In this document: positions 1-64,000 of the stretch, one piece after another
Layout: each line of letters begins with the position of its first letter
How positions within the stretch are numbered: the first letter of the stretch is position 1
DNA from: an uncultured Candidatus Binatia bacterium
GTDB lineage: Bacteria > Desulfobacterota > Binatia > Bin18
Assembly (NCBI GenBank): GCA_965200965.1
Contig: OZ241744.1
Location: forward strand, 3,488,001 to 3,552,000
DNA length: 64,000 nt
Direction: 5' to 3'
Position numbers and translations under genes: made by a program
The notes under the pieces: generated by a model
Database searches by the model: none
What the model saw: the letters and a program-made list of their open reading frames with translations, nothing else
What the model was told of the DNA's origin: nothing

Positions 1-592
1 TGATCTGACGGCGGATGACGTATAGCTTGCGCTCAAAAGCCATGTCGCCCACCTTGGCGAGCGCGGGACCGCGGCCAATGAAAATCTGGCGAATACACGG
101 CTCACACGCCCTGGCCGTCTTGCCCAGCTCGCTGTTGTCGGTGGGCACATCGCGCCAGCCCAGGACGGTCTGGCCCTCGGCCCGCACGACCGCCTCAAAG
201 CGTTGCTCACACGCCCGGCGCTGCTCGGCGTCTGGCGGCAAAAAGATCATACCCACCCCGTACTGGCTTGGCGCGGGCAACTGAATGCCTGTCTCGGCAC
301 CCACCGCCTGGAGAAACCGATGCGGCACCTGCATCAGCAGCCCGGCCCCATCGCCGGTGTTTTCCTCACAGCCGCACGCCCCACGGTGGTCAAGGTTGTG
401 TAAGACGGTCAGGGCTTGCTCAACGAGGTGGTGGGATTTCCGGCCTTTGATATTGACCACAAAACCGATGCCGCACGCATCGTGCTCAAACGCCGGGTCA
501 TACAGCCCTTGCTTGGCGGGAATACAGGCGGACGAGGCGATCTTCCTGCTGTTCTCAGCGTTTACCTTTCCGGGATGATTGGGATATGGCAT
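1..592 (-). CDS. gltB: Glutamate synthase large subunit, N-terminal part (runs off the window edge)
   Basis: Manual translation gives GLYDPAFEHDACGIGFVV...LDHRGACGCEENTGDGAG...GWRDVPTDNS, the GltB glutamine amidotransferase domain. ATG at 592. Confidence 0.95.
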   Translation of the reverse strand, partial: MPYPNHPGKVNAENSRKIASSACIPAKQGLYDPAFEHDACGIGFVVNIKGRKSHHLVEQALTVLHNLDHRGACGCEENTGDGAGLLMQVPHRFLQAVGAETGIQLPAPSQYGVGMIFLPPDAEQRRACEQRFEAVVRAEGQTVLGWRDVPTDNSELGKTARACEPCIRQIFIGRGPALAKVGDMAFERKLYVIRRQI

Positions 593-594
593 GT

Positions 595-1125
595 TCAGAC
601 TCCTCTTCTAGTGCGCAGCGGCACGACCGATTCGGGCAGGGCTTTGGACCGGAGTTGGGGCAGGTGGTCTTGCTGCTTGAGATTCAGCCACAGTCCCTCA
701 GTATGCGTTGACAGCACGACCGAGGTTTCGGTCCGGTTGACCCCGTCAATGGAACGAATCTGGCGGATCAACTCTTCAAGCTTTGATGTATTATCGGTTT
801 TGACCTTGAGCAGCAGGGTGTGCTCGCCGGTGATGTGGTGGCACTCCTGGACTTCTTCAAGGCGATCGACGTCTCGCTCAAAGGTCTGGATCAGTTTCGG
901 GTGGTGGATCGAGACACCAATAAAGGCGGTGATATCCTTGCCCAGCTTGCGGGCGTCAAGCACCGCGGTATAGCCCCGAATAACACCGCTCTCTTCGAGT
1001 TTTTTGATCCGTTCCACCACCGAGGGGGCGGATAGCCCGACGCGCTCTCCAATTTTGTTCAGGGAGAGCTTACAATTCTCCTGGAGCAGGGAAAGAATAT
1101 GCCGGTCGAGGCTGTCGATATTCAT
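595..1125 (-). CDS. Lrp/AsnC family transcriptional regulator
   Basis: DSLDRHILSLLQEN...IGERVGLSAPSVVERIKKLEESGVIRGY HTH plus ECHHITGE RAM domain. Confidence 0.95.
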   Translation of the reverse strand: MNIDSLDRHILSLLQENCKLSLNKIGERVGLSAPSVVERIKKLEESGVIRGYTAVLDARKLGKDITAFIGVSIHHPKLIQTFERDVDRLEEVQECHHITGEHTLLLKVKTDNTSKLEELIRQIRSIDGVNRTETSVVLSTHTEGLWLNLKQQDHLPQLRSKALPESVVPLRTRRGV

Positions 1126-1291
1126 AGATGAATCCTCTCGCTTTGTAAGGCAATTTCAATGCAAGGCCGAATAAATAACGAATCAAAGCGGCTTGTGTCA
1201 AGAGAAATTCAGAAAATTTGGCTTTCTTGCCTTTTTTATTTACAGCTTATATGATTTTGTGGACACTGAACGGGTGACACGGAGTACAGGC

Positions 1292-2998
1292 ATGAAAAAG
1301 CTGAGCGGTGCACACATTGTGATTGAAAGTCTGTTGGCCGAGGGCGTTGATACCATCTTTGGCTATCCTGGTGGCGCGATTCTGCCGACCTATGACGCCC
1401 TGGTCCAGAACCCCCGTCTGCGTCATGTACTGGTCCGCCACGAACAGGGCGCGTCGCACATGGCCGAGGGCTATGGGCGGGTATCCGGACGGCCCGGCGT
1501 TGTCCTGGTCACGTCTGGTCCGGGAGCGACCAATACGGTCACCGGCATTGCCGACGCTTATATGGACTCAACCCCTATGGTCGTTATCTCAGGTCAGGTG
1601 GCCCGCTCCATGCTGGGCAACGACGCGTTTCAAGAGGCCGATGTCACCGGCATTACCCGGCCGTGTACCAAACACAATTACCTCGTCCGCGATGTCAAGG
1701 ACATCGCCCGGGTGGTGAAAGAAGCCTTTTATATTGCTGGCACAGGCCGTCCTGGGCCGGTGCTGGTCGATCTGCCCAAGGATGTGCAGACCGACGAAGC
1801 GCCGTTTGTGTATCCCGACCGTGTTGATATCCGGGGCTATAAGCCAACGCTGAAGGGTAACGAGCGCCAGATCGAAAAGGCGCTGGAAGCGATTGAGGGG
1901 GCTGAGCGCCCGCTTTTTTATGTAGGTGGCGGGGTGCAGTGGTCCGGGGCCGCGGCGGAACTCACCGAGCTTGTTCATGGTCTCAAAATCCCGGTCACGC
2001 CAACGGTCATGGCGCTGGGCACAATCCCGACCGACGATCCGCTCCACCTCGGCATGCTCGGTATGCATGGCGGCTATTGGACCAATATGGCCGTGTATCA
2101 CTGTGATGTGTTGATCGCCGTCGGTGCCCGCTTTGACGACCGGGTGACGGGTCGGGTCGCGGACTTTGCGCCAAACGCCAAGACGATCATCCATATTGAT
2201 ATTGACCCGTCGTCGATCAGCAAAAACATCAAGGTTGACGTGCCGATCGTGGGCGATATCAAGGCGGTCCTCACGTCTATGCTCAAAAAGGTTAAAAGCC
2301 AGGAGAGCCTGGCTCCCCGCCAACAGACCTGGGCCGAATGGTACCGGCGGATCATGGACTGGAAAGCGGAAAAACCGCTGCCATACGAGACACACAGCCC
2401 TGACGGCGATATCAAACCGCGTCGGCTCATTGACGGTATTGCCGATCTGACCGGTGGCGAGGCGGTGATTGTCACCGATGTTGGCCAGCACCAGATGTGG
2501 ACGGCCCAGATGATGCCGTTCAAATATCCACGTTCGTGGCTTACCTCCGGGGGCCTGGGGACGATGGGCTATGGCCTGCCGGCCGGCATTGGGGCACATT
2601 TTGCCGCGCCCGAGCGAGAGGTTGTCGTTATCAGCGGCGACGGCAGTATTCAGATGAACATCCAGGAGTTGTCAACCGCGGTGCAGTACCAGGTGCCGGT
2701 CAAGGTTGTGATTATGAACAACCACTACCTCGGCATGGTGCGCCAGTGGCAGGAGAAGTTTTATGAAGAGCGCTACTCCCACTCGTACATGGACGCCATG
2801 CCCGATTTTGTGAAACTTGCCGAGGCCTATGGGGCTAAGGGATTCCGGGTCGAGTGCTCGGCCGACCTGTCCGCTACCCTGCGGGCGGCCTTTGCCGAGC
2901 CCGGGCCGGTCTTGCTCGATGCGGTGATCCCAACAACCGAGGGGGTCTTCCCGATGGTGCCGGCCGGCAGTGCCATGCACGAAATGCTGTTTGCCTGA
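1292..2998 (+). CDS. ilvB: Acetolactate synthase large subunit (biosynthetic)
   Basis: FGYPGGAI, RHEQGA, TSGPGATN, TDVGQHQMW and GDGS ThDP motifs. ATG at 1292 follows GGAG. Confidence 0.95.
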   Translation: MKKLSGAHIVIESLLAEGVDTIFGYPGGAILPTYDALVQNPRLRHVLVRHEQGASHMAEGYGRVSGRPGVVLVTSGPGATNTVTGIADAYMDSTPMVVISGQVARSMLGNDAFQEADVTGITRPCTKHNYLVRDVKDIARVVKEAFYIAGTGRPGPVLVDLPKDVQTDEAPFVYPDRVDIRGYKPTLKGNERQIEKALEAIEGAERPLFYVGGGVQWSGAAAELTELVHGLKIPVTPTVMALGTIPTDDPLHLGMLGMHGGYWTNMAVYHCDVLIAVGARFDDRVTGRVADFAPNAKTIIHIDIDPSSISKNIKVDVPIVGDIKAVLTSMLKKVKSQESLAPRQQTWAEWYRRIMDWKAEKPLPYETHSPDGDIKPRRLIDGIADLTGGEAVIVTDVGQHQMWTAQMMPFKYPRSWLTSGGLGTMGYGLPAGIGAHFAAPEREVVVISGDGSIQMNIQELSTAVQYQVPVKVVIMNNHYLGMVRQWQEKFYEERYSHSYMDAMPDFVKLAEAYGAKGFRVECSADLSATLRAAFAEPGPVLLDAVIPTTEGVFPMVPAGSAMHEMLFA

Positions 2999-3001
2999 GC
3001 C

Positions 3002-3265
3002 GTGGAACACGACCGAGACAACAGGTCTGCCCAGCCCGACCGCTTCTATCAGGGCGTGATCCACAACATCTCCTGGAACAATGAGACCGGGCTGATTCGG
3101 AGTCAGTCCGGCAAAACCTTTCCGTTTGTGTTCGCCTATGTGACCCTGCTCGGTGCCCCGCACCGCGACCTGCGCTTCCTGTTTGAGGGTATGCGGGTCG
3201 GCTTTGACGTGGGCTGGACCTCGCACGGGCTGCGGGTGACGGTGATTAAGGTGTACGATCTGTAG
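3002..3265 (+). CDS. Small hypothetical protein, cold-shock/OB-fold-like
   Basis: YQGVIHNISWNNETGLIRS...LFEGMRVGFDV pattern resembles CSD strands; 3 bp downstream of ilvB. Confidence 0.55.
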   Translation: MEHDRDNRSAQPDRFYQGVIHNISWNNETGLIRSQSGKTFPFVFAYVTLLGAPHRDLRFLFEGMRVGFDVGWTSHGLRVTVIKVYDL

Positions 3266-3270
3266 GCGGC

Positions 3271-4101
3271 TCACAGCGGCAAGGCCGTCCGAAACAGGAG
3301 AAAGCGCCCCAAAAACTCGCCGACAATCGCGGCCAGGATCGCCACATAAAACAGACCGGTGGCCGCCATGGTCTGTGGAATCTGCAAGGTCCGCCAGATC
3401 ATGCCGGCAATCGGCAGGGAGGCCAGCGGACCCAAGCCCAGCCGCATCCAGAGCAGGGCTTGATGGTCGGTCCACAGGCTGGCGAGCCGGTCCACACTGG
3501 CCGGCTCGCCGAGCACCAACAGCAGCCCCACCGCGCCGAGCAGCACGCCAAGGTGGACGAGGAGCGTACCAGCGTAAAAATTGAATGTGCGTCTGAACGG
3601 GTCAAGCGACAGGTCAAGCTCAATCAGATACCAGTGGCCCAGCGACATGCCGGTCGCCACCGCGCCGAGCATCAGGGCCGAGAGCAGCAGGCTGAGCGGA
3701 TACACAATCGTTTCGACCGACACAAACGGCGCGTTGCAATAGGCGCTGGCACTCACCGTCAGCGCTACTAGCCCGACTGCCAGCGCCAACAGATAGGCCC
3801 GTGCGCGCAGCACAACAGCCTCCCCCCACAGGCTGAAGACATACACACTGAACCCGCAGCAAAACACCAGCCACAGCCCGATTTCCCAGCCGTATATCCC
3901 CCACACTGTCCCGGCTTGAGAGGACCAGACCAGGGAGGTTTTGCCCAGAAAAAACGCCCAGCCACAGCCCAGATACACACAGCCGGTTGACTTGAAAAAT
4001 CCGCGTTCGATTTCGTGAAAACCAGGAATACTCAGGCCGAACAGTCCGCCGAGCGCCAGTTGAGCAAAAATCAGCAAAAAGCTGTGGGCAAACTCGATCA
4101 T
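3271..4101 (-). CDS. Multi-pass membrane protein (DmsC/NrfD-like anchor-type hypothetical)
   Basis: About 8 hydrophobic segments, conserved-looking LGHWYL and ATGLFYVA motifs. Confidence 0.7.
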   Translation of the reverse strand: MIEFAHSFLLIFAQLALGGLFGLSIPGFHEIERGFFKSTGCVYLGCGWAFFLGKTSLVWSSQAGTVWGIYGWEIGLWLVFCCGFSVYVFSLWGEAVVLRARAYLLALAVGLVALTVSASAYCNAPFVSVETIVYPLSLLLSALMLGAVATGMSLGHWYLIELDLSLDPFRRTFNFYAGTLLVHLGVLLGAVGLLLVLGEPASVDRLASLWTDHQALLWMRLGLGPLASLPIAGMIWRTLQIPQTMAATGLFYVAILAAIVGEFLGRFLLFRTALPL

Positions 4102-4218
4102 GCCGGGACTCTATCCACACTCTCCTGCGGCCTCAAGGGCAGTCGGCAGACTCATAGACTGAGCGCCTGAAGACTGCTAGGGAATACGAACCTGTCCTGC
4201 CTGTATTGGAGTCCCACC

Positions 4219-4734
4219 ATGCCGAGTACGCCCGAATCCCAGCCTGCGTCTTTGATCACCGACGAGATCCGGTCGTGGATCGGCCGGGAAGTGCCACCCT
4301 GGACGATAGAGGTCACTCGCCGCGATGTGGCCCGTTTTGCGGTGGCCACGGACGATCTGAACCCGCTTTATTTGGACGAGGAAAAGGCCAGCCGCAGCCG
4401 CCACGGCGGTCTGATTGCACCGCCGCTGTTTTATATGGCACCCCTGACCGAGCCGGTGCCCGAGACCGAGCTGCGGCCCGATGGGCTGCCTGTTGCGGGC
4501 AAATTCCCGGTTCCGCCTACTCCCCTGCCGCGTCTGATGGACGGCGGCACCGAGGTTGAATTTTTGCAGCCCATCCGGGTTGGCGATGTCCTCACCGGCC
4601 GCTCAAAAATTACCAATATCTACCAGAAAAACGGGCGGTCCGGGCCGCTCATCTTTGTCCAGCGCGAAACCACCTTTACCAACCAGAGGGGGGAGTTGGT
4701 CCTGATCGAAAAAGGGGCAAGCATTTTACGCTAG
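4219..4734 (+). CDS. MaoC-like hot-dog dehydratase (FAS1-like N-terminal type)
   Basis: RFAVATDDLNPLYLD...APPLF...DGGTEVEFLQPIRVGDVL. Confidence 0.85.
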   Translation: MPSTPESQPASLITDEIRSWIGREVPPWTIEVTRRDVARFAVATDDLNPLYLDEEKASRSRHGGLIAPPLFYMAPLTEPVPETELRPDGLPVAGKFPVPPTPLPRLMDGGTEVEFLQPIRVGDVLTGRSKITNIYQKNGRSGPLIFVQRETTFTNQRGELVLIEKGASILR

Positions 4735-4743
4735 GAGCCGGGC

Positions 4744-5208
4744 ATGGCCGAAGCATTGAGCCAACAAGTCTATTTTGAAGATGTTGAAGAGGGCGCACCC
4801 ATTCCCAGCCTGGAAAAGACGCCCTCCAACACCCTGCTGTTTCTGTACAGCGCGGTGACTTGGAATCCGCAGCGCATCCACTTCGATCGAGACTTCAGCC
4901 TCAAGGAGGGCTATCGGGAGGTGATTATCCACGGCCCGCTGCGGGGCGCGTTCTTGTCCCAACTCATGACCAACTGGATCGGTGAGGCCGGCACCCTCAA
5001 AAGAATGTCCTACGCCAACCGTGACATTGCGTATGTCAACGAGCCGCTGGCCTGTAAGGGCACGGTTACCAGGAAATGGATAGAAAACGGGCTTGGACAT
5101 GTGGAGTGTGATATCTGGGTCGAGAACGGACGGGGCAAGGTCCTGACCCCGGGCAAGGCAACTGTCACCCTGCCGTTGCGCAATCCTGGTAGTCCGCCCC
5201 TGCACTGA
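4744..5208 (+). CDS. MaoC family dehydratase
   Basis: YFEDVEEG, NPQRIHFD...IIHGPL hydratase motif. Confidence 0.85.
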   Translation: MAEALSQQVYFEDVEEGAPIPSLEKTPSNTLLFLYSAVTWNPQRIHFDRDFSLKEGYREVIIHGPLRGAFLSQLMTNWIGEAGTLKRMSYANRDIAYVNEPLACKGTVTRKWIENGLGHVECDIWVENGRGKVLTPGKATVTLPLRNPGSPPLH

Positions 5209-5227
5209 GAACGACGAGGAACGATAC

Positions 5228-5986
5228 ATGGCACATCGCCCGCTGAAGCTTGTTCATACGTCCGATGTTCATCTTGAGAGTGATACCTTTGGCAAAAGCC
5301 AGGAAGGCCGGGCCTTCCGCGGCCGGATTCAGTGCGCGTTCCACAAAGTTGTTGATACGGTTGTCGAGGAAAAGGCCGATCTGTTCCTGATTGCCGGCGA
5401 TTTGTTCGACTCGAACCGGGTGCAGGAATCGGGCGTGGAGTTTGTCCACCGGGAGTTGGCGCGGGTGAGCTGTCCGGTCGTCCTGATTCCGGGCAATCAC
5501 GACTGTTACGATACCCGTTCGATCTACAAAAAGGTCAACTTCCGTGACGCCGGTCCCCATGTCTTTCCGCTGACCTCAGAGACCGGGGTAACCCTGGAGT
5601 TTCCCGAACTCCAGGCCACCGTCTGGGGCAAGGGTCTGGTTGAGCATGATCATGCCTACAAACCGCTGGCCGGCGTGCCCGAGCGTCGGGGCGATTACTG
5701 GCATATTGGCATGGCCCACGGCTTTTATGTTGAGAATGTGGAGGTCATGCGCTCTTCGCTCATCACGCCCGAAGAGGTGGCGGCCTCCCGGCTCGACTAT
5801 CTGGCCCTGGGTCACGTCCACGTTTTTACCGACATCTCGCACGGCCAGACCCGGGCCTGCTATCCGGGCACGCCCGCCCCGCTGCACCTGGGATCCCAGG
5901 ACACGGGCAGCGTGGTGGTGGTCAATCTTGACCCCGAGAGGGGGGTCAACCTGAGCCGGCAAACGCTTCACTTTGGACCGGCGTGA
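5228..5986 (+). CDS. Metallophosphoesterase, SbcD/Mre11-like
   Basis: HTSDVHL, AGDLFD, PGNHD and ALGHVH motifs. Confidence 0.9.
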   Translation: MAHRPLKLVHTSDVHLESDTFGKSQEGRAFRGRIQCAFHKVVDTVVEEKADLFLIAGDLFDSNRVQESGVEFVHRELARVSCPVVLIPGNHDCYDTRSIYKKVNFRDAGPHVFPLTSETGVTLEFPELQATVWGKGLVEHDHAYKPLAGVPERRGDYWHIGMAHGFYVENVEVMRSSLITPEEVAASRLDYLALGHVHVFTDISHGQTRACYPGTPAPLHLGSQDTGSVVVVNLDPERGVNLSRQTLHFGPA

Positions 5987-6076
5987 GCCGGGAGAAGCAC
6001 GCTAACTCATTCGCAGACCGCCCAATGGTTCAAACCGCGCAAACGGCACCCCAATACAGGGGGTAGCGAGGCCGTA

Positions 6077-6802
6077 CTATTCTGCCTCCAACACTTGCGG
6101 GTCAAGCTGATACCACATCACTTCGCCGGATTCGATGCTGGGCTGTATCCGGTTATCCCTGTGCAGACCAGCCACTACGGCATAGCAGCGTTTGCCGGTA
6201 AACCCGGTCAGGAACCCGGCGTTGCGGACGGCCCTGGTCGTATCCCGCCCGTTGGCGGTGAAAGAGATCTCCACGGCGATGTGGCAGGTTTCGCCGGCTT
6301 GGTCGGTGGCTTCCATAAGCAGATCGGCCCGGCGGAAGCTTCTCAGTTCGTTTGCGGGAATATCTGCAACGTTTTGGGACTGGACGAGGGAGCGTATTGC
6401 CTCCTGGTTCAGGGTCCGTACCAGAGTCAGTCCGAGGTCCTCGGCTATGAAGTCGGCCTCTCTGAGAGCGGCGTTTCGGGCATGGGCACCCTTGAGCGGC
6501 GCGATGTCGTCGCGGAGTGACTTAAGATCGGTTTCGACGCGGCCGAGGCGTTGTTCGACCTTCTCCAATCGTTGTTCGACCTTCTCCAATCGTTGTTCGA
6601 CCTTCTCCAATCGTTGTTCGACCTTCTCCAATCGTTGTTCGACCTTCTCGAAGCGCCTCTCGGTGGCTGCGACGAACTGGGCGAATTTTTCAGGTAACTC
6701 AAGCAGTTCGCGCGTCAGCAGCCGGACGCGCAGGGCTTCAATCCACTGGGGATTCTCGTCAAGCACACGGATCAGGTCTTCTATGGTGTTGATGGTAGCC
6801 AT
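6077..6802 (-). CDS. Heptad-repeat coiled-coil protein with C-terminal PD-(D/E)XK-like domain
   Basis: (LEKVEQR)n heptads, then ADLLM...AVEIS...D nuclease-like motif. Confidence 0.75.
   Translation of the reverse strand: MATINTIEDLIRVLDENPQWIEALRVRLLTRELLELPEKFAQFVAATERRFEKVEQRLEKVEQRLEKVEQRLEKVEQRLEKVEQRLGRVETDLKSLRDDIAPLKGAHARNAALREADFIAEDLGLTLVRTLNQEAIRSLVQSQNVADIPANELRSFRRADLLMEATDQAGETCHIAVEISFTANGRDTTRAVRNAGFLTGFTGKRCYAVVAGLHRDNRIQPSIESGEVMWYQLDPQVLEAE
6549..6649. repeat. 21-bp tandem repeat, about 4.8 copies, encoding heptads
   Basis: CGTTGTTCGACCTTCTCCAAT starts at 6549, 6570, 6591, 6612 and 6633 (partial). Confidence 0.95.
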
Positions 6803-6939
6803 TCTCGTACCTGCACTTGTCACTGGCAGCATAGCAGAAAAGCTGCGCCGGCCAAAAGAGGCGGTTATCGGGACATTATGCCTCGTCGGCTGTTGGGTCC
6901 GCTTGTCTCTTCCCGCCCGCTTCTGCTATGACCGGGGCT

Positions 6940-7052
6940 ATGGCAGAGAGAGCTGATCTGCGCCGCCGCCCGCAGCTAATAATGGTTTTGTTCGTTATGG
7001 GTTCGGTGGAATTAAATGGCAGAGAGAGCTGATCTGCGCCGCCGCCCGCAGC
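6940..7052 (+). repeat. Perfect 37-bp direct repeat flanking a 39-bp AT-rich insert
   Basis: ATGGCAGAGAGAGCTGATCTGCGCCGCCGCCCGCAGC at 6940-6976 and 7016-7052. Confidence 0.95.
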
Positions 7053-7597
7053 GGGTGACGCTGAAGGATATTCTGCGCACCGCGGTTAATCTGGAAAAGA
7101 AGACGATGGCGCTCTACATGCGCTTTGCCCAGGTTTTTCAGGAGCAGGAGGAACTGCGCAAATTCTGGTTTGCCATGGCGCGCCATGAAGCCGGGCATCT
7201 GGGTGCCCTGGCCCTGGTCGAAGGCGTCCTGGAGAGCGAGCCGGATGTGGCCGAGAGCAGCAAAGTCTGGTTTGATCCGTCCTCGGTGGTCCGCCTCCGC
7301 TCGCTGCTCAGAGCCTACGACCGTGAGGTCAATAGCGGAGTTGGCGTTGAGCGGGCGTTTGAGATGGCGATTGATATTGAAAGCTCAGAGCTTGAGGATG
7401 TGGTAGTGGAACTGCTTCAGGTGGTCAAGGAAGACAAGATCCACGACCAAGCCGTGAAGTTGCTCATCCACGATTTGAGCGCTCTGAGTTACATGGTCGA
7501 GAAATTCACCACCAATGACGAGTTACTGGCCCGCGCCGATGAACTGGTTGACTACCGCTTCGATCGACCGTCGGTTGCCCCGCCCGAGAAGGACTAG
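7016..7597 (+). CDS. Ferritin-like/rubrerythrin-family protein
   Basis: AVNLE...Y...MARHEAGH ExxH-type helix pattern. Confidence 0.7.
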   Translation: MAERADLRRRPQRVTLKDILRTAVNLEKKTMALYMRFAQVFQEQEELRKFWFAMARHEAGHLGALALVEGVLESEPDVAESSKVWFDPSSVVRLRSLLRAYDREVNSGVGVERAFEMAIDIESSELEDVVVELLQVVKEDKIHDQAVKLLIHDLSALSYMVEKFTTNDELLARADELVDYRFDRPSVAPPEKD

Positions 7598-7629
7598 GCG
7601 ATCCTGTCGTGAGCCGCGGCCCGGCACAT

Positions 7630-7659
7630 TTGACAGACATCCGATAACTTGCTTATATC
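7630..7659 (+). promoter_or_regulatory. Putative sigma-70 promoter
   Basis: TTGACA, 17-18 bp spacer, TTATAT/TATATC upstream of the ABM gene. Confidence 0.5.
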
Positions 7660-7703
7660 ACACCGCCCGGTAGGGCATATTCAACCGACAGGAGGATCAC
7701 ACA

Positions 7704-8000
7704 ATGGCGACAACAGTTGTTATACTCGATATGCATGTCAAACCCGAGGCCGTGGATGGGGTCAAAGCCTCGCTCAAAGAGATTCTGCCTGATACCCGCG
7801 CTTATGACGGCTGCCAGGGGCTCGACATCTATGAAGACCTGGATGAAACCGGCCATCTGGTCTTCTACGAGCGCTGGGACTCAAAAGAACACTACCAGAG
7901 ATATCTGAACTGGCGGACCGAAACCGGCGCGATGGAGCAACTCGGCAAAGCCCTGCAAGGACCGCCCAGCATCAAGTATTTTGATCGGGTTGATGCCTAA
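7704..8000 (+). CDS. Antibiotic biosynthesis monooxygenase (ABM) family protein
   Basis: DTRAYDGC...FYERWDSKEHY...WR; AGGAGG RBS. Confidence 0.9.
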   Translation: MATTVVILDMHVKPEAVDGVKASLKEILPDTRAYDGCQGLDIYEDLDETGHLVFYERWDSKEHYQRYLNWRTETGAMEQLGKALQGPPSIKYFDRVDA

Positions 8001-8024
8001 GATCTCAGCAGTGTTCCCCTAGGC

Positions 8025-8048
8025 GCAGGACGAAACCCGTCGTCCTGC
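8025..8048 (+). terminator. Stem-loop downstream of the ABM gene
   Basis: GCAGGACGA-aacccg-TCGTCCTGC; no U tract. Confidence 0.4.
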
Positions 8049-8142
8049 TCGCCCCTGTCCCATCTTCTCAGCGCCTTTGCCCACCTGAATACCGGCCCCA
8101 TCATTGCTGCCGGCCCATATGGCTCACCACGGAGGGTTAGAC

Positions 8143-9906
8143 ATGACTGACACGCAGGAGAAGCCCCTGATCGGCACTATGGACGGGCTCTCAAAGTCTG
8201 GCAAGCCACAAGACTATTACGATGCCATCAAGCAGAAGTTCGCCGAGGAGCGGGACCTCCGGCTCGGCTACCGGCCCCAAGGCACCGCCCAATACACCTC
8301 GGACCTGAGCGGGAGCCTGGCCAAGTACGAAGTTGATCCCTACGGGGGCGAGATGACGCCCCGCGAGCCGATCACCGACACGGTCGAGTGTCTGTTCATC
8401 GGCGGTGGCTTCTCGGCCCTGCTGACCTCGGCCCGGCTGCGCGAATACGGCGTCGAGAGCATCCGTATTGTCGAGCGGGGGGCTGATGTGGGTGGCACAT
8501 GGTACTGGAACCGCTACCCGGGCGTGGCCTGCGATGTGATATCGTATGACTATCTGCCTCTGCTTGACGAGATGGATTATGTGCCCAAGGACCACTACGC
8601 CAAGGGTTCAGAGATATTGGCCCACTGTCAGGCCATCGCCCGGAAGTACGACTTGTACAAGCTGGCGGTGTTCCAGACCACTGTCACCTCTACCGTGTGG
8701 AACGAAATAGAAGATCTCTGGCACATTACGACCGACCGGGGCGACCACATGCAGGCGCGGTTTGTGATCTGTGCCAACGGTACCCTGTCCAAGCCCAAGC
8801 TCTCCAGGATCAAAGGCATGGAGGCCTTCCAGGGCTATTCCTTTCACACCTCGCGCTGGGACTACGCCTACACCAAGGATGACCTGTCGGGGCTGGCCGA
8901 CAAAGTCGTAGGCATCATTGGCACGGGCGCGACCGCGGTGCAGGCGATTCCAGGGCTGGGAGCGGCGGCCAAGGAGTTGTACGTCTTCCAGCGCACCCCG
9001 TCCTCAATCGACATACGGGACGACTGGCCGACCGACCCCAACTGGGCGCGCAAGCTCAAGCCGGGCTGGCAGGCCAGGCGCCGGGAGAAAGCGATGCGGG
9101 GACCCCAGCTCACTCCTGAGCAGAGGGCAGAGCGGGCCGCCATGTCGCGGGAGGAGAAGATCCGCCGCCAAGAGAGCGCCAACATTGACTACATGATGCG
9201 CATCCACCAGCGCATTGATAAGATTGTCAAGGACAGGACCACCGCGGAAGCACTCAAGCCCTGGTATATGTTCATGTGCAAGCGACCCTGCTTCCACAAC
9301 GAGTATCTGCCCACCTTCAATCGGCCCAATGTCCATCTAGTCGATACCCATGGCAAGGGCATCACCGAGCTCACAGCCCAGGGACCGGTCTTTGAGGGCA
9401 AACAGTACGCCCTTGACCTGCTCATCTACGCCACCGGCTTTGAGGTCCAGAAAACCGGCATCTACAACCAGATTCGGGGAGTGAACGGCCTCGACCTGAC
9501 CGACAAATACAGCACCGGCATCCGTACCCTGCTCGGCATCCACTCCGAGGGCTATCCTAACCTGTTCATCATGGGCGGCTACCAGGCGTCGTTTCAGTTC
9601 AACCTGACCGACATGCTCCAGTCCCAGGGCGACCACATCGCCGCTTGCATCGACTATGTACGCCGCCACCGCTATCGGTCCATTGACGTTGCCCCCGAGG
9701 CTGAAGAGTGGTGGGTGCAAGAGGTCATCAAGCACCGTGGCAAGACCACCCGCAACCAGGACTGCACCCCGGGCTATTACAACTTTGAGGGCGAGTTTCA
9801 GCGTCGCCAGGACGGCAACTACAACGGCGGTTTCCCCACATACGTCACCCACCTGAAAAGCGTGCTGGCCGCTATGAAAGAGAACTTTCTCTTTACCCGA
9901 CCATGA
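8143..9906 (+). CDS. Baeyer-Villiger monooxygenase (flavin-containing)
   Basis: GGTWYWNRYPG, FQGYSFHTSRW BVMO fingerprint, GTGATAVQ, ATGF. Confidence 0.92.
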   Translation: MTDTQEKPLIGTMDGLSKSGKPQDYYDAIKQKFAEERDLRLGYRPQGTAQYTSDLSGSLAKYEVDPYGGEMTPREPITDTVECLFIGGGFSALLTSARLREYGVESIRIVERGADVGGTWYWNRYPGVACDVISYDYLPLLDEMDYVPKDHYAKGSEILAHCQAIARKYDLYKLAVFQTTVTSTVWNEIEDLWHITTDRGDHMQARFVICANGTLSKPKLSRIKGMEAFQGYSFHTSRWDYAYTKDDLSGLADKVVGIIGTGATAVQAIPGLGAAAKELYVFQRTPSSIDIRDDWPTDPNWARKLKPGWQARRREKAMRGPQLTPEQRAERAAMSREEKIRRQESANIDYMMRIHQRIDKIVKDRTTAEALKPWYMFMCKRPCFHNEYLPTFNRPNVHLVDTHGKGITELTAQGPVFEGKQYALDLLIYATGFEVQKTGIYNQIRGVNGLDLTDKYSTGIRTLLGIHSEGYPNLFIMGGYQASFQFNLTDMLQSQGDHIAACIDYVRRHRYRSIDVAPEAEEWWVQEVIKHRGKTTRNQDCTPGYYNFEGEFQRRQDGNYNGGFPTYVTHLKSVLAAMKENFLFTRP

Positions 9907-10089
9907 TCAGCCGGGCCGGCCGGCGGCTCTCTCCCGCCTGCTGACCTCGTTCACTTCGTGGGCCGGATCGCATCAAACACGCAAAGGTCCGGAACCCATG
10001 TGCTGACTGAGCGTTCAGTTGCACACGGCTTGTCTCAGCGGCGGCATCCTGTTAGGCTACGGCCTTATTTTGATGCACAAGGAAGCGCC

Positions 10090-10959
10090 ATGCCAGGACA
10101 AGACCTCACTCCACAACAGATACACTATCAGGTCGAGAGTCAGGTGCGGCTGACCGCTGACGCCTGGGGGACGAGCGGTGCCCCGCCTGTTCTGCTGCTG
10201 CACGGCGGAGGACAGACCCGCTACGCCTGGGGCGGGACGGCCCGGACCCTGGCTAGGCAGGGCTGGTATGCGGTCTCAATCGACTTGCGCGGCCACGGCG
10301 ACAGCGACTGGGCCCCGGACGGCAATTACAACATTGACGCCTATGTGGCCGACCTGCACACAATCCTGGGCCATTTCAGCCAGCGTCCGGTGCTGATCGG
10401 GGCCTCGCTGGGTGGCATGACCTCACTGCTGACCGAGGGTGAGTCGTCCGAGCCGGTCAGTTCGGCGGTGGTGCTAGTGGATATCACGCCCCGAGTCGAG
10501 CAGGAGGGCGTTGACCGTATCCGGGCGTTTATGACCGGCCGGCCCAACGGCTTTGCCAACCTGGAGGAAGCGGCCGACTATGTGGCCGCCTATCTGCCCC
10601 ACCGGCCACGGCCCAAAAATCTGAGCGGCCTGGAAAAGAATCTGCGCAAAGGCGACGACGGCCGCTATCGCTGGCACTGGGACCCCCAGATGCTGAGCCC
10701 GGCCCGGCTGCGGCGTGACCCTGAGCGTATGCTGGCCGCGGCCCGCGCCCTGAGCGTGCCGACCCTGCTGGTGCGGGGAAAAATCAGCGATGTGGTCAGC
10801 CAAGAGACGGCCGATGAGTTTTGCCGGGCCGTTCCGCACGCCCAGTATGCGGATGTGTCGGGTGCTGGCCATATGGTGGCCGGAGATCAGAATGATACCT
10901 TTGGCGTCGCCGTGCTTGACTTCCTGGCCGGGGTCAAGGCGAATTGGGCCAAGAGCTAG
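10090..10959 (+). CDS. Alpha/beta hydrolase
   Basis: LHGGGQ, DLRGHGDS, GASLGG nucleophile elbow, AGHMV. Confidence 0.92.
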   Translation: MPGQDLTPQQIHYQVESQVRLTADAWGTSGAPPVLLLHGGGQTRYAWGGTARTLARQGWYAVSIDLRGHGDSDWAPDGNYNIDAYVADLHTILGHFSQRPVLIGASLGGMTSLLTEGESSEPVSSAVVLVDITPRVEQEGVDRIRAFMTGRPNGFANLEEAADYVAAYLPHRPRPKNLSGLEKNLRKGDDGRYRWHWDPQMLSPARLRRDPERMLAAARALSVPTLLVRGKISDVVSQETADEFCRAVPHAQYADVSGAGHMVAGDQNDTFGVAVLDFLAGVKANWAKS

Positions 10960-11001
10960 TGCGGGGAAGCTCAGGTGTGGCAAAGCCGAGGCTGACAGGG
11001 G

Positions 11002-11985
11002 CTAGTCCCGCAGGGCCTCAGCCACCCTGCGATAATCCTCCAGACGCGGCAGCAGCAGGGGCGCATCAACCCCAGCCGCCCGATAGGCGGCAATCCGCCC
11101 TTTGCAGGTGTCGGCCGGGCCGATGACATAGAATGCCTTGACCATCTCATCGCTGACCAGTTGGACTGCGGTTTCCTCGTCCCTGCTGCGGTAGGCCGTG
11201 CGCAGAGGAGCGAGAAGACCCGGGTCAAAGCCGCCTTTTTCGAGCAGAATCTCTCCAACAAAGGCTTCGTCCAAGAGACGCACCAGCCGCTTTTTCAGCG
11301 TCGGGTAAAGGCGGTGTGGCTCGTCAGTCAGGCGGACGACAAGCATACAGGTAATGTCAATCGCGGCCGGGTCACGGCCCGCGGCTCGCGCCGCGGCGCG
11401 GATCTCTTCGACCGCGTAGCTGACATAACTGGTTGGCACATAGGCGTTAAGCACAACCCCGTCGGCAATGGCACCGGCCAGGCGCAGGGCCTTGCGGCCG
11501 ATCGCGGCCAGATAGAGCGGCGTTTTCCGAATCGGGGCGGGCGAGAGCTTGGTATTGACCAAGCTGAACGGCCCGACCGTGGCGCTGACCCGCTGACCCG
11601 ACAGTAGGCGGCTCAGCAGGCTGACCGCGCCTTCCAGCACCGCCCCGGCTTGGCCGTAGGGAATGCCCATTTTGTCTTGAATGACGGCCGGCTCACTACG
11701 GCCGAGTCCCAGCACCAAGCGCCCGCCGCTGAGCCGGTCCAGGGTGGCCGCGGCCATAGCCAGCAAAGCCGGGTTGCGGGTATACGGGTTCACCACCCCA
11801 ACGCCAAGCTGGAGCGTCTGGGTCACGGCCGCCAGGTAGCCGAGCAGTGAAAAGGTTTCCTCGTGAAAATAGCGCTCAGTGACCCACAGCGAATCAAAGC
11901 CCGCCCCTTCGGCAATCCGGCCGTACTCGGCCAGATCAGGGCCACTTTCAATACCGTGATAGACAACTATGCCCAGTCGAGACAT
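11002..11985 (-). CDS. LLM-class flavin/F420-dependent oxidoreductase
   Basis: GFDSLWVTE, NPYTRNPALLAM, SGGRLVLGLG, AGAIADG. Confidence 0.9.
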   Translation of the reverse strand: MSRLGIVVYHGIESGPDLAEYGRIAEGAGFDSLWVTERYFHEETFSLLGYLAAVTQTLQLGVGVVNPYTRNPALLAMAAATLDRLSGGRLVLGLGRSEPAVIQDKMGIPYGQAGAVLEGAVSLLSRLLSGQRVSATVGPFSLVNTKLSPAPIRKTPLYLAAIGRKALRLAGAIADGVVLNAYVPTSYVSYAVEEIRAAARAAGRDPAAIDITCMLVVRLTDEPHRLYPTLKKRLVRLLDEAFVGEILLEKGGFDPGLLAPLRTAYRSRDEETAVQLVSDEMVKAFYVIGPADTCKGRIAAYRAAGVDAPLLLPRLEDYRRVAEALRD

Positions 11986-11999
11986 GTCTTGGCCCTTGG

Positions 12000-13031
12000 T
12001 CAGCTTTTTTCCGCCACAAACGCCCAATAGGTCGGAACCATGTCCGGGGTTTCCTGGCTGACCGTGAAGCCTGTCTGGCGCAGCATGGCGAGGATTTCGC
12101 TCCGGGTGTTGACGATATTCCCCCAGGTGACCTCAAACCACTGCTCCAGGATGCTCATGCTGAAATGCCGGTCTTGAATGTCGTGAGCGGTCTCCGGCGC
12201 GCAGCGGTCAATAATCAGCAGGCGGCCGCCGGGTGTGAGGGCTTGATGACAGCGGCGCAGAATCGTGGCTTTTGCCGTGTCTGGCAGCTCGTGAAAAACC
12301 TGGATCATGGTGATCAGGTCAACGCTTTGGTCAAAGTCCAGTCGCTCGCCACCGACCGGTTCAACCCGAACCCGCCGCTCCAAGCCCCGCTCCTGGAGAC
12401 CCTGGCGTGAGCTTTCTACAAAATAGGGCAGCGGCTCAATGCCGACGGCCCGACAGCGGGGGAAGGATTCGGCAAAGCTGGCCAGGACCGTCCCGCTGCC
12501 AGAGCCGATATCCACAACCGTGCCGCCCGCGCTCAGGCGCGCTTCAAGGCTGGGCAGCTTGCGGGCCGCGGCCAGCACAAGCGGGGCGCGGAGTGCCGAT
12601 ATACGCCCTTGGTGGGCGAAAAAGTCCTCGTCGTGGTCGTGAAAGGTCTTGGTCGCCCCGGTCCGAAAGGCGGCCGGGTAGCCCGGATAATCGCGGGCCA
12701 AGCTGGCGAGTATGTGGGCGGTCAGTAGCTCGGGCGCGTCATCGGCCAGCAGTTCGTCCATGAACGGGGCAAAGCTGTAGAAGGTTTCTCCTGTCTCGTC
12801 GCTTGCCCGCAGAATGCCGACCGTGCAGGCGGCTTTACACCACACCGCGGTGCGCCACGCGTCAAGGTTTTGGGCTGCGGCCAGCTCGGCCGCGGTTGCC
12901 CGCCCGCCCCGCTGCCGGAGGACCGAAAAATAGCCCAGCCGTCCGCCAACGTCGATGATGTGGGTAGCGTGTAAACCCAGCATCCAGCCGCGCAGGGTCC
13001 GGGCTTGTCCGTCTTTGGTGAGTTCTTTCAT
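12000..13031 (-). CDS. Class I SAM-dependent methyltransferase with N-terminal wHTH
   Basis: VVDIGSGSG, VFHEL, LTPGG. Confidence 0.88.
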   Translation of the reverse strand: MKELTKDGQARTLRGWMLGLHATHIIDVGGRLGYFSVLRQRGGRATAAELAAAQNLDAWRTAVWCKAACTVGILRASDETGETFYSFAPFMDELLADDAPELLTAHILASLARDYPGYPAAFRTGATKTFHDHDEDFFAHQGRISALRAPLVLAAARKLPSLEARLSAGGTVVDIGSGSGTVLASFAESFPRCRAVGIEPLPYFVESSRQGLQERGLERRVRVEPVGGERLDFDQSVDLITMIQVFHELPDTAKATILRRCHQALTPGGRLLIIDRCAPETAHDIQDRHFSMSILEQWFEVTWGNIVNTRSEILAMLRQTGFTVSQETPDMVPTYWAFVAEKS

Positions 13032-13170
13032 GGGGCTCTGCCGTGTGTTTGTGCAAGAGATCGCTGCTCAATCCAGGCCAGTTCAAGGTCATGCCCCCGC
13101 GTGCACAGCCCTAGCCTGTGCCATATCCTGCCTGGCGGCAAACGACAAGGGCTGAGACGCGCGCCGGCGC

Positions 13171-14439
13171 TCAGGCCGGCGGTTTTTTGACAAAAAAGAG
13201 TACGCCCAGGCCGATCAGGTTGAGGCCGGCGGCCAGCCCAAAGGCGGCCTCATACGAGCCGCTGGCGTCATACAGGTAGCCGGCGATAAAGGGGCCGAAG
13301 GCTGCGCTTGAGCCGGCCACGGCAAAGATGAAGCCGACAATCGCCCCGACCGACAGCCGACCGAAAAAATCGCCCACAATGGCCGGGAACAGGGTGGCCG
13401 CCCCGCCGTAGGCCAGACCAAACATGATCGCGCTGGGATAGACCAGGCTCAGGCCGCCACTCAGAGCAAAGCCGCTAAAGGCAAGGCCCTGCATGGCCAA
13501 GCTGGCCCCCAGGGTCGGCAGGCGTCCGAGCCGGTCAGAGACCGCCCCGCTCAGCAGCCGGCCGCTCAGACTGCCGACACCAATCGCGCTGACAATCGTG
13601 GCCGCGCGGAGTGGCGGCACGCCGAGGTCAATGGCAAACGGCACAATATGAACAAACGGCATGAAGACCACCAGCCAAGTCAGGGTAAAGACCACGGTCA
13701 ACAGCCAGAAAGCGACGGTCTTGCGGGCCTCGGCCAAGGTGTAGTCTTTGGCGGCGGCCGGTTGAGCCAAGTGTGGCGACAACCGCGGGGGAGGCCGGCC
13801 GTCAGGCACGAGACCCAGTTGTTCTGGGTCACGGACGATAAACACCGCGCACAGACCGATGATGAGCAGCCCGGCGCAGCCCAGCATCAGATAGGCCGGC
13901 CGCCAGCCACAGGCGGCAATGAGGGCCGCGGCCAGGGGCGGAAAGAGAAGGTTTCCGAGGCTGCCGCCACTGGTGGAGATGCTTAGCGCCAGCCCCCGCC
14001 GGCGTGTGAACCAGCGCACCACCGTGGAGTTGCAGGGCACAAAGGCAGCGCTCATGCCGGTGGCGGCAATAAGACCGAGGCTGACATACAAGTGCCACAA
14101 CTCCCGCGCCTGGCTGCTCAGCACAATGCCGCCGCCCAGCAGACAGCCGCCGGTACAGATGACTGCCCGTGGCCCCCAGCGGTCGGTCGCCCAACCGCTG
14201 GCCGCCCCCAGCGCGCTGTACAGAAACACATACAGGGCGTAGGGCAGGGACAGGCTGGCCCGGTCCCAGCCCGTCTCGGCCTCAATAGCCGGCATGAAGA
14301 CCCCGAAGGTAAACTGAATGCCATATGAGACAAACAGGACGGTAAAGGCCAGACCAAGGACAATCCAGCCGTAGAAGATGCGGGAGGTGGCGGCCGGCGG
14401 GGGAGCCAGCTCCCCCGCCGCCGCGGGAGGGGTTGTCAT
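13171..14439 (-). CDS. MFS transporter (OFA/MCT-like)
   Basis: FYGWIV, DRWGPR, DRLGR and about 12 TM segments; start chosen at ATG 14439. Confidence 0.9.
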   Translation of the reverse strand: MTTPPAAAGELAPPPAATSRIFYGWIVLGLAFTVLFVSYGIQFTFGVFMPAIEAETGWDRASLSLPYALYVFLYSALGAASGWATDRWGPRAVICTGGCLLGGGIVLSSQARELWHLYVSLGLIAATGMSAAFVPCNSTVVRWFTRRRGLALSISTSGGSLGNLLFPPLAAALIAACGWRPAYLMLGCAGLLIIGLCAVFIVRDPEQLGLVPDGRPPPRLSPHLAQPAAAKDYTLAEARKTVAFWLLTVVFTLTWLVVFMPFVHIVPFAIDLGVPPLRAATIVSAIGVGSLSGRLLSGAVSDRLGRLPTLGASLAMQGLAFSGFALSGGLSLVYPSAIMFGLAYGGAATLFPAIVGDFFGRLSVGAIVGFIFAVAGSSAAFGPFIAGYLYDASGSYEAAFGLAAGLNLIGLGVLFFVKKPPA

Positions 14440-14483
14440 CGCCGGCAGTATGGGGCCGGCGGGCGGATTGTCAAGGTGGTGGG

Positions 14484-14714
14484 CTAGTGGAATTTGCCTG
14501 CATACGCCTTGTGTGCGATCTCGGGCGGGAGGGGGTCGCCGTCGATTTCCTGGAGTTGCATCCATTCTTCCACGGCTGGGCATAATTCGGCGTACACCTT
14601 GGCCTTGTCCTGGCCATGTACTCCGCCGAGCATGACGCCGGGGGCGGTCCCGATGTAGCAGTGGTCCTCGTCGGACCATGCGACAATTTTCAGGTAACGG
14701 TCACTCTTTTTCAT
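14484..14714 (-). pseudogene. HicB-like antitoxin, truncated
   Basis: IVAWSDEDHCYIG..PG...GVHG...PLP...YAGKF; stops before the DNA-binding domain, no hicA nearby. Confidence 0.65.
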
Positions 14715-14875
14715 GGCGAATTCCGTCTATTGCTTGCTTCGCAGCGGGAAAGTTCCCCGGCGGGTGGCTCTTCGGGGTAGGCAGTTCTCAAGGTGGCTGC
14801 GGGCCTCACGCCTTCCTGCTGCTTGGCAATGAGGCTGACTTGACAATGTGTTGCAGGTGTGGAGCATCTAGCTGC

Positions 14876-15079
14876 ATGAATACATCAGCCGTCTTCCACG
14901 CGCGTGTGGAGCCGCAGACCAGGGAGGAGGTCGAAGGGCCGATTCCGGTACCGATTCCGAACGCCTTGACCAAAGAGACGCTTGAGAAAAGCCGTGCCGG
15001 GCTGGAGGTGGAGACATTCGACAGTCTCGAAGAGATGTTTGAGAGTTGGGAGCCTGGAGGGCGGCCGGGCGAAGCGTAA
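14876..15079 (+). pseudogene. RelB/DinJ-like antitoxin with internal deletion
   Basis: N-terminus SAVFHARVEPQTREE joined directly to C-terminus IPNALTKETL...FDSLEEMF; the middle helices are missing. Confidence 0.65.
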
Positions 15080-15132
15080 GCTGACACCTTCACGCAACCT
15101 GATCTCGTTACTATGCTGAGTCATGGGCTGGG

Positions 15133-16776
15133 TCATGGCCGGAACAGCCGACCCTGCTTGCCGGTTGCTCGTTGATGCGCCGGCGCGGGCTTGAAGGTGA
15201 CATTGCCCTGTTGGGTGGGCCGGTCTACGCGCATGCCTGACAGCAGATCGGGGATGGTCAGGAGTTGGAGGCGCGGGTGGCGCGTGCCCCACGGCGATTC
15301 GTAGAAGCCAGCACTGGCCGCTTCTGCCCGCATGGGCTGGGTCGGGTCCTGGAGGGACAGCAGAACCCCGATTTCCGCTCCTTCCCGCTCAATGACGCCC
15401 CGCAGGTCGCGCACCTGCGGCACCGAAAGCCGGCCGGCCTTGACCGAGAAGATGATCTGCTTGGTTTTGGCCCCGGCCACATCATCATGAAAATACAGCC
15501 GGCCGTCAATGCCTTTGTCGGCCCCTTTCTTCTGCTCTACCGGGCGGGCACCGACCAAGCCGAGCGCCCACCACTGGAATTGAAACGGGTCATCTTTGCC
15601 GAGCGTCACGGCATCTGGCAGCGCTTCCGGCTCGCCGATGACCGCATAGCCTTGGGCGCTGTCTTCGCCAAAGGTGGTGTGCAGGCGATGCTTGATGAGG
15701 CCAATGGCTAAGTGGGTGATGTCAATGCCGATCCAGTGCCGGCCTAGCTTCTGGGCGGTGGCGATAGCCGTGCCACAGCCACAGAAGGGGTCTAAGACGA
15801 CATCGCCCTCGTTACTGCTGGCCCTGATGATGCGCTCGAGCAAGCGTTCCGGCTTCTGGGTCGGGTAGCCCAAGCGCTCCGCCGATCTGTTCGAGATTCT
15901 TGGAACATCGATCCAGATATTTTGCAGGGGCTTGCCCTCGGCTTCGTCAAGATAGACTTTCAGGCCGCCCGTTCGGGGTGTGCCGTCCCGCTTTGTCTGT
16001 ATTCTACCCTCCGCCCACCAGTGTTCCAGTTGCTCTTTTTTGTAGCCCCAGCCGCGCGTTGGACCGGGCAGCGTCCCGCGCCATGCAAACTTGCCTGATG
16101 CGCTGTCCGGCCGCGGCGCGGTCAGGTTCTCCAGCTTGTAGCGCCGGCCGTCTTTGTCTACATGCCGAAAATGCTTCATCTGCTCTGGGCTGTATTTCTG
16201 GCCGCCGGCATAGGTATGAAAGCCCCGGTTCCAGGTCGCTTCTTCGGACTTCACATAGAACAGCAGGATGTCGGCCACATTGCCGTACCGCCGGGCCGTA
16301 TTGTGGCTCTCTGTCCGCTGCCAGGTGATTTCATTGCGGAAATGTGTCGGGCCGAAGACAGCATCAAGCAGAATCTTGAGATAATGCGAGGCGGTCGGGT
16401 CGCAGTGCAGGTAGAGGCTGCCGTGGGCTTTGAGCGTCCGGCGGAGTTCAACTAAGCGCGGGGCCATCATGGCCAGATAGGCCAGCATATCGTTCGCGCC
16501 CAGAAAGCCCCGGAAGGCTTGCAAGACCTGCGATACGCGCCCGCCGGCCTCAACTGTTTCCTCGTAGACCCGGGCCGCGGCAGCGTCCCACTGCCACATG
16601 TCGCCGAAGGCTTTGATCTGGGCCGCGGCCCGGGAGCCGTCCTGTTCGGCAAACAGTACATTATAGTCCCGGTCACTCTTGAAGGGCGGGTCGAGGTAGA
16701 CGAGATCGACGGTCTCGTCATCGATGTAGGAACGGAGGATTTCGAGGTTATCGCCGTAGTAGAGATGATTGGTCAT
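15133..16776 (-). CDS. Amino-methyltransferase (N6A/N4C) fused to a C-terminal Mrr-like restriction endonuclease domain
   Basis: YLDPPF, YPTQKP, LDPFCGCGT; C-terminal GADKGIDG...SVKAG. Confidence 0.9.
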   Translation of the reverse strand: MTNHLYYGDNLEILRSYIDDETVDLVYLDPPFKSDRDYNVLFAEQDGSRAAAQIKAFGDMWQWDAAAARVYEETVEAGGRVSQVLQAFRGFLGANDMLAYLAMMAPRLVELRRTLKAHGSLYLHCDPTASHYLKILLDAVFGPTHFRNEITWQRTESHNTARRYGNVADILLFYVKSEEATWNRGFHTYAGGQKYSPEQMKHFRHVDKDGRRYKLENLTAPRPDSASGKFAWRGTLPGPTRGWGYKKEQLEHWWAEGRIQTKRDGTPRTGGLKVYLDEAEGKPLQNIWIDVPRISNRSAERLGYPTQKPERLLERIIRASSNEGDVVLDPFCGCGTAIATAQKLGRHWIGIDITHLAIGLIKHRLHTTFGEDSAQGYAVIGEPEALPDAVTLGKDDPFQFQWWALGLVGARPVEQKKGADKGIDGRLYFHDDVAGAKTKQIIFSVKAGRLSVPQVRDLRGVIEREGAEIGVLLSLQDPTQPMRAEAASAGFYESPWGTRHPRLQLLTIPDLLSGMRVDRPTQQGNVTFKPAPAHQRATGKQGRLFRP

Positions 16777-16835
16777 GCGTGTCTTCCCGTGGCTCGGTCC
16801 CTGCCATTATGCACAGGTGCGGAGGTGGCCCATTC

Positions 16836-18851
16836 TCACTTGGTGCGCTTGGCCGCGGCGGCCTTCTGACGCGTTCGCCTTGGGGCTGGGCTTTTGACGC
16901 TGCCGGTCTGGCGTGTGTCATAGCCGTCAAGGCGTTCAAGAGCCTGTTTGAAGCCGTCGGAACGAATCACCCCGATCAGTTTTTGGCCGGTGTCGCTCTT
17001 GAAGAAGTCTGTGAGAAAAATGAGGTCATAGTCTTCGCGTTCGACTGGGATGAAGTCGAGGCCGAGGGCTTTGGCCGCGGACTTGACCCCTAGCCCGGTG
17101 TCGGCCAGCCGGCTGGCTACGGCTACGGCCACCGCCATGTGGGTCACTGCTTCGTGCTCGTAGCCCTGAATGGCGTTTGGCTTGATGCCAAGTCTGGCCA
17201 GTTTGTAGTCAAGCAAAATCCGTGTGCCGGCCCCGGGCTGGCGGTTGACGAAGCTCAGCTCTTTGCGGGCCAAGTCCTTGATGCCGCGCAGCTTTTTTGG
17301 ATTGCCTTTGGGCACAATCAGGCCCTGCTCGCGGATCACCAGGTTCAGCACTACGACCTTGGACACCAGACCCTGCTTTTTGAGGTCGGGCAGGTTGTAG
17401 GTCCCGCTGGTCGGGTCGAGCAGGTGGCTGCCGATGATATGCGCTTCGCCGCGTTTCAGAGCTAGCAGGCCGCCCAGCGAGCCAACGCTGCTGGCCGAAA
17501 TTTTGAAGCCCGGATACTGCCCCCGCAGCTGATCGTCAAGCACGCCAATGCTGAGGTCATGGCTGCCGGTGAACAGAATAGTCCTGGCAATCTCCTCGGC
17601 CGGACGTAAAAGTTCGATCGGTACTTCCTGGCCGGCGTTCAGGCCTTCGTCAAGCGGGGGGATGCGCAGCACCCCGTCGGCCTTGACCATAGTTGTAATC
17701 ACCCCGGCCCCACGACCGAGCGGATTGGCAATCAGCCGCTCGCCAACCTGGCCCAGGCTGACCCGCACAAATTCTTCCAGACCCAGCCGTGAGGGGACCT
17801 TGCGCGGCAGAACGGCCCGCAGCGTGGGCGGCTCTTCGGCCACCCGACCCAGCAGGTGGGCTAACAGCGGGCGGAGAATCTGCTGACAGATGACCACCGC
17901 GGACACCGGGTAGCCGGGCAGACCAACCACCGGCTTCCCGTTCACAATGGCCAGGATGGCCGGTTTGCCGGGCATAACGTCGATGCCGTGGGCCAGGACC
18001 TCGCCGACCGACTCCAAGGCGCACAGGGTAAAATCGTGTTCACCGGCTGAGGAGCCGGCAATGATGATGGTGACATCGCCCTCTGCGGTCGATTTTTTGA
18101 GCGCGGCGATAATTGTGGCCAACTCATCCACGACCCGGGGCTGACGCTGCGGTGTGCCGCCCCACTCTTCGATAAACGCCCCGGCCACCCGCGAGTTAAA
18201 CTCGATAATTCGCCCCGGCTTGGCCGGCTCGCCCGGTTCAATCAGTTCTGAGCCAGTCGGAATGATGCCAACCCTGGGCCGGGCCAGGACCGGAAGCGTG
18301 GTGTGGCCGGCGGCTAACAGGGCACCGAGGTCATAGGGCCGCAGGGTGTGGCCGCGCGGCAACAGCGGCTCGGTGGCGACTATGTCCTCGCCGACCAGGC
18401 GGACGTGTTGCCAGGGCGTTGCGGCGTCCCTGATCTCCACCTCGGTCTCGCTCTTTTTGAACACCCGCTCGATCATGATGACCGCATTGGCCCAGGCCGG
18501 CAGCGGGCTGCCGGTGTCCACATACTGGAAGGGGCGGCTGTGGCTGGGCTTGAGCCGCCTGGCCTTGACCGCGGTCAGGCTGAGGGCCGAGAACTCACTC
18601 GCCCCAAAGGTATCCTCGGCGCGTACCGCAATGCCGTCCATAGCCGCCCCGTGGTAGTGGGGGGCGGACAGCCGGGCGAAGACAGGGCCGGCGGTGGTGC
18701 GGCCCAGGGCGTTTTCCACTGCTACCGTTTCTGCCCGCTGCAAGGGCGCAACAGTGTCGAGGAGGAGCGTCAGGGCTTCGCCCAGCGGTTTCTTTTGCAG
18801 ATAGCGCTTGCGTTCCGGGCTGCCTGACTGATGGGGCTGGTGCTGTGGCAT
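16836..18851 (-). CDS. moeA: Molybdopterin molybdotransferase MoeA fused to a PBP (molybdate-binding) domain
   Basis: AMDGIAV, PGKP, GLPGYPVS, GSHD, FVNRQPGAGTR. Confidence 0.92.
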   Translation of the reverse strand: MPQHQPHQSGSPERKRYLQKKPLGEALTLLLDTVAPLQRAETVAVENALGRTTAGPVFARLSAPHYHGAAMDGIAVRAEDTFGASEFSALSLTAVKARRLKPSHSRPFQYVDTGSPLPAWANAVIMIERVFKKSETEVEIRDAATPWQHVRLVGEDIVATEPLLPRGHTLRPYDLGALLAAGHTTLPVLARPRVGIIPTGSELIEPGEPAKPGRIIEFNSRVAGAFIEEWGGTPQRQPRVVDELATIIAALKKSTAEGDVTIIIAGSSAGEHDFTLCALESVGEVLAHGIDVMPGKPAILAIVNGKPVVGLPGYPVSAVVICQQILRPLLAHLLGRVAEEPPTLRAVLPRKVPSRLGLEEFVRVSLGQVGERLIANPLGRGAGVITTMVKADGVLRIPPLDEGLNAGQEVPIELLRPAEEIARTILFTGSHDLSIGVLDDQLRGQYPGFKISASSVGSLGGLLALKRGEAHIIGSHLLDPTSGTYNLPDLKKQGLVSKVVVLNLVIREQGLIVPKGNPKKLRGIKDLARKELSFVNRQPGAGTRILLDYKLARLGIKPNAIQGYEHEAVTHMAVAVAVASRLADTGLGVKSAAKALGLDFIPVEREDYDLIFLTDFFKSDTGQKLIGVIRSDGFKQALERLDGYDTRQTGSVKSPAPRRTRQKAAAAKRTK

Positions 18852-18854
18852 GGC

Positions 18855-20129
18855 TTAGAACAGAAGGACTTCCACCTCTTCGCCGGCCTCTTTGCCCTCT
18901 TCGTTGTGCGGGATGCGCACCATGCCGTCGGCGCGAACGAGGCTGAAGATGGCACCCGATTTGCCGGGCACGGGCTGGGCCGTCAGGCCGCCGCTCTCGC
19001 CGCTGAGGGTGACCCGGGCGTAGTCTTCCCGGCCCGGGGCGGACGCGATGTTCTGGCTCAGCCGCGCCCGGGTCGTGCGGGCCGGGGCGAACGCGGACTG
19101 GGTCGCTTCCCCGCCCATCATGCGGACCAGCGGTCGGCCAAACAGCGAGAACACGACCAGGGCCGAGACCGGGTGCCCCGGCAGGCCCATGACCGGCTTG
19201 CCGGCAGCTTTGGCAAAGATGGTGGGTTTGCCCGGCGCAATCGAGATGCCGTGAAAGAACAACTCGGAGCGTGGAAAGGCACGGATCACCTCAACTGCCA
19301 TATCTTTTGTGCCGACCGAGCTGCCGCCCGAGATCATCACCACATCGGCCTTTGTGAGCGCCCGGCTCAGGGCCGTCTCAAATGCCGCGCGGTCGTCTTT
19401 AACCACGCCGAGGTCACACAGATCGCCTCCGGCTTGGCGAATCATTGCCCGCAGCGAGTACTGGTTCACATTGCGGACTTGGCCGGGCTTGGGGGTTTTT
19501 TCGGGCGACACAATCTCGTCCCCGGTTGAGATCAAGCCCACCACCGGCCGGCGATAGACCGCCACCTTGGCAATCCCGACCCCGGTCAGTGCCCCGATAT
19601 CCTGGGCGTGGAGACGCCGGCCGGCTGGAAAAATCGGGGCACCTTTCTTAATGTCCTCGCCCACCCGCAAGATGTTCTCCCACGGTGAGGCGCTGCGCTG
19701 GATTTCGATAGTGCCGTCGCCCATCTCTTCGGTGTACTCGACCATGACCATTGCGGTGGCACCGGGCGGCACCATGCCGCCGGTCGAGATACGCATGGTC
19801 TCGCCCTTTTTGAGCCGGTGCGTAGCCTCCTGGCCCATCTCGATCACCCCGACCAGTTTGAGATAGATCGGTAGACTCGGCGAGGCACCAAACGTATCTT
19901 GGGCCCGCAGCGCATAGCCGTCCATATTGGCCCGGTTGAAATGGGGCAGGGCCCCCGGGGCCTTCAGTCCTTTGGTCAAGACCCGCCCGTCGGCGTCCGG
20001 GACCGCGATGGTCTCGCTCTTGGTCAGGGGGGCAAAGGCCGCCAGCCGCTCCCGGGCGTCGGCGCAGCTCACGACCCGAAAAAAGGCTTTGACCGGGGCC
20101 GGCCCTATAGCCGCCGATGTGCGAGGCAT
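18855..20129 (-). CDS. moeA: Molybdopterin molybdotransferase (gephyrin-like Glp)
   Basis: MDGYA, STGDEI, SGGSSVG, PGKPT, GLPGHPVS. Confidence 0.93.
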   Translation of the reverse strand: MPRTSAAIGPAPVKAFFRVVSCADARERLAAFAPLTKSETIAVPDADGRVLTKGLKAPGALPHFNRANMDGYALRAQDTFGASPSLPIYLKLVGVIEMGQEATHRLKKGETMRISTGGMVPPGATAMVMVEYTEEMGDGTIEIQRSASPWENILRVGEDIKKGAPIFPAGRRLHAQDIGALTGVGIAKVAVYRRPVVGLISTGDEIVSPEKTPKPGQVRNVNQYSLRAMIRQAGGDLCDLGVVKDDRAAFETALSRALTKADVVMISGGSSVGTKDMAVEVIRAFPRSELFFHGISIAPGKPTIFAKAAGKPVMGLPGHPVSALVVFSLFGRPLVRMMGGEATQSAFAPARTTRARLSQNIASAPGREDYARVTLSGESGGLTAQPVPGKSGAIFSLVRADGMVRIPHNEEGKEAGEEVEVLLF

Positions 20130-20917
20130 GGCAGTTCCCTTCTGACTTTCTCCAGATAATCGCGGTCAATCTCGGCCGTCACCAAGCCCTCTTTGTCTGG
20201 GGCCCGGGCTAGGACCTTACCCCACGGATCAATAATCATTGAGTTGCCGTAGTCGGCAAAGCCATAGACATTCCTGCCGATCTGGTTGGGAGCGATGAGA
20301 TAGCTCTGGTTCTCAATGGCACGGGCGCGCAGCAGGGCTTCCCAGTGGGCTGCCCCGGTCGGGAAGGTGAAGGCGGCCGGCACACAGATGAGTTCAACGC
20401 CTCTGTCGGCCAGCCGACGGTAGAGTTCGGGGAAGCGCAGATCGTAGCAGATCGACAGGCCGACCGTTCCCAGCGCGGTGGTGGCGGTGACGACCTCTTG
20501 ACCCGGTTTTTTGGTGTCAGACTCCCTGATGCTGACCTGACCGGGCAGGTCAATGTCAAACAGATGAATTTTGCGATATTGAGCCAACATGGCCCCGTCC
20601 GGTCCGAACAGCAGGCTGGTGTTATAGGCGCGCTGCTCGGTCGTCTTTTCCAGGAAAGAGCCGGCCAGCAGATGAATGCCCAGGCCGCGGGACAACTCGG
20701 CCAGACGCTCCGAGGTCGGCCCGGGGATGGATTCGAGTTGGGCCGGCTCTTGGTCGCGCGGCCCACGCCAGGCAAACACCTCGGGCAGGACCACCAAGGC
20801 CGCTCCCCGGTCAGCCGCCAGGCGGACAAAGGTTTCGGCCTTGGCCAGATTCTCCTCTTTTGAGCTTGAGGCCGTCATCTGGACGGCTGCGGCCAGATAC
20901 GATCGAGGTCCTCCCAT
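20105..20917 (-). CDS. Carbon-nitrogen hydrolase (Nit1/deaminated glutathione amidase-like)
   Basis: LPE, YRKIHLFD, ICYDLRFPE, RARAIEN. Confidence 0.92.
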   Translation of the reverse strand: MGGPRSYLAAAVQMTASSSKEENLAKAETFVRLAADRGAALVVLPEVFAWRGPRDQEPAQLESIPGPTSERLAELSRGLGIHLLAGSFLEKTTEQRAYNTSLLFGPDGAMLAQYRKIHLFDIDLPGQVSIRESDTKKPGQEVVTATTALGTVGLSICYDLRFPELYRRLADRGVELICVPAAFTFPTGAAHWEALLRARAIENQSYLIAPNQIGRNVYGFADYGNSMIIDPWGKVLARAPDKEGLVTAEIDRDYLEKVRRELPCLAHRRL

Positions 20918-21151
20918 AGCGAGCCCTCCTCAGCCCAGAGGCTAGCGAACCGCTCCCGGTGGGTCAAGCCAAGACGGCCGCGCCATGCGGTCTTCAAACC
21001 CGAGTCCTCCGCTTGAGGCTTTGGACGAACGGTTTGGCGAGGTCCCGGCCCCCCTCGCCGAGACAATCCAACAGCTTGAAGACCGTGACCAGTTGGTCGC
21101 CTCCTGCGTCAGGCCATCCCTTGCGTCTCCTTGGACGAATTCACCGCCCCC

Positions 21152-21586
21152 CTAGGACTCTGATTGTGTTGCTGGATGTTTCGATTGACCCCTGGCGACA
21201 ATCACATCAAACTCTTTCTTTGTCACCGGCATGACCGACAACCGGCTCTGTTTGATGAGGCCGATGTCCCGCAAGTGGGCGTCCTGTTTGATTTCGCTCA
21301 GGCTGACGGGCCGGGCCAGGGCGTGGACTGGCTCCAGATTGACCACCACCCAGCGATCGTCGTCGGTGCTTGGGTCCTGGTAGGCTTCTCTGGTGACGCG
21401 GGCCACCCCGACCACGGCCAGCCCTTTGTTGCTGTGATAGTACAAGACCCGGTCGCCGACCCGCATGGCCCGCAGATTATTGCGGGCTTGGTAGTTGCGC
21501 ACGCCGTCCCAATAGGTTGAGCCGTCTTGGCAGAAGTGATCCCAGGAGTATTTATACGGCTCCGATTTGACCAGCCAGTAACGCAT
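21152..21586 (-). CDS. EVE domain protein
   Basis: YWLVKSEP, WDGVRNYQARN, RLSVMPV. Confidence 0.95.
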   Translation of the reverse strand: MRYWLVKSEPYKYSWDHFCQDGSTYWDGVRNYQARNNLRAMRVGDRVLYYHSNKGLAVVGVARVTREAYQDPSTDDDRWVVVNLEPVHALARPVSLSEIKQDAHLRDIGLIKQSRLSVMPVTKKEFDVIVARGQSKHPATQSES

Positions 21587-21730
21587 AGCGTCCCCAAACC
21601 TCTTTTTTCGGCGTGTCTAGCATTCTTGACCGCCCCTCGACAAGTGCAGGATGGCTGGAGACGGAAGCGGGTTTGGATTGCCTTTTGCCCTACGGGCCTC
21701 TATAAGGGGCGGTGAAAAAGGAGGGGTGTC

Positions 21731-23482
21731 ATGCCACACGGCAGTCGTCCACACTACGCGATCCGAACCGAAAAAAATGTTGCGGCCACCATGCGGGACG
21801 GCACTAAGCTGTACGCCGATGTGTACCGACCCGATGCCGAGGGGCGCTTTCCGGTCATCCTGCTCCGCCTGCCGTACGGTAAGCACATGGCAGAACTGTT
21901 CGGCGACCACGAGTATTTTCCGGCCCGCGGCTATGTGGTCATTATCCAGGACGGCCGTGGCCGGTTTGCGTCAGAAGGTGAATACTACGCCCTGATTGAC
22001 GAGGCCCAAGACGGCTACGATACGGTCGAGTGGGCGGCCAGCCTGCCCTACAGCAACGGACTGGTCGGGACCCAGGGCCAGTCCTACCTGGGTGCTACCC
22101 AGTACCAGCTGGCCCCGACCCGCCCGCCCCACCTGCGCTGCGCGTTTCCGGTCTCGGCTGCGGCCGATGCGCACCAGAGCTGGGTGTATCATACCGGGGG
22201 CGCGTTCTCCCTGGGCTGGCAGGTACCCTACGCCATTTTTCTGGCCCGCAACACCATTGACCGCAAGGGTATCAAAGACGAACTGTGGCCGCGCATACGG
22301 CCCAGCCTGGAGCGCTCAATCAATTTTGCCAATCCCCTGACGCCCGAAGCCTACCGCCGTCTGCCGCTGATGAACTGGGCCGACATCTTGGGCGATGTGG
22401 CCCCCTATCTGCGCGATTATCTGACCCACCCCGAGGACGGGCCGTACTGGTGGGCGGTCAATGTCGAACGCCAGCACCACAATATCAACATTCCAATGTA
22501 CCATGTCAGTTCGTGGTACGATATTTTCCTGCGCGACGCCTTCGTCCATTTTTGTGGTCTTCGGTCCCGGGCCATGACGCCCGAGGCGCGCGGCGGACAA
22601 AAGCTGTTGATCGGCCCCTGGGCACACCTGTTTCCGTACACCACGCCAATAAGCGGTGGCACTGGCGATATTGATTTTGGCCCCAACGCGGTGATTGAGT
22701 TGCACGATGTTCAGCTGCGTTGGTTTGACTACTGGCTGAAGGGAATTGACGACGGTATATCGGAAGAAGCCCCGATCCGTCTGTTTGTGATGGGTACCAA
22801 CCAGTGGCGTGACGAGTACGAATGGCCGCTGGCCCGAACCAAGTATGTGCCCTACTATCTCCACAGCGCCGGCCAGGCCAACAGCCTGGACGGTGACGGC
22901 ACGCTCAGCCCCGAGCCTCCGGCTGAGGAGGTCGCCGACCACTTCCGCTACGACCCGGCCGACCCGGTCCCGAGCTGTGGCGGCAATACCCTGATCATCC
23001 CGGTCGGCGTGGCCGACCAGCGCCAGGTCGAAAGCCGCCAGGATGTCCTGGTCTATACCGGCGCGCCGCTGAACGATCCGATCGAAGTAACCGGACCGCT
23101 TACCGTCGTGCTGTACGCCGCCTCGTCGGCACCCGATACCGACTTTACGGCCAAGCTGGTTGATGTCAGACCTGACGGCTACGCCCAGAATATCGCCGAC
23201 GGCATTGTGCGCGCCCGCTACCGGGAGTCGCGGATAAGGCCCACCCTGCTGTCACCCGGCCAGCCGACCGAACTCAGCATCGATCTGTGGGCCACCAGTC
23301 ATGTGTTTCTGCCCGGCCATCGGTTGCGGCTTGAAATTGCGTCAAGCAACTTCCCGCGCTTTGACCGCAACCTCAATACCGGCGGCGATCAGGCCACAGG
23401 AACGACGTTTCAGACTGCCGAGCAAACGGTTTTCCATAACCGGGAGTTGCGCTCGCATATCGTCCTGCCGGTGATTCCCTGA
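21731..23482 (+). CDS. CocE/NonD family hydrolase
   Basis: MRDGTKL, GQSYLG, IGPWAH, SSNFPRFDRN. Confidence 0.93.
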   Translation: MPHGSRPHYAIRTEKNVAATMRDGTKLYADVYRPDAEGRFPVILLRLPYGKHMAELFGDHEYFPARGYVVIIQDGRGRFASEGEYYALIDEAQDGYDTVEWAASLPYSNGLVGTQGQSYLGATQYQLAPTRPPHLRCAFPVSAAADAHQSWVYHTGGAFSLGWQVPYAIFLARNTIDRKGIKDELWPRIRPSLERSINFANPLTPEAYRRLPLMNWADILGDVAPYLRDYLTHPEDGPYWWAVNVERQHHNINIPMYHVSSWYDIFLRDAFVHFCGLRSRAMTPEARGGQKLLIGPWAHLFPYTTPISGGTGDIDFGPNAVIELHDVQLRWFDYWLKGIDDGISEEAPIRLFVMGTNQWRDEYEWPLARTKYVPYYLHSAGQANSLDGDGTLSPEPPAEEVADHFRYDPADPVPSCGGNTLIIPVGVADQRQVESRQDVLVYTGAPLNDPIEVTGPLTVVLYAASSAPDTDFTAKLVDVRPDGYAQNIADGIVRARYRESRIRPTLLSPGQPTELSIDLWATSHVFLPGHRLRLEIASSNFPRFDRNLNTGGDQATGTTFQTAEQTVFHNRELRSHIVLPVIP

Positions 23483-23485
23483 AAT

Positions 23486-24211
23486 ATGAAACAGGAGCCT
23501 GGGGCGCGGCTGCCCGACACCGCGGACAAAGCGGCTGTTGTCCGCGCCATGTTCGACCGGATCGCTCCGCGCTACGACCTCCTGAACCGCCTGATCTCGC
23601 TGTGGCTGGACCAGGGCTGGCGGCGGAGTGCCGTGCGGGCGGCAGAGCTTGGGGCCGACGACCGGGTTCTTGATCTCGGCTGTGGGACGGGAGACCTGAG
23701 TGCGCTGGCCAGTCAGGCGGGTGCCTGGGCGGTTGGGGTTGACTTTGCCGAACACATGTTAGCCGCTGCGCGCCGGCGTCGCATCAGGGCCGACTGGGTG
23801 CAGGCCGACGCCGGCCGGCTGCCCTTTCCGTCGGCCTGGGCCAGCGTGGTGCTGTCCGGCTTTGCGCTGCGCAATTTTGTGTCGATTCCGGCCGTGCTGG
23901 CCGAGTCCGCGCGGGTACTTGGGGCCGGTGGCCGGCTGGTCCTGATTGAGCTTGATACGCCCACCAACGGGCTGATGCGGTGTGCCCATTCCGTGTATTT
24001 CAAGCGACTTGTGCCCCGGCTCGGAGCCTTGCTGTCGGACGCCGCGGCTTACGATTACCTGCCGCGCTCGGTCTCATACCTGCCCACCAGCCAGGAGTTG
24101 AGGCGTTTGATTGAGACCGCCGGGTTTGAGCAGGTCAGCAAACAGCGACTGTGCGCCGGGGCAGCCCAGATTGTCCGGGCGGTCCGCTCTCCGAGCCGCT
24201 TGGTACCCTAA
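23486..24211 (+). CDS. UbiE/MenG family quinone methyltransferase
   Basis: MFDRIAPRYDLLN, LDLGCGTGD, FALRN. Confidence 0.88.
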   Translation: MKQEPGARLPDTADKAAVVRAMFDRIAPRYDLLNRLISLWLDQGWRRSAVRAAELGADDRVLDLGCGTGDLSALASQAGAWAVGVDFAEHMLAAARRRRIRADWVQADAGRLPFPSAWASVVLSGFALRNFVSIPAVLAESARVLGAGGRLVLIELDTPTNGLMRCAHSVYFKRLVPRLGALLSDAAAYDYLPRSVSYLPTSQELRRLIETAGFEQVSKQRLCAGAAQIVRAVRSPSRLVP

Positions 24212-24468
24212 TCACATGGCGTAAGGGAACGCCAGCCCTTTCGGGGAAAGAGAGTGAGCCAGGAGGAGCGGCCTGTGGTTGGCCGAGGGCTTGACCTTGA
24301 TCCTTTCTTCCCAGATGGGTATGCTGTTCGCGGCCGTGACGACTACAATGATCTTCAGCCCCTTGAGACCGCCTTGGCCGAGCGACAAGCCCTGACCGGG
24401 GCTGAACCGGAATTGGTGACCGCCCTGCATAGATTTTTCCCTACAGGCGGAGAGAGGAGAAAGCCCAT

Positions 24469-25968
24469 ATGATACGACGACTGCCCGATCTGATCTATGC
24501 GAGGCGACGGCTGGCCGGCGCGTTGCTCGCCGTCTGCCTCCTGGCCGGCCTGCCGCCCCGAGTCCAGGCAGACATGGCCCTGTCTCAGGTTTCCCCCAAG
24601 CTGTCGCTGGCGGCCAGCCTGCGGGTGCGGGGAGAGTTCTGGGACTGGTTTGGAGGATCGTCGGGCAACAATTCCTACGCCTACGCAGCAACCGTTGCCA
24701 AGTTCGGGCTGAAGTGGTCGGATGAACTCTTTGATGTCCATGTGGAAGGCCAGAACACTTCCCTGCTCGGCCTGCCCGACGACGCCACCGGCCCCGCTCC
24801 GCAGGCTGCCTTTGGCCTCGGCCCAGTCTACCGGTCCCACAACCGCCGCAATAATGACTCGGGCGTGTTTCTCAAACAGGCCCACCTGACGCTCAAGCAG
24901 ATGGGCATCCCCGGCCTGACCATCAAGGGCGGGCGGCATCTGATCGCCGAGGGAGCCGAGGTGCTGAGCAAAGACCCGACCATTGACTGGATCAAGCGCT
25001 TTCGCGTCTCACAGCGCTTGATCGGCCCATTTGGCTGGTCGCACACCGGGCGCTCCTACGACGGCTTCACCCTGAGCTATACCAGGGACGCCTATAACCT
25101 GACCGTGCATGGCTCCCACCCGACCCAGGGCGGGTTTGATCTGGCCGGCAACAAGATGATAGACGACATTGACCTGCTGTACACCGGCTTCAACATCACC
25201 CGACCGTCGTTTGCCGCCACCAGCGACGCCCGTCTGTTCTACATCTATTATGCCGATGGACGTGGCCTGCGACCGACCGACAACCGGCCGGCCGCGGTCC
25301 GTGACGCCGACCGCCAGCATATCGCCATCCATACTGCCGGCGGCCACCTCGTCCATGTGCTGCCCACTCCCGCCGGCCCGATTGACCTGATGGGTTGGGG
25401 CGTAGGGCAGGGTGGCGACTGGGGCAAGCAGGACCACGGGGCCTGGGCGTTGGCCTTTGAGGCCGGCTTGCAGCCCCAGACCTTACCCTGGGAGCCCTGG
25501 ATTCGGGTCGGCTATAACCGCAGCTCGGGCGATGACGACCCCAACGACGGCGACCACGAGACCTTCTTTCAGGTCCTGCCCACCGCCCGGGTGTATTCGT
25601 TCAGCACCTTCTACAACCTGATGAATAGCGAAGATGTCTTCGTGCAACTGGTTCTCAAGCCGCTCAAGGGTCTGGTCTGGCGCACCGACTTTCACAACCT
25701 CCGGGTCAGCGAAGACAAGGACCTGTGGTACCAGGGGGCCGGGGCCACCCTCCAGGACCGCCAAGCCGGCTTTGGCTATGCCGGCCGGCCGGTGTTTGGC
25801 AAACGTGACCTGTTCCAGGTTATTGAGACCTCGCTGAGCTACACGGTCAACAAGCACGTCAACGTCAACGTCTTCTTTGCCCATGTGTTTGGCGGCAGCA
25901 TTGTCGATCGGATTTTCACCGGCGACAGTGCCAACTTCGGCTATATCGAGATGACGCTGAAGATCTGA
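24469..25968 (+). CDS. Alginate-export-family outer-membrane beta-barrel (porin)
   Basis: Signal peptide, alternating beta strands, SGDDDPNDGDHETF motif. Confidence 0.8.
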   Translation: MIRRLPDLIYARRRLAGALLAVCLLAGLPPRVQADMALSQVSPKLSLAASLRVRGEFWDWFGGSSGNNSYAYAATVAKFGLKWSDELFDVHVEGQNTSLLGLPDDATGPAPQAAFGLGPVYRSHNRRNNDSGVFLKQAHLTLKQMGIPGLTIKGGRHLIAEGAEVLSKDPTIDWIKRFRVSQRLIGPFGWSHTGRSYDGFTLSYTRDAYNLTVHGSHPTQGGFDLAGNKMIDDIDLLYTGFNITRPSFAATSDARLFYIYYADGRGLRPTDNRPAAVRDADRQHIAIHTAGGHLVHVLPTPAGPIDLMGWGVGQGGDWGKQDHGAWALAFEAGLQPQTLPWEPWIRVGYNRSSGDDDPNDGDHETFFQVLPTARVYSFSTFYNLMNSEDVFVQLVLKPLKGLVWRTDFHNLRVSEDKDLWYQGAGATLQDRQAGFGYAGRPVFGKRDLFQVIETSLSYTVNKHVNVNVFFAHVFGGSIVDRIFTGDSANFGYIEMTLKI

Positions 25969-25980
25969 CATCTGACACAG

Positions 25981-26020
25981 ATCATACAGCCCGCCGGGCT
26001 CCTCCCACGGGCTGTATGAT
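25981..26020 (+). terminator. 13-bp inverted repeat after the porin
   Basis: ATCATACAGCCCG ... CGGGCTGTATGAT. Confidence 0.6.
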
Positions 26021-26036
26021 GCCCCTTTCGTAGACA
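26020..26036. promoter_or_regulatory. Putative enhancer-binding-protein site upstream of cynA
   Basis: TGCCCCTTTCGTAGACA resembles 39964-39980; about 120 bp upstream of a sigma-54 promoter. Confidence 0.45.
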
Positions 26037-26155
26037 GTTTTCCGCCCTCCTGCTTCCCTACCAACACCCCCGGACCCCTGCCCCTCCGCCTCTCCCTTGA
26101 AGAAAGGCTTTGTTTTGCCGTGTCTTTCGGGCTTGCGGCTCTCCGCCCCGCGGCT

Positions 26156-26171
26156 TGGCACACGAATTGCA
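26156..26171 (+). promoter_or_regulatory. Sigma-54 (-24/-12) promoter of the cyanate operon
   Basis: TGGCACACGAATTGCA with correct GG-N10-GC spacing. Confidence 0.8.
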
Positions 26172-26214
26172 TGTTCTATCTGGTGACAAATTCCAGCCCT
26201 TGGAGGTTGCCAGT

Positions 26215-27582
26215 ATGGCGCATAACAGCTTACACGACCCCTTTGACCCCCAGACATCGCTTGAGCACGCCCACGGTCATGGCCCGCGGCCCGGGCCGGC
26301 CGACCAAGCTCTTCCAGACACGCCTGAGCAGATCATTGACCGTGTGGTGGAAAGTGCGGTAGTGCGCGCCCTGTTTGGCGGCACTGAGGTGAGCCGCCGG
26401 CGGTTCATGCAGGCGGTTGGGGCAGGCGGGGCCGCGGCGCTTATCGAATCGCTCTTCCCGCTCAAAACCGCCAAAGCAATGGCTCAGGAGCAGGCCGGCG
26501 CGATTGAAAAGAAAGACCTGACGATTGGCTTCATCCCGATTACCTGCGCCACGCCGATCATCATGGCCGAGCCGATGGGCTTCTATGCCAAACACGGGCT
26601 GAACGCCAAGGTCCGCCGGGCCGCCGGCTGGGCTATGGTCCGGGACTGGTCCATCAACAAAGATGTTGACGCCGCCCACATGCTGAGCCCCATGCCCCTG
26701 TCGATTACGCTGGGGGCCGGCTCCAAGCAAGTGCCCTACTTCATGCCGGCGGTCGAAAACATCAACGGCCAAGCCATTACCCTGCACGCCAAGCATAAAG
26801 GCGTCACCTCGGCCCAGGACATGAAAGGCTTCCGGTTCTGCGTGCCCTTTCGCTACTCCATGCACAACTATCTGCTACGCTACTACTTGGCCGAGGGCGG
26901 TGTCCACCCGGACAAGGATGTGCAGATCCGCGTCGTCCCGCCCCCGGAGATGGTGGCCAACCTCAGGGCCGAGAACGTTGACGGCTATCTCGCCCCCGAC
27001 CCCTTCAATCAGCGGGCGGTGTACGAAAACGCCGGCTTCATCTATCTGCTGTCAAAAGAGATCTGGGACCGCCACCCGTGCTGCGCCTTTGCCATTTCTC
27101 AGGAGTTCGCCTCACGCTACCCGAACACCTTTCTGGCCCTGTTCCGGTCTATTGTGGACGCCACCCACTACGCCTCCAAGCCGGAAAACCGCCAGGACAT
27201 CGCTAAAGCCATTGCGCCCAAAAACTACCTCAACCAGCCCGTCATTGTGCTTGAGCAAGTCCTGACCGGCAGGTTTGCCGATGGGCTTGGCAATATCAGG
27301 AATGTGCCCGACCGGATCGACTTTGACCCTTTTCCCTGGCATTCGATGGCGGTCTGGATTCTGACCCAGATGAAACGCTGGAAGCATGTCGAGAGCGACT
27401 TTGACTATAAAAAAGTCGCCGAAGAGGTCTATCTGGCTGCGGAGTGCGACAAAATCTCCCAGGAACTCGGCTATGACGCCCATCCCCAGACCTACCGCTC
27501 ACATGTCCTGATGGGCCAGACCTTCGATCCCAGCCAGCCCGAGGCCTATGTGCAGAGCTTTCCCATCAACAATCTTTCATAA
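26215..27582 (+). CDS. cynA: Cyanate ABC transporter substrate-binding protein (CmpA/NrtA family)
   Basis: Tat-like SRRRFM, GFIPITCATPIIMA, HPCC; directly upstream of cynS. Confidence 0.85.
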   Translation: MAHNSLHDPFDPQTSLEHAHGHGPRPGPADQALPDTPEQIIDRVVESAVVRALFGGTEVSRRRFMQAVGAGGAAALIESLFPLKTAKAMAQEQAGAIEKKDLTIGFIPITCATPIIMAEPMGFYAKHGLNAKVRRAAGWAMVRDWSINKDVDAAHMLSPMPLSITLGAGSKQVPYFMPAVENINGQAITLHAKHKGVTSAQDMKGFRFCVPFRYSMHNYLLRYYLAEGGVHPDKDVQIRVVPPPEMVANLRAENVDGYLAPDPFNQRAVYENAGFIYLLSKEIWDRHPCCAFAISQEFASRYPNTFLALFRSIVDATHYASKPENRQDIAKAIAPKNYLNQPVIVLEQVLTGRFADGLGNIRNVPDRIDFDPFPWHSMAVWILTQMKRWKHVESDFDYKKVAEEVYLAAECDKISQELGYDAHPQTYRSHVLMGQTFDPSQPEAYVQSFPINNLS

Positions 27583-27594
27583 GGAGGAGACAGC

Positions 27595-28038
27595 ATGACA
27601 CGACAGGAAGCGTGCAAGGTGTTACTGGCGGCCAAAAAAGACAGGCGGCTGTCGTTTGCCGAACTGGCGACAGCCCTCGGCCGAGATAAGGTCTGGGTGG
27701 CCGCCGCCCTGATGGGTCAGGCCACCCTGTCCGCGCAAGAAGCCCGGCGGCTCGACGAAGCCCTGGGCACAAGCCCGGCGGTAAGCGCCGCCCTCCAGGA
27801 CCCGCCCCTCAAAGGGGCCTTGGATACCACCGTCCCGGTTGACCCGCTCATCTATCGGTTTCACGAGGTCACCCAAGTCTACGGCACGGCCATGAAAGCC
27901 GTGATCCATGAGATGTTCGGCGATGGCATCATGAGCGCCATTGACTTTGAAATCGATATTCAGAAGCAGGAAGACCCCAAGGGCGACCGAGTGGTTGTGA
28001 CCTACAGCGGCAAGTTTCTCCCCTACCGGAAATGGTGA
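27595..28038 (+). CDS. cynS: Cyanase
   Basis: DPLIYRFHE...FGDGIMSAIDF...GKFLPY. Confidence 0.97.
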   Translation: MTRQEACKVLLAAKKDRRLSFAELATALGRDKVWVAAALMGQATLSAQEARRLDEALGTSPAVSAALQDPPLKGALDTTVPVDPLIYRFHEVTQVYGTAMKAVIHEMFGDGIMSAIDFEIDIQKQEDPKGDRVVVTYSGKFLPYRKW

Positions 28039-28042
28039 GCGT

Positions 28043-29032
28043 ATGAGCACCCCCACTATGTCCCTGCGAGACGCCACGACCGCCTTCCTGATGCAGCAGC
28101 AGAGGGTGGCGGCATCAGAGGAGGCCGGGCCGCGGCCGCCCCGCTCGCGGCTGTCCATCGCCTCCCAGGGGCCGCCCTGGCTGCTGTCTGTCGCCTTGCT
28201 GGGCTGTTTTCTGCTGGGCTGGCATCTGCTGACCGTTCAGCCGGCCTTTGACCAGACCGGCCTGACCCAAGACCAATTGCTGATGCTGGAGTTCAACGGC
28301 GATATTGTGCGGACCGAGGGGGGGACCTACATCTCTAATCCCGACAAAATCCAGGGCATCCCCGGTCCCCTGGTCCTGATCAGCAAAGCGTTTGAGGAGC
28401 TGTCCGCGCCGTTTCACAAGAAGGGCACAAACGATCATGGCGTCGGCCACCTCGTCATCTATACGGTGACGCGCTTTGCCGCCGGCTTTCTCTCGGCCTC
28501 GCTGCTAGCCGTGGGCCTCGGTCTGCTCATTGGTCTGTCGCGCCCGCTCTACCAGGCCCTCAACCCCTTCATCCAGGTCCTGAAGCCAATCTCTCCCCTG
28601 GCCTGGATGCCGCTCCTGCTGTACAGCGTCCAGGACCCGACCTGGACCGCCATCCTCGTTGTCTTTATGGCCTCGCTGTGGCCGACGGTGGCCAATACCG
28701 CGTTTGGGGTCAGCGCGATCCGCAAAGAATACATCCAGGTTGCCCGCCTGCTGCAACTGTCCCTGACTCGTCGCCTCCTCATGGTCATCCTGCCGGCCGC
28801 GGCCCCGACGATTATTGCTGGGCTGCGCATCTCGTTCGGCAGCGCCCTCGTGGCGGTTGTGCCGGCCGAGATGCTGCTCGGTGAACTCGGTCTGGGCTAT
28901 CTGACCTGGATTGAGTGGAACAACCTCGATATTTCCGGGGTCATGTTTGCCATTCTCATCGTCGGGCTGATGGGCATCGTCCTTGACTCCGGCTTCAATC
29001 GGCTCGCCCGGCTTGTGACCTATACGGAGTAG
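28043..29032 (+). CDS. cynB: Cyanate/nitrate-type ABC transporter permease
   Basis: LKPISPLAW, NTAFGV, AEML EAA-type loop. Confidence 0.85.
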   Translation: MSTPTMSLRDATTAFLMQQQRVAASEEAGPRPPRSRLSIASQGPPWLLSVALLGCFLLGWHLLTVQPAFDQTGLTQDQLLMLEFNGDIVRTEGGTYISNPDKIQGIPGPLVLISKAFEELSAPFHKKGTNDHGVGHLVIYTVTRFAAGFLSASLLAVGLGLLIGLSRPLYQALNPFIQVLKPISPLAWMPLLLYSVQDPTWTAILVVFMASLWPTVANTAFGVSAIRKEYIQVARLLQLSLTRRLLMVILPAAAPTIIAGLRISFGSALVAVVPAEMLLGELGLGYLTWIEWNNLDISGVMFAILIVGLMGIVLDSGFNRLARLVTYTE

Positions 29033-29053
29033 CCCCGGCTGGAGGAAGTCAGG

Positions 29054-29851
29054 ATGGCTTTTGTGGAAATTGACCACGTCAGCAAGCATTTTCCGCTGCG
29101 CGAAGGCGAGGCTGGCAAGCGCCGCACCGCGGAGACCTTCTGCGTGTTTCAGCATGTCTCGCTGCGTATTGAAGAAGGAGAGTTTCTCACCCTGGTTGGC
29201 CATTCGGGCTGTGGCAAGAGCACCCTGCTCAATATCCTGGCCGGCTTTGAGACCGCTTCCGAGGGCGGCATGGTCCTGGACGGCAGGGAAGTGCGCGAGC
29301 CGGGCCTAGACCGCATGGTCGTGTTCCAGAACTTTGCCCTCATGCCCTGGCTGTCGGCCTTTGACAATGTCCGCGTGGCAGTCAAAGCGGCCTATCCCAA
29401 GTGGGACAGCGCGCAGGTGGACGGCCATACCCGCAAATACCTCAGCATGATGAACCTGCTTGACGCCGCCAACAAGAAGCCGGCTTTTTTGTCCGGCGGC
29501 ATGCGCCAGCGGGTCGGGCTGGCGCGGGCGTTTGCCGTCCAGCCCAAGGTGCTGCTGCTCGACGAGCCGTTTGCCCAGATCGACGCCCTCACCCGGGGCA
29601 CGATTCAAGAAGAACTGATGAAAATGTGGGACGCAACCGGCACGACGGTCTTCATGGTCACCCATGACGTGGACGAGGCGATCCTGCTGTCCGACCGCAT
29701 TGCGCTGATGACCACCGGGCCGCCCGCCCGGGTGGCCGAATGCCTGGAGGTGACAATTCCCCGACCGCGCTGGCGGGAGACGATTATTGACCTGCCGCAC
29801 TACACCCAGTTGCGCAATGAGGTCTTGCGCTTCCTGATGCGGGCCAGCTAG
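29054..29851 (+). CDS. cynD: Cyanate/nitrate-type ABC transporter ATP-binding protein
   Basis: GHSGCGKST, LSGGMRQR, LLDEPF, VTHDVDEA. Confidence 0.85.
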   Translation: MAFVEIDHVSKHFPLREGEAGKRRTAETFCVFQHVSLRIEEGEFLTLVGHSGCGKSTLLNILAGFETASEGGMVLDGREVREPGLDRMVVFQNFALMPWLSAFDNVRVAVKAAYPKWDSAQVDGHTRKYLSMMNLLDAANKKPAFLSGGMRQRVGLARAFAVQPKVLLLDEPFAQIDALTRGTIQEELMKMWDATGTTVFMVTHDVDEAILLSDRIALMTTGPPARVAECLEVTIPRPRWRETIIDLPHYTQLRNEVLRFLMRAS

Positions 29852-29869
29852 CGCAATGCGCCAGCCGCT

Positions 29870-30075
29870 TCAACTGCTGAACAGCCGGACCGGCAGATAG
29901 GCGTGCTGCATGGCCCGGATATCGGCCAGCGGGGCAAACGCGCCCAACTCTTCAAGCTCCCGCTCCCAGACCATATTGACCAGTGCCGAGAGCCGCGGCC
30001 GCGGGCTGAGCAGGAGCGCCTGGGCCTGGCGGTGTCCGAGGCTGCCCAGCCGCAGGGCGGCACTGACACAACTGA
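29870..30075 (-). pseudogene. ureF: Urease accessory protein UreF, C-terminal remnant
   Basis: SCVSAALRLGSLGHRQAQALL...FAPLADIRAMQHAYLPVRLFSS matches the UreF C-terminal pattern; adjacent to urtA. Confidence 0.7.
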
Positions 30076-30096
30076 CCAGAACGGAAATCGGACACT

Positions 30097-30113
30097 TGTC
30101 CAAACTGTAGGCG
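30097..30113. promoter_or_regulatory. Putative enhancer-binding-protein site upstream of urtA
   Basis: TGTCCAAACTGTAGGCG matches the reverse complement of 39964-39980 at 13/17 positions. Confidence 0.5.
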
Positions 30114-30262
30114 AGAGGTTCGTTGATGAACCGCATGTCATCCCGGCGTAGATTTTCAATTTGCCAACAACCTTGACACCCAAGGCGATGTGTGCAGGTA
30201 TGCGACTGGCCTCAACTATTATCTGTACGGCTACGCGCGGCCAAACTCCAGCAGGAGAGGAT

Positions 30263-31567
30263 ATGTACGTCATGAGAAGGAAGTCTCTGCACACCGCGGC
30301 CCTGATTCTCAGCGGCCTGCTCCTCGGTCCGCTGCCCGGCTGGGCCGCGGAGCCGATCAAGGTCGGGATTCTGCACTCGCTGAGCGGCACAATGGCGATC
30401 AGCGAAACCTCGCTGAAAGATGTCGCCCTGATGGCGATTGAGGAACTGAACGAAAACGGCGGGGTGTTAGGCCGTCAGATCGAGCCGATTGTGGTGGACC
30501 CGGCCTCGGACTGGCCGCTGTTTGCCGAAAAGGCGCGTGAACTGATCCAGCAGGAAAAGGTGGCGGTGGTGTTCGGCTGCTGGACCTCGGTATCGCGCAA
30601 GTCGGTCCTGCCGGTCTTTGAGGAGTTGAACGGCCTGCTGTTCTACCCGGTCCAGCACGAGGGCGAAGAGTCTTCGTTCAATGTCTTCTACACCGGTGCG
30701 GTACCCAACCAGCAGGCCATCCCTGCGGTCGAATACCTGATGAGCGAAGACGGCGGCGGTGCCGAGCGCTTTGTGCTACTGGGCACTGACTATGTGTATC
30801 CGCGTACCACCAACAGGATTCTGAACTACTTTCTCGAATCCAAGGGGGTGGCCAAGGCCGACATCATGGAACTGTACACGCCGTTCGGCCACAGCGACTA
30901 CCAGACCATTGTGTCCGATATCAAGCGCTTTGCCGTCGGTAAACCAACGGCCGTAGTGGCCACCATCAACGGCGACTCCAACGTCCCGTTCTACAAAGAA
31001 CTGGCCGACCAGGGCCTCAAGGCCGAGGCTATCCCGGTGGTGGCTTTTTCGGTCGGCGAGGAAGAACTGCGTTGGATTGACACCGCGCCCCTCGTCGGTC
31101 ATCTGGCGGCCTGGAATTACTTCATGTCGGTTGAGACACCCGAGAACAAAGCCTTTGTCGCCAAGTGGAAAGCCTATGTTAAAAAACATAATCTGCCCGG
31201 CGGCGACAAGCGGGTGACCAACGATCCGATGGAAGCCACCTATCTTGGCATCAAAATGTGGGCCCAGGCGGTTGAGCAGGCCGGGACGACCGACGTTGAC
31301 GCGGTGCGCCAAGCGGTCGGCAATCAGGTCGTGCGCTCGCCCTCGGGTTTTGACATCAGGATGGACGCCAAGAACCATCATCTGTCCAAGCCGGTGTTCA
31401 TCGCCGAGGTCCGAGAAGACGGCCAGTTTGATATCGTGTGGAATACCGACGGACCGATCCGGGCCCAGGCCTGGAGTCCGTTTATTCCCGACAGTGCCGA
31501 GAAGGTCGCTGACTGGACCTATCCGTGGGTGTGTGGCAACTGCACCGAGCCGCGGTTCAAGCACTAA
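30263..31567 (+). CDS. urtA: Urea ABC transporter substrate-binding protein (orphan)
   Basis: IKVGILHSLSGTMAISE, FGCWTSVSRKSV, GTDYVYPRTTN. Confidence 0.93.
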   Translation: MYVMRRKSLHTAALILSGLLLGPLPGWAAEPIKVGILHSLSGTMAISETSLKDVALMAIEELNENGGVLGRQIEPIVVDPASDWPLFAEKARELIQQEKVAVVFGCWTSVSRKSVLPVFEELNGLLFYPVQHEGEESSFNVFYTGAVPNQQAIPAVEYLMSEDGGGAERFVLLGTDYVYPRTTNRILNYFLESKGVAKADIMELYTPFGHSDYQTIVSDIKRFAVGKPTAVVATINGDSNVPFYKELADQGLKAEAIPVVAFSVGEEELRWIDTAPLVGHLAAWNYFMSVETPENKAFVAKWKAYVKKHNLPGGDKRVTNDPMEATYLGIKMWAQAVEQAGTTDVDAVRQAVGNQVVRSPSGFDIRMDAKNHHLSKPVFIAEVREDGQFDIVWNTDGPIRAQAWSPFIPDSAEKVADWTYPWVCGNCTEPRFKH

Positions 31568-31615
31568 ACATCGCCCTCCCCCAGGTGTAAGCCGGTCGGA
31601 CTATCTCGATACCCT

Positions 31616-31879
31616 CTTGCTGAGGTTGCGGAATGGCTTGCACAACAGGGTCGGATCACGCGCGATGATTGCCCCATCCACATTGGGAGATCAAAAACTG
31701 CCCTGATAGACACAGGTTCCATATCTTCTCCGAAGGGAAAAATCCTCCGTCAAGAGACATTACCAAGCGGCTCCTTCGTGTATGTGAATTTCAGCAGTGA
31801 GGTCTGTGTTCAGACGGCTGTGCAACTCCTTGAGCAGTTCGCCGAAGACCCTTCCCAATTCAATGTGCAACTGTCTTAG
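31616..31879 (+). pseudogene. Start-less C-terminal fragment of a restriction-associated hypothetical protein
   Basis: Open frame LAEVAEWLAQQGRI...CPI...VYVNFSS...AVQLLEQFAEDPSQFNVQLS*; lower GC; not in the ORF track. Confidence 0.45.
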
Positions 31880-31924
31880 CGTGCAGGCTGCCCCTTGCAC
31901 ATGCTTGAACGGTGAGGCGGGACC

Positions 31925-32242
31925 TTGTTGATAGGGGTAGGGGCTGCCGTGCTTGCCGTTGGGGTCACCTTGGGTGGGGTGATCCTGACTGGCCTGCGCG
32001 GGATACGCGGGGAGTTGAAAGACCTGCGCGACGAGATGGGCCAAGTGCGGAGCGAGTTACACGGGGAGATTGTCCAACTGGGCGAAGGGCTGCGGGGGGA
32101 ACTCGGCCAAGGGCGGGAGGAGTTGCGCCGGGCAATGAACGAGTTGCGCCGGGATATGGGGATGCGTCTCTCAAGCGTTGAGTGCCAGCAGGCCAAGCTC
32201 GAAGGGCTGCGCGAAGCCATCACCGGGCACAGAGCGGCCTGA
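31925..32242 (+). CDS. Small membrane-anchored coiled-coil protein
   Basis: N-terminal TM helix followed by degenerate 11-aa LRxE repeats and a LEGLREAI terminus. Confidence 0.6.
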   Translation: MLIGVGAAVLAVGVTLGGVILTGLRGIRGELKDLRDEMGQVRSELHGEIVQLGEGLRGELGQGREELRRAMNELRRDMGMRLSSVECQQAKLEGLREAITGHRAA

Positions 32243-32290
32243 GCGTGCAGCCCCGTCATTCCAGGGCGGCCAGCGTCAGGAGATCAGGCC

Positions 32291-33403
32291 ATGCAGGACA
32301 CTGTGCGGAATCTCCTCGCCCAAGCGGATATTCAGATTGACGGAGACCGACCGTGGGACATCCACGTCCATGATCCAGACTTCTATGGCCGGGTACTGGG
32401 GGCCGGCTCGCTCGGGCTGGGAGAGTCCTACATGGACGGCTGGTGGGACTGTCGGGCGCTGGACCAATGTTTGTGCAAAATCCTCAAGGCTGGTCTAGCC
32501 GAGAAAGTCACTTCCCTACGCGAGAAAATGCACAGGCTGGTCGCACGGGTGACCAATCAGCAGCGCAAGGCCCGCGCGTTTGAGGTCGGCAAGCGGCATT
32601 ATGACATCGGCAACGACCTGTACGAAAAAATGCTGGATAGGCGTATGGTCTATAGCTGTGGCTATTGGAAGCAGGCCGAGACGCTTGATGAAGCCCAAGA
32701 GGCCAAGCTGGAACTCATCTGTCAAAAGATCCAACTCCGGCCTGGTATGCGGGTGCTCGATATCGGCTGTGGCTGGGGCAGTTTTGCCAAGTATGCGGCT
32801 GAGCACTACCAGGCCGCGGTTGTGGGCGTCACGGTTTCCAAAGAACAGCGGGCGTTGGCCGCTGAGCTGTGCCGCGGGCTGCCGGTTGAAATCATGTTGC
32901 AAGACTATCGTGTGCTGCGGCCTGAGCTCAACGGACGGTTCGACGCGGTTGTCTCGGTCGGCATGTTTGAGCATGTTGGCTATAAAAACTACCCGGCTTT
33001 TTTTCGGGTCGTTGACGCCTGCCTCCAGCCCGCTGGTCTCTTCTTGTTGCATACGATGGGGGTGAACCAGACCGTCTACAGCGGTGACCCGTGGGTCAAC
33101 ACCTATATTTTCCCAGGCGGCAGCCTGCCCTCCATGCAGCAACTCGGAGAAGCCACAGACGGGCTGCTGATGCTGGAAGACTGGCACAGTTTCAGCAGCG
33201 ATTATGTCAGAACGCTGCGCGCCTGGTGCGATAATTTTCGGGCCAACTGGTCTGGTTTGCAGGCGCGCTATGACGATCGGTTTCGGCGCATGTGGGAGTA
33301 CTACCTGCTGTCCTTTGCCGCCGGGTTTGCAGCCCGCCGTATTCAGCTGTGGCAGATTGTGTTTTCCAAGGACAGGCCGCCGGGCTATCAGAGCGTCCGC
33401 TGA
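32291..33403 (+). CDS. cfa: Cyclopropane-fatty-acyl-phospholipid synthase
   Basis: HYDIGNDLY, YSCGYW, LDIGCGWG, SVGMFEHVG, YIFPGG. Confidence 0.95.
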   Translation: MQDTVRNLLAQADIQIDGDRPWDIHVHDPDFYGRVLGAGSLGLGESYMDGWWDCRALDQCLCKILKAGLAEKVTSLREKMHRLVARVTNQQRKARAFEVGKRHYDIGNDLYEKMLDRRMVYSCGYWKQAETLDEAQEAKLELICQKIQLRPGMRVLDIGCGWGSFAKYAAEHYQAAVVGVTVSKEQRALAAELCRGLPVEIMLQDYRVLRPELNGRFDAVVSVGMFEHVGYKNYPAFFRVVDACLQPAGLFLLHTMGVNQTVYSGDPWVNTYIFPGGSLPSMQQLGEATDGLLMLEDWHSFSSDYVRTLRAWCDNFRANWSGLQARYDDRFRRMWEYYLLSFAAGFAARRIQLWQIVFSKDRPPGYQSVR

Positions 33404-33414
33404 GCCGCCGGCTT

Positions 33415-33669
33415 TCAGCCGTCCGCTTGGCCCGAATCCAGCACTCCACGAACCGCCTCGGCCAGCTCGCCGAATCGTGCTCCACGTCCCACGGCCAGAC
33501 CCAGCACATAGCACAGCAGTGGCGCGTTGGTTCGATTGCCGCTGCTGCGCGCGGCCACTCCGGCCAGCTCGAGCAGTTCGCGCATGTGGTCCGGCGTCAC
33601 GACCAGGGAGCCGGCCGGTTGTCCGCTGGTAGCGGCGAGTCGCTCTCCTATCTGATCTAACCACGACAT
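33415..33669 (-). CDS. Small hypothetical protein (DUF6457-like)
   Basis: LLELAGVAAR...RTNAPLLCYVLG. Confidence 0.7.
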   Translation of the reverse strand: MSWLDQIGERLAATSGQPAGSLVVTPDHMRELLELAGVAARSSGNRTNAPLLCYVLGLAVGRGARFGELAEAVRGVLDSGQADG

Positions 33670-33751
33670 GTATACAACCTCCTCAAGCATACCCCCCAAG
33701 CATAGCACGCCGTGGACGGGCGGGCGAGTGAGAACGGGCTTGGCGGCTTGG

Positions 33752-35139
33752 TCACGACAGGCTGTAGCGTTTCATCCGGTCACGCAGGACATTGCGGCTG
33801 ATGCCGAGCAGGCGGGCGGCCTGGACCTGATTGTGACGGGCGTGATTGAGCGCTTTGCTGACGAGCAGCTGCTCGGCAACGGCAAAAACCTTGCCGGCGT
33901 GCTGCTCAAAGAGGGACTCGAGGTTGGTGCCTGAGGGGATCGCCGGAGCCGCTTCCTGAGCTGTCGGGTACAGCCGCCTTTCGTGCAGCGCCAAGTCCTC
34001 GGCCCGGATAACCGGACCCCGGGCCCGCAGCACGGCCTGGGCAATGACGTTCTCCAACTCCCGCACATTCCCCGGCTAGGCATGGTCGAGGAGTGCCTGG
34101 CGGGCGGTTTCAGCAAAGCGGCGCGGCCCCCGCGCGTCACCTTGGCCTTGGAGAAAGCGCTTGGCCAATAACACAATGTCGTCTCCCCGCTCGCGCAACG
34201 GGGGGAGGGTGATCCGCACCACGTTGAGCCGGTAGTACTGGTCTTCACGAAATCGCCCCGCTTGTACCAAGTCCTCCAGGGCTTGGTTGGTGGCCGCAAT
34301 GATGCGCACATCAACCAGCCTGGGCTCGCTGGCACCTAGGCGATACATCTCGCGTTCCTGGAGGACACGCAGGAGCTTTGACTGCAAAACGAGCGGCATA
34401 TCGCCGATTTCATCCAGGAAAAGCGTCCCCCGGTGGGCCAGCTCAAACTTGCCCGGTCGTGCCTCGATTGCTCCAGAGAAGGCACCGCGTTCATGGCCGA
34501 AGAGTTCGCTCTCCAGTAAGGATTCTGGAATGGCGGCACAGTTCAGCGCCACAAAAGGGTCACGGGCACGCCGGGAGTAGGTTCTGAGCGCACGGGCGAC
34601 AAGTTCTTTACCGGTGCCGCTCTCTCCGGTGATGAGGACGGTCACATTGCGGGCCGCGGTTTTCCCGATTCTCTTATACACGTCCTGCATCGCCCGGCTC
34701 TGGCCAAACAGGGACACGCCCCCGGGCGTTATTGCGTCGGGGCTGGCTGCCTCGTCGGGTGTCTCTTCTGCGCCGGCTCTGCCGGGATGCTGGAGGGTAT
34801 CGGCAATCAGGCGCTTGAGCGTCTCTACATCCAGCGGCTTTTCAAGATAGTCCTCGGCGTCACAGGTCGTCGCCTGAATCGCGGTCTCGGCCGACACAAA
34901 GGCGGTCATGATAATCACAGGCAGTTCGGGGCGCTGCTGCTTGAGTTCCTGGAGGGTCGCCAGCCCGTCTTGGCCGGCATGCGGACATCCATCAGGACGA
35001 GCCGCAGAGCGGGGTCGCCGAACTGGTGCAGCGCCTCTTGGCCCGAGTAGGCCGACAGCACCTCGTATTCACCGCCCAAGACGCGCTGAAACGAGTAATG
35101 GACATTGCGCTCGTCGTCAACTACAAGAATTTTATCCAT
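33752..35139 (-). pseudogene. Sigma-54-dependent response regulator (NtrC-like), disrupted
   Basis: REC + AAA+ (GESGTGKE, GAFSGA) + Fis HTH. 1-bp frameshift near 34975 and TAG at 34076-34078 replacing the W of HAWPGNVRELEN. Confidence 0.92.
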
Positions 35140-35163
35140 ACGCGGCGTCCATCATGCTCGCCG

Positions 35164-36354
35164 TCATAAAGGCAGACGGACCATCACCGAGGTGCCTGCT
35201 CCGGGCTGAGAGGACAGGCACAGGCGGCCGTTATGGCCCTCGATAATCCGCTGGGAGATCGATAGGCTCAGGCCAGTCCCGCCCCGTCTGGTACTGAAGA
35301 ACGGCTCAAACAGTTTGGCCCGGACCTCGGGCGCAATGCCCTCGCCCTCGTCCCTGATCGCGGTCAGCAGACTGCCACCACTGACCGCGAGGCGCACGGT
35401 GAGCGCGCCGCCGTGGCGCATGGCCTGCATGGCGTTGATCAACAGGTTCAGAAAGACCTGCTTGATCTGGGACCCGTCGGCCCAGACCGGAGGCAGGTCT
35501 TTGGACCAGTCTCTGACCAGCCGAATCCCCCGCGTGCGGGCTTCCGGTCCGATGAGCAGCAGGGTTTCTTCCATGACTTCTTCGATTCGTTCGCGCTGAA
35601 AGTGGGGTGGACGCGGGCGGGCAAATTCGAGAAATTGCTCAACCAGGAGCGACATGCGGGCCAGCTCGCTCTGGACGATGGCAACATCGGCGGCGAGCGC
35701 ATGATCGGCTGCCATATCTTGGCCCATAGCATACATGAGCATACTGACCGTGTTGAGCGGATTGCGCAGCTCATGGGCAAAACCGGACGATAGGGTTCCG
35801 AGTGCGGCCAATTTCTCGGACTGGCGCAGCCGTTCCCGGGTTGCCATTTCGTCGCGGTGCAGCGTTGCGTTTTCAATGGCGATAGCCGATTGGCTGGCCA
35901 GCAGGGTCAGCAGCCGCAGGTCATTATCATCAAAACAGCGCGGTTCGCCCGTATACACATTGAGCACACCAATGATCGCGGTCTTCGTTCGTAGTGGGAT
36001 CGCGAGCAGCGTACACAGGCCCTCCTGGCACGCTACCTCAGAGACGCGATAGCGGGTTTCTTTGCGCACATCCGGGATGTGCAGTGGCCGGCCAGTGGTG
36101 ATGACTTGACTGATGAGACTCGAAGTGAGCGCTCGGTCGGGTAGGGCCAGATAGGCGTCGCTGGCACCAGAGGTCGCGGCCGGGCGGAGCGTGCCGCGTT
36201 CGGTATCGATCAGCAACAGGGAGGCTACCCGCGCCTCCATCAGCCGGCAGGCGTGGGCCGTCACCCGGCTGAGGACCTCGTCGAGCTGTAAGGTCGAAGA
36301 AATCTCTGTTCCGACCGAAAACAGCGCCTCAAAACGTTCCTGGAGCGCGTTCAT
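35164..36354 (-). CDS. GAF-domain sensor histidine kinase
   Basis: GAF domain, AHELRNPL H-box, NLLINA, DEGEGI; G2 box reads GTGLSL. Confidence 0.9.
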   Translation of the reverse strand: MNALQERFEALFSVGTEISSTLQLDEVLSRVTAHACRLMEARVASLLLIDTERGTLRPAATSGASDAYLALPDRALTSSLISQVITTGRPLHIPDVRKETRYRVSEVACQEGLCTLLAIPLRTKTAIIGVLNVYTGEPRCFDDNDLRLLTLLASQSAIAIENATLHRDEMATRERLRQSEKLAALGTLSSGFAHELRNPLNTVSMLMYAMGQDMAADHALAADVAIVQSELARMSLLVEQFLEFARPRPPHFQRERIEEVMEETLLLIGPEARTRGIRLVRDWSKDLPPVWADGSQIKQVFLNLLINAMQAMRHGGALTVRLAVSGGSLLTAIRDEGEGIAPEVRAKLFEPFFSTRRGGTGLSLSISQRIIEGHNGRLCLSSQPGAGTSVMVRLPL

Positions 36355-36464
36355 GGTTTGCTACGCCTTGGGTCTGGCGTGTCCAGGAAGAGCAAGAGGT
36401 CCCGCGGGTGGTGCGACACGGGTCCCGGGTGTCTCAGGCCGGCGCAAACCGGGGGCTCCCGCGC

Positions 36465-37898
36465 TCAGGCATTCGGAGGCGCGGCTGAGGAAAGACCTCC
36501 CCTGCCGCCGGCAATGACGCCGCCGCCAACCGACACGGTCTGAAAGTCGGCATAGGCGACATTGCCGTGTTCGCCAACGTCAAGCCCTTCAAACTCTTCC
36601 TCGTCGCTCACCCGCAGGCCCATTGCGGCTTTGATGATGCTGAAGGCCACAAAGGCAAAGGCAAACGAGAACACGCCGATGCTGACAATCCCGATGAGTT
36701 GACTGATGAGTTGGGTACCACCGGCTAGGCCGCCGAAGAGGCCGACCGCTAAGGTGCCCCACATGCCGGCCACTAGGTGGACCGATATGGCCCCGACTGG
36801 ATCATCAATCTGCATCTTGTCAAAAAAGAGGACCGAGAAGACCACAATCGCCCCGGCGATCAGGCCAATGACGGTGGCCGACAGGGCCGCCATCTGGTCA
36901 GCCCCGGCGGTAATGCCGACGAGGCCGGCCAGAATCCCATTGAGTGCCATTGACAGGTCGGGTTTTTTCAGCACCAGCCACGAAGTCAGCATAGCCCCGA
37001 GCGCGCCGGCCGCGGCGGCCAGACAGGTGGTCAGGAGGGTCAGCGAGACCAAGTTAGGGTCGGCGCTCAGGACCGAGCCGCCGTTAAACCCAAACCAGCC
37101 CAGCCACAGCAGGAACACGCCAATGGTGGCCAGCGGCATATTGCTGGGCAGGATCGGCCGCACCCGACCGTCCGCGGCGTATTTGCCCATGCGAGGGCCG
37201 AGCAAAATGGCCCCGGCCAGTGCGCCCCAGCCGCCGACCGAGTGGACGATGGTTGAGCCGGCGAAGTCGTAAAACGGGGTGTCCATCATATCCAGCCAGC
37301 CGCCGCCCCATTTCCAGCTGCCGGTAATCGGGTAGGATATGGCCACATAGACCGTGGCAAAGACCATGAAGGACGACAGCTTGATGCGTTCGGCCACCGC
37401 GCCCGAGACAATCGTGGCCGCGGTGGCGGCAAACATGGCCTGGAACAGAAAGTCGGTCCAGTAGGTGTAGCCGGCGTTATACACATCGGTCTGACCGGCG
37501 ACCACATCGCTGACCGCAACGCCAAAGCCGGCAAAGGCCAGCAGGCCTGAGGAGCCGTCGGCAAAGCCCGGATACATGAGGTTGAAGCCGCACAAGGCGT
37601 AGGTCAGCAGGCCGATGCTGATGATGAAGGTATTCTTGAACAGGATGTTGACCGTGTTCTTGGCCTGGGTGAGGCCCGATTCCAGGCTGGCAAACCCCAG
37701 GTGCATGATGAACACCAGGGCCGCGGCAATCATCATCCACAGGTTGTGGACCGTAAACACGGCGTAGGCGGGTGAGGCGGCAAAGGCGTCGTAATCGGCG
37801 TATGTTGCCGCCTCCTGGGCGTGGGCGAGCAGGGCGGACGCTTCAAACATACCGACCCCAAGAACGGTGAGGAGCGCAATTCTCAACCAGCCTTTCAT
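36465..37898 (-). CDS. amtB: Ammonium transporter
   Basis: FQAMFAAT, DFAGSTIVH, WFGFNGGS, DDPVGAISVH. Confidence 0.96.
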   Translation of the reverse strand: MKGWLRIALLTVLGVGMFEASALLAHAQEAATYADYDAFAASPAYAVFTVHNLWMMIAAALVFIMHLGFASLESGLTQAKNTVNILFKNTFIISIGLLTYALCGFNLMYPGFADGSSGLLAFAGFGVAVSDVVAGQTDVYNAGYTYWTDFLFQAMFAATAATIVSGAVAERIKLSSFMVFATVYVAISYPITGSWKWGGGWLDMMDTPFYDFAGSTIVHSVGGWGALAGAILLGPRMGKYAADGRVRPILPSNMPLATIGVFLLWLGWFGFNGGSVLSADPNLVSLTLLTTCLAAAAGALGAMLTSWLVLKKPDLSMALNGILAGLVGITAGADQMAALSATVIGLIAGAIVVFSVLFFDKMQIDDPVGAISVHLVAGMWGTLAVGLFGGLAGGTQLISQLIGIVSIGVFSFAFAFVAFSIIKAAMGLRVSDEEEFEGLDVGEHGNVAYADFQTVSVGGGVIAGGRGGLSSAAPPNA

Positions 37899-38023
37899 TG
37901 TCTGAACCTCCTGCTTATAATCGCCCGGTGTGTATCCTGTCCGGGCAGTCTGTTCGGGCTGTGTGTGACGGATAACGGGAGGGGCGTATGGCAGTACGCT
38001 CCTCCCGTCTGGGGCAACTCGCC

Positions 38024-39803
<1,780 letters not shown>

Positions 39804-39876
39804 GCTTCTACCTCCTTGGGTATAGTGTGACTTCAGACACGCCTGCCCTGTGCCCACAGTCTTCTCCTCACTAGCC

Positions 39877-39892
39877 AGCAAAGACTGTACCA
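39877..39892 (-). promoter_or_regulatory. Sigma-54 promoter of the porin-glnK-amtB operon
   Basis: Minus strand reads TGGTACAGTCTTTGCT. Confidence 0.8.
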
Positions 39893-39944
39893 GCCGCCAG
39901 CGGGCACAAAGTGCTGAATATCCGGCCCTCAGGCGTGGCCGGCC

Positions 39945-39980
39945 TGCTCAGCAGACAGGCATATGCCTAAATTTTAGACA
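39945..39980. promoter_or_regulatory. Tandem 17-bp NtrC-like enhancer sites
   Basis: TGCTCAGCAGACAGGCA (TGC-N11-GCA) and TGCCTAAATTTTAGACA. Confidence 0.55.
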
Positions 39981-40010
39981 CACGGCCGCTGCCAGGGCAG
40001 CAGAGCTCGC

Positions 40011-40039
40011 TTGACAAGGGCAGAGCGATTTCCTATGCA
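40011..40039 (+). promoter_or_regulatory. Putative sigma-70 promoter
   Basis: TTGACA-17bp-TATGCA upstream of the 40075 gene. Confidence 0.5.
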
Positions 40040-40074
40040 CAAGCCCACACGAACCACACGAAAGGAGCCACACT

Positions 40075-40671
40075 ATGGCCACAACAGATTTTGAGGCGCG
40101 CCAGTTGCTCAAGGCCTACCGGAAAGGGCTGATCTCGGACGATCTGTTTGAAGAACAGATGCAAGAACTTCAGACCGGAGTCGGCAGCCGGGGCTATGCC
40201 TACAACGGGAAGTCCTATGAGACCGAGAAAGAGTTGGTTCTGGCTGTCTTGGATGAGTTTCGGTGCGCCGAGGACTTTGCCGCTGAATATCTGAACTGCT
40301 GGGTTGAGGTCAGCGATCAGGAGTGTGTCAAAGGCGGTCTGCGGGTGGTCCAGCAGCGCGAAGCCTACCACGCTCAGATTCTCGAAGAGCGGCTGCGCGA
40401 GTTGGGCGGCTCGCCGCAGTGTAGCGTGCCGGCCGAGCGCCGCGAAAAAGAGTTGCCCTACTTTGCCTCGGCCGACACCGGCGATGTCGAGAAATTGCAG
40501 TCCATCGCCTCCCAGCTCAAAGACCCGGTTGAGGTCCTCAAACCCCTGACCGACGCCATTGCCCAGATTCAGGACGATCAGCACAGCAAAGAGTTGCTCG
40601 GCTCGCTGATTGATGACGAGATGTCGAGCGTCAAGTGGCTGATGGGCGCGTGTGAGACGCTGAGCAAATAG
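40075..40671 (+). CDS. Ferritin-like domain protein
   Basis: REAYH and DDEMS helix-bundle motifs; AAGGAG RBS. Confidence 0.7.
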   Translation: MATTDFEARQLLKAYRKGLISDDLFEEQMQELQTGVGSRGYAYNGKSYETEKELVLAVLDEFRCAEDFAAEYLNCWVEVSDQECVKGGLRVVQQREAYHAQILEERLRELGGSPQCSVPAERREKELPYFASADTGDVEKLQSIASQLKDPVEVLKPLTDAIAQIQDDQHSKELLGSLIDDEMSSVKWLMGACETLSK

Positions 40672-40716
40672 CCGTCCTCAGCTGCGGAGGGGCAATGCGC
40701 CTCTCTGCTATTCTCT

Positions 40717-41184
40717 ATGTCCACCCGCCCGGCCTCCGACCCGCTCCACGATCTTCTGCCCTGGCGTGAAAGCCTGTCTGGCTGGTGGGAGGCCATTGTC
40801 GCCGGGGCTGCGGCCGCCCCACTCTCCGGCCTCACCCCGGCAGCGTACAATCCGGCTCGCTATCCTGCGTCGCTATCGGACCGATAGGGAATGAGTTGGC
40901 CGGCGGCCGGTTTAATATCAAAACCGGCCGTGGCGGCATTGTCGATATTGAGTTCCTTGTACAAATATTACAACTCTGGTACGATCAGCCTCCGCACTGA
41001 CTGTGACCAGTCGGGTTGAGGTGCTGGAGAGCGAGGCGCGCAGTTGCCCCTGTTGGCCAGACGGATGGGCTATGGTGGCCAAGACGCGGCATCCCGACTG
41101 CTGGCCGACTATCATGTCCAGCGGGAGGCCATTCGAGACTGTTACACGCGCTGGTTTGAAAGGCAGAAAGGACCCGAAGCATGA
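40717..41184 (+). pseudogene. glnE: Glutamine synthetase adenylyltransferase remnant
   Basis: FNIKTGRGGIVDIEFLVQILQL, and in another frame LARRMGY...LLADY...IRDCYTRWF. Under 0.5 kb left of a normally ~3-kb gene; the 5' boundary is uncertain. Confidence 0.8.
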
Positions 41185-42644
41185 GTGACGAGCAGACACC
41201 CCCCACCCCGGGAGAAGAGGCAACAGAGGATTTTGCGGCTCTGCTGGCCCAGGAAGAGACGCAACCTACGCTGCAAACGGGTCACATCGTCAAAGGCAGC
41301 GTGGTTCAGATCGGGGAGGACAGCGTCTTTGTTGATGTTGGCGATAAGGGCGAGGGGATTATCGCCCGCGCCGAACTGGAGAACGAAGACGGCAGCCTCC
41401 AGGTCGAGATCGGAGATGAGCTTGAGGCCACGGTGCTCTCAACCGAGGGTGAAATCCGTCTGTCCCGTAAACTGCTGAGAGGTATGCAGGCCCGCCAGCA
41501 GTTGGAGGCCGCCTTTTCGCACGGTCTGCCGGTTGAGGGGACGGTGAGCGCGGTCATCAAGGGCGGCTATGAGGTGATGGTCGCCGGTCTGCGAGCCTTC
41601 TGTCCGTTTTCTCAGATGGATATCCGTCGGGTCGAGTCCTCGGACGTTTTTCTGAATCGCACCCTGGAGTTCCGCGTCACGCGTTACTCCGACAATGGGC
41701 GCAATATCGTGGTCTCGCGGCGCCGGTTGCTCGAGGAAGCGGCGGTCAAAGAAGCCGAAGAACTCCGCAAGAAAATTGTGCCCGGTGCGGTCTTGCCAGG
41801 CACGGTGACATCGCTGACCGACTTTGGGGCCTTTGTCGAGCTGGGGGGCGGAATTCAAGGCTTAGTGCATGTCTCCGAGCTGTCCCATTCACGGACAGGC
41901 AAGCCGGCTGATCTGCTGACGAGCGGTCAGGCGGTGAACGTCAAAGTCCTCAAGGTCAGCGAGCAGACGGGAAAGATTTCCCTGAGTATGAAAGCGCTTG
42001 AGGCAGATCCGTGGGAGCATGTTGCCGCGCAGCTCAAGGCACGTCAGATCGTCGCCGGCCAAGTCGTGCGCATGGCCGACTTTGGGGCTTTTGTCGAGGT
42101 CTTGCCCGGTGTCACCGGCCTGCTGCACATCGGCGAAATCCCGCGCAGCCAGCAGGGGTCGCTGAAAGACGCGGCCGCTGAGCAGGCGCAGATCACGGTC
42201 ATGATTCTGAGCATTGACGCCCAAAAGCGCAGGATTGCCCTGGCCTTGGCCCCTGAAGGGGTGAGCCCCGGTAAACAGCTTGAAGAAAACGTCATCCAAG
42301 TCGGCAGTGTGCTGAGCGGCCGGGTTGACCGGGTTGAGCCGTTCGGGGTCTTTGTCCGCCTCGGGCCCGGACAAACCGGCCTGATTCCCAATCCCGAGAT
42401 GGGTACGTCGCGCGGTACCGACCATAACAAAGACTTTGGGCCGGACACCGAGATGAAAGTCCTTGTCTTGGCGGTTGAAGACAACGGGAGGCGGATCAGG
42501 CTGTCGCGGTCCAAAGCCCAGGCCCAGGAAGAGCGGACCGAAGCTCAGGCGTATATGAGCGATTCTGGGCCGGCCGGACATGGCTTCAGTACCACACTGG
42601 GGGATTTGCTGCGGCAGAAGATGAAGAAGCAGGGGAGCTCCTAG
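41181..42644 (+). CDS. S1 RNA-binding repeat protein (30S ribosomal protein S1-like)
   Basis: About 5 S1 domains (DFGAFVEL, GLVHVSEL, AFCPFSQ) and a STTLGDLL tail. Confidence 0.88.
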   Translation: MSDEQTPPTPGEEATEDFAALLAQEETQPTLQTGHIVKGSVVQIGEDSVFVDVGDKGEGIIARAELENEDGSLQVEIGDELEATVLSTEGEIRLSRKLLRGMQARQQLEAAFSHGLPVEGTVSAVIKGGYEVMVAGLRAFCPFSQMDIRRVESSDVFLNRTLEFRVTRYSDNGRNIVVSRRRLLEEAAVKEAEELRKKIVPGAVLPGTVTSLTDFGAFVELGGGIQGLVHVSELSHSRTGKPADLLTSGQAVNVKVLKVSEQTGKISLSMKALEADPWEHVAAQLKARQIVAGQVVRMADFGAFVEVLPGVTGLLHIGEIPRSQQGSLKDAAAEQAQITVMILSIDAQKRRIALALAPEGVSPGKQLEENVIQVGSVLSGRVDRVEPFGVFVRLGPGQTGLIPNPEMGTSRGTDHNKDFGPDTEMKVLVLAVEDNGRRIRLSRSKAQAQEERTEAQAYMSDSGPAGHGFSTTLGDLLRQKMKKQGSS

Positions 42645-43303
42645 GCTAGGCTCTCGCGCAGGCGCTTCACCCCCTGGGCCGGGCCGCCGGGCGCACCAAA
42701 CACGGCTGAGCCGGCTACTAACATCTGGGCCCCGGCGGCGACCACCTGGGGGGCGGTGCTCGGATCAATCCCGCCGTCGATCTCAAGCAGAGCGCTTGAG
42801 TCCCGGGCGTCAAGCAGGTGGCGCAGCCGGCGGACCTTATTGAGGCTGGCCGGAAGAAAACGCTGGCCGCCAAAACCGGGGTTGACGCTCATCAGTAAAA
42901 TCAGATCGACCGCATCCAGCATCTCTTCCAGGCTGGAGAGCGGAGTGCTGGGGTTCAGTGCTACCCCGGCCTGTTTGCCTAGCTGCTTGATGTGTTGAAC
43001 GGTGCGGTGCAGGTGGGGGCAGGCTTCCTGGTGGACCGAGATGATGTCAGCTCCGGCCCGGGCAAAGTCGTCCACATAGCGCTCAGGCTCGATGATCATC
43101 AGGTGGACATCAAGCGCGAGCGAGGTGGTGCGCCGGGCCGCCTCAACGATACACGGACCGAGGGTGATGTTGGGCACGAAGCGGCCATCCATCACATCAA
43201 TATGAATGCCGTCGGCCCCGGCCCGCTCCACCTCGGCGATCTGCTGGCCGAGGCAGCAAAAATCCGCGGCCAGGATAGAGGGCAGGAGCCTTATCGTGCG
43301 CAT
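42641..43303 (-). CDS. rpe: Ribulose-phosphate 3-epimerase
   Basis: HIDVMDGRFVPN, MSVNPGFGGQ, EIDGG, VAGSAVF. Confidence 0.97.
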   Translation of the reverse strand: MRTIRLLPSILAADFCCLGQQIAEVERAGADGIHIDVMDGRFVPNITLGPCIVEAARRTTSLALDVHLMIIEPERYVDDFARAGADIISVHQEACPHLHRTVQHIKQLGKQAGVALNPSTPLSSLEEMLDAVDLILLMSVNPGFGGQRFLPASLNKVRRLRHLLDARDSSALLEIDGGIDPSTAPQVVAAGAQMLVAGSAVFGAPGGPAQGVKRLRESLA

Positions 43304-43309
43304 CCCGGG

Positions 43310-44416
43310 CTAGGCAATCGCGTAGAGTTCGGCAGCGTTGCCGCCGACGATCCTGGCTATGTCGCCTTCCCGCATAGCGTCAAACGCCCCAGCGATGAAC
43401 TCGCGCGAGCGCGGCCACGGCGAATCGGTATGGGGATAGTCTGAGGACCACATGATCTGCTCGGTGCCGACCGCTTGGCGGGTGAACTCGACATTGCTGG
43501 TCTCAAACTGAAAGGTGGCCCAGATGTTCCGCGTGATGTACTCGCTGGGCAACATCGACAGGGTCAGCCCTTCGATGTGACGCAGCCGGTCATAGGCGTG
43601 GTCGAGCCGATACATGAAGTGCGGCAGCCACGACACGTCATTTTCTGCTGAGATGACTTTCAGCCTGGGGAAGCGCTCAAACACGCCACCGGTGATCATG
43701 TCGGCCAGGGTGAGCTGGATTTCTTGGGGCAGGCGCATATAGCCGAACAGAACCCGGCGGCGACTGAAACGGTTGCCACCGCGGCCGGTCAGGATGTGCA
43801 GCGACAGCGGCATGTTCAGCTCTTGGGCGGCGGCCCAGAACGGATCATAGACCGGGTCGCTGTAGGGGCGGTCTTCGGGCGGGGAGCCCCAGATCAGCGT
43901 ACCCCGCAGGCCCGTGTTGGCGATCCGTTCCAGTTCTTTGACGCCGGCCGGAATGTCTTCGAGGGTGATGGCCCCAAGGCCGATGAGGCGCTTGGGATCA
44001 TAGCTGCAATACTCCGCTGCCCAGTCGTTGAAGGCGGTAAAGCTGGCGGCACGCAGTTCGGCATCGTCAAGACCGAACAGCAGCATACCCATTGAGGTGT
44101 ACAGAGCCTCAGCGCTGACCCCGTCGCGGTCCTGTTCTTTGAGGCGTTCGGCTGGGTCCCAGACGCTCTTGGGGGCAACCTCAAAGCCTCTTTTCAGATG
44201 TTCGGGCAGTTCCTCAGAACTTTTGCCCGAGCCAAAAAAGCCGCCGACCTGAACCGGTTGGATATTCTCACACATGAACCACTCGCCGGGCCGGCCTTTA
44301 TACCCTTGTTGGGTGTGTGGTGCCCGGTCACGAAACTTGGCGTCAATACGTTCGGCCCACATCGTCGGTGGTTCGACAAAGTGCGAGTCGGCAGAAATAA
44401 TCCGATAAGCTGTCAT
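43310..44416 (-). CDS. Amidohydrolase family 2 protein
   Basis: ISADSH, LSLH, FERFPRLK, WSSDYPH. Confidence 0.92.
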   Translation of the reverse strand: MTAYRIISADSHFVEPPTMWAERIDAKFRDRAPHTQQGYKGRPGEWFMCENIQPVQVGGFFGSGKSSEELPEHLKRGFEVAPKSVWDPAERLKEQDRDGVSAEALYTSMGMLLFGLDDAELRAASFTAFNDWAAEYCSYDPKRLIGLGAITLEDIPAGVKELERIANTGLRGTLIWGSPPEDRPYSDPVYDPFWAAAQELNMPLSLHILTGRGGNRFSRRRVLFGYMRLPQEIQLTLADMITGGVFERFPRLKVISAENDVSWLPHFMYRLDHAYDRLRHIEGLTLSMLPSEYITRNIWATFQFETSNVEFTRQAVGTEQIMWSSDYPHTDSPWPRSREFIAGAFDAMREGDIARIVGGNAAELYAIA

Positions 44417-44900
44417 GGCACTCCCCTCCTTGTGGCTTAGAATCTGGTGAGTTCAGCTAGCCTAGCGCGCCTAGCGGGAACGGGCAAGTGAGAGGTTCGG
44501 GTCCTGTTGGGAGTGATTACCCGAAGAAAGATTGCCATGACTGAACTCGCCATACTCGGTACCGGGATCGCGTTCGCTAGCCCTATCCTTGCCGGGCAGC
44601 GTAGGGTGCGGTGTTTTGATTAAAAATTTGAAAATCTTTTCCCGCGTTTTGCATAAGTTCAGATTATAATAAATCCGCGTATCTTTACCCCCCCCCAGAA
44701 AATTCAATAAAATCAGTAACTTACACGATTTTGCAAGATTTGTAGATCCTGGTTTTGTGCGAGGCTGTTGCAGTAAGGCGGGGAGCGGCCTGACAGCCGG
44801 GGAGCGGGGCCTCTTGAGCCGAGTTCGTTGTGCGCCGGCGTCTCTTCTAGTATGGTTTTGCCCCAGCTAAGCCCCCGCCCTCTCACCGTATTTCTGAGTC

Positions 44901-45728
44901 GTGATTTCAAGAACTGACACCCGTCCGTTCTCCTTTCACCTGGATGAAACCTTTGAAAAGTACCTGATCGCCCTGTACCGGCGAAAAGACCTGCTTCTCT
45001 ACTTGGCGACATCTGGGCTCAAAGCCCAGTACCGTAACACTGCCCTGGGCTATCTGTGGTGGTTGCTTGACCCTCTGCTCGGGGTGCTGATCTATTATTT
45101 TGTGATAGCGGTGGTGTTTCGCCAGGGTGGCCCTGACTATGGGCCCTTTCTGGTCATCGGCCTGATTGTCTGGCAGTGGTTTGACTCGAGCCTGTCCTTG
45201 GCCTGCCGGTCTATCGCTTCCCAGGCCGGTATTATCACCCAGGTGTACCTGCCAAAGGCGATTTTTCCGCTTGGCGCAGCCCTGTCGCAGTTGATCAATT
45301 TTGGTTTTGGTCTGGCGATTATTGCCCTGTTCGGGATTTTTTTTCAGTTCAGACCCGGCTTGCCCCTGGTGTGGCTGCCGTATATCATCCTGGTGCAGTT
45401 TGTGTTCGTGTCCGCCCTTGGCCTTGTGCTGGCCTATGTGTCGGTGTTTGTCCGTGATGCCGAGAATGTGACGAGTTATGTGTTGCGGTTGTGGTTCTTT
45501 GGCTCGCCGGTGATCTGGTCGGAGGAGGTCTTGGCCGGGCGGGCGGGCTGGATCGTGGAATGGAACCCGATGGCGTATTTTCTGGCTGCGTATCGCGCGG
45601 TGTTCATGGCCCAGTCGCCCCCGGATTATGGGATTTTAGCCCTCATCGGCGGTCTATCGACCCTGCTCCTTGTGTATATGACCTACCATTTCAGCCAGCA
45701 CGAACATAAGATGATCAAGGTCTTGTGA
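44901..45728 (+). CDS. wzm: Polysaccharide ABC transporter permease (Wzm/TagG)
   Basis: LKAQYRNTALGYLWWLLDP, VFVRD, WNPM; exact start uncertain. Confidence 0.9.
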   Translation: MISRTDTRPFSFHLDETFEKYLIALYRRKDLLLYLATSGLKAQYRNTALGYLWWLLDPLLGVLIYYFVIAVVFRQGGPDYGPFLVIGLIVWQWFDSSLSLACRSIASQAGIITQVYLPKAIFPLGAALSQLINFGFGLAIIALFGIFFQFRPGLPLVWLPYIILVQFVFVSALGLVLAYVSVFVRDAENVTSYVLRLWFFGSPVIWSEEVLAGRAGWIVEWNPMAYFLAAYRAVFMAQSPPDYGILALIGGLSTLLLVYMTYHFSQHEHKMIKVL

Positions 45729-47281
45729 TGGCCTCCTTCGCGCCTTCCTCTGCCATTGTCCGGCCTCAAACGGTACCGCCCGAGGTCCTGCTGCAAGCCT
45801 CTGGAGTCGGGGTTGAGTATGTCCTCGGCAACAGACGAGAGGATGTGAAATCGCTGACCCATAATCTGTTTCGCCTCCACCGGCGGCAGACCTTCTGGGC
45901 CTTGCACGATGTCAACCTTGTCGGCCGCGCCGGCGAGGTGGTGGGCATCATCGGGGCAAACGGAGTGGGGAAAACGACGCTGTGTCGGACCCTGTCCGGG
46001 CTGCTGCGGCCTGACCGTGGCCGGGTCGAGACCGCCGGCAGGGTGCTGGCCCTGCTGTCCCTGGGCACGGGTTTCAACCACCAGCTTTCAGGCCGCGAGA
46101 ACATTTTTCTCAATGGCATGATGCTGGGCGTATCTCAACGGCGTCTCGCCGAACTCTTCCCCCAGATTGTGGCCTTCTCTGAATTGGAGCGTTTTATTGA
46201 TCAGCCACTCAAGTCCTACTCGAGTGGGATGGTGGCACGGCTCGGTTTCAGCATTGCCGCCAGCCTGGATCCCGAGATTCTGATTCTTGATGAAACGCTC
46301 AGCACGGGCGATCTGGCCTTCTCCGAGAAAGCCGGGCAGAGGATGCATGAGCTGACCCGGCAGGCAAAGCTGGTCATTGTCGTGACCCATCGGCTCCCGT
46401 TTGTTGAGACCTACTGCACCCGGGCGGTGTGGATTGATGGGGGAATGGTCCGGGCGAGCGGGTCTGCCCGGGAGGTTGTTGGGCGGTATAGACAGGCGCT
46501 TCCGCCCCAGGCTCCCGCTAGGCAGCCCGTCAACCTGCCGGAGACCACCTCCATGCCGGGGTCTAGGCCGGTCGCTGTTGCCCGTCATCTCGGGGTGCAG
46601 TTTGCCTTGCGGCCGGCCGGCACGAATGTCAGGCGGTGGTCGTTATTCAGGAAAAAACCCGTCTTTGAGGCGCTGCGGGATGTGTCTCTTGAGGTATTTG
46701 AGGGGGATATTCTGGGCATCATCGGCCCCAACGGTGCCGGCAAGACAACCCTGTGTCGTGTCCTCAGCGGCCTGTTACGAGCCGACACCGGCCACATCAG
46801 TGTTGCGGGCGACATGAGCGCGCTGCTGACGTTGGGTGTGGGGTTTCACGAGCAACTCAGTGGGCGGGATAACGTGTATCTTAGCGGCATGATGCTGGGC
46901 CTCCAGAAAAAGCGGCTGACCGTTCTATACCCCCAGATTATCAAGTTTGCCGGGCTTCAGGACGCCATCCATCTGCCCATCAAGCACTATTCGTCGGGGA
47001 TGCGGGCCAGGCTCGGCTTCAGTGTCGCAGCCATGATCCAGCCGGATGTGTTCATCATTGACGAGGCGCTCAACGCAGGCGATGCCGCCTTCTCCGAGCG
47101 GGCCAGCGGTAAGCTCCACGACCTCATCGCCAGCGCCAAAGCGGTGATGGTCGTGACACACAACCTGGACTTTGTTATACGGGTGTGTACCCGGGCCGTG
47201 TGGCTGGAGGCCGGCGCGGTGCGGTTTAGTGGCAGCCCGGCCGAGGCGGTAGACCTGTATCGGCAGACGGCCCGGTGCTGA
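45725..47281 (+). CDS. wzt: Polysaccharide ABC transporter ATPase with two tandem NBDs (Wzt/TagH-like)
   Basis: Two full motif sets: GANGVGKTT/YSSGM/ILDE/VTH and GPNGAGKTT/YSSGM/IIDE/VTH. Confidence 0.9.
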   Translation: MMASFAPSSAIVRPQTVPPEVLLQASGVGVEYVLGNRREDVKSLTHNLFRLHRRQTFWALHDVNLVGRAGEVVGIIGANGVGKTTLCRTLSGLLRPDRGRVETAGRVLALLSLGTGFNHQLSGRENIFLNGMMLGVSQRRLAELFPQIVAFSELERFIDQPLKSYSSGMVARLGFSIAASLDPEILILDETLSTGDLAFSEKAGQRMHELTRQAKLVIVVTHRLPFVETYCTRAVWIDGGMVRASGSAREVVGRYRQALPPQAPARQPVNLPETTSMPGSRPVAVARHLGVQFALRPAGTNVRRWSLFRKKPVFEALRDVSLEVFEGDILGIIGPNGAGKTTLCRVLSGLLRADTGHISVAGDMSALLTLGVGFHEQLSGRDNVYLSGMMLGLQKKRLTVLYPQIIKFAGLQDAIHLPIKHYSSGMRARLGFSVAAMIQPDVFIIDEALNAGDAAFSERASGKLHDLIASAKAVMVVTHNLDFVIRVCTRAVWLEAGAVRFSGSPAEAVDLYRQTARC

Positions 47282-47307
47282 GCGCGCACGGAAAGCGAGA
47301 GGACAGA

Positions 47308-50300
47308 ATGCAGATCATCGTTCTGGGGATGCACCGGTCGGGCACATCCGTCCTGACCCGGCTGCTCAATCTGATGGGGGCCTCTGTTGGGGTGGAAGGG
47401 AACCTGATAGAACCCACCGGGGAGAACGCCAAAGGCTATTGGGAACGCCTCGATATCTATGCGCTCCATCAAGAGGTGCTGACGGCTGTTGGAGCGGACT
47501 GGTACAAGGTCAGTCAGTTTGAACCCGGTCGCCTGAGTGCTGAGCAGCGCGCGGCTTTTAGTGCTCGGGCGCGGAACATTCTCTCTAAGCTTGATGCCCA
47601 TCGTCCCTGGGTGCTGAAAGATCCCAGGCTGTGTGTGTTGCTGCCGCTGTGGCAGGAGTTACTGGAAGCTCCGATCTATGTGCATATCTGGCGCAACCCA
47701 CTCGAGGTGGCCCAATCGCTGCGCACCTGGAAGGGCTTCCCGATCCGATTTGGGATAGCGTTGTGGGAGCAGCATAATTTGGCCGCCCTGCACCATACTC
47801 GTGGCTTCCCCCGCTTGCTGGTGAGTCACCGGGACCTGATGCAGCGCCCGGTTCAGACTGTTCGGACCTTCTATAAGGACCTCGTAGCCCTAGGGGTCCC
47901 CAGGCTCGGCTGTCCGGGTGAGCGAGAGATTACATCTTTTATTGAGGCTGCTCTGTACCGGGAGCGGGGTGGCATCAAGTGCCAGAAGCAGTTCGTTAAT
48001 CAAGCCCAAGCCAAGCTGCTGCGGGCTTTGGAAAAGCGGCGGGTTCTGCAATGGAAGTCCCTGCCAGCACTCTCAGCGGGTAGCCACGAGACTCTGGTTG
48101 AATATGAGGAACGGGCGGCGGCAGAGGCGCGGCGGGCGGCGGAGGTTGAAGCGTTAGAGGGGCGCGTAGGGGCGGCGGAGGCGGCGCGGGCGGCGGAGGT
48201 AGGGGAGTTACAGGGGCAGGTGGCGGCGGCAGAGGCGCGGCGGGCGGCGGAGGTTGAAGCGTTAGAGGGGCGCGTAGGGGCGGCGGAGGCGGCGCGGGCG
48301 GCGGAGGTAGGGGAGTTACAGGGGCAGGTGGCGGCGGCAGAGGCGCGGCGGGCGGCGGAGGTTGAAGCGTTAGAGGGGCGCGTAGGGGCGGCGGAGGCGG
48401 CGCGGGCGGCGGAGGTAGGGGAGTTACAGGGGCAGGTGGCGGCGGCAGAGGCGCGGCGGGCGGCGGAGGTTGAAGCGTTAGAGGGGCGCGTAGGGGCGGC
48501 GGAGGCGGCGCGGGCGGCGGAGGTAGGGGAGTTACAGGGGCAGGTGGCGGCGGCAGAGGCGCGGCGGGCGGCGGAGGTTGAAGCGTTAGAGGGGCGCGTA
48601 GGGGCGGCGGAGGCGGCGCGGGCGGCGGAGGTTGAAGCGTTAGAGGGGCGCGTAGGGGCGGCGGAGGCGGCGCGGGCGGCGGAGGTAGGGGAGTTACAGG
48701 GGCAGGTGGCGGCGGCAGAGGCGCGGCGGGCGGCGGAGGTTGAAGCGTTAGAGGGGCGCGTAGGGGCGGCAGAGGCGCGGCGGGCGGCGGAGGTTGAAGC
48801 GTTAGAGGGGCGCGTAGGGGTGGCGGAGGCGGCGCGGGCGGCGGAGGTAGGGGAGTTACAGGGGCAGGTGGCGGCGGCAGAGGCGCGGCGGGCGGCGGAG
48901 GTTGAAGCGTTAGAGGGGCGCGTAGGGGCGGCGGAGGCGGCGCGGGCGGCGGAGGTAGGGGAGTTACAGGGGCAGGTGGCGGCGGCAGAGGCGCGGCGGG
49001 CGGCGGAGGTTGAAGCGTTAGAGGGGCGCGTAGGGGCGGCAGAGGCGCGGCGGGCGGCGGAGGTTGAAGCGTTAGAGGGGCGCGTAGGGGTGGCGGAGGC
49101 GGCGCGGGCGGCGGAGGTAGGGGAGTTACAGGGGCAGGTGGCGGCGGCAGAGGCGCGGCGGGCGGCGGAGGTTGAAGCGTTAGAGGGGCGCGTAGGGGCG
49201 GCGGAGGCGGCGCGGGCGGCGGAGGTAGGGGAGTTACAGGGGCAGGTGGCGGCGGCAGAGGCGCGGCGGGCGGCGGAGGTTGAAGCGTTAGAGGGGCGCG
49301 TAGGGGCGGCAGAGGCGCGGCGGGCGGCGGAGGTAGGGGAGTTACAGGGGCAGGTGGCGGCGGCAGAGGCGCGGCGGGCGGCGGAGGTTGAAGCGTTAGA
49401 GGGGCGCGTAGGGGCGGCAGAGGCGCGGCGGGCGGCGGAGGTTGAAGCGTTAGAGGGGCGCGTAGGGGCGGCGGAGGCGGCGCGGGCGGCGGAGGTAGGG
49501 GAGTTACAGGGGCAGGTGGCGGCGGCAGAGGCGCGGCGGGCGGCGGAGGTTGAAGCGTTAGAGGGGCGCGTAGGGGCGGCAGAGGCGCGGCGGGCGGCGG
49601 AGGTTGAAGCGTTAGAGGGGCGCGTAGGGGCGGCAGAGGCGCGGCGGGCGGCGGAGGTTGAAGCGTTAGAGGGGCGCGTAGGGGCGGCGGAGGCGGCGCG
49701 GGCGGCGGAGGTAGGGGAGTTACAGGGGCAGGTGGCGGCGGCAGAGGCGCGGCGGGCGGCGGAGGTTGAAGCGAGTGAGCAGACGGCGGCAACGGAACGT
49801 GAGGCGATCATCGCCCTGTTCCACAATTCGCATAGCTGGCGCATAGCCGCTCCACTCCGAGTCATAGGGCGAGTCTGGCGAGCGATAGGCTGGCGGGGCC
49901 GCGGGCTTTTGAGCCAGATCGCCCGACCAATCTATTATCGAGCCCCCCTCCCGTTTGCTACCAAGGTCTGGCTCAAGGAAAGCCTTTTCACCGTTGCCCC
50001 GCTGCTGTTCCGGCATACTATTGCCTACCGGGACTGGACGCAGAGCCGGGCAGCGGAGGTGATAGCATTACGCGAAGAGTTAGCAACGAGTGAAGCGCGG
50101 CGGGCGGCCGAGGAGGAAGCGCGGCGGGCGGCCGAGGAGGAAGCGCGGCGGGCGGCCGAGGAGGAAGCGCGGCGGGCGGCCGAGGAGGAAGCGCGGCGGG
50201 CGGCCGAGGAGGAAGCGCGGCGGGCGGCCGAGGAGGAAGCGCGGCGGGCGGCCGAGGAGGAAGCGCGGCGGGCGGCCGAGGAGGAAGCGCGGCGGGCGGC

Positions 50301-53300
50301 CGAGGAGGAAGCGCGGCGGGCGGCCGAGGAGGAAGCGCGGCGGGCGGCCGAGGAGGAAGCGCGGCGGGCGGCCGAGGAGGAAGCGCGGCGGGCGGCCGAG
50401 GAGGAAGCGCGGCGGGCGGCCGAGGAGGAAGCGCGGCGGGCGGCCGAGGAGGAAGCGCGGCGGGCGGCCGAGGAGGAAGCGCGGCGGGCGGCCGAGGAGG
50501 AAGCGCGGCGGGCGGCCGAGGAGGAAGCGCGGCGGGCGGCCGAGGAGGAAGCGCGGCGGGCGGCCGAGGAGGAAGCGCGGCGGGCGGCCGATACGACTTT
50601 ATCCGCCTTGTACGTCGCGGAAGCGGCGGACTCGATCAATCCGAAAACTCTGCCCGTGAAATTGATCGCGTTTTACTTGCCGCAATACCATCCGATTCCT
50701 GAAAACGACGAGTGGTGGGGGACAGGCTTCACCGAGTGGACGAACGTCACCAAAGCTAGGCCGAACTACGAAGGGCATTATCAGCCACGTCGACCCGCGG
50801 ACCTGGGCTTCTACGACCTGCGGGTGCCCGAGGTGATGGAGCAGCAGGCCGCTCTGGCGCGTCGCTACGGCCTCTCTGGGTTCTGTTACTACTACTATTG
50901 GTTCGAAGGGAAACGGCTGCTGGAAATGCCGCTGGAGCGCATGTTAGCGACCGGCCAGCCGGACTTTCCTTTCTGCCTGGCGTGGGCCAACGAGAACTGG
51001 ACCCGCCGCTGGGATGGTACCGAACGCGAGATTCTGCTCGCCCAGCACCACAGCGACGCGGACGATATGGCTGTCATCCGTGATCTGATGCGGTATTTCC
51101 GACATCCCAACTACATCCGCATCAACGGCAAGCCCTTGCTCCTGATCTATAGAATTGTCTTATTTTCCGATATCCGGCGCACGGTGACGCGCTGGCGGGA
51201 GGTGTGTCAACGGGAGGGGATTGGCGACATCTACCTAGCCATGAACGCGACATTTGAATACGTCGGTGCCGATGTAGACCCTGCTGTCTACGGCCTGGAT
51301 GCCGTTGTTGAACATCCTCCCCATTACAGGGAGACGCCTATTGAAATACCTGGCCGACGACTCAATCCAGACTATGTTGGGCGGGTTGTTGATTACTCAG
51401 AGTTCGCCAAGGTTTTTTTTGAAAGAGAATTCCCGGACCATGTCATAAGATTCCGCGGGGTGATGTCAAGTTGGGACAACACGCCTCGTCAGCAGAATAG
51501 GGCTAATATTTTTCACGGGTCCGACCCGGAGGCTTACCAGGCTTGGCTCCAAGCTGCCATCCGGCAGACAACTACCCGGTACTCGGGGGACGAGCGCTTG
51601 GTGTTTATCAACGGCTGGAACGAATGGGGAGAAGGATCGTACCTGGAACCGGATCGCAGATATGGGTTCGCCTACCTGGAGGCGACCCGAGCGGCACTCC
51701 TGGCCACGGGCGCGAAATTGCTGCCTGTCACTGTCCGGGAAGACCCGACGGGGTCTCCTGAAACGGTCGCTTGTCCTCGAGTCTCAATTATCGTCCCGAA
51801 CTATAACCATGAAAGATTCCTCAAACAACGGCTCGAAAGCATCTACTCGCAGCAGTTTACGGATTTTGAGGTCATCATCCTTGACGATGCATCCACCGAT
51901 GGAAGCATGGACATTATTGCGCAATATCAGGAGCGGTTTTCGAACAAGACAAGGGTGATCCGCAACCAGAAGAACTCCGGGAACCTGTTTTCACAGTGGC
52001 TCGCCGGACTCGACTTGGCTCAAGGAGAGCTTGTCTGGATCGCGGAAAGCGATGATTTCGCAGATGAGAATTTCCTGAGAGACATGGTTGCGGAGTTCTC
52101 TGACGAGGCCGTACTTCTGGCCTATGGAGACACCCAATATGTTAATACGGAAGGGGAGTTCGTTCCGGGCATATCCTCCTATCTTGAAGGCACTGGCTTC
52201 AATCAATGGAAAGACTCCTACAAAAAGTCTTCCTGGAGCGAATTCAATGGTCCCTTTGGCGTGAAGTGCATTATCGCCAATGTGTCTGGGACCGTTTTCA
52301 GAAAGCCTCTCCTTTCACCCCAGGAGCGCGAAACATTGGTCAAGTTTTTGATCTGTGGCGATTGGTATTTCTACAGCCTGATTGCAAGAGGGGGATATAT
52401 ATCCTTTGTCAAGAGCGCGAAGAACCATTTCCGCCTTCGTGACGACAGTAACTCGAGGAGTTCCTATGGCGGAAGACAGTTTTACAGTGAACATTTCGAC
52501 ATCCTATCAAATATCAAGAAGATCTACGGCGTTTCCGAGGCTATCGTCGAGCGGCATTTTCATGCGTTAGAGGAGGTGTATGCCGCCTGTGTGGAGCCGG
52601 GGCGATTCAGTCTTCACGAGGTCTTTCCATACCACGAGATAGTGGAGAAGCAAGATGGTTTCTTGCGGATATGCATTGCGAGTTTGGGCTTCTATTCTGG
52701 AGGCGGCGAGGTCGTGTCCATCGACCTTGCGAACAGGTTGCGTGCTTTGGGCCACAGTGTGACCTTCTTTGCCTTGGGATGGGAACTTGGTCAATTCAGT
52801 CAGGAACAGCGGAGGCGACTGCGTAGCGACATCCCCGTATGCTATCGGGAGACCATGCAGGGCACTTTCCAGGACCTGCAAGAGGAACTCGGTTGCCAGA
52901 TTCTGAATACGCACTGCATCAGCGTGGATCTCTTCTTATTTGAGGAGATGTACAACCCGCTGGGTCTTTGGGTACTGACCCAACACGGCTCATACGAGGC
53001 CCTTTTGAGTCCCGCGAATGGCCAGGCTGCGGATTTTTTCAGAAACTACGAGAAAGCCTTTCAGTTTGTGGATTTTGTCAAAAACAAGGTGGATCACTGG
53101 GTACTCGTGTCGAAAAAAAGCGTAGACATATTGTCATCTATGGGTATAGGCTCGACAGCCTCCACACACATACCAAATGGAGTCCCTGATCCCGTGAACA
53201 GCCTTTCTCTTAGGAAAATCAGCCGAGACGCCTTGAATATTCCAGCCGAGGCATTTGTTTTCATTATCGCTTCCAGAGCAATCCCGGAAAAAGGATGGGA

Positions 53301-53886
53301 ACACGCCATTTGCGCAATGGAGGCAACTCAAAAGCAAGCAAACCAAGAACTGTATTTGATCCTGCTCGGGGAGGGTCCAGAAGCCGATCGGCTCCGTAAC
53401 GAGAACATCGATCAACACCATCTTCGTTTTCTCGGTTATCAAGCCGATGTAGCGAGTTTCATTCGGCTCGCCGACGCCGGGGTGATGCCAACATATTATC
53501 AGGGAGAAACCAGCTCGCTTTTTGCGATGGAATGTCTCATGGAGGGGATTCCCGTTATTATCAGCGACGTATCCGATTGCCGGGATACGGTATCCGACGC
53601 CACCGGGAGGAGCGCCGGCATTGTGATCAGGCCCAAGAAATCGTCTGCGACATTTGAGAGCGATCTCTCCAAGGCAATGATTTGCCTTGTGAATTCACGC
53701 CAGGCTTACCGGGAGATGTGTTCCGTGGCGGTCAGGATGAAGCAAAAATTTCTCCTGGATACAAATGTCCAGCGCTATGAAGAACTCTTTTCCAAACTCC
53801 AATCAGGCGCTTCTTGTAACTTGAACTCAAGAAAGCAAGCAGATTGGGAGGAGATGGCAGAGGTGAATAATGCGAAATCTGCGTAG
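47308..53886 (+). CDS. Giant multidomain glycan-synthesis protein: sulfotransferase-like + helical repeats + WbsX/GH99-like + GT2 + GT4
   Basis: VLGMHRSGTS...LKDPR; repeats; SWRIAAPLR; IAFYLPQYHPIPENDEWWG; SIIVPNYNH...DDASTD...ESDD; GGGE...SRAIPEKG GT-B. Confidence 0.9.
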   Translation: MQIIVLGMHRSGTSVLTRLLNLMGASVGVEGNLIEPTGENAKGYWERLDIYALHQEVLTAVGADWYKVSQFEPGRLSAEQRAAFSARARNILSKLDAHRPWVLKDPRLCVLLPLWQELLEAPIYVHIWRNPLEVAQSLRTWKGFPIRFGIALWEQHNLAALHHTRGFPRLLVSHRDLMQRPVQTVRTFYKDLVALGVPRLGCPGEREITSFIEAALYRERGGIKCQKQFVNQAQAKLLRALEKRRVLQWKSLPALSAGSHETLVEYEERAAAEARRAAEVEALEGRVGAAEAARAAEVGELQGQVAAAEARRAAEVEALEGRVGAAEAARAAEVGELQGQVAAAEARRAAEVEALEGRVGAAEAARAAEVGELQGQVAAAEARRAAEVEALEGRVGAAEAARAAEVGELQGQVAAAEARRAAEVEALEGRVGAAEAARAAEVEALEGRVGAAEAARAAEVGELQGQVAAAEARRAAEVEALEGRVGAAEARRAAEVEALEGRVGVAEAARAAEVGELQGQVAAAEARRAAEVEALEGRVGAAEAARAAEVGELQGQVAAAEARRAAEVEALEGRVGAAEARRAAEVEALEGRVGVAEAARAAEVGELQGQVAAAEARRAAEVEALEGRVGAAEAARAAEVGELQGQVAAAEARRAAEVEALEGRVGAAEARRAAEVGELQGQVAAAEARRAAEVEALEGRVGAAEARRAAEVEALEGRVGAAEAARAAEVGELQGQVAAAEARRAAEVEALEGRVGAAEARRAAEVEALEGRVGAAEARRAAEVEALEGRVGAAEAARAAEVGELQGQVAAAEARRAAEVEASEQTAATEREAIIALFHNSHSWRIAAPLRVIGRVWRAIGWRGRGLLSQIARPIYYRAPLPFATKVWLKESLFTVAPLLFRHTIAYRDWTQSRAAEVIALREELATSEARRAAEEEARRAAEEEARRAAEEEARRAAEEEARRAAEEEARRAAEEEARRAAEEEARRAAEEEARRAAEEEARRAAEEEARRAAEEEARRAAEEEARRAAEEEARRAAEEEARRAAEEEARRAAEEEARRAAEEEARRAAEEEARRAAEEEARRAAEEEARRAADTTLSALYVAEAADSINPKTLPVKLIAFYLPQYHPIPENDEWWGTGFTEWTNVTKARPNYEGHYQPRRPADLGFYDLRVPEVMEQQAALARRYGLSGFCYYYYWFEGKRLLEMPLERMLATGQPDFPFCLAWANENWTRRWDGTEREILLAQHHSDADDMAVIRDLMRYFRHPNYIRINGKPLLLIYRIVLFSDIRRTVTRWREVCQREGIGDIYLAMNATFEYVGADVDPAVYGLDAVVEHPPHYRETPIEIPGRRLNPDYVGRVVDYSEFAKVFFEREFPDHVIRFRGVMSSWDNTPRQQNRANIFHGSDPEAYQAWLQAAIRQTTTRYSGDERLVFINGWNEWGEGSYLEPDRRYGFAYLEATRAALLATGAKLLPVTVREDPTGSPETVACPRVSIIVPNYNHERFLKQRLESIYSQQFTDFEVIILDDASTDGSMDIIAQYQERFSNKTRVIRNQKNSGNLFSQWLAGLDLAQGELVWIAESDDFADENFLRDMVAEFSDEAVLLAYGDTQYVNTEGEFVPGISSYLEGTGFNQWKDSYKKSSWSEFNGPFGVKCIIANVSGTVFRKPLLSPQERETLVKFLICGDWYFYSLIARGGYISFVKSAKNHFRLRDDSNSRSSYGGRQFYSEHFDILSNIKKIYGVSEAIVERHFHALEEVYAACVEPGRFSLHEVFPYHEIVEKQDGFLRICIASLGFYSGGGEVVSIDLANRLRALGHSVTFFALGWELGQFSQEQRRRLRSDIPVCYRETMQGTFQDLQEELGCQILNTHCISVDLFLFEEMYNPLGLWVLTQHGSYEALLSPANGQAADFFRNYEKAFQFVDFVKNKVDHWVLVSKKSVDILSSMGIGSTASTHIPNGVPDPVNSLSLRKISRDALNIPAEAFVFIIASRAIPEKGWEHAICAMEATQKQANQELYLILLGEGPEADRLRNENIDQHHLRFLGYQADVASFIRLADAGVMPTYYQGETSSLFAMECLMEGIPVIISDVSDCRDTVSDATGRSAGIVIRPKKSSATFESDLSKAMICLVNSRQAYREMCSVAVRMKQKFLLDTNVQRYEELFSKLQSGASCNLNSRKQADWEEMAEVNNAKSA
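48118..49773 (+). repeat. 54-bp coding tandem array, 30 full units plus a partial, two alternating variants
   Basis: AAEARRAAEVEALEGRVG / AAEAARAAEVGELQGQVA, near-identical at the DNA level. Confidence 0.95.
50095..50591 (+). repeat. 24-bp perfect coding tandem array, 20 units plus a partial
   Basis: GCGCGGCGGGCGGCCGAGGAGGAA, encoding ARRAAEEE. Confidence 0.97.
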
Positions 53887-53929
53887 AGCAGAGGGTCAAC
53901 GGGCTGACAGCGGGCTGATATTGCGCCCG

Positions 53930-54154
53930 GCTTGCGCACGTCACCAGATAATCTCCGATCAGGCATGGACTGATTTGTTGATCCGCAGCATTAGTGAATC
54001 AGTCATTGACGGAACCCGCTTTCCGGCGTTTTCGAAAGAGGAGCTACAAGATGTGGGTTGGGGTCGACACCTTCGTTTTTTGGCGTGATATCGACCCTAA
54101 TAACCGGGTTGCGTTTTTATCGGCACCACGAACACAATCCGCTATATCGACTGG
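53930..54154 (+). pseudogene. Degraded 5' part of a class I methyltransferase-like domain
   Basis: SISESVIDGTRFPAF..EELQ then GWGRHLRF / FWRDID split across frames. Confidence 0.4.
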
Positions 54155-55300
54155 ATGGCTTCTCCGGACAGGGAAATAAACGAATTGAATCTCCGGTACC
54201 TGAAGATCGCAAGAGACGCCGCCGGAGATATTGATGTGTTGAAAGAGAGATTTAACGCCGGTCAGCATGTGTTTATTCCGAAGTGCCCCAGACCCAGATC
54301 TCAAACCCTTGGAACATACGAGGAAGCGATTATTTCAGCAAAGCACATAAAGTCCAGATGGTGTTCGTTCTTTTCCGTCCACGAATATATCGACGATCCA
54401 GAGCCATGCGACGAAACCGTGGCCATTTTGTTAGAAAGCGCTCTCCAGATAAAAGAAAATCAGCGTCCAGATTCGGGTACATCAGCGAAGAAGCCTGGGA
54501 ATCGGGAGAGAGCAATACATAAACTCATCAACCTGCCCGCACTGCGGACCGCTTTTGAAAGTTTCAGCGGGAATACGCCTTTCAACCATTGCGTGTGCGA
54601 TGGATTTTTTCGGAGCGAGATCGTCCACGCCCTCGAACAAGACTTTCCCCCCTACGAAGATACAATCTGGCACGAGTACGACAACGCCGTTGAGAAGAAA
54701 AAGTCGACAAATATCTGGAACTTTTTTCCTCCTACAACCTATAGGATATTCTCTGTCCTCACTAGTCCAGAGTTTCTGCGTGTCATTGCCGAATTGACCG
54801 GCATCGTTCCCCTCTTTGCCGACCCGGGCCTCAACAGCGGCGGGTGGCATATCCTCAAAAAAGGCGGGAAGCTCAACCCTCATCTCGATTTCAATATCCA
54901 TCCGAAATCAGGCTTGCAGCGAAAACTTAATCTCGTCGTTTTTCTGCCCCTGGAGTGGCGGTCGGAGTGGGGCGGTGAACTCGGCTTCTGGGAGGCAGAC
55001 CAGGCAAAAAGTGCCCCGGGCCGGCTGCTCAAAACTATTCCTCCCCAATTCAATCGGGCCGTGTTCTTTGACACCACCCAGCAGAGTTGGCACGGCCTGT
55101 CCAGCCCGGTCCAGTGCCCAGAGGGTGTTTTTCGCAAAAGTCTGTCGGTCTGCTATCTCACCGACCCCCCACCTGAAACAGACCACAGGGGCAAAGCGCA
55201 CTTTGCCCCGACACAGGAACAAGAGGGCGACCGAGCGGTGGCCGAGTTGATTCAAAAGCGCGCCTCAGTCTCGACCGCATCGTCGGTCTACAAGCCCTGA
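54155..55300 (+). CDS. 2OG-Fe(II) oxygenase (prolyl-hydroxylase-like) with an N-terminal extension
   Basis: LNPHLDFN (HxD), SWHG and RKS motifs. Confidence 0.85.
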   Translation: MASPDREINELNLRYLKIARDAAGDIDVLKERFNAGQHVFIPKCPRPRSQTLGTYEEAIISAKHIKSRWCSFFSVHEYIDDPEPCDETVAILLESALQIKENQRPDSGTSAKKPGNRERAIHKLINLPALRTAFESFSGNTPFNHCVCDGFFRSEIVHALEQDFPPYEDTIWHEYDNAVEKKKSTNIWNFFPPTTYRIFSVLTSPEFLRVIAELTGIVPLFADPGLNSGGWHILKKGGKLNPHLDFNIHPKSGLQRKLNLVVFLPLEWRSEWGGELGFWEADQAKSAPGRLLKTIPPQFNRAVFFDTTQQSWHGLSSPVQCPEGVFRKSLSVCYLTDPPPETDHRGKAHFAPTQEQEGDRAVAELIQKRASVSTASSVYKP

Positions 55301-55474
55301 GCGTCTCTCTTCCCAGCACACAAAATTGCCTGCGCCAACGGTCCGGATTATGGGCGAGGCCTCCGTCTCATTCAGGGGAAAGATATTGCCCCTCTCGCCG
55401 GTATAGGCGAGCCGTGGGGCTTGGGGCGATGCTGCGGCGGCCATAGACCCTCCCGTTCAGTCAGAACAATGACA

Positions 55475-56167
55475 TCAGCGTTTGGCTCCCTCCAGGACGA
55501 TCAGCGCTTGTCTGGGCGCGTGCTCGTGGCGCAACAGGATATATAGCGCACCCGGCCCCCCGTCGTAGGCCCGGGCGGTGGCAAAGGCCAGCACGACCTT
55601 GGCCAGCAGGCCGCTGGTCAGCCAGTATTTCAGCCGGTCTTTCAGCACCGGCGTCTGGCCGGGCGAGTTGCGGCCGCGGCCGTGGATGACCAGAATACAG
55701 CGCAGGCCGGCGCACAGTGCCCCAAGCACAAAGCGTTTGACCTCGGCCTCGGCCTCATCGGCCGTCATGCCGTGCAGGTCCAGCGAGGCTTGGCGGGAAA
55801 AAGCCCCCTGGCGAAGTTTATGAACCAGCCGGGTATCCAGACCCACCACACAGCCCTCGATGTATTCGTCGGTATCGGTGACATCAAACTCAGACCGGCC
55901 GGCAACCAAGTCATACAGTTCGGCCAGCGCCTCGTTTTCCTCATCAATCAGGCTGCGGCGGACAATGGCCGGGGATGGACGGCTGACCCGTGCGCAGTCG
56001 TCCTTGTTGAGCGGGGTCACATCTTTCATTTCTTGCTGGAACAATTCGGCGTCGTCGGCCGCCTTTTGGACCCGGAGTATAGGAGAGCGCGGCTTAGGAG
56101 TGGCCTGGGCCTGCCGTTTGCGAGCCTGCTTGCGCAGGCGACGAAAAGGAGCGTTGAAGCCTGCCAT
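55475..56167 (-). CDS. Smr/MutS2-domain protein
   Basis: LDLHGMT, IHGRGRNS, DGGPGALYILL; ATG at 56167. Confidence 0.9.
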   Translation of the reverse strand: MAGFNAPFRRLRKQARKRQAQATPKPRSPILRVQKAADDAELFQQEMKDVTPLNKDDCARVSRPSPAIVRRSLIDEENEALAELYDLVAGRSEFDVTDTDEYIEGCVVGLDTRLVHKLRQGAFSRQASLDLHGMTADEAEAEVKRFVLGALCAGLRCILVIHGRGRNSPGQTPVLKDRLKYWLTSGLLAKVVLAFATARAYDGGPGALYILLRHEHAPRQALIVLEGAKR

Positions 56168-56222
56168 GCGTGTGGATACTACACCCGAAGGAAGGCCAGA
56201 ACAAGCGCGCCGCGCCCGGCCC

Positions 56223-56549
56223 TCAGCCCATTTCTTTGAGCATCCAGGCCAGATAGCCGGCCGACCCGGCAGCAGCGGCGGGCTGATGACCTCCGGTACC
56301 TCGTAGGAGTGCAGGGCACGCACCCTGGCTTCAACCGCGGCAAATCGCTCTGGGCGGGTTTTCATCACCAACAGCCACTCGCGGTCGTCCGCATAGTGCC
56401 CTCCCGGAGGTACAAGGAGCGGACGGGGCTGAGTATGTTGACACACGCCACCAGCCCTTCTTTGAGCAGAGCGGTGGCGATCGTTTCGGCCTCGGCCTCT
56501 GAGCCGGTAGTGACCAGGACGACGCAGGCGTGGCGTGAAGGTCTGTCAT
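56223..56549 (-). pseudogene. cutA: Divalent-cation tolerance protein CutA, frameshifted
   Basis: VVLVTT...LVACVNIL..VRSLY / EWLLVMKT...LHSYEVPEVI / YLAW split across several frames. Confidence 0.8.
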
Positions 56550-56579
56550 GGGGCTTGTGTCTGTTCCTGGCTGAGCCGC

Positions 56580-56800
56580 TGTCTGAGTTCGGCAGCCTCA
56601 GCCCATACCTGAAGGCGCGCTGACCATTGGTGCACAGCAGCGGGATCTCAAGGCCAAAGCGGGCGCTCAGCTCAGGGTCGGCTGATATGTCGATAGTCTC
56701 CAGCCGAAACGGCGTATCGGCCTGGACTTCAAGCAGGGTGGCTGTCATGGTCTGGCACAGGGAGCAGCCGGGGCGGGTGTCGAGCGTCAGGCGGGGCAGG
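56580..56800 (-). pseudogene. Glutaredoxin-like (DUF836) protein lacking a clear start and stop
   Basis: LTLDTRPGCSLC...IDISADPEL..RFGLEIP; the frame runs on into cutA. Confidence 0.65.
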
Positions 56801-58144
56801 GTGGTGCCTGCTGGAGCGGGGCGGCCGTTGGACCGCGGCGGCTAGGCTGTGTTCAATCCGCACCTGCTGGGCGTGGTGGTTGTCGGTCTTGAGCACGGTA
56901 ATACGCAGCCCGTCCCGTTCGCACGCCTCAGAGACTTCCGGAATACGGCCAAACCATTTGTTGATCAGGCCGTTCAGGGTAGTGTAGTCGCTGGCCTCGG
57001 GCAGCTGAAAGGCGTCAATCCGATCGTTGACATCCGAGATGGTCAGCGAACCCTGGACGACATACTGCCCCTCGGCCAGCCTCTCGACCCCGGCCGCTTC
57101 GTTATCGTACTCATCCTGGATTTCGCCCACCAGCTCTTCCAGGATATCTTCCATTGTCACCAGCCCGGCAGTGCTGCCGAACTCATCAACCACAATCGCC
57201 AGATGCTCCTTACGACGCTGGAACTCGCGCAGCAACCGCGAGATCGGTTTGGTCTCGGGCACAAAAAAGGCCGGTCGCAGGATGTCCTGGAGGACGATCA
57301 GCTCTTTGTGCTCCAGCAGCGGAAACAGGTCCTTGGCGTGGACAATGCCGCAGATGTCATCGAGGCTGCCGTCGTACAGGGGCATCCGGGTATAGCCCTC
57401 TTCAACCATCGTCCTGAGGAGCTGGCTGGAGGAGGCGTGGATGTCGAGGGCGACGATATGCGTCCGGGCCACCATGATCTCTTTGACGACCGTCTCGCTG
57501 AACTCAAACACGTTTTCGATCAGCTCGTGCTCGGCCTCCTCAATCGCTCCGTCCTCGCGGCCCCGCTCCAGCAGCAGGCGGAGTTCCTGGCCCGATCGGT
57601 AGTGTGACGCCTCGCTGGCCGGCTCAATGCTGAGCAGCCACAAGACCGTGTTGGCCGTCCAGTTGAGAGCGCTGATGACCGGAAACAGCAGCATCGAGAA
57701 CAGCCACAGGGGGAAGGCCACGGCCAGGGCGGTAGGTCGCGGCCGCTGGATGGCCAGCGCTTTGGGGGCCAGTTCACCAAACACAATATGCAGAAAGCTC
57801 AGTAGCAGAAAGGCCACCGGCAGAGCCAGGGTATGGGCCAGTTGGGGGTCGGGGTGCAGGCCGACCAGGGCGGTGGCACCAAGAATCAGGCCGGCGACGA
57901 CCGGCTCGCCGATCCAGCCCAGACCGAGCGAGGCCAGGGTGATACCGAGCTGGATGGCCGACAGGTAGCCGTCCAGATGGTCAATCAGGTGTTGGGCTAG
58001 GCGTGCCGTCCTCTTGCCGGTCTGGACCAGCAGTTCGATCTGTGAGGCGCGGACTTTGACCAGGGCGAACTCCGCGGCCACAAAGAAGGCGTTGGCCAAC
58101 ACCAGCAGCAGGGTAAGAAGAATGCCGAGAAGCGGACTGTTCAT
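56729..58144 (-). CDS. Hemolysin-family CNNM/CBS/CorC protein
   Basis: FFVAAEFALV, QLGITLASLGLG, GELAPK, VDEFG, EDILEELVGEI; C-terminus may be a read-through. Confidence 0.92.
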   Translation of the reverse strand: MNSPLLGILLTLLLVLANAFFVAAEFALVKVRASQIELLVQTGKRTARLAQHLIDHLDGYLSAIQLGITLASLGLGWIGEPVVAGLILGATALVGLHPDPQLAHTLALPVAFLLLSFLHIVFGELAPKALAIQRPRPTALAVAFPLWLFSMLLFPVISALNWTANTVLWLLSIEPASEASHYRSGQELRLLLERGREDGAIEEAEHELIENVFEFSETVVKEIMVARTHIVALDIHASSSQLLRTMVEEGYTRMPLYDGSLDDICGIVHAKDLFPLLEHKELIVLQDILRPAFFVPETKPISRLLREFQRRKEHLAIVVDEFGSTAGLVTMEDILEELVGEIQDEYDNEAAGVERLAEGQYVVQGSLTISDVNDRIDAFQLPEASDYTTLNGLINKWFGRIPEVSEACERDGLRITVLKTDNHHAQQVRIEHSLAAAVQRPPRSSRHHPAPPDARHPPRLLPVPDHDSHPA

Positions 58145-58335
58145 GGCACTCTTTCATCAAAGACGCATCGTCGTATCCGGTCAAGAGGAAGGCAAGGCGA
58201 TACGCCCTTTCTCCCACGGGGAGGGGGACACCAGCGCAGTCAGCCTCGGGCGGCTACTTTGAGATGGAGGGTCATCCATAAGCTGAGGTTCAGCGTAGTA
58301 TGAGAGGCGCTTTTCTTGCAAGAGGGCCGGACAGG

Positions 58336-60360
58336 CTACGGCCCGTCCCCCTCAGCGGCCAGAAAACCGCGGATGTCGGCTTGGCTCAGCTCGGTCCAGC
58401 ATTCGGCCAGCAGCACCGCGGCCTGAACCGAGCTGCGTTCGCTCTCGCCAATGAGTTCCCGGCCCACCGGGTATGTGTGCGCCGGGCTGCGCAGGACCAG
58501 CCCGCGGCTGTTCAGCGACCAAGCCGCCCGCCCGAGCAGGACCGGGCCGGGAGGCGAAGCAAATGACGCGGCCAAGCCGGCCAGCAGCGGATCATCACCG
58601 TCAAGGATAAACCGACACCGGGGGCCGACCGTGTCGCGCAGGACCCGGATTTCGTCCTGGAGGGCGTCGAGCAGCTCGACATCGGCGCTATAGCTGGGGG
58701 TCAGGGTATTCACAATTGCAATATCGGGCCGCACGGTCCGCAGCAGGCGACGCATGTCGCCGCGCTGGCGGATCCCCAACTCCACCACCAGAACGTCCAG
58801 GGGCGTGGCCGAAAACAGCGCGCTCCAACTCGCCCGGCCCAGCGCGTGGAGGACCGACCAGACCGATTTGGGCGCAATCTCGATGTTGAGCACGGCCAGC
58901 GGCAGGCCGATCTCGGTATTATACGAGCGCGGGTTGGTCTGGACCCGGTAGCGAGCGGCCAGCAGCTCGGCCAGCAGACGCTTGGTGACAGTTTTGCCCC
59001 GACTGCCGGTAATAGCAATTATCAGCGGTTTTTTGCGACGCAGAAAGAGCCGGGCCAGCAGGTGCAGATAGGGGATGGCCAGACTGCGCAAGCAGGGAAC
59101 GGACCGCGGCGGAGGCGTCTGGGACCTTGACTTGGCGTGAGCCGGCCGACCCGTAGCGGACACCTGGGCCGGGCGGGCCGGATATGCGGTGGGCTGGAAA
59201 TAGCGGGTCAGGCGGGCAAACGCCCGCTCAATATCGGCCGGCTCACGGCCGCAGTTGATCCGCACATGCGCCTCCCCGCTCGGCCCAAAGGCCAGGCCCG
59301 GGACCAGGGCAACTTTTGCCTGTTCGAGCAGCTCGCGGGTGAGCCGCCGCGAGTCGTGTGCCCAGCGGACCGTGTCTTTGACCCGGGGAAAGACAAAATA
59401 CGAACCTTCGGGTTTTTGATAGTCAAAGACGTGCGACAAGCGATCGAGGTGTTCCAGGCTGAGGTCGCGCCGCTCTTTGAAGGTCCGGCGAAACCGGGCG
59501 ATGTGGTCGGACCCATATTTGAGGGCGGCAATGGCGGCATACTGCGAGACAACCGGGGCGCAGGTGACTAAGGCGTCGTGGACCTTCAAGATTTCTCGGG
59601 CGCAGAGGGCGGCGGTATGCAGGTAGCCGACCCGCCAGCCGGTCATGCCGTAGGCTTTGGAGAAGGTAAACACCCGCACTACCCGATGGCGGACGGCCGA
59701 CACCTGGGCCGGGCTGAAATACGGCTCCGGGCCGTAGACAAAATCTTTGTACGCCTCATCGATCAGCAGCAACAGATTGTGCCGCTCGGCCAGGGCGATC
59801 AGCGCCCGGGTCTGGGCCTCGGAAAAGACTGTGCCGGTCGGATTATTGGGGTTGCAGTACAGAATCAGGCGTGTGCGGGCCGATATACACGCCTCAAAGG
59901 CGTCGGGGTCAAAGGCAAAGTTGTGCTCTTCGTCCAGGGCGGCAAAGCGCGGGATACAGCCGGCCAGGCGGACTGCCTCCTGGTAGGAGGCATAGCTCGG
60001 CGAGGCCAGGATGACCTCGTCGCCGGGCTGGGTCAGGGCCAGCAGGCTGGCCGTAATAGCCTCTATTGAGCCGCACGAGACGATGATCTCGTTGTCCGGG
60101 TCATAGTGCATGCCCTCGCGCAGCAGGGACTCGGCAATCAACTCACGGAGCTGTGGCAGCCCCGGGGTCAGCGAGTATTTGGCGCAGGCACCCTCGGCTA
60201 TTTTCTGCTGAACAAAGTCTTTGATCGGCTCCGGTGTGTCAAAACTGGGAATCCCCTGGGCCAGCGACACCACGTTGGGAATCTGGCCGGCGGCCAACTC
60301 CATCTCCTTGATGGGCGATAGCTTGAGCCGGGTGGCGCGGGCGGATTTCCAGTGTTTCAC
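58336..60360 (-). CDS. Class I/II PLP aminotransferase fused to a MurF-like Mur-ligase central domain
   Basis: NPNNPTG, DEAY, FSKAYGMTGWRVG; then ITGSRGKT, SYNTEIGLPL, VVELG, RPDIAIV. GTG start at 60360 inferred. Confidence 0.85.
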   Translation of the reverse strand: MKHWKSARATRLKLSPIKEMELAAGQIPNVVSLAQGIPSFDTPEPIKDFVQQKIAEGACAKYSLTPGLPQLRELIAESLLREGMHYDPDNEIIVSCGSIEAITASLLALTQPGDEVILASPSYASYQEAVRLAGCIPRFAALDEEHNFAFDPDAFEACISARTRLILYCNPNNPTGTVFSEAQTRALIALAERHNLLLLIDEAYKDFVYGPEPYFSPAQVSAVRHRVVRVFTFSKAYGMTGWRVGYLHTAALCAREILKVHDALVTCAPVVSQYAAIAALKYGSDHIARFRRTFKERRDLSLEHLDRLSHVFDYQKPEGSYFVFPRVKDTVRWAHDSRRLTRELLEQAKVALVPGLAFGPSGEAHVRINCGREPADIERAFARLTRYFQPTAYPARPAQVSATGRPAHAKSRSQTPPPRSVPCLRSLAIPYLHLLARLFLRRKKPLIIAITGSRGKTVTKRLLAELLAARYRVQTNPRSYNTEIGLPLAVLNIEIAPKSVWSVLHALGRASWSALFSATPLDVLVVELGIRQRGDMRRLLRTVRPDIAIVNTLTPSYSADVELLDALQDEIRVLRDTVGPRCRFILDGDDPLLAGLAASFASPPGPVLLGRAAWSLNSRGLVLRSPAHTYPVGRELIGESERSSVQAAVLLAECWTELSQADIRGFLAAEGDGP

Positions 60361-60505
60361 CTTGGGTAGCGACTCCTCACCGGAACGGGGCACGCCGGCC
60401 AGCCTAGCGAGGCGAGCCGGGCTTTGCAATGTGAGGGCCTTGGGGGTATACCCGGCAGAGTGAATGATGTTCATTTTGGCCAGTTGCCAGACAGGAGAGC
60501 AGACT

Positions 60506-61210
60506 ATGGCAGAACGATTTTTTTCTGAGGATGAGCTGTGCGAGATGGGCAAACGCTCGGTCGATCGGCTGACCGAGGCGATTGAGGCCGGGGAGAGCGA
60601 GGCGGCCAAACGTATCGGTCAGCGGATGTATAAGGAGTTTCTGAGTATGCACGACCTGTACCGTAACTGGACGACGGCTATGCTGAGCGAGATCGGCCGC
60701 CGATTCGGGGATGAGGTGCTTGATGAGATCATGACCGCGGGGGTCAAAGCTTGGTGGCTGCCCAACCTGGACAAGATGCCCCAAGGGGCGGATAAGCTGT
60801 CCCAGCGGATTAAGATGTTCGTGGCCGGCCTGCGCGGCCATCTCCAGCCGATGGAGATCACAGAGGACGACGACAAGGTCGTCATTCAAATGCAGCCCTG
60901 CGGCAGCGGTGGACGGCTGGTTCTGGAAGGCAGATATGACGGGCCGGACGGCTTTCTGAAGGTTGAGAAACCCCAGCGAATGACCTATAACCGGGCCAAC
61001 TTCCCGGTCTACTGCGCCCACGAACCTCCGATGGAGTTGGTGGACATTGAGAAGAACGGCAAGCCGTTTGTAGTGGTTGAGCCGGCCGCGGTGTTGGGCA
61101 AGCAGCACTGCTCGTTCATTATCTACAAAGACGCGAGCAAGGTGCCGGCCAAATACTACGAACGGCTGGGTTTGCAGAAGCCGGAAACAGCCGAGGAGAA
61201 GGCCGATTGA
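60506..61210 (+). CDS. Conserved hypothetical protein with Cys/His motifs
   Basis: LRGH, PCGSGG, VYCAH, HC; AGGAG RBS. Confidence 0.8.
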   Translation: MAERFFSEDELCEMGKRSVDRLTEAIEAGESEAAKRIGQRMYKEFLSMHDLYRNWTTAMLSEIGRRFGDEVLDEIMTAGVKAWWLPNLDKMPQGADKLSQRIKMFVAGLRGHLQPMEITEDDDKVVIQMQPCGSGGRLVLEGRYDGPDGFLKVEKPQRMTYNRANFPVYCAHEPPMELVDIEKNGKPFVVVEPAAVLGKQHCSFIIYKDASKVPAKYYERLGLQKPETAEEKAD

Positions 61211-61272
61211 CGCACGGCAAGATGATGACTGAGGGAAGAGAGCATCGTTCATTGTGGAAAAAGGAACAGGCT

Positions 61273-61640
61273 ATGATGCAAGCGGGAGTGGGGCTGTCAA
61301 CCCACAAGGACACATCCGAGGCGGCGCGGGAGGCAAGCCAGACCGACCTCAGCCGGGCCGGGATTGATCGCGCGGACTTGGCCCTCGTCTTTGCCACAGC
61401 CGATCATGGAGCCGGCTACAGCCGGCTCTTGCGCACGGTGCAGACCTCCCCCAGACCCCCAATGTCTGGGCTGTGTATATTGCCCAGTATATCGGCGGTG
61501 TGCCGATTGTCGGGTTTTTCTCGGGGTGTGAGATTGCGCCCATCCAGCGGGTCGAATCTCTGCTCCAGTACACTACTGGCGTGCTTGTCCTGGCTGGTGA
61601 ACGCTCAGCGCCGTTCCACGAGGCGGGGAGCGACCTATGA
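61273..61640 (+). pseudogene. FIST-domain protein with a large internal deletion
   Basis: N-terminus AGVGLS...ADLALVFAT joined out of frame to C-terminus VPIVGFFSGCEIAP...YTTGVLVL. Confidence 0.75.
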
Positions 61641-61843
61641 GCAGAGACGAGTTCATTCAGAAAATTGCCAAGGGTATGGACCTGCCTGTTGCTTTGCTCA
61701 AACGGCTGACCGCGCCGCGCGCCCAGGGTGACACATAAGACAGCGGCTGTGGCTGTTGCGTATGCCGCGCATGGACGAAATTGAGGAGTTTCACCTTGAA
61801 GTGCGCTTTGCCTCCTCCGGCTGGCGCACCGCCCTGCGCTCGT

Positions 61844-63094
61844 TCATTGAGGACTAGGAAGGTGCGTCCCGTCTCGGCCGGTGCAGATCGCTTGGTTGTG
61901 CTTCAGGTATTCCAGCAGGGCTTCCGCAGCCCACTGATGGCCGGCAGGGTTCCAATGCGTGTCATGGGCCCAACGGGACTCCTGCCACACAATGCCCCGG
62001 CTGGCCAGGTAGTCATTCAGGTTGACGATGGGAATCTCCCGGTCCGTGGCCAGGGAAGTCACAAGCGTCCTCATCTGGCGATCCAACTGGATCTGGAGCA
62101 GGAGCAGCGCAAAATTATCATGGGCGGCGCGTTGCTTGAATTGATCCAAGGCGAAAGCTGTGAAGTCCACGGCGTCTTTGAAGGCAGACGGGGGGTCGTC
62201 CATAAAGAATTCGTCGGCCAATTCTACACTCCCTATATAGTCGTCGGCAGGTTGCCAGTCCCCGAATGCATCACGGTACTGGGGATACAGGTTCTTGAGC
62301 GCTTCTAGGCGAGCAAACACTCCCATGGCCCACAGGTTGTTATCGGGGGGAAGTAGCTGAAGGTCGTGGGCTAGGATATGCGAGGACCTGAATAGCGAGG
62401 ATATTTTTCCCATCAGAGTGTCTGCAGAAGGCTGAGATTTCCGGAGAGGCATCTTTTCCGGCTCATGGTAGGGTGGTATCAGCATGATCGTTCCGTTGAG
62501 GCTTCTTTTCGCATAGGAACGCGGCATCCTGTCCGGCCTCCAGCCCATTGCCGCTGCTGTCAGAAGGTTGGAATTGTCGACCAAATCGTTGTAGGTGACG
62601 GCCAGGACCACCAGCTTCGGACTCAGCCACCGCGCGTATGCGTCGTACAACCGCAGTTGAGCGACTTGCCCGGTGGCGTTCACCCCGAAGGCCGAGGTGG
62701 TTACATTCAGATGGGGCAACTCTCGGGCAGCGAGTTCTTCGAGCCGAACATGGGATTTGTCCGCAATGAACACTTCGTATGCCGCTACGAAGGAATCACC
62801 GATCAGGGAGATGTGGCAACTCCTGGCGGCTTGCTCAGGGCTGATGGGTTCACGGTCGAGAAAACCCAGGCTGTTGGTCCGAGATACAGTCCAGTAATCA
62901 AGTCTGTTCGTATAGTTCACCTCTGCGTTGGGTTCAAGACCAATGCCCACCCCCGGCCGGAAACGTATGGGCAGAAACGAGTCTGTGAACGGCATCGTCT
63001 GCCAGTGGTAGAGTTCTTTCGCAAGCAGAATCCCGCCCACGCCCACGATGATGAACATGGTGTTCCAGCCGATCACTCGCAACAGAAGGGCCAT
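61844..63094 (-). CDS. Membrane-anchored SGNH/GDSL-hydrolase-like protein
   Basis: N-terminal TM helix, TNSLGFLD, IGDSF, ND, DTHWN. Confidence 0.75.
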   Translation of the reverse strand: MALLLRVIGWNTMFIIVGVGGILLAKELYHWQTMPFTDSFLPIRFRPGVGIGLEPNAEVNYTNRLDYWTVSRTNSLGFLDREPISPEQAARSCHISLIGDSFVAAYEVFIADKSHVRLEELAARELPHLNVTTSAFGVNATGQVAQLRLYDAYARWLSPKLVVLAVTYNDLVDNSNLLTAAAMGWRPDRMPRSYAKRSLNGTIMLIPPYHEPEKMPLRKSQPSADTLMGKISSLFRSSHILAHDLQLLPPDNNLWAMGVFARLEALKNLYPQYRDAFGDWQPADDYIGSVELADEFFMDDPPSAFKDAVDFTAFALDQFKQRAAHDNFALLLLQIQLDRQMRTLVTSLATDREIPIVNLNDYLASRGIVWQESRWAHDTHWNPAGHQWAAEALLEYLKHNQAICTGRDGTHLPSPQ

Positions 63095-63125
63095 GTTCCC
63101 TTTTAGGCTGTGTATATTCAATTCT

Positions 63126-64000
63126 TCACCCAGTGCAGATCGTCGGGTTGTGCTCCAGGTATTCCAGCAGGGCTTCCGCAGCCCACTGATGGCCGTCGGG
63201 GTTCCAGTGCCTGTTATGGGGCCACCGGGCCCCCTGCGGCGCAATGCCCCGGCTGGTCAGGTAGTCATCCAGGCTGACGATGGGAATCTCCCGGTCCGTG
63301 GCCAGGGAAGTCACAAGCACATTCAGTCGGAAATCCGGCAGCTGGTCGGGCAACAGTATCAGCAGGGCAAACCCATCACGGGCGGCACGTTGCTTGAATT
63401 GATCCAAGGCGAAAGCTGTGAAGTCCACGGCGTCTTTGAAGACAGGCGGGGGGTCGTCCACAAAGAATTCGTCGGCCAATTCTGCACTCGACGAGTCACC
63501 GTCACGAGGTTGCCAGTCCCCGAATGTGTCACGGTACTGGGGATACACGCTCTTAAGCAGTTCCACTCGCCTACGATACTGTTGTTGATTTCCTGCGGGG
63601 CCGGAGGGCTCGGATTCGAGAGGCTCATAGTACTTGTCAAAGTTCCATTCTGGATGAGAAACGGGCGGTGTCAGCTTGATCGTTCCGTCTGGGCTTCTTT
63701 CCGCATAGAAATACGGCATCCTGTCCGGCCCCCAGCCCTTTAGCACTGCTGTCAGGAGCTTGGAATTGTCGACCAAATCGTCGCGAGAAAATTCCAGGAC
63801 TACCAGCTTCGGGGTCAGCCTGCGTGCGTATACATCGTAGAGCGCCAGTTGATTGATCTGCCCGGTGGCCCCTAGCCCGAAGGCCGATGTGGTCACATCC
63901 AGATTGGACAGTCGCTGAAGAGCGAGTTCTTCGAGCCGAACTTGGAGTTTGTCCGCAATGGGCACTGACGGTGCCTCCACATTGCTGCCGAGGATGGTGA
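63126..64000 (-). CDS. SGNH-like paralog of the downstream gene (5' end beyond the window)
   Basis: Long near-identical segments shared with 61844-63094 (VELADEFF..D.P..FKDAVDFTAFALDQFKQRAA, HWNP.GHQWAAEALLEYL). Confidence 0.75.
   Translation of the reverse strand, partial: TILGSNVEAPSVPIADKLQVRLEELALQRLSNLDVTTSAFGLGATGQINQLALYDVYARRLTPKLVVLEFSRDDLVDNSKLLTAVLKGWGPDRMPYFYAERSPDGTIKLTPPVSHPEWNFDKYYEPLESEPSGPAGNQQQYRRRVELLKSVYPQYRDTFGDWQPRDGDSSSAELADEFFVDDPPPVFKDAVDFTAFALDQFKQRAARDGFALLILLPDQLPDFRLNVLVTSLATDREIPIVSLDDYLTSRGIAPQGARWPHNRHWNPDGHQWAAEALLEYLEHNPTICTG

What the first reader, a model, noticed from the sequence alone, without database searches (positions are those of the whole stretch)
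47308..53886. Candidate single-chain 'sulfate cap - giant ruler - polymerase' for an ABC-exported glycan
Seen: an N-terminal sulfotransferase-like P-loop domain (GMHRSGTS), about 550 aa of 18-residue helical repeats, an amphipathic SWRIAAPLR segment, about 165 aa of ARRAAEEE, then WbsX/GH99-like, GT2 and GT4 domains, directly after wzm-wzt. Known: E. coli O9a WbdD/WbdA and the Raoultella/Klebsiella O12 WbbB fusion set chain length with a coiled-coil separating a terminating enzyme from the polymerase; their caps are methyl, methyl-phosphate or Kdo. Inference: an analogous machine with a probable sulfate (or other P-loop-transferred) terminator and two rods on either side of a membrane-binding helix. 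At about 0.15 nm per residue the rods would span roughly 80 nm and 25 nm, implying very long chains. This is the best candidate for an undescribed system in the window.
Basis: partly seen in the sequence, partly recalled or inferred. Interest (0 to 1): 0.88.

Follow-up and report, generated by a model that had tools for sequence, protein, structure and literature searches.

The report
Sulfotransferase-tipped giant glycan ruler protein
One 2,192-residue bacterial gene beside a sugar-polymer exporter joins a domain predicted to transfer sulfate, a 550-residue repeat rod and three predicted sugar-handling domains, and it likely caps surface sugar chains with sulfate once they reach a length set by the rod, an untested but widespread variant of known chain-length rulers.

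Summary
The ORF (47308-53886, 2,192 aa) and every described module are real, and read depth in one public run matches both repeat arrays. The head has a PAPS-sulfotransferase fold (Z 15.9). The helix after the rod is the same motif that ends the E. coli WbdD coiled coil, and methyltransferase heads occur on this scaffold beside the same exporter type. Best reading (0.6): a WbbB-like terminator-ruler-polymerase with a sulfate cap; activity, cap position and ruler function are untested. It is not a one-off. The head domain matches over 16,000 clusters, 156 of 190 close homologues have rod plus anchor, and this scan noted the family at least eight times on other DNA. Specific to this copy: the longest rod seen (581 aa, median 162), built from a young DNA repeat array, in a gene that is a mosaic of two genes of a relative. 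The second (ARRAAEEE) rod is not conserved and is probably no ruler. Against the model, Wzt lacks the cap-reading module and instead has two fused ATPase domains. I found no paper describing a bacterial sulfate terminator, but the key survey (Mann 2019) was not readable.

The parts
44901..45728 (+). wzm, ABC-2 glycan exporter permease (275 aa)
   Evidence: Pfam ABC2_membrane E 1e-11; NCBIfam Wzm/RfbD E 2e-15, below its cut-off
45725..47281 (+). wzt with two fused, motif-complete ATPase domains and no C-terminal carbohydrate-binding module (518 aa)
   Evidence: Two ABC_tran stretches and no Wzt_C hit. The best 120 homologues share this form; 118 of 120 have two signature motifs
47308..53886 (+). 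Whole fusion ORF, 2,192 aa
   Evidence: The start matches homologue starts MQI.VLGMHRSG
47308..48093 (+). Sulfotransferase-fold head (aa 1-262), candidate chain terminator
   Evidence: 81 of 81 aligned members hit Sulfotransfer_3 at E up to 0.1. AF2 pLDDT 91.8. Best fold matches are TPST1/2 and OLS/CurM sulfotransferases (Z 15.9, rmsd 4.4, 210 aligned)
48118..49773 (+). Rod 1: 30 x 54-bp (18-aa) units plus a partial unit; predicted 7+11 coiled coil, about 86 nm from head to anchor
   Evidence: V/L periodicity peaks at 3.6 residues. Longest of 156 rods
49825..49917 (+). SxSW(R/K) amphipathic anchor helix (W844)
   Evidence: Hydrophobic moment 0.66. A family profile picks E. coli HS WbdD W595 at +9 bits; 200 shuffles reached at most -0.1
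50092..50591 (+). Repeat 2: 20.8 perfect 24-bp copies (EARRAAEE); likely a single alpha-helix spacer; young and not conserved
   Evidence: Depth suggests fewer copies in runs X3 and X14
50662..51687 (+). WbsX (GH99-like) domain, function untested
   Evidence: Pfam PF14307 E 9e-134. Weak match to a GH71/99-type structure with shared NEWxEG motif, E 0.05
51775..52176 (+). GT2 glycosyltransferase domain (Pfam-matched core)
   Evidence: PF00535 E 1e-25
52699..53679 (+). GT4 glycosyltransferase domain
   Evidence: PF13439 and PF00534
54155..55300 (+). 2OG-Fe(II) oxygenase-family gene after the fusion; possible glycan or lipid hydroxylase, link unproven
   Evidence: PF13640 E 1e-15. Part of it is also present in G007

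Best explanation
The gene encodes a sulfotransferase-fold head, a 550-residue repeat rod, a WbdD-type helix and WbsX, GT2 and GT4 domains in one chain, which likely works as a WbbB-like assembly protein that would cap an ABC-exported surface glycan with sulfate at a rod-set length. Inferred steps: (1) An initiating transferase encoded elsewhere primes a lipid carrier, probably for an O-antigen-like glycan. (2) The SxSWR helix docks the protein on the inner face of the membrane. (3) GT2 and GT4, perhaps with WbsX, extend the non-reducing end; the EARRAAEE helix is a swinging spacer, not a second ruler. (4) Rod 1, a likely trimeric 7+11 coiled coil, holds the head up to about 86 nm away, so only long chains (roughly 170-190 sugars if fully used, against about 20 nm for WbdD) reach it. 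(5) The head transfers sulfate from PAPS to the terminal sugar and stops elongation. (6) A Wzm dimer with one two-ATPase Wzt exports the chain without a cap-reading module. Shown here: domain content, fold-level identity of the head, anchor homology, array sizes and PAPS genes. Not shown: any activity.
For: Head: invariant H9-R10-x-G12-x-S14 and R129...S137 in 81 of 81 sequences; best fold matches are sulfotransferases (Z 15.9 to 10.8 for ranks 1-15; the best non-sulfotransferase, a P-loop transferase, is at 10.0). Layout matches the published definition, with the terminator at the distal end of a coiled coil followed by an amphipathic helix (PMC11231755 passages). The anchor profile built only from this family finds WbdD W595. 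156 of 190 homologues have head-rod-anchor; rods run 44-581 aa; the 24 with internal repeats have periods that are all sums of 7 and 11. The family occurs both as WbdD-like stand-alone proteins and as WbbB-like fusions. Lysobacter soli (L035) and Luteimonas aquatica (L046) carry the same module set split into ST-rod-anchor plus WbsX-GT4-GT2 behind wzm-wzt. Head exchange: beside the same two-ATPase Wzt type, G068, G023 and L134 carry Methyltransf_24-rod-anchor proteins, a known cap chemistry on the same scaffold. The genome has cysD next to a cysNC fusion, lpxC (28), ligase-like Wzy_C genes (88) and initiating transferases (110). Sulfate as a chain-stopping cap has a eukaryotic precedent in matriglycan (PMC9746966 passages).
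Against: Wzt has no Wzt_C or other tail, whereas PMC11231755 states that the terminated O-polysaccharide examples use a CBM. Only 25 of 80 related loci have a Wzt within 7 kb upstream: 13 without tail, 9 with an unrecognised tail, 2 with Wzt_C, 1 tandem. 53 have none in the fetched flank, 40 of them with at least 5 kb upstream. Bacterial sulfated glycans with sulfate in every repeat unit exist, including ABC-exported ones (PMC11766843). In Aeromonas salmonicida a sulfotransferase-domain gene in a wzt-wbbB locus left no detectable sulfate (PMC4483657; whether it is this family was not checked). G007's syntenic ST gene has a short rod and no anchor by the profile, and its anchor-bearing rod gene has no recognised head. 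The window's own anchor scores only -3 bits on leave-one-out (threshold -11). With alanine counted, the rod's hydrophobic periodicity is not at 3.6.
Confidence: 0.6

Rival explanations
1. The head is a real sulfotransferase, but it decorates repeat units or side chains as the glycan passes, or only the distal part of the chain, and does not stop elongation. The rod is a tether.
For: Repeat-unit sulfation is documented in ABC-exported bacterial capsules (PMC11766843). There is no CBM on Wzt to read a cap. Many family members lack a nearby wzm-wzt.
Against: The fixed head-rod-anchor order shared with WbdD and the methyltransferase heads on the same scaffold fit a terminator. A repeat-unit modifier would gain nothing from sitting 16-32 nm (interquartile 110-217 aa) from the polymerase.
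Confidence: 0.2
2. The family are rulers, but in this strain the giant rod is a largely neutral slippage expansion in a recombined gene. Chains are exported by the CBM-less transporter before they reach the head, so length is set by polymerase-export coupling, as in Klebsiella O2a, and the cap is rare.
For: The gene is a mosaic of the head of one G007 gene and the rod-anchor of another, with a lower-GC 3' part. The arrays are 92-100% identical internally. Depth ratios differ among strains. One run's contig has a frameshift at the start of repeat 2. The genome holds 66 tandem arrays of at least 100 bp and 3 copies. The O2a mechanism is described in PMC11231755.
Against: Long 18-mer rods persist in the relative (20 units). 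An unrelated homologue has a 572-aa rod and six more exceed 350 aa. The frame is intact through both arrays in the window.
Confidence: 0.15
3. The ORF or its array lengths are assembly artefacts, or the head is an inactive or non-sulfate P-loop transferase.
For: One array is 100% identical across 20.8 copies, and no public contig spans either array. Kinases and prenyltransferases share the fold at Z 8-10.
Against: Depth in X10 matches both array sizes within about 10%. The genome is one contig without N. The sulfotransferase motifs are invariant, and all listed top Foldseek rows are sulfotransferase-family structures.
Confidence: 0.05

Closest known systems
WbbB of Klebsiella pneumoniae O12 / Raoultella terrigena, and K. 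pneumoniae O7 ORF6 (single-chain terminator, coiled coil, GT modules; PMC11231755 passages)
   Same: N-terminal candidate terminator, central coiled coil and C-terminal GT modules in one polypeptide; gene next to wzm-wzt.
   Different: The head is a sulfotransferase fold rather than a Kdo transferase or methyltransferase-kinase. The rod is a young DNA repeat array of 581 aa. There is an extra E/R/A repeat and a WbsX domain. Wzt has two ATPase domains and no CBM.
WbdD of E. coli O9/O9a (PMC3482155 passages; E. coli HS copy)
   Same: Head, then coiled coil, then SxSW(R/K) amphipathic helix; the motif is the same by profile test. Stand-alone ST-rod-anchor forms in Lysobacteraceae copy the WbdD/WbdA split.
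   Different: WbdD adds methyl-phosphate, has a rod of about 135 aa (aa 460 to W595) and needs a CBM-bearing Wzt. Its trimeric state is shown by structure, while here it is only inferred.
HNK-1ST (CHST10) capping of matriglycan made by LARGE1 (PMC9746966 passages)
   Same: A PAPS sulfotransferase is reported to terminate glycan elongation by adding sulfate.
   Different: Eukaryotic Golgi system with a separate enzyme and no coiled-coil ruler; no sequence relation tested.
Tyrosylprotein sulfotransferases TPST1/2, OLS and CurM sulfotransferase domains, mycobacterial Stf9/Stf1 (PDB 5wri, 4gox, 4gbm, 2z6v)
   Same: Fold and cofactor-loop layout of the head (Z 11-16).
   Different: 13-18% identity; their acceptors are peptides, acyl chains or unknown, so the acceptor here cannot be read from them.

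Membership tests
WbdD/WbbB-type capped, ruler-controlled ABC glycan systems | Catalytic head at the distal (N-terminal) end of an extended coiled coil | tested here: met
   Head aa 1-262, then a Pro-free rod with 77% E/K/R/Q/A/L and V/L periodicity at 3.6; coiled-coil nature is inferred from sequence
WbdD/WbbB-type capped, ruler-controlled ABC glycan systems | Membrane-associated amphipathic helix ending the coil | tested here: met
   W844 segment with moment 0.66; family profile finds WbdD W595 at +9 bits against at most -0.1 in 200 shuffles
WbdD/WbbB-type capped, ruler-controlled ABC glycan systems | Polymerase GT modules fused or recruited near the membrane | tested here: met
   GT2 and GT4 above Pfam cut-offs, plus WbsX; that they form the polymerase is inferred
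WbdD/WbbB-type capped, ruler-controlled ABC glycan systems | Linked wzm-wzt exporter | tested here: met
   Adjacent and co-directional; in the family only 25 of 80 loci
WbdD/WbbB-type capped, ruler-controlled ABC glycan systems | Carbohydrate-binding module on Wzt that reads the cap | tested here: not met
   No Wzt_C; the protein ends about 5 aa after the second ATPase domain. The E. coli O9 Wzt tail as positive control hits Wzt_C at E 5e-26. So it is not filed as a member of the CBM-gated systems.
WbdD/WbbB-type capped, ruler-controlled ABC glycan systems | One terminal residue per chain that stops elongation; chain length scales with coil length | not testable with these tools
   Needs glycan structure and rod-length variants
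WbdD/WbbB-type capped, ruler-controlled ABC glycan systems | Oligomeric (trimeric in WbdD) coil | tested here: inconclusive
   R-h-x-x-h-E-like motifs recur in the rod (their link to trimers is recalled, not from a call); no structural test gave an answer
PAPS-dependent sulfotransferase superfamily | Fold with 5'-phosphosulfate-binding loop and 3'-phosphate-binding R...S motif | tested here: met
   Z 15.9, rmsd 4.4 over 210 residues to TPST1; H9, R10, G12, S14, R129, S137 invariant in 81 of 81; motif names recalled
PAPS-dependent sulfotransferase superfamily | Sulfuryl transfer from PAPS | not testable with these tools
   Donor pathway genes are present; activity not assayed
WbsX / GH99-like domain family | Full-length PF14307 match with NEWxEG motif | tested here: met
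   446.7 bits over 1-350 of 350; motif kept in 3 of 3 aligned copies. Whether it transfers or cleaves sugars is untested.
Single alpha-helix (E/R-rich) spacers | Dense i,i+3/i+4 E-R pairs without a hydrophobic seam | tested here: inconclusive
   141 such pairs in 166 aa, composed only of A63 E61 R42; the alanine content is high and no structure was predicted

The most novel reading that the evidence does not exclude
Bacteria widely use sulfate as a chain-terminating cap placed by a coiled-coil ruler. This strain carries an extreme, tunable version: an 86-nm rod encoded by a variable-number DNA array, so surface-glycan length changes by repeat gain or loss between strains, with export through an undescribed Wzt that has two fused ATPases and no cap reader.
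Probability: 0.22. Interest if true: 0.8.

Novelty: new variant of a known kind. Interest (0 to 1): 0.55.

Why it matters
Known bacterial chain terminators add methyl, methyl-phosphate, Kdo or pyruvate. A sulfate cap would add a new chemistry to a well-studied length-control principle and give a function to a family of thousands of uncharacterised proteins. The family is a natural ruler series (44-581 aa), and cultured Lysobacteraceae carry split versions, so both questions are directly testable: is the cap sulfate, and does chain length follow rod length beyond the roughly 20 nm of WbdD? This copy sits at the upper end of the series. It raises the questions of how long a cytoplasmic ruler can be and whether DNA repeat arrays tune surface-glycan length in host-associated bacteria. 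The two-ATPase Wzt is a separate transporter variant that I found no paper on.

Tried and rejected
Structure prediction from a 4-sequence alignment failed (pLDDT 42) and was redone with 81 sequences. Sequence search of the head against PDB gave 0 hits singly and only E 0.03 to Stf9 as a profile. A three-copy prediction of rod residues 271-396 gave no verdict (score 0.00, controls not run) and is used neither for nor against oligomerisation. The roughly 140-aa Wzt tail of nine Lysobacteraceae loci did not match Wzt_C by Pfam or profile comparison (probability 0.1); Atlas neighbours were unnamed clusters, with a Big_7 lead at only 0.80, so it is not claimed as a CBM. A specific tie between the two-ATPase Wzt and rulers was rejected: of 7 further family genomes with it, 2 have an adjacent rod-anchor protein, and 1 of 22 metagenome loci examined does (22 of 32 returned; many truncated). 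Repeat 2 as a second ruler was rejected. A group 2 capsule route was considered: PF05159 was not found in this genome. Papers not readable here: Mann, Kimber and Whitfield 2019 (the survey of terminator chemistry, which may already list sulfotransferase heads), Williams 2017, Whitfield 2020, Hagelueken 2015 and Sheikh 2020. No supplements were read.


Full report
Observation. The window lies in a single-contig genome of 3.62 Mb without N. The closest titled record for the head domain is an uncultured Candidatus Binatia (L026, 76% identity), and the runs labelled by habitat that hold most of the stretch are sponge metagenomes. The ORF from ATG 47308 to 53886 is open for 2,192 aa and follows wzm (44901-45728) and wzt (45725-47281). 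Pfam gives Sulfotransfer_3, WbsX, GT2 and GT4 in that order. Between head and WbsX lie 30 full 18-aa units plus a partial one, an amphipathic segment centred on W844, and 20.8 perfect 24-bp copies encoding EARRAAEE.

Is it an assembly artefact? Public contigs break at the arrays but enter and leave them at the same junctions. In run X10, which showed no letter differences, repeat depth divided by the 31-mer multiplicity expected from the window was 38.8-41.2 for four repeat pieces, against 42-43 for single-copy flanks. Both array sizes are therefore supported, though X10 may not be independent of the assembly and the unit order is unconfirmed. Other runs differ. X3 suggests about a third to 0.6 of the rod units and a quarter of repeat 2. 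In X14, repeat 2 is about five- to seven-fold lower relative to rod 1 than in X10. Contig depth is a rough measure and GC bias could contribute, so copy-number variation is a hint, not a result. One full-depth contig of X12 has an extra base at the start of repeat 2. If uncompensated, it would end the protein near aa 1132, before WbsX.

The head. An 81-sequence alignment keeps H9, R10, G12, S14, N40, K42, G43, W45, E46, K104, P106, R107, R129 and S137 invariant, and all 81 members hit Sulfotransfer_3 at E up to 0.1. The model from this alignment is confident (pLDDT 91.8). Foldseek's listed rows are all sulfotransferase-family structures. The wide structural search ranks TPST1 first (Z 15.9, rmsd 4.4, 210 aligned), with sulfotransferases in ranks 1-15 and other P-loop enzymes at Z 10 or less. 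The genome has cysD beside a cysNC fusion, so PAPS can be made. The acceptor cannot be read from these matches.

The family. The head matches 427 of 1,890 candidate proteins of 1,205-3,836 aa and 16,213 cluster representatives at E up to 1e-10. I pooled the best 120 proteins, the ORFs of the 80 genome loci and the window: 205 sequences, 190 after removing duplicates. This set is biased to long fusions. In it, 156 have an SxxW(R/K) anchor helix after a helical rod; two rows that scored only on X runs were dropped. Rod length runs from 44 to 581 aa (median 162, interquartile 110-217). The window's rod is the longest and the next is 572. Of the 156 rods, 24 are built from internal repeats, with periods 7, 11, 18, 21, 25, 28, 32, 36, 42 or 50, all sums of 7 and 11. 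Downstream modules vary freely, and 36 of 190 have no GT detected. The anchor profile, built without WbdD, picks W595 of E. coli HS WbdD at +9 bits; the next site scores -26 and 200 shuffles reach at most -0.1. This is the segment that follows the WbdD coil, whose domain starts at residue 460 and drives trimer formation (PMC3482155, passages). Lysobacter soli and Luteimonas aquatica carry the window's module set as two genes, ST-rod-anchor and WbsX-GT4-GT2, behind wzm-wzt. In G068, G023 and L134 the same rod-anchor scaffold carries a Methyltransf_24 head beside the same Wzt type. The sulfotransferase thus occupies the slot that a known cap chemistry occupies elsewhere. This is the strongest argument for a terminator role, and it is positional only.

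What is special here. Of 7 other genomes of the genus, only G007 gave a match to the head or the tandem Wzt. DNA is 89% identical from 40988 to the end of the head (48104). The rod and anchor then align with a second G007 gene about 7 kb further on, and collinearity resumes at 54525. That second gene has 20 of the same 18-mers, the same anchor region (102 of 148 columns identical), a single copy of the 8-mer, RgpF at its end and no recognised head. The first G007 gene has the head, a short rod, no anchor by the profile, and GT2-GT4. The window gene is therefore a mosaic relative to G007; the direction of the event is not established. Its GT2 and GT4 parts are lower in GC (0.49-0.51 against 0.615 for the genome). 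Repeat 2 is a recent expansion of a piece of the unit: only 2 of 139 fused homologues have 50 or more rod-like residues after the anchor. I read it as a spacer, not a second ruler. The genome is rich in tandem arrays (66 of at least 100 bp and 3 copies), so neutral expansion cannot be excluded.

The exporter. Wzt has two complete ATPase domains and ends there. This form is a family of its own. The best 120 hits cover at least 87% of it at 48-100% identity, 118 of 120 have two signature motifs, and 9 of 55 genomes of the family have it. One paper search for such a protein returned nothing relevant (listing only). The lack of a CBM departs from the characterised capped systems (PMC11231755, passages). 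Among the 80 related loci, 25 have a Wzt within 7 kb upstream (13 without tail, 9 with an unrecognised tail, 2 with Wzt_C, 1 tandem), 2 have a tailed ATPase about 8 kb downstream, and 53 have none in the fetched flank. If sulfate is a cap, most of these transporters do not read it with a known module. The genome has a second wzm-wzt cluster with Wzt_C and methyltransferases, as well as lpxC, ligase-like genes and two initiating transferases; PF05159 was not found. An O-antigen-like glycan is the likeliest product.

Mechanism. The most likely model is priming elsewhere, membrane docking by the anchor helix, elongation by GT2, GT4 and perhaps WbsX, and sulfation of the chain end by the head held at the far end of the rod, followed by export. 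At 0.1485 nm per residue the rod spans about 86 nm, against 20 nm for WbdD and 24 nm for the family median. At about 0.45-0.5 nm per sugar (recalled) that is 170-190 residues. V/L positions repeat at 3.6 residues, as expected for a 7+11 coil, but this peak vanishes when alanine is counted. WbsX is annotated as a glycosyltransferase, and a large wbsX-named gene in a Burkholderia gladioli O-antigen cluster was hit in phage-resistant mutants (PMC13391952, passages), but the domain resembles GH99 and its chemistry is open. I give this model 0.6, non-terminating sulfation 0.2, a ruler bypassed by export in this strain 0.15, and artefact or other chemistry 0.05.

Prior knowledge. Searches for a bacterial sulfotransferase terminator (listings, with passages read for the papers named here) found none. 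In passages of PMC11231755 the term 'sulfo' does not occur. PMC13168486 (passages) describes another methyltransferase ruler. PMC4483657 (passages) reports a sulfotransferase-domain gene in a wbbB locus with no sulfate in the glycan. PMC11766843 (passages) shows repeat-unit sulfation in an ABC-exported capsule. PMC9746966 (passages) states that sulfation terminates matriglycan; PMC12514197 (passages) only cited that work. The 2019 bioinformatic survey of terminator chemistry and the primary WbbB and ruler papers were not readable, so prior mention is possible. This scan's earlier notes describe the same family in at least eight other genomes. My reading was recorded before I saw them, and they are not independent support.

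Verdict. The feature is real and best filed as a new variant of a known kind: it probably works like WbbB/WbdD but fails the CBM criterion for membership in the CBM-gated systems. It is an extreme member of a common, untested family rather than a unique machine. Interest 0.55.

Noticed in passing
window 45725-47281: Wzt with two fused, motif-complete ATPase domains and no CBM. It is a distinct family (best 120 hits all of this form; 9 of 55 genomes of the family) that is not tied to rulers, and I found no paper on it.
   Followed up: partly
window 50101, run X12: A full-depth contig has one extra base in the first copy of the 24-bp array. If uncompensated, that strain would make only head-rod-anchor, a WbdD-like product, which hints at phase variation. 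One contig only.
   Followed up: partly
L014:15430-18690 (G007): Rod of 20 x 18-aa units with anchor and RgpF but no recognised catalytic head, 7 kb after an ST gene that has a short rod and no anchor. The two might pair as a split or heteromeric ruler. A GHMP kinase and a nucleotidyltransferase gene lie between them.
   Followed up: partly
L035:9557-9940, L038:8060-8488 and seven more Lysobacteraceae loci: Conserved tail of about 140 aa on Wzt (GW...R.DV..HFGL...CGF) that is not Wzt_C; a candidate alternative cap reader next to stand-alone ST-rod-anchor genes.
   Followed up: partly
L099:18780-19535 and L089:18410-19162: Wzt-like ATPases with a tail of about 250 aa; the L099 tail weakly resembles a sulfotransferase (E 0.017, below cut-off).
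   Followed up: no
L038:8504-9904, L044:8497-9900, L042:5058-6440: A gene of about 465 aa (methyltransferase by Pfam in L038) sits between wzt and the ST-rod gene in several Lysobacteraceae, so two modifying chemistries may act on one glycan.
   Followed up: no
G000:C1:52298-62908 (L115): Second ABC glycan cluster in the same genome: Wzt with Wzt_C, two methyltransferases, wzm and multi-domain GTs; an initiating transferase and a ligase-like gene follow at about 73-75 kb.
   Followed up: partly
window 61844-63998: Two tandem paralogous genes on the minus strand; one has a weak SGNH/GDSL match (below cut-off). Possible envelope acyltransferases or esterases.
   Followed up: no
window 6549-6649: A perfect 21-bp repeat in 4.8 copies, unrelated to this finding.
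   Followed up: no
P0033: Homologue with an unrelated 572-aa rod of period 21, suggesting that giant rods arose independently more than once in the family.
   Followed up: no
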